Positions 1 to 23,068 of a DNA stretch of 23,068 bases are shown piece by piece. Made by a program: the position numbers and the translations under genes. This DNA is from Zygophlyctis sp. KS116 (taxonomy: Eukaryota > Fungi > Chytridiomycota), in assembly GCA_054661495.1 (NCBI GenBank), contig BAAFSQ010000157.1:1-23068 (forward strand), in the 5' to 3' direction. The notes under the pieces were generated by a model. It was not told the DNA's origin. It saw only the letters and a list, made by a program, of their open reading frames with translations, and searched no databases. Every line of letters starts with the position of its first letter. Position 1 is the first letter of the stretch.

Positions 1-22
1 TAATGAATTGAGTTAATATTAG

Positions 23-330
23 ATGCGCAAAAGGCCATTTTGCAGACAATAGGGTCTACTCTAATGAGGAACTGGAGTGGTATCGACGAGTCTTATCGTC
101 CAACTTGCAAAAAGATTATTTCTTATGCTTTCAACCAAGATTTGTTTAAAGAATCAGAACTTGCAAAACATATATTAACGGGATCGTGGGGTCAGAAAGA
201 TGATGTTTCGAAATCAGTAGAATCATTGGTCAAGGCCAATATTCTTTCTGAGATTGGTAACGGCACCTATACTTTTCATTCAAAGGTAGAGAAGGAGTAT
301 TTGGTTGCAAATATGAATAAATTGCGTTGA
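23..330 (+). CDS. 3' terminal exon of a gene starting upstream of the window; C-terminus resembles the winged-helix end of fungal P-loop/AAA ATPase-like proteins (tentative)
   Basis: An intron-like acceptor ...TTAATATTAG ends at 22. The frame reads AQKAILQTIGSTLMRNW...VESLVKANILSEIGNGTYTFHSKVEKEYL to TGA at 328-330. The product guess rests only on the LVxxNIL...YxFHS helix-wing pattern. Confidence 0.55.
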
Positions 331-1107
331 TTGATAATATAATTCAGCAAGCTTCAAGCCGTTTTAAAGTTTATGAAATACAGATTTAACCTGGTCAATC
401 CTTTAACAATTGTAATTCTGAGACGTTGAGATTCCGTAGCAGAAATTAAAATTGTAATTTCTGTTTAGTTTGTTCACCAATTGAAAAAAGTCTTATTAGC
501 AACGGGTGCTCTGTAATTGTTCCATTTCGAAGAGTGTGGACGATTTTGGTGAAGGCTATTTAGGCCGCAATATTAATGACATGAAATTCTTCACTGGATC
601 TATCGGACAAGTCTATTCAAGATTTTCTGGTGAATTATATATTCTTAGCTAACCGTCGTCGTGTCTGATAGCAGGACAGAAATACTTGGATATATTTACA
701 GAATAAGGACATGGATATTTCAGAACGTTTTTTATATCAATCATACGAAAAGATTCTGAAATGGGCTGAAATCAAAAAAAAAATATGTACAGAATTAAAA
801 CCAAATTTCAAAACTAATGCTAGTCTTACTACCTTCAATACCTAATTTTCAATCGTAATCAATGGAGCTTTTGACGATCAATATCTACAGCCAAAGAAGG
901 AGGGTCAGACTGACAAAGGGGGGATTCATTCAGGTTTCTCCTTGTTTCTCAGAGAAACTGTGTATACGCAATATATACAAGAACATTATATATGTATATT
1001 TATTTCTTTGTTATGACTTTAATAGTGAGGAGTCTGATAAGGCGCTCGGATGAAGCGGAAAATTTGAACTTTTCTCGCCATAAAATTTTTCTTGTTGTTA
1101 TCAAATT

Positions 1108-1713
1108 ATGCAATCATTTCTTGCTCTTCTTGCTCTCTATCTTTCCACTGCATGTTCCAAAACATCTAATAATGCATTCTCAGACTACTCTCTAATGATT
1201 ACTCAAAAGGTAGCTTCAGAAGCTGTAACTAATTTGACTGAGAGTGGACATACTCCTCACTTGGTAAAGGATACAATTGATGTTTTTGTGCAAACTGCTC
1301 CGTCCATAATTGAAGAAGAATTAGGAGCTATTAAATCTGAATTAGAAAATGAAAATCAAAAATCACTTTCAAAAAGATCACAAGGAACAAAACAAGGTGC
1401 ATTTAGAAAAGGAGCTTCTCATGCCAAGTTTGCTACAAACAAAATTCGACAAAAAATGGAAAATTCTCTATTAAACAAACAAAATGGATTAAGCAAGAGA
1501 TATTTTGCTTCAATGACTGAAGTTACTCTCGGAACAGTACTGAAAGGAACAGTATTTGGATCAATAATAATCTTGGTAGGAATTTTATTACTGAACTTGA
1601 TCTTTTTCTTTTCTGATTTATGCTTTCGGTTTTGGAGATTTGGATTATGGGGACCCATGTATGGATATGGAGGATATGCCGGTGGGCCTTATGCTCCTGG
1701 TGGGTACTACTAA
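1108..1713 (+). CDS. Prepro-protein A, 201 aa: signal peptide, two LSKR Kex2-type sites, TM helix, Gly/Tyr-rich tail
   Basis: Intronless ORF starting MQSFLALLALYLSTACS. Contains SLSKR|SQ and GLSKR|YF, the hydrophobic run VFGSIIILVGILLLNLIFFF, and the tail GPMYGYGGYAGGPYAPGGYY. Confidence 0.85.
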   Translation: MQSFLALLALYLSTACSKTSNNAFSDYSLMITQKVASEAVTNLTESGHTPHLVKDTIDVFVQTAPSIIEEELGAIKSELENENQKSLSKRSQGTKQGAFRKGASHAKFATNKIRQKMENSLLNKQNGLSKRYFASMTEVTLGTVLKGTVFGSIIILVGILLLNLIFFFSDLCFRFWRFGLWGPMYGYGGYAGGPYAPGGYY

Positions 1714-1780
1714 AAACGAAAATTTTAAAAACAAATTTTTACATTCAAATTTTACGTATTTTTAATTGAATTGATTTGAC

Positions 1781-2395
1781 ATGATCAGCCTATATTTTCT
1801 ATTTTTACTTATATCCAGAGCATATGCATTGTCAAGTACAGATTTAAAAACTATCAAACTCAATCAAATAGGGAAAATTGTTGATGCATCAATTCAAAAA
1901 GCCCAAATAAAAGTTCAAGTGCCACAAAATGATCCTCAAGTCTTAAACTTTTGTAAAGAGTTTAGAAAGGTTTCTATAGGAACTCTTGGTTTTTACAATG
2001 ATAAGATTTACAAGGCTGCATTAAAATCTGAGTCACAGGCATTCAAAGTAGTAAATATGGCAGTCTATGAAATTTATAGCAAAATGATAAAGTTGTTACA
2101 TTCGTCATCATCAATATTTAAAAGAGCAGGATATTTTGAAATAATCTGGATGCTCTTAAAGCAGATGGTGTATCTGATGATTATTAGTATATCTGCAATG
2201 ATTCTTGTAAACATTCCTAAAAGTAGAATAAGGCGATGGTATTGTCAAGATCACCCTTGTGAGAATGATCAAGATGACTTGATAAATGCAACTAGCGGGG
2301 ATGATTTGGATGATTTAAATTTTGATAATCTCAAAGGATCTGACGATCATTTCAACCTAGATAATGATCAAGACTCTGATTTTGATAACTTGTAA
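1781..2395 (+). CDS. Prepro-protein B, 204 aa: signal peptide, IFKR site, TM helix, YCxxHxC motif, Asp-rich tail
   Basis: Intronless ORF starting MISLYFLFLLISRAYA. Contains IFKR|AGYF, hydrophobic MVYLMIISISAMILVNI, WYCQDHPCENDQDDL and an acidic tail. Confidence 0.85.
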   Translation: MISLYFLFLLISRAYALSSTDLKTIKLNQIGKIVDASIQKAQIKVQVPQNDPQVLNFCKEFRKVSIGTLGFYNDKIYKAALKSESQAFKVVNMAVYEIYSKMIKLLHSSSSIFKRAGYFEIIWMLLKQMVYLMIISISAMILVNIPKSRIRRWYCQDHPCENDQDDLINATSGDDLDDLNFDNLKGSDDHFNLDNDQDSDFDNL

Positions 2396-2469
2396 AAGTC
2401 TAATTTTAACGTATATTTGCGCTTTGCTTTTACTGATCTGCTCTTGCACTGATCAAATTTTAATTTGAG

Positions 2470-2943
2470 ATGCTTTCATTGCTTACAGTCATCGTTTTTC
2501 TCCTGTACTCTGCAAGATCATCTAAATTTCCAGTTGAGAAACTCCTACTTACATTCGAGTCACGAGTTGGTAGATTAGATCCTGTTTTATATTCTGTTTT
2601 ATCTACAAATATACGATCAGTGACACCATTGATTCTAGATAAATACTCTAAATTAGCCAAGGAAAATCCTTTAAAGATTGAATTTTATGCTAAAGCAGCA
2701 TCATCTGAATTGAAAAATTCAATATCACCATCAAGAAATTGTCAACAATTACAAAAAAGACAATTTTACAAATGTCCTGTTGGAGCTGCAATGATTACGC
2801 TATTAAGCGTATCTTCTGTTATTATTAGTGGTCTTGCATTCTTTATATTCCTTAATTACTTTAGAGAAATTTCTCATCAACAGTATTGTTTGACTCATGA
2901 CTGTACAGTTGATCCTAATGATCTTTATGAAATTAAAGCGTAA
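2470..2943 (+). CDS. Prepro-protein C, 157 aa: signal peptide, LQKR site, TM helix, YCxxHxC motif
   Basis: Intronless ORF starting MLSLLTVIVFLLYSARS. Contains LQKR|QFY, hydrophobic MITLLSVSSVIISGLAFFIFL and QYCLTHDCTVDPNDL. Confidence 0.85.
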   Translation: MLSLLTVIVFLLYSARSSKFPVEKLLLTFESRVGRLDPVLYSVLSTNIRSVTPLILDKYSKLAKENPLKIEFYAKAASSELKNSISPSRNCQQLQKRQFYKCPVGAAMITLLSVSSVIISGLAFFIFLNYFREISHQQYCLTHDCTVDPNDLYEIKA

Positions 2944-3086
2944 CAAGAATATTTATTAACGTTAGAAATGATAAATATGGATTTTATCAAGAATTATATA
3001 GGATAAACTAGACCAGCGTTTCAAAAACTATAAAAAAATTCTGGTTCAAACAACAAATTTTTCTTGTTTTTATCTTTTGAGAGGAA

Positions 3087-3530
3087 ATGAAGGGATTTAT
3101 TCTAGTTTTATTGTCAATGACAATGGTATTCTGTAGAGCATTAACTTCTTCTGATGTAATGCAAGAGATAATTTCTAAATCAAAATCTTTTATTAAATCT
3201 AGACAAGAATTATCAGCTTTTATTCCAATTTCTAAAGTTTTTAAGAATCAAGGCCAGGAAATTCTAGACAAGAGATTAAAAATAGTTTTGGAAAGGCCAA
3301 CTACATCAGAAGCATTAAAGCAGACTCAATTGACTAAAAGAGATTTACTTCAAAGCCTGAAAAACTTGGAAAACTTGAAGAGTAAATCCATCATCAAAAG
3401 ATCAACAGGAGCTTTTGGAGTCATGGAATTTATTTTCAGTTATATGGTACTGGGAGTTATGATGGTGGCAACTGGAATTATACTAAAATTCTTTTACATG
3501 AAATTACATAATAAAACAGTGGATTTTTAG
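3087..3530 (+). CDS. Prepro-protein D, 147 aa: signal peptide, LDKR/LTKR/IIKR sites, C-terminal TM helix
   Basis: Intronless ORF starting MKGFILVLLSMTMVFCRA. Three [L/I]xKR sites, then hydrophobic FIFSYMVLGVMMVATGIIL followed by a short basic tail. Confidence 0.85.
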   Translation: MKGFILVLLSMTMVFCRALTSSDVMQEIISKSKSFIKSRQELSAFIPISKVFKNQGQEILDKRLKIVLERPTTSEALKQTQLTKRDLLQSLKNLENLKSKSIIKRSTGAFGVMEFIFSYMVLGVMMVATGIILKFFYMKLHNKTVDF

Positions 3531-3599
3531 ATTTTATTAAAAGTGATCATATAATTAATTGTCCAGACTGATTGTATATTGTTTTGATAGGCTCAGGTG

Positions 3600-3951
3600 A
3601 TGGATAAACACACAGAGTCTCTTCTCCTGCGTACATACTCTCCTGACCAACTAGAGAGATTAAAAGCAATTGAGAAATCATCCAAGCGGAATGGAATATT
3701 GTGTGGTATAATGGGTATTTAATACATACTAATCAACAGTCGGTAGTGTAGTTGGCGTGCTGTTTTACTTTAGGAAACTTAATGGTGGAAAAGTATCAAA
3801 ATACTATGCTGGAATATTGTCTTTATTAAGCGGTTTATCAATATCGCAACTGGCAACTCATTATCTGTTTGTCAGAGACAGTGATCATATCAGGTTTGAA
3901 CGAAGAATGATTGCAGCAAAACTGACAGAAGCAAGCAAAAGAAATCATTAA
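3600..3951 (+). CDS. Small two-TM hypothetical membrane protein, 108 aa
   Basis: ATG at 3600. Removing a 25-nt intron at 3715-3739 (GTATTT...TACTAAT...CAG) joins MDKHTESLL...GILCGIM to VGSVVGVLFYF...ASKRNH. Confidence 0.75.
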
Positions 3952-4108
3952 TGAATAATATATTTTTAATTTTACAACTACATAAATTCATCCTTGATTT
4001 AATAATATTGATGATTGGTATGAAACGTCAGAGACCTTTTCTATTTATAGATATAGCAATGCGGTAAACGGAGATCTAATTATAGAATAGAGCTTGGTCA
4101 AAAAGTAA

Positions 4109-4144
4109 ATGAGCTCTAATAGTTCTATGAGCTCTAATAGTTCT
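4109..4144 (+). repeat. 18-bp perfect tandem duplication covering the start codon (ATGAGCTCTAATAGTTCT x2)
   Basis: Seen directly. It encodes MSSNSS twice; a degenerate third copy begins at 4166. Confidence 0.9.
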
Positions 4145-5052
4145 CATACGACTTGTTATCCTATAATGAGCTCTACGGTTCTGCCAGAGTTTAATACAAT
4201 TCTGATCAGTGATTCAATTCCAGAAACAAAAAATCAAGCTGCTCTAGAATCATACTTTAAAACATTGGGAGTGGCTACAAAAAATGGTAAATCTGCATTC
4301 CAATGCTCAAAGAATGATGACTATGGCAAAGTCCGATATTTCACCACTGCATACATTTCATATCTTGTGGCTACTCAGTCCAAAGATTGTGGAAATACAA
4401 AGCCATTACCTAAATTGTGTAAAAATACCATTGATATTGCCATAAAGACTTTTGATGATTTTGTAGTTAATAATCAATGTGTGGGCAAATCTGTACAACC
4501 AATGCAAAAGTCATTTCAAAATTCCATGAAAAGTATCGATACAGGAGCAAATCAAAATGGATGTATATCTGGATTTTATTTAGAGCTTGGACAATGTGGT
4601 ATATTAATTTTACTTACAATTAAGGATTCCTTGGAAAAAAGGATGCTTTAAACTATTGCAATAATATTAATTCAACTGATATCTGCTGTCAATCCTTAAA
4701 TAGGACTGAACTTGCAATTTCTGGATCAGTAAATGAGAAAAAAAACTCTAGTAATTTAAATCTTATCATTGGACTTTCAGTTGGAGCGCTGGTATTACTT
4801 TTACTTGTAGGAGCATTTATATATCGTCGTAAACGTCTAGTAAGGGATGAATCAAAGAATATACCGCAATCAAAAGATTTATCTAAATTGGAAGAATCAG
4901 ACACTTCTCTAGAAACGAAGATCCGAAATTCAGATCAATCCTTTTCTCTATCAATACTATCATCGGTAGATTCTGTTGATGTGTCTACTATAAATTCACA
5001 GAAACCACCTAGAAGATTGGGGAATCAAAGCTTGAGAAGCATGCAGTTTTAA
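4109..5052 (+). CDS. Single-pass membrane protein with a Cys-rich N-terminal domain (10 Cys) and a Ser-rich cytoplasmic tail
   Basis: A 26-nt intron at 4599-4624 joins ...CISGFYLELGQCG to FLGKKDALNYC...DICC. TM LIIGLSVGALVLLLLVGAFIY is followed by RRKR; TAA at 5050-5052. Confidence 0.8.
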
Positions 5053-5175
5053 ATTTGTAGTTTTATATTTGAACATGTAAGGATATCTTAAAGTATTGAT
5101 GAGCATCAGCACCTAGTGCGTGGGTGAGTCTCAGTGAGCAGCGTTTGAGGCAGCGGCGAAACAGCAGAAATTCAA

Positions 5176-9954
<4,779 letters not shown>

Positions 9955-10004
9955 TCAGTAATATACTAAGTTTGATCTTAAACGAATTATCTTTATTTTT
10001 TTTC

Positions 10005-11560
10005 CTAGAGCTCGGCATGTTCAACGTCATCGTCTTCTATGATTAAATTTAAAAAAAAATTACCAGAAGTCTCATCAGCACCATCCTTCTTCTCAGCTGC
10101 AGTAACTTCTGAGCCGTAATGGGCACTTTGCTTGACAAAAGCGATCAAGGAATTCAACGAACGATCACCTTCATAGTGAACAACCTCCCCAGTCTTAGCC
10201 TTGAAAAGTTTCAAAGTTGGGAAACCAGAAATTTGGAATGGTGCATTAGAAGGCAAATCATTCGCAGTTGAATCCATCTTGGCGATCACAATATTATTGG
10301 TTCCGATAGTTTCAGCAAATTCCTCCCAGATAGGGGCCAATTTTTTGCACTTGCTTTTAAACTAAAAATCTTACATGCCCACACCATGGAGCGTAGAATT
10401 CCACAAATATATCCTTTGAGAGGTCACCAACAATACTTTCGTAATTCTTGTTAACAATGACCTTGACTGGTGCGTCATTAGGTTCTGGAATAGCTTCAGA
10501 TTTATATGATGGCTCAAGTGTTCCAGCAACATATTTATCTAACCATTCCTTTACAGCCTTCTTTTCAATTTTTTTCGACTGATCAAAAGGATATTTAGTA
10601 TTCTTCACCAAATCAGCCATTCCAAGAGCAGGCCATGATTCCTTCAAATTAACACTTTCTGCGTGACCTCCAAACTTGGAAGCATCCAAATACACAAAAC
10701 TAATTTTTCCCTTGTAATCCTTTGAAAGAGATTCAACTTCAGCCCCAGCACTTTTACGTTCTTCATCATTTGAGACAAAGAGATATAAAATTGGCAGTTT
10801 CTTGTTTACATATGTTTCAAAGTTATCTGGTCCAATCTCATCCATATTTGGCAAAGAATTTTCAGCAATAAACTGTGTCAAAGAGTCTTCTGAAATTTCT
10901 CCTTCAAAGATATTTTTTCCTTCATCAAACTTTTTGAACAAAATTACACCTGGATCCTTAACTTTATGTTCAGAGAGGTCAGTGATTATTCCAAAACTGT
11001 ACTTATCTCTGAGCTTACTTGCAGCTGATTCGAAAACCTTTGCTTCTGCTGAGGATTTATCAGAGAAAACACCAATAACCACAACTTTATCTGAAGTTGA
11101 AAACTCCTTGACTGTGTCACTTGTTAATTTCACAACAGCGGGAAGGGACTGTCTAATTCTTAGCGTGTAAACCCATACCTTTTCATAATAGAAATGATAT
11201 CGTCCGCCTTTCTACCACCTTTATAATCCGATACAGAGTCAGCGCCTCTAAAGATCTTTAGAGTGGGGAACCCTTGAACACCAAATCTGGAACACAACTT
11301 TTCCTCAACAGTACAATCCACTTTTGCGACTCCAACTTCACCCTTTAATTTAGTTGCGACGATTTCGTATTCTGGAGCAAGAGCTTTACACTACGCGTTA
11401 ATAATAGCAATAATACATGACCGCACCAAGGAGCAAAGAATTCGATAATAGCCAATGGTTCCTTACCAACATACGCGTCAAAAGTATCGACGGTAAGATC
11501 AGTAACATCAGACGCAGCAGCAAAAGCAACCAAGAGAGACAAGACGGTCGCCGAAAACAT
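10005..11560 (-). CDS. PDI1: Protein disulfide-isomerase (a-b-b'-a'), about 483 aa, C-terminal HAEL ER-retention signal
   Basis: Signal peptide, and two APWCGHCK sites restored by splicing. Introns at 11391-11416, 11153-11178, 10350-10374 and 10037-10063. GFPTLK motifs present; spliced CDS 1452 nt. Confidence 0.95.
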
Positions 11561-11757
11561 TTTTTTTAATATTCCTAAACTCGTTTATGAGTTTTAGGCC
11601 CGTTAATTAGTTCTGTTTCTATAGATCGGCTCTTGATTGATCATGGCTAGTTTAATTTAGACCTATAAATCTTTAATTTTTAATTGACTATGCTCTCATA
11701 CAAATATACGAGTGAAATATCAACTTTAGGCGCGTGTCCGAAAATCATCTTTTACCA

Positions 11758-12795
11758 ATGATCATCTTTGCTTCTCCACTTGTCAAAAAGTATTCTAGTC
11801 CATTCTTTTCCCTAGCTTCATTAATAATTATTGGCTCGCTTGTAGCCGTTTGTCTACTGCCCTGGTTTTTTGCGTATGCATCAGGATGTAATTCATAATC
11901 CTTTAATACTAGCGTTTTGGTTAAAAGAAAACTATTTTCTTGAACAGCCGAAAATCGCCCTGACGAATGCATATATTATTGAGCTTGTCGGTACAAGGTC
12001 TAATGATCTACCGCTTGTATTGTCATGGTCGTCAAATGAAACGTATAACCAAATTGCAAACACATATAGCAGAGCACCAATCGTCAAGGTAAATATTTAG
12101 TATTTTACATTAGTTTTGGATGAATGATTTGAATAACGATGGTCTTAATGATGAATTTGATTTTCATATTTCAATGCCAGTTCTCCCTTCAGAGAATATA
12201 TTGTCTGCTAGGATTGCATTTGAGATTAAATTAGAATTAAGTTCAGTCTTTAGACTTGAAATGTATTCACTAGTAATTGCGGATTCTTTCTTTCCTGTTG
12301 CTTCGCAATCACTTGATATACTTGGTGATTTAAGCTTGATATCAAGATCATCTCTGTATTTCAAGGCTCATAAGGACTCAAAAGACTTTGATTATAGAGT
12401 TTTAAATTTTACGAGTATACTTGGAATATCGCAAGATCCTTTATCATGGGTTAATTTAATAAGGGATTATAATCATAGGGATGGTAATCTTTTTCCTACT
12501 AATTCAAGTCAAAACTAGCATAGTGAATGATCATAAAGTTTGGACTCCATCAAAAGGTTCTTCTTTTCTTATAAATGGGCATTTTAAAATTCCAGTTAGT
12601 AGAGTGTTTTATACTCCAGGATACGCTGAAGTTTTGAAAAATGGATGGATACAGTATCTATCTTATTTTATTCTTGTATTTAGCATTGTATATGGATCTG
12701 TATGGTTTTTCCTTCATAATCAATTAATTTCTACTTTTGTTGTAAATCATTACGACTCAAAGGAAACTACGGCTCTCAAATCTTTAATGTATTAG
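11758..12795 (+). CDS. TMEM231: Transmembrane protein 231 (ciliary transition zone, MKS module), about 320 aa
   Basis: ATG at 11758. Three 25-nt introns (11888-11912, 12089-12113, 12484-12508). N-terminal TM, then FWLKENYFLEQP, DLNNDGLND, and YTPGYAEVLKNGWIQYLS before a C-terminal TM. Confidence 0.9.
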
Positions 12796-12840
12796 TTTGA
12801 AAAAATCTCTATTTTTCTTGATAAATTCAAACAAATAATC

Positions 12841-13720
12841 TTAAATTTCTCTTTCTGTAGACAGATCTAGATTCATGAGATGATTTGGTTGAGAAACTTC
12901 AATTTGAGAAAATTCAACTTGTCCTGGACGTACAAAATCATCTTCTGTTGAAGTAAGATTGGGTCTTCTTTCTCTATTTGGTCTTCTAAATGGCAATCCG
13001 TGAGTTACTGAAACAACTCCAGCAGGTATTGGTAAGAGATCCAAGATTGCATGATCAATAAGAGCAACATGAGAATTTGGAATGGATCTAGAAGTATTGG
13101 AAATGTTACTGCTACTTGTTCTGTAAATTCTCGTAGTCGCAGCTTCATCATGTGGTACTGGCCGAGAAAGTACAGGAGCCGGTCCATTTTGTGGACGAAA
13201 TCGTCGTCGATCTCTAGCATTCACAATATTTCGGCTTGACACCATCCATGCATGTCGAGCTGCTTGATCTTCCTGAATAGTATTCTGCAAAATTCTTTGA
13301 ATATTTGATGCCTGTAAATTGCTTGTTCGAGGCGTACTAGCAACATTCAGAGCCAAATCAACCAAATTTCCATAAGAGCTGTTCGAGCCTTGAGCGAGGT
13401 CACCTATTGTTGAATTGGGTGTTTTTTTCATAAAATGCCTCATTGCAGTTTCCTTGATAAAGAACTCAAAGAGCCGCTCTATGGTTAAGCACGCGTAGTT
13501 GATTACTTATAAACTTGTCATTCTCATCCCATGCTTCTACAAAGTCCTCAAAGGAGAATTCTGGTAATTGCTATGATATCAGAAATGTTATCTCACCTGC
13601 TCTCTGATTAGCTTCTCACGCGTGGAGTCAAAGAGATGACATACTTTGCGCATAAGCTGATGTTCAATGGAATATGGAATTTACCTCATCTTCAGTTGTT
13701 AATGGACATGATCGGCCCAT
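12841..13720 (-). CDS. Hypothetical protein, about 265 aa (helical N-terminal domain, disordered Arg/Ser/Pro-rich C-terminus)
   Basis: ATG at 13720. Introns 13657-13684, 13571-13596 and 13479-13506 join MGRSCPLTTEDE/LMRKVCHLFDSTREKLIREQ/QLPEFSFEDFVEAWDENDKFI/KRLFEFFIKETA in frame to the 200-aa ORF. Confidence 0.75.
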
Positions 13721-13770
13721 CAAAGTCAAAATATCAGATTTTAATTTTTCTGAAAAATTCCCTCGCAGAT

Positions 13771-15181
13771 TTAATCGTCTTTTTCCTCGTCGTCTTCAAT
13801 AGGCAATCCATCCTTCTTAAGCGCTTCAATCTTTGCTTTAGCAGCTTCTTGCGCAGCCAAAGTTTTGGAGGCTTGATTATCCAAAAACCATTTTTTCTTT
13901 GTTTCAATAGAATCCAAGGTAGTGGGAATTTCAGTTACAGAAACTGGAATTTCAATCTTGAGACGAGAGAATAAATCAATCATTTCTAAATCCAATTTAA
14001 AAGGTTTGACTGCAGTAGTTGGCGCCCTTTTAGCTGATTTCTTTGGTTTTTTTCCAACAAAAAAGTCTTCATCTCGGTCAGTTTTCTTTGAAATAACAGT
14101 CACTCCGGCAGGTACAGAAGAATCAACTGCACGATTAATAGAATTTGTGGGTTTTGAAGCAGTTGCATCAACTTCCTTGTTATCAGGAAGAAAACTGGTG
14201 AGATAAGTAGCTAAATTAGCACATAATCCTAATTCATCAGTGAAGGCAGGAATAGAAGCTCTTTCTAATTCTCTTTCAGCAGCAATTCTTAATTTTTCTT
14301 CCTTTTCTTCAGAAATACGTTTTTGATATTCCTCCTTTTTACGAGCTTGTTCTGATCTATACCAAGCATTAAATTCATCTCTTGCTTTTTTATGAGCACC
14401 TCGGATCGCTTTTAATTCATCATATGCTTTATCCATTTTGGTTCTAATAGAATTTTTTTCATCTATTAAATGTGATGATTTTCCTGCCTTTGAAGCTATT
14501 TCTTTTGATAGAGCATCCATTTGTGACTTAACGTTATCACCTGCAGCCTTATTTTCATCCCTTTTAACATCTAAAGCCTTTAAATTTTCACGTAATTCCT
14601 CCAAAGCCTTACGATCAGCATCTACAAGTGATTGTTGAGAAGAGACTGAATCAAAAGATTTTAAAGATTTCTTTAGATTTGAAATATCAGCAATAATTTT
14701 CTTTTCTTCTGACAGAGACAAATTTCCAAGAGACAATTGTTTTTCAAGATTATTAATATGAGCCTCGACTTCATTCACAGATTTAAAACCAGATTTTTCC
14801 TTTGAATTTTTAACTTGATCTAATCTCTTCTTGATTGAAGCTTGAAAGCCTTTAATTTTTTCAAATATAGCATTTCTTTCCAAAGCTAAAGCATTTCTAG
14901 TAGCACTTATTGTGTCCATTTGATTTTTAAGTTCAGTCTTTGCAGGCGCAAACTGAGCTCTAATAGAATCACTAGAAGATAGTTTTTCATTAATTTGATT
15001 CTATACTTAATCTATTGAATATACCATTTTAGTCTTGAGCCCGTCAATAGTCTTTTGCAGATCATTTACAGCCTAAAATAAGACTTTTGTTTATAATTAC
15101 CTGGTGATACGCCGCATCGTCAGGCTTTGCAGCGTATTTCTTTGGAGTGGCATCAAGAGTTGGTTCTTGAACTGTTGTCAT
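13771..15181 (-). CDS. BFR1: Bfr1-like coiled-coil mRNP/polysome-associated protein, about 452 aa
   Basis: ATG at 15181. Introns at 15073-15100 and 15001-15024. N-terminal KPDDAAY, long coiled coils, LSLSEEKKIIADISNLKK, PAFTDELGLCANL, KKTDRDEDFFVGKK, FKLDLEMIDLFSRLKIEIP. Confidence 0.82.
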
Positions 15182-15347
15182 TCTTTTTTACTGCCTTTGC
15201 CACTAAACACTCCATCCACTTAAACTGCCCCTCAATCAATCCCCTAAGTGATGTTTCCAATGGTAGCCTACTGAACAATACCCACCACCATCAATTTAAA
15301 CTCAATATCGACAATTCAAAATCCAATTTCAATTCAATTCCTTTTTA

Positions 15348-16358
15348 TTACTTTTTACTGGGAAGGGGAGGCTTGTACGCCGTTCGCTTCTTTAATGCTA
15401 GAGAACCAGTTGAATGGGAAGGAGTTGATCTAGCAGAAACGAGATGCTTGTTGGAAAATTTCTTTGGATCCTTGTTACAAACAGGAATATGTCTAGCCCC
15501 AGAATCTGCATTAAATCTTCTTTGACAGTGTGGACATGTTACATAGTCTGGATTAGCTGCTGGAGGTGGTGGAGGACCATCTGTTGACCGTGCTGATCTT
15601 AAAGCATTGATAAAAGATTCATGACGATCTCTCCAATTAGATTTTTTATTCATGGCTGCAATAATCTATTAATTATATCAAAAATAAAATACCTTTTTAT
15701 CCGGTTTGGTTGGACTAAGCGCATATTTTTCCATATCTGTACCAACAACTCTAGCTTTTGCCGTATCAAAGACTTTTCTAGTCTTTTTAGAATTAGAACA
15801 AATTAAAATATGTTTATCTAATCGATCTTGTTCCATAAATTTACGATTACAGATAGAACAAGGTAAATTTGGAACTTTAGATGATTCAATTTCAGTCTCT
15901 AAATTAACTGAATCTTTAATTATTTCTGGTTCATAAACTTCTGCAGCTAATGCAAAAGTTAATGGCTGTTTTCTAATATTAGAGCCAGCAGTTTTAGCAG
16001 ATCTAATAGATTTGTTGTAAGATGAATTCAAATCAAAAGACGTTGAGAAACTAGAATCATTAAATCCATTAGAATTTTGCGATCCTTTACAAAATCTTAA
16101 ATGTTCCATCATTTTATGTTGAGGAATCCGACACATGCAACTAACACAAGGAAACGAAGAATATTCTGTTACAGTTCCAGCAGACATGACGGATCTATTT
16201 TTAAACCGTTTTTTAATGCAACTACGCTGATGAGTTGGTAATGATGCCTTGGTATATAGAATACCGCAAATATGACATTGGCGATCTACGCCAGCTGATG
16301 ATAGAATTCTAATTGGAGTTTCCATCCTTTGATTCGGATATTTTGAGCAATCGGACAT
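15348..16358 (-). CDS. ZC2HC1: ZC2HC1-family (zf-C2HC_2) zinc finger protein, about 327 aa, four C2HC fingers
   Basis: 27-nt intron at 15666-15692. Motifs CSICNRKF...LDKHILIC, RKVFDTAKARVVGTD, SNWRDRHESFINALRSAR, PDYVTCPHCQRRFN...ARHIPVC, plus two extra N-terminal Cx2Cx12Hx3C fingers. The start codon is somewhat uncertain. Confidence 0.85.
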
Positions 16359-16497
16359 TTACTACCGGTCCTGGACATTTATATTGTACATTTACTGATC
16401 TTGTAGATTACTACCATTGATAATTGTATAAATAATTTTAAACTCATTTATACTCAAAAGACTTTACGGCAGGAATCAGCCCTCACAAATCCTTAAA

Positions 16498-17183
16498 ATG
16501 GCACCAAAGATTAATCCAAAGTAACTTTATTTATTGATTTCTAGAGCGATCGCTGGAAATGCTAAAAAGGCAGAAGTTGCTGCTGCTAAAAAGGCAAAGA
16601 TGGATCAAGAAAAGGAAAAGATGGAGACTGAAAAGTGGAAAACGGGATCTAAAGATGAATCAAAAAGGCAAGAAGCAGAATTAAAGAGGCAGGAAGGTAA
16701 TAGATCATGATGTAAAGTATAGCGCTTTCTAAAAAAGCAGAAAGAGAGGCCCTTTTGGCTCTAGAAGAGGCAGAACATAAAAAGGCCCCATTGATTAAAA
16801 ATAAGAATGCAGCTAAAAAGGAAAGTCAAGAAGTTATAGTTGGAATTCTACCAGAGTATTCTGCTTCTGGATTAGATGCTGCAATGGAGTTGATGGATCT
16901 GGCTACTACAAAGAATAATCAAGAAAGGTTGGAAAGGCATCCAGAAAAAAGAGTTAAAAGCGCTTATGCGGCTTTCGAAGAAAGAGAATTGCCTAGATTG
17001 AAAGAGGAAAATCCAGGATTAAGATTATCTCAGTTTAAACAAATGCTGCAAAAAATGTGGAAGAAATCTCCAGAAAATCCATTAAATCAGGATCATATAG
17101 CATACGATACGTCAAAAGATGGTGCAAAGATGATTAAGCAAATTAGAAAAGAAGAGGCTTTGGAAGAATTCAAGTCCAAATAA
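16498..17183 (+). CDS. CCDC124: CCDC124/Oxs1/Lso2-family ribosome-binding coiled-coil protein, about 211 aa
   Basis: Introns at 16521-16544 and 16697-16722. Motifs NPKAIAGNAKKA, ASGLDAAMELM, ERHPEKRVKSAYAAFEERELPRLKEENPGLRLSQ and WKKSPENPLNQ. Confidence 0.93.
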
Positions 17184-17202
17184 ATCGATTATTATTTTTA
17201 AA

Positions 17203-20200
17203 TTACTTTTTCCCTTTCTTCTTTTTATCGGGTTCTTCAGCTGCACCTGCTGCAAGAAGTTCTGCGTTTTTTGCAGCTTCAATTGCTTTTGCAACTTCTT
17301 CGTTTTCTGCTAAAACTCTTGCAATATATTCAGTTCTTTTACCCAAATCTAAAGTACATAAAGCCTCCGCTTCAGATGATAATGCGGACAATAGGTCTTT
17401 GAGTTTGTTGTCTGAAATTCTTGCATCTTTTTCTCTTTTTCTTTCAGATTTAATCCTTGAAATTTCTGCTAATGATACTTTCAATCTCGCTTCTCGTTCT
17501 GATTGCATTTTAGACCAACTGTCTTCATCTAAAAATGGTATTTGACTATCCTCAACAAGAGACGTTTCTGAATCTGCAGTTGTTGGCCGTAATTGCCTTT
17601 TCCAAGGCTTATATTTTAAATCAGAACCTGGATTTGGAGTCATGAAAATTGGCTGGATTGAATTATTATCCACAGATTTAAGATATGCATCTCGGATATC
17701 ATACGCTCTTGCAGATCTACCAGGCTGGGCAGACTCCCATGATTCTTTGATGGCACGATATCGATCTTCTTTTTCTGTGTCTTTGACGACAGTCATCGAC
17801 ACTGTATCAGTAGATATAATTCTCAATTTCCATGGAGTGTCTATAATAGCTGTAGTTGATGCCGCCTTTTCATCAGGAGAAGGCATTGTGGGTTTTCTGG
17901 TTCTCTTGGAAGGAGAAGATTTATCCATTGGCACCCCGACTTTTAATCCACCTCTTGATAATGGTCTAGTTCCTGCCTCTGAGCTTGATATAGTAGAATT
18001 AGATGTGCTAAAAAAAGGTGGCTTGTCAATTGATGCTTGTAATATATACTTATGTTTGGGTAAAGATGACCTTGCAGATCCCTATTTTTAAATTAAGGTA
18101 ATTGATACCTGAGAAGTACTATTTTTATCGCGCATAGAATTATTTCTATCATCTTTTGTTCTGTCAGATGTTTTGATATTTGGATCTTCAGATGGATAGA
18201 AAATGTAAAGTGGAATGTTTACTATCCCACGACCGTAAGCACAAAATATTTGAACATCATTATCATACAGTTCTAATTTGATAGGCAAGCTTTGAATTGA
18301 AAAATTAACCTGCAGAGAAGCAGGATTAAGAATCCCATCTTTGATTTTTAAAAGGTATCGGAAAATAATGTTATGCTTATTTGTGATGTATGCTTCTTCA
18401 AAGTCTTGGACTATTCCTTTTGTCCAAACTTCTGGCGGTCTTTCTGGATTATTAACAATTGGCGTGTCGGAAATAAGGCGAACTTTGAATTTCCCTTGCA
18501 TTCGTGTTAGGGGAGTCTTCAATTCGGCAATCAGAGTGTATCCATTCTAATGTTCATTCTGAAAAAAATACCTTATTTGGAGTATAATTGCGCCTTCTGA
18601 GATTAAAAAAAGCATTGGGGATAACAGAATAATCATCATTGTCTATCATTTTCAAACTACCATATGTTTGAATGAAGTCAGGCAGAAATAAATTTGCAGA
18701 TAAATATGTGGGATCCGAAAAGTAAAGAATTTGCCTAATAATTAATTTGAAAATCGAAATACTTAAAAACTATTGACCATGAGCCTGGAGGCTGCGGTGT
18801 GTAAGAGTCCTCATAGTCTTTTACTGTTATTCCATACGCTTCTTGTAAATATTTAGCTTCATCATCTAGTCCAAAGTCGTCTTTTGCAAAAAACGTAATA
18901 TAGTACGAGGTGGAGCAATCCACGATAAAACGATAAGCCAGTTCTCTTATTATTAGCTACCAAAAGCGCATAATTACCTATTGAGAATCTTAAGTAGGAT
19001 AGTTCCAACCGAGTTTGTAGATGTCTGAATAATTGGAATCTGATTTTCTGAATTAGTCCAAGAATATGGTTCGACTGTTAGAGTAGAAGTCTGATAATTT
19101 GCTCTTCCGAAAGTAGAAATGTTGATCAACACTTCACATTCTTTAGAATCTTCCAAGGAGCCTATGGATTTATTGCTTTCGAAAATTACTAATCAAGGGG
19201 GGAATACGATAATTATCACTTGGCTTGGCAGGATCGTTGATACATTGATAGGTTTTAATATTCTTGAAATTAGAAGTAGGGTGGTAGACCACAACATCAC
19301 TATCTATTTATTTTGTCCAAATTACCTAAACAAGTATACGAATTCGTCAAATGTGATCCAGGTATCAATGGTATGACATGCATTATCTACTTCTGGAATA
19401 ATAGATTTTTTGTGTGATGTTGGACTAAGCATTCTCTTCTTATTTGTACTAAAGTATTTGGCTAATTAAATTTAATTACCCACAGGAAAAGTAACTCCTA
19501 AGTCGTAAATACTTTGAAGGTTCCATTTCCTCTTCATTTGATTGATCTAATTCTTTAAATTCACAAATTCTAAAATAGAATCCCATTGTTTTCATGTCTG
19601 TGTCTCCAAACTCATTATCCGAGTTCTTAAAATCAATTCTATTTATGTTACCTGAGGATCCCGATATGAAAATATCATGGCTGGAGACTCTGTCTTGGTT
19701 GTAGGAATACTTCCTTTAGCAAACAAAGATGCTTGTCTTTCTCTAGAAGGGCTGTTTGACCTGCTTACATTGATCGTGGGTTGATTCAGTTTTACAGATA
19801 AATTTTTGAGATGGTTCCATAGTTTAGAGGAATCAGAAGCGATATGCAGTTTTTCTGGAAGGAGACCTCTTAATGCATATAATACGTCAAAATCCCCTTG
19901 CTCTGGAAATTCACTTATTTCTCTATAACTAGTAATTAAGAAAACTAAGGCAAAATACCTATAAACCGCAATTTTCAAAATCGCTTTGGTAATTAGTACC
20001 GGCCATATCTCTGATATAATAGGACTAGAAACAACAATCGGTTTTCCATCTGATGAGCATGGAATACGATCATCGACAGTAATCTTTCTCCAAGATCCAA
20101 GCCAAAATAATTTCACTACATACTTTCCAGATGGATTATACATTGGAAGCCCATCTTTTCCTTTTGGATATATACAATCCCAAAGAAAATAATCTTCTCC

Positions 20201-20911
20201 AGGATATTGCTTTGTTATCTTTCCTTGATCATAGATAAAATGAAATATGCTTAGTATATGTGTCATTAACCGAGAATTGAGTAAGTGTTTATTAGCTTGA
20301 AATAACTTTGAAGTTTTTCCCAAAGAGTCTGAATGTTCATGAATATCAATCTCTGCCATACTTGGAGATTTATCCTTTTCTGATACATTGGCTTGAGAAG
20401 AATTTGATTCTGGCATTAATGAAGCCTGTGCGACAATATTCAAATCAGATTTCTCAAAGTCATTAACCGATGCTTCAGATAATTGATTTTCATAAATAGG
20501 CTCATTTGGAGTCGCAGCAAATGCTAAACCATGAGTATTTGAAAAAAACCCAACTGTTTCTCCTTTCAATGAAGAATGACCATGAAATATTTCATCTTGT
20601 ATGATTGTAGCTTGCATTATTACTGGCGATTGTCCTTCACTGACTAATTCCATTGGTTTTTTGTAATGATCGAATTTCCCTCTTAGCGATCGTGGATAAA
20701 TTATAGTATCATTATCTTCAAACTGACCCTTTGTAGCCCATTTTTCTGCAGCGATATCAGCATCATTCCATTCTGGGAAAATAACGACTGGTAAATCAAA
20801 ATCAACGTTTTCTTCTGGTAAAACTTCCTGAGCTGACAGAGTGGTAGCGGCTATAAAATCATTACCAACCACAGACATCCTCTTCTTTAGAACATCCTTG
20901 TTTGACTTCAT
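17203..20911 (-). CDS. ADGB: Androglobin-like protein (calpain-like domain plus ADGB C-terminal region), about 1151 aa, apparently globin-less
   Basis: 9 introns: 19929-19958, 19626-19651, 19449-19479, 19300-19325, 19162-19189, 18946-18977, 18735-18762, 18547-18571, 18082-18108. Spliced CDS 3456 nt. Motifs FPEWNDADIAAEKW, PMYNPSGKYVVKLFWLGSWRKITVDDRIP, EIWPVLITKAILK, QPPGSWSIVF, YTPNKNGYTLIAE, HKYILQ, KDTEKEDRYRAIKESWESAQPGRS. Confidence 0.85.
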
Positions 20912-20950
20912 CTGAAAGTTCCGAGTTGTCGGAAGATTCTCGACTATTGA

Positions 20951-20982
20951 GTCGAATATCGTCGAGTATCGTCGAATATCGT
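20951..20982. repeat. 10-bp tandem repeat (GTCGARTATC x3) in the divergent promoter region
   Basis: GTCGAATATC GTCGAGTATC GTCGAATATC GT seen directly, preceded by TCGAC-TATTGA-GTCGA. Confidence 0.85.
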
Positions 20983-21046
20983 GATCTAATGTCTGAACCC
21001 GCTCAAAGAGATATAAAGCCTAAGATTTAGAAAAATAGAAATCGCA

Positions 21047-21376
21047 ATGGTAGATAATTTAGAGTTAATACTTGCATTCTTGGAAGCTCAGAAAAAGCAC
21101 TATCGTCTAAAATTAATTCAATATTTGGAACTGCAAATGAAATTACCACAGGGAATAGCTAAAACACCAATATTACAAAAAATTAAGGAATATAATTCCC
21201 TGATTGAACAAAATGCATTATCTACAATGCATGTAAAGATGATGATCTCTGATCTTAAACATGAGACAAGATCTTTTGTAGATCAAAAGATGAATCGTGA
21301 ATCTAAAAGACCATACTCTATGCCTCCAAAGTCTACAAAAATAGTTGATAGAATGATGACCTTGTTTAATATCTAG
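21047..21376 (+). CDS. Hypothetical helical protein, 109 aa
   Basis: Uninterrupted 330-nt ATG ORF filling the gap between two genes in a gene-dense region, with amphipathic helical patterning. No family recognised. Confidence 0.55.
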   Translation: MVDNLELILAFLEAQKKHYRLKLIQYLELQMKLPQGIAKTPILQKIKEYNSLIEQNALSTMHVKMMISDLKHETRSFVDQKMNRESKRPYSMPPKSTKIVDRMMTLFNI

Positions 21377-21548
21377 ATGAAATGATTTCTAGTTTCTTTA
21401 TAAATACTTTAAATGAGATTAGCTACTTATGTCCATTAATAGGAATCTTCTTTTTTGAAGGCGGTATGTAAAAACCAAGTGACTAAATATACTAATGAGT
21501 TGGGAGATTATGATATTATTTGATTTATTATCAGATAAAATACAAGAT

Positions 21549-21942
21549 TCAGTTTCTCTTGTTAGAGTCTGATGGCTTTATATTTAATAAATTCTTTAAT
21601 GAGCTTCCCATATCATTCAGATTTAGCGGTTGAGGACTAGAGAATGGAACTGGATGATACATTTGCGGATTCATAGATGGACTAGACATTTGTCCGGGAG
21701 AACTATAGACAATCGGCATATTATGTCTTGGAGGCGATGCAGTCACAAAACTTGGAATTGGCAAAACCGACGGATCTGGAGAATTCTGAAATTGTGCGCC
21801 TGCATACAACTCATTACAAGAACTGGGCTTTTGCCTAATTAATTACAATTATTTTAGAAATTACAGAGTTCTAAATTTAGTATTAATCTTTTTACTTTTT
21901 CTTTTTGGACGAATTAGATCCATTCACTGTTGAATTCGACAT
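21549..21942 (-). CDS. PNRC/Edc1-like mRNA decapping activator, about 112 aa
   Basis: YAGAQFQNSPDPSVLPIPSF (YAG activation motif plus Dcp1-binding LPxP) and C-terminal LKNLLNI. ATG at 21942; introns 21871-21895 and 21835-21864 flank a 6-nt exon. Confidence 0.85.
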
Positions 21943-22064
21943 TTACTTTTCCAATTTGCACTTTTTGATCAAGGTTTGCTGCTGACTTGCTGAAACTTAA
22001 CCGTGGATTATTAACCCATTTTATTTTTTTGATTTTCTAAACTTAAAATAAGCCCACTTTACAC

Positions 22065-22859
22065 TTAAAATGGAGCTGCTCTTCCTCTTCTATTCAACAT
22101 CCTAAGAGTATTCAATAATACCGAAACCATATTACAAAAATTATTTGGAGAGTTTCCATCTGCAAGTTTCTTTTGTTCAATTAGAGCTTTAATTTTTGTA
22201 AATTCTACTTCTAATTCATGATTTTTTTCTAAAGAATCTTTTAAACCAACTTGAGTTAAATCTATAGATAACAATTGATCATTATAAGACAACCGATCTT
22301 TTTTCCTTGTATATTTAACTATTAGTGAATCTATTTCCTTTGGAACCTCTTTTTCTACTTCTAAATTTACAGAAATCCTATAATCAAATTCACAATTTGG
22401 AGATCTTATATGTAATTCTGAAATTTTAATTTTCTGTATACAAGATCTAATTCCTGATCCTTGATCTGTAGAGACTCTTAAAGACTCATAAAAAGAGTCT
22501 GTAATTTTTGTATGCCTATATTTAACATTTGGATTATTCCTAGCAGCATGATTTAACAATTGATTAAAGATTGCATGGTGGTCCATAGACATATTAGGAT
22601 CAAAGGAATGATTAGAATTGAAATTAAAAACAGATTCAGAGCTTGTAGTATCCATAATTCTTTTTTTAGAAACTTTATCATGTATTTTCCCTAGTCTAGC
22701 TTCAATTTCAATGACTGAATTTTCAATATTTCTAGACTGACAAGATTCTATAGATTTTGACAAGAATATAGATAAATTCCAGAGAGTATCGTCTACGGGC
22801 CTTTTAAGAAAGAGATTTGGTTCTAGTTTACTATGCTCTATTTTCTGTTTTTTTGACAT
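22065..22859 (-). CDS. CET1: Cet1/Pct1-type mRNA 5'-triphosphatase (triphosphate tunnel metalloenzyme), 264 aa, intronless
   Basis: Motif A IEIEARLG, then RVSTD, YRISVNLE, RKKDRLSY, IDLTQV and motif C HELEVEF. Confidence 0.9.
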   Translation of the reverse strand: MSKKQKIEHSKLEPNLFLKRPVDDTLWNLSIFLSKSIESCQSRNIENSVIEIEARLGKIHDKVSKKRIMDTTSSESVFNFNSNHSFDPNMSMDHHAIFNQLLNHAARNNPNVKYRHTKITDSFYESLRVSTDQGSGIRSCIQKIKISELHIRSPNCEFDYRISVNLEVEKEVPKEIDSLIVKYTRKKDRLSYNDQLLSIDLTQVGLKDSLEKNHELEVEFTKIKALIEQKKLADGNSPNNFCNMVSVLLNTLRMLNRRGRAAPF

Positions 22860-22866
22860 TTTCCTA

Positions 22867-22950
22867 TTTTTTTTAGATTTTTTAGATTTTTTAGATTTTT
22901 AGAGCAATTTTACAGGAATTTTACAGGATTTTAGTGGAATTTTAGAAATT
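22867..22950. repeat. Low-complexity (T)nAGA and AATTTTACAGG-type repeats upstream of CET1
   Basis: TTTTTTAGA-like units x4, then AATTTTACAGG x2 and degenerate copies. Confidence 0.75.
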
Positions 22951-22976
22951 AATTTTCCTTTTTTTTCTTTTTCGTG

Positions 22977-23068
22977 AATTTTTATCTAATTCTTATCTAA
23001 TTCTTATCACTAGGTTATTTAATTCTTATTTAATTTTTATCACTAGGTTATTTAATTCTTATCTAATT
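22977..23068. repeat. 11-bp minisatellite (AATTYTTATYW) with 33-bp higher-order period, running off the window end
   Basis: Eight full 11-bp units from 22977. The variant unit CTAGGTTATTT recurs at 23010 and 23043, 33 bp apart. Confidence 0.85.

Follow-up and report, generated by a model that had tools for sequence, protein, structure and literature searches.

In the fungal work cited here, the products of Kex2 processing are soluble effectors, repeat peptides and toxins (PMC8528282, PMC7329392, PMC5784256, PMC13211469). Kex2 prefers Arg at P1, Lys at P2 and Leu or another aliphatic residue at P4, and LxxR is an accepted extended form of this motif (PMC8528282; PMC6258133). The K2PP effectors, such as SnTox3, ToxA and SIX1/4/6, carry a pro-domain that is proposed to act as a chaperone (PMC8528282). 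Candidalysin is a peptide of 31 residues, cut by Kex2 at both ends and trimmed by Kex1 (PMC5784256). The killer preprotoxins K1, K2, Klus and KHR give rise to disulfide-linked soluble heterodimers (PMC13211469). KEPs, which are defined by repeated peptide units, occur in Chytridiomycota, with 178 in 14 of 19 strains (PMC7329392). In this study, we analyzed a stretch of 23,068 nucleotides from Zygophlyctis sp. KS116 (the window) and focused on an array of four genes that would represent a different use of the Kex2 pathway, in which a folded pro-domain yields very small membrane-anchored proteins in little-studied freshwater fungi.

The four ORFs are co-oriented on the + strand and separated by intergenic gaps of 67, 74 and 143 nt. 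All four have a common layout, in which a hydrophobic N-terminus is followed by a helical pro-region, an aliphatic-x-K-R site, a single hydrophobic helix and a polar tail. The coordinates, gaps and order of domains given in the initial annotation were confirmed.

1108..1713, + strand: ORF1 (201 aa), signal-like N-terminus and two helices, of which the second is acidic, then KR, a cationic helix, a second KR, the hydrophobic helix and a tail rich in Gly/Tyr/Pro; relatives P0017 and P0020 (41-45% identity by region)
1781..2395, + strand: ORF2 (204 aa), signal-like N-terminus and three helices ahead of KR, then the hydrophobic helix, a stretch of basic residues, the conserved motif W-Y-C-x-D-H-P-C-E and an acidic tail; relatives P0011 (67%) and P0015 (30-34%)
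2470..2943, + strand: ORF3 (157 aa), paralogue whose Cys/His tail resembles that of ORF2, seen in this species only
3087..3530, + strand: ORF4 (147 aa), signal-like N-terminus, helical pro-region that is conserved and bears two more invariant L-x-x-R, then KR, the hydrophobic helix and a short tail; relatives P0016, P0012 and P0019 (29-39%)

The array proteins share with the K2PP effectors an N-terminal pro-domain, KR/LxxR with an aliphatic P4 and a mature C-terminal product, and their signal-like N-terminus would correspond to the signal peptide of the effectors (PMC8528282). The KR/RR or LxxR that follows the K2PP pro-region has its counterpart in an aliphatic-x-K-R in all 11 non-redundant proteins, the array and its relatives together. 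However, K2PP pro-domains often lack secondary structure and their products are soluble and secreted, whereas the array pro-region is predicted to be helical, is conserved and is larger than most products, and the product itself is a predicted single-pass membrane peptide, with a predicted anchor in 11/11 (PMC8528282). The array resembles Ece1/candidalysin in that a hydrophobic peptide directly follows a Kex2-type site and in that several sites are present (ORF1 and ORF4); candidalysin, however, has KR at either end and is a secreted peptide, whereas the array helix has no later cut and is followed by a conserved polar tail (PMC5784256). No Ece1-like match appeared in the family and database searches. 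The killer preprotoxins are likewise secretory precursors with several Kex2 sites and a predicted membrane helix in the product, but they mature into disulfide-linked soluble heterodimers (PMC13211469), whereas the pro-region of the array proteins holds at most one Cys and the chain ends in a predicted anchor and tail. Comparison with killer-toxin folds gave generic helical matches only, from low-confidence models. KEPs likewise have Kex2 sites and a signal peptide, the latter paralleled by the signal-like N-terminus of the array proteins, but the array proteins lack internal repeats and carry a predicted membrane anchor (PMC7329392). The segments between the array KR sites differ in length and sequence, and no coding repeats beyond short chance pairs were present. 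In flaviviruses, kexin/furin removes the folded pro-domain of prM and leaves M, a small membrane-anchored protein. This is an analogy in working only, since prM has another fold, M has two anchors and the system is viral; no prM/M-type likeness was found in the viral structure library.

The array is not an assembly artefact because a single contig of an independent freshwater metagenome (X3) covers positions 1090-3600, and its indels, at 2453 and 3536-3539, all fall outside the genes, either between them or downstream. What looked like a second copy around position 3052 proved to be no more than a 35-nt match. Introns of about 25-29 nt seem to occur in this genome, as judged by 18 candidates of roughly this length compared with 9.6 in shuffles. 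No in-frame intron candidate was found inside the four ORFs, and a frameshifting 40-nt candidate at 3126 in ORF4 is contradicted by the intact ORF4 relatives. A single spliced polyprotein was rejected: in-frame GT-AG joins, all 85-254 nt long, exist for ORF1-ORF2 and ORF3-ORF4 but not for ORF2-ORF3, and in both species every ORF begins with a hydrophobic segment and is preceded by a copy of the upstream motif.

Seven KR dipeptides are present in the four ORFs, compared with about 2.1 expected from composition, and P4 is Leu or Ile in every one.

1372..1377, + strand: first KR of ORF1 (residues 89-90), kept in 3/3 ORF1-type proteins
1495..1500, + strand: last KR of ORF1 (residues 130-131), predicted Kex2 site
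2120..2125, + strand: KR of ORF2 (residues 114-115), predicted Kex2 site
2755..2760, + strand: KR of ORF3 (residues 96-97), predicted Kex2 site
3270..3275, + strand: internal KR of ORF4 (residues 62-63), L-x-x-R kept in relatives with P2 = Q or R
3336..3341, + strand: internal KR of ORF4 (residues 84-85), L-x-x-R kept in relatives with P2 = Q
3396..3401, + strand: last KR of ORF4 (residues 104-105), invariant in 7/7 aligned sequences

In 13 other ORFs of the window, L/I/V occupies P4 in 5 of 18 KR, against 7/7 in the array (Fisher p = 0.0016) and 18 of 20 when the relatives are included. The last KR lies 8-17 residues upstream of the helix, and because it is kept there with L/I at P4 in 11/11 proteins, the aliphatic-x-K-R site is under selection. 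Its retention beside the membrane at 25-45% overall identity argues for cleavage. Downstream of the helix, no KR was found in any of the 11 proteins; P0002 has one RR there, which both P0011 and P0015 lack. Cleavage after the last KR would leave products of 70, 89, 60 and 42 aa from ORF1 to ORF4. Our recount thus agrees with the initial annotation on the aliphatic P4, the position of the last KR shortly before the helix and the product lengths. The annotation had also proposed Kex2 processing and raised the question of whether the KR is kept in orthologs; it is, in all 11 proteins of the array and its relatives, and we infer with good support that processing takes place.

Hydropathy served to assess signal peptides and topology. 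By this measure and by inspection, the N-terminus is hydrophobic in 10 of the 11 proteins, the remaining one being truncated. After the last KR, the 19-residue hydropathy peaks of the four ORFs reach 2.0-2.8.

1552..1608, + strand: predicted transmembrane helix of ORF1 (residues 149-167)
2153..2209, + strand: predicted transmembrane helix of ORF2 (residues 125-143), lowest hydrophobicity of the four
2794..2850, + strand: predicted transmembrane helix of ORF3 (residues 109-127)
3429..3485, + strand: predicted transmembrane helix of ORF4 (residues 115-133)

These helices have a mean hydrophobicity of 0.60-0.91 and a hydrophobic moment of 0.06-0.19, that is, they are non-amphipathic; the ORF2 helix is marginally hydrophobic (+1.1 on a crude scale). 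In 10 of 11 proteins, 1-4 K/R occur in the 12 residues past the helix. The tails beyond are polar, conserved, 10-61 residues long and subfamily-specific (a Cys/His motif in ORF2, an aromatic/Gly stretch in ORF1). With its low moment, the absence of a later KR and the conserved polar tails, the helix is predicted to be a stop-transfer (type I) anchor, and it would therefore insert in the ER during synthesis. GPI anchoring is ruled out by the charged tails of 10-61 residues past the helix. Pfam gave no support for a likeness between the ORF1 tail and the Rcr1 family.

On the other side of the cut, structure models place three long helices before the last KR in ORF2 and ORF1 (pLDDT 55-77 in that part, with poor overall values of 56 and 51), and the pro-domain is predicted from these low-confidence models to be a folded three-helix lumenal domain. 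Each pro-region has 0 or 1 Cys, none conserved across subfamilies. All three ORF1-type proteins retain an N-glycosylation sequon in the pro-region, in line with a lumenal position. The ORF1 pro-region also contains the following feature.

1378..1494, + strand: 39-residue cationic helix of ORF1 between two conserved KR, net +7 in 3/3, with an acidic stretch (-5 to -6) ahead of it

The corresponding helix measures 38-41 residues with a net charge of +7 in 3/3 ORF1-type proteins, two of which have a further KR inside it.

The array appears to encode an undescribed family, as no match was found. None of the four ORFs matched a Pfam family, even with E allowed up to 1, and 9 family members gave only single-member matches under the cut-off (best E 0.00029, one row); NCBIfam likewise gave no usable match, nor did PDB sequences (best E 0.043). 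Foldseek reached E 0.99 at best in PDB and 0.31 in the viral structure library. The best VIA-align matches (Z 9.8 and 7.9) were mixed helical bundles under the level that is meaningful for helical proteins in this tool, and ESM Atlas returned best feature scores of 0.77 and 0.81 with TM at most 0.51 by query. In the openly available literature, no description of such a family was found. The view of the initial annotation that no known family is involved was therefore upheld by the Pfam, NCBIfam, PDB, fold and Atlas searches.

The annotation had further regarded all four ORFs as one paralogue family. By profile comparison, ORF2, ORF3 and ORF4 are paralogues: hhalign gave E values of 1.6e-5 for ORF4-ORF2, 1e-3 for ORF4-ORF3 and 7e-4 for ORF2-ORF3, and the best cross-pairs of pro-only and mature-only profiles exceeded 300 of 300 shuffles. 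For ORF1, common ancestry is less certain (E 0.01-0.1 against the others), and it may be unrelated; 22, 128 and 23 of 500 shuffles scored as high as its pro-only profile did against the others. The whole-length local score of 58 for ORF1-ORF4 was reached by 0 of 1000 shuffles, but common anchor composition may explain it. Similarly, the pro-helix reported as alignable stands for ORF3/ORF4 and ORF2/ORF4 but not for the ORF1 segment, whose register was recovered by no automated alignment.

The synteny search returned two loci. L001, a metagenome contig of a diverged species, was used; L002 is a bacterial contig with a chance match over 27 residues across an intergenic stretch. L001 carries ORF1-, ORF2- and ORF4-type genes in the same order, followed by the same ABC transporter, and lacks ORF3. 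The array proteins share 33-46% identity with their counterparts there, compared with 47-64% for the transporter, and thus diverge faster. A tree groups the relatives by gene position (ORF1 98/98, ORF2 99/99, ORF4 a weak 57/74), with long branches and under the assumption that ORF1 is homologous. Values of dN of 0.50-0.65 against dS of 1.2-2.6, the latter near saturation, indicate purifying selection. Between alleles, 31 coding differences were counted, 10 synonymous and 21 non-synonymous; one codon is double-counted (ORF1 codon 181, where two changes treated separately gave a false stop), and the resulting pN/pS of about 0.6 does not show positive selection. In the distant ORF2 pair, the mature part (42%) is better conserved than the pro-region (25%), and the tail motif is the best-conserved part of the subfamily. 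In the ORF4 subfamily, the pro-region is more conserved than the anchored part in 6/6 pairs (e.g. 58% vs 26%). No relatives were found in viral contigs or prokaryotic genomes. For the habitat assessment, runs with <0.2 of words (11 of 24) were left out.

Our preferred reading, which we give about an even chance, is that this conserved cluster of a flagellated fungus encodes single-pass membrane precursors, which Kex2 would cleave close to the outer face of the membrane, and that the resulting anchored microproteins of 42-89 residues act together in the surface or secretory membrane of the fungus itself. Entry by the signal peptide and stop-transfer anchoring, with the N-terminus lumenal and the tail cytosolic, would be followed by kexin cleavage in the late Golgi; these steps are jointly probable. 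The pro-domain would enable the mature peptide, on its own too short for insertion, to fold and be transported and would keep it inactive before the cut, and the extra KR/LxxR sites would help strip the pro-domain; we lean towards this role with slightly better than even confidence, although the conservation of the ORF4 pro-region agrees equally with a chaperone and with an ectodomain that has its own function. Only tentatively can it be suggested that co-expressed mature peptides would form a small mixed membrane complex, with the freed hydrophobic N-termini outward and the tails (Cys/His motif, Gly/Tyr/Pro stretch) binding cytosolic partners. The initial annotation had offered a lytic effector, a micro-channel or a surface microprotein; the last two fit best, and the anchor-like helix disfavors a soluble lytic peptide. 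It is unlikely that the array is a protease-armed multi-subunit device of zoosporic fungi, in which co-expressed precursors assemble via their pro-domains, Kex2 strips these, the ORF1 cationic helix is released as a membrane-active piece and the anchored peptides build a pore or a fusion machine where the fungus meets a host alga or mating partner. For surface modification in such fungi, or for their engagement with another cell, the array supplies concrete candidate genes.

The activity might instead reside in the released pieces, a doubtful but weighty alternative. The soluble bundle of helices, or a fragment of it like the ORF1 cationic helix, would act extracellularly as effectors or in an antimicrobial-like manner, and the anchor would serve delivery only. 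Many precursors of antimicrobial peptides place an acidic pro-piece ahead of a cationic helix, and ORF1-type proteins have this arrangement in 3/3, with conserved KR on both sides of the +7 helix. The ORF4 pro-region outconserves the mature part in 6/6 pairs, and the two further L-x-x-R of ORF4-type proteins are invariant. However, the extra KR would cut two of the three cationic helices, the ORF4 internal motifs align inside helices with P2 = Q in most relatives, and the conserved ORF2 Cys/His and ORF1 aromatic/Gly tails point to selection on the anchored side too. Quite unlikely is a secreted, soluble, candidalysin-like lytic peptide after the last KR, masked by the pro-domain until release, a possibility raised by the initial annotation that fared badly here. 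The Kex2-type site directly ahead of a hydrophobic stretch, the Gly-rich hydrophobic new N-termini of the ORF4 subfamily, the weaker hydrophobicity of the ORF2 helix and the faster divergence than the neighboring transporter would suit it. However, candidalysin is cut at both ends, and here no KR follows the helix in 11/11; the helix is non-amphipathic (moment 0.06-0.19), with basic residues and conserved tails beyond it, and should therefore halt in the ER membrane. Since no pro-region has more than one Cys, a conserved pro/mature disulfide heterodimer of the killer-toxin type is not indicated either.

The cut just ahead of a hydrophobic segment on an anchored protein also recalls the priming of viral fusases by furin, and in yeast mating such a Kex2 substrate had been proposed but not identified (PMC2063940). 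The mature peptides would then be Kex2-activated small fusogens or membrane-contact proteins whose freed N-terminus, Gly-rich and hydrophobic in ORF4-type proteins, engages the membrane of a mating partner or host cell. We consider this very unlikely: only 8-17 residues separate cut and anchor, a heptad region that could fold back is lacking, conservation of the mature ORF4 part is poor (24-53%), and nothing links the genes to mating or infection. Finally, the proteins might be ordinary type I membrane proteins, uncleaved or cleaved with the ectodomain still attached, and serve as small surface receptors or adhesins. Conservation on both sides of the cut is in keeping with this, and a Kex2-cut propeptide can stay bound, as in Candida Ywp1 (PMC6258133). 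The aliphatic-P4 KR maintained by the membrane in otherwise diverged sequences, the little ectodomain left to hold the pro-domain and the lack of a conserved disulfide make it highly improbable.

Joint action of the array genes, as in the preferred reading of co-acting anchored microproteins and in the possible hetero-oligomer suggested by the initial annotation, is favored by the conserved gene order and a common upstream motif. AAATTTT occurs 15-34 nt before the ATG in 7/7 array genes of both species, compared with 1 of 9 other starts.

1083..1089, + strand: AAATTTT, 25 nt before the ORF1 start
1747..1753, + strand: AAATTTT, 34 nt before the ORF2 start
2455..2461, + strand: AAATTTT, 15 nt before the ORF3 start
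3055..3061, + strand: AAATTTT, 32 nt before the ORF4 start

The cluster is thus apparently co-regulated, and the motif provides a handle for finding co-expressed genes. Transcript evidence consists of one 266-nt contig from one metatranscriptome, which may be DNA. Two more copies of the motif lie farther upstream of ORF2, and the copy before ORF4 lies within a 20-nt repeat that is 95% identical to positions 1083-1102.

The array is a real, conserved and undescribed gene cluster which, judged from its sequence, likely encodes Kex2-matured membrane microproteins. It consists of four co-oriented ORFs:

1108-1713, plus strand, ORF1, first of the four
1781-2395, plus strand, ORF2, 67 nt after ORF1
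2470-2943, plus strand, ORF3, 74 nt after ORF2
3087-3530, plus strand, ORF4, 143 nt after ORF3

Each ORF has a hydrophobic N-terminus and a single 19-residue hydropathy peak (2.0-2.8) near the C-terminus. The pieces after the last Lys-Arg dipeptide (KR) are 70 (ORF1), 89 (ORF2), 60 (ORF3) and 42 (ORF4) residues long. The layout described in the initial annotation was accurate. The locus is real. Sampled words of the window were checked among the 24 sequencing runs listed, and at least half were present in three; of these best-covered runs, two are freshwater metagenomes and one is possibly from the source. The entire array is spanned by one contig of an independent freshwater metagenome run with 23 substitutions. 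In the compared runs, all indels lie outside the ORFs, and the listed differences leave every KR intact. A single metatranscriptome contig, over 1135-1400, gives weak evidence that ORF1 is expressed, as DNA may be present. Positions 1 to about 900, directly adjoining the array, form a repeat present in high copy; in three DNA runs, the contig depth summed over 1-400 reaches tens of times that of the array, and the repeat region's ORF at 64-330 has a weak nSTAND NTPase match, below the cut-off.

Relatives were sought by word-index searches and by an exhaustive profile search over 1.84 billion representatives, the latter giving six matches. The yield was alleles and a few divergent relatives only, none annotated more specifically than 'hypothetical protein'. 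The comparison set holds 11 proteins, one per divergent cluster (3 ORF1-type, 3 ORF2-type, 1 ORF3 and 4 ORF4-type), and counts over it exclude near-identical alleles and fragments. L001, a metagenome contig of a diverged species, carries ORF1-, ORF2- and ORF4-type genes in the same order and strand as the window; next come a Pro/Glu-rich gene, unrelated, and the ABC transporter of the window, represented by its 5' end. No ORF3 counterpart was found in it. Identity to L001 is 46% for ORF1, 34% for ORF2 and 33% for ORF4, and higher (47-64%) for the transporter; the array genes have dN of 0.50-0.65 and dS of 1.2-2.6. The shared order, the low identity relative to the transporter and dN below dS therefore indicate an old, constrained and fast-evolving array. 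The gene between array and transporter in L001 (2248-3237, minus strand) encodes a repetitive protein of 329 aa, rich in Lys, Pro and Glu and hydrophobic at both ends, which resembles a GPI-anchored surface protein and has no Pfam match. A perfect 37-nt tandem duplication (L001 1417-1490) crosses the stop codon of the ORF2-type gene.

The proposal of a diversified paralogue family holds for ORF2, ORF3 and ORF4; for ORF1, profile similarity fell short of significance. Judged by profile comparison, the former three are paralogues (hhalign E: ORF4-ORF2 1.6e-5, ORF4-ORF3 1e-3, ORF2-ORF3 7e-4). With signal and KR motif stripped before scoring, the profile of the ORF4 pro-region (the part before the last KR) scored 18.8 bits against P0015, an ORF2-type relative, and that of ORF2 16.0 bits against P0016, an ORF4-type relative, each exceeding 300/300 shuffles; the remaining pro-profile cross-pairs were weak. 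The ORF2 mature profile scored 13.1 bits against ORF3, exceeding all shuffles. ORF1 gave E of 0.01-0.1 against the others, and 22, 128 and 23 of 500 shuffles scored as high. It nevertheless shares the layout, three predicted helices ahead of the last KR and the upstream motif, which leaves a choice between a very ancient paralogue and a co-clustered partner.

This motif belongs to a 20-nt repeat preceding ORF1 and ORF4. Its core, AAATTTT, lies 15-34 nt before the ATG in all seven array genes of both species and at 1 of 9 further gene starts, whose positions are guesses based on ORF lists. Its background rates (1.8% of window 45-mers, 1-7% of shuffled upstream stretches) flatter the motif because it was found after looking. 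The window has 12 plus-strand copies, six of which are no more than 70 nt away from the array starts. In microsporidia, an AAATTT-like signal stands ahead of ribosomal protein genes (PMC2803860). The motif suggests separate genes that are strongly and jointly expressed.

The array contains seven KR against about 2.1 expected by composition, all with Leu or Ile at P4; in 13 other window ORFs, Leu, Ile or Val occupies P4 at 5 of 18 KR (p = 0.0016). Over the 11 proteins, P4 is aliphatic at 18 of 20 KR, and the last KR always has Leu or Ile at P4 and lies 8-17 residues ahead of the hydrophobic helix. These predicted sites match the preference of Kex2 for Arg at P1, Lys at P2 and an aliphatic P4 (PMC8528282; PMC6258133), and kexin is present in most fungi surveyed (PMC5371821). 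The two internal KR of ORF4 are kept in relatives only as L-x-x-R, with mostly Gln at P2, and may be extended Kex2 sites or merely helix-face residues.

For the helix after the last KR, mean hydrophobicity is 0.60-0.91 and the hydrophobic moment is low, at 0.06-0.19. Lys or Arg residues follow it in 10 of 11 proteins, and tails are 10-61 residues long. The established rules for how membrane proteins are made predict a type I topology. Because the helix would halt in the ER membrane, a pro-domain would be unneeded for hiding it from water. The toxin reading drawn from the initial annotation, a soluble lytic peptide masked by the pro-domain, is not supported: the helix reads as stop-transfer, and no KR follows it in any of the 11 proteins. 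A conserved W-Y-C-x-D-H-P-C-E motif marks the ORF2 tail and has an echo in ORF3; Gly, Tyr and Pro abound in the ORF1 tail. The ORF4-type protein P0019 has four closely spaced tail cysteines, absent in other ORF4-type proteins. Two proteins of one ORF1-type cluster, P0020 and P0024, are identical through the helix and wholly different after it; a short intron left unspliced, a frameshift or an error of assembly would account for this.

Anchored microproteins cut by Kex2 from single-pass precursors are the best reading. The array genes would be co-expressed and their products inserted as single-pass membrane precursors; a lumenal pro-domain, modelled as three helices, would fold, and Kex2 would cut adjacent to the membrane, freeing anchored peptides of 42-89 residues that may act jointly in the membrane of the fungus itself. 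The roles of the pro-domain would be those of chaperone, carrier and safety catch, as proposed for the pro-domains of Kex2-processed pro-domain (K2PP) effectors (PMC8528282). In 6/6 pairs, conservation of ORF4 is higher in the pro-region than in the anchored part, which speaks against a pro-domain that is simply discarded; the trend is reversed in ORF2, and the two parts are equally conserved in ORF1. In ORF1-type proteins another conserved KR precedes the last by about 40 residues, and the segment between them has a net charge of +7 in 3/3, with an acidic stretch ahead. Release of this segment as a membrane-active peptide is therefore a serious rival, although 2 of the 3 proteins have an extra KR inside it. 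A reading of the mature peptides as fusogens, which draws on the unidentified Kex2 substrate postulated in yeast mating (PMC2063940), has no direct support.

Candidalysin is excised at both ends and secreted (PMC5784256), whereas the array proteins lack the second site; killer toxins are disulfide-linked (PMC13211469), whereas the array pro-regions hold only 0-1 Cys. The ORF1 pro-region has a conserved glycosylation sequon. Among described classes, the nearest are K2PP effectors, whose disordered pro-domain and soluble product the array proteins are predicted to lack, and KEX2-processed repeat proteins (PMC7329392), whose repeats they do not have. Searches of Pfam, NCBIfam, solved structures (PDB), folds and Atlas clusters gave no match, in keeping with the initial view that no known family was recognizable; the absent fold match is no proof of a new fold because the models are poor. 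Neither the literature listings searched nor the papers cited describe such a family. The novelty sits in a variation on the known Kex2 processing design.

Neighbours in the window include a fungal-type mRNA triphosphatase, an ABC transporter with TMD0, and pieces of TMEM231 and androglobin/calpain-like genes (11876-12795 and 18088-20911). We take TMEM231 and androglobin to be associated with flagella. Intron candidates of 25-29 nt number 18 in the whole window against 9.6 in shuffles, and branch-like motifs are present. Gene content and short introns point to a compact-genome flagellated fungus or a close relative, likely a chytrid. A small gene at 3599-3953, with a probable 25-nt intron from 3715, encodes a short protein in which two stretches are hydrophobic, and is placed outside the array because it lacks the signal and KR layout. 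At 4109-5051, a probable intron-containing gene, with no Pfam match above the cut-off and no counterpart in L001, encodes a region containing Cys and, towards the C-terminus, a hydrophobic helix that leads into a basic stretch.
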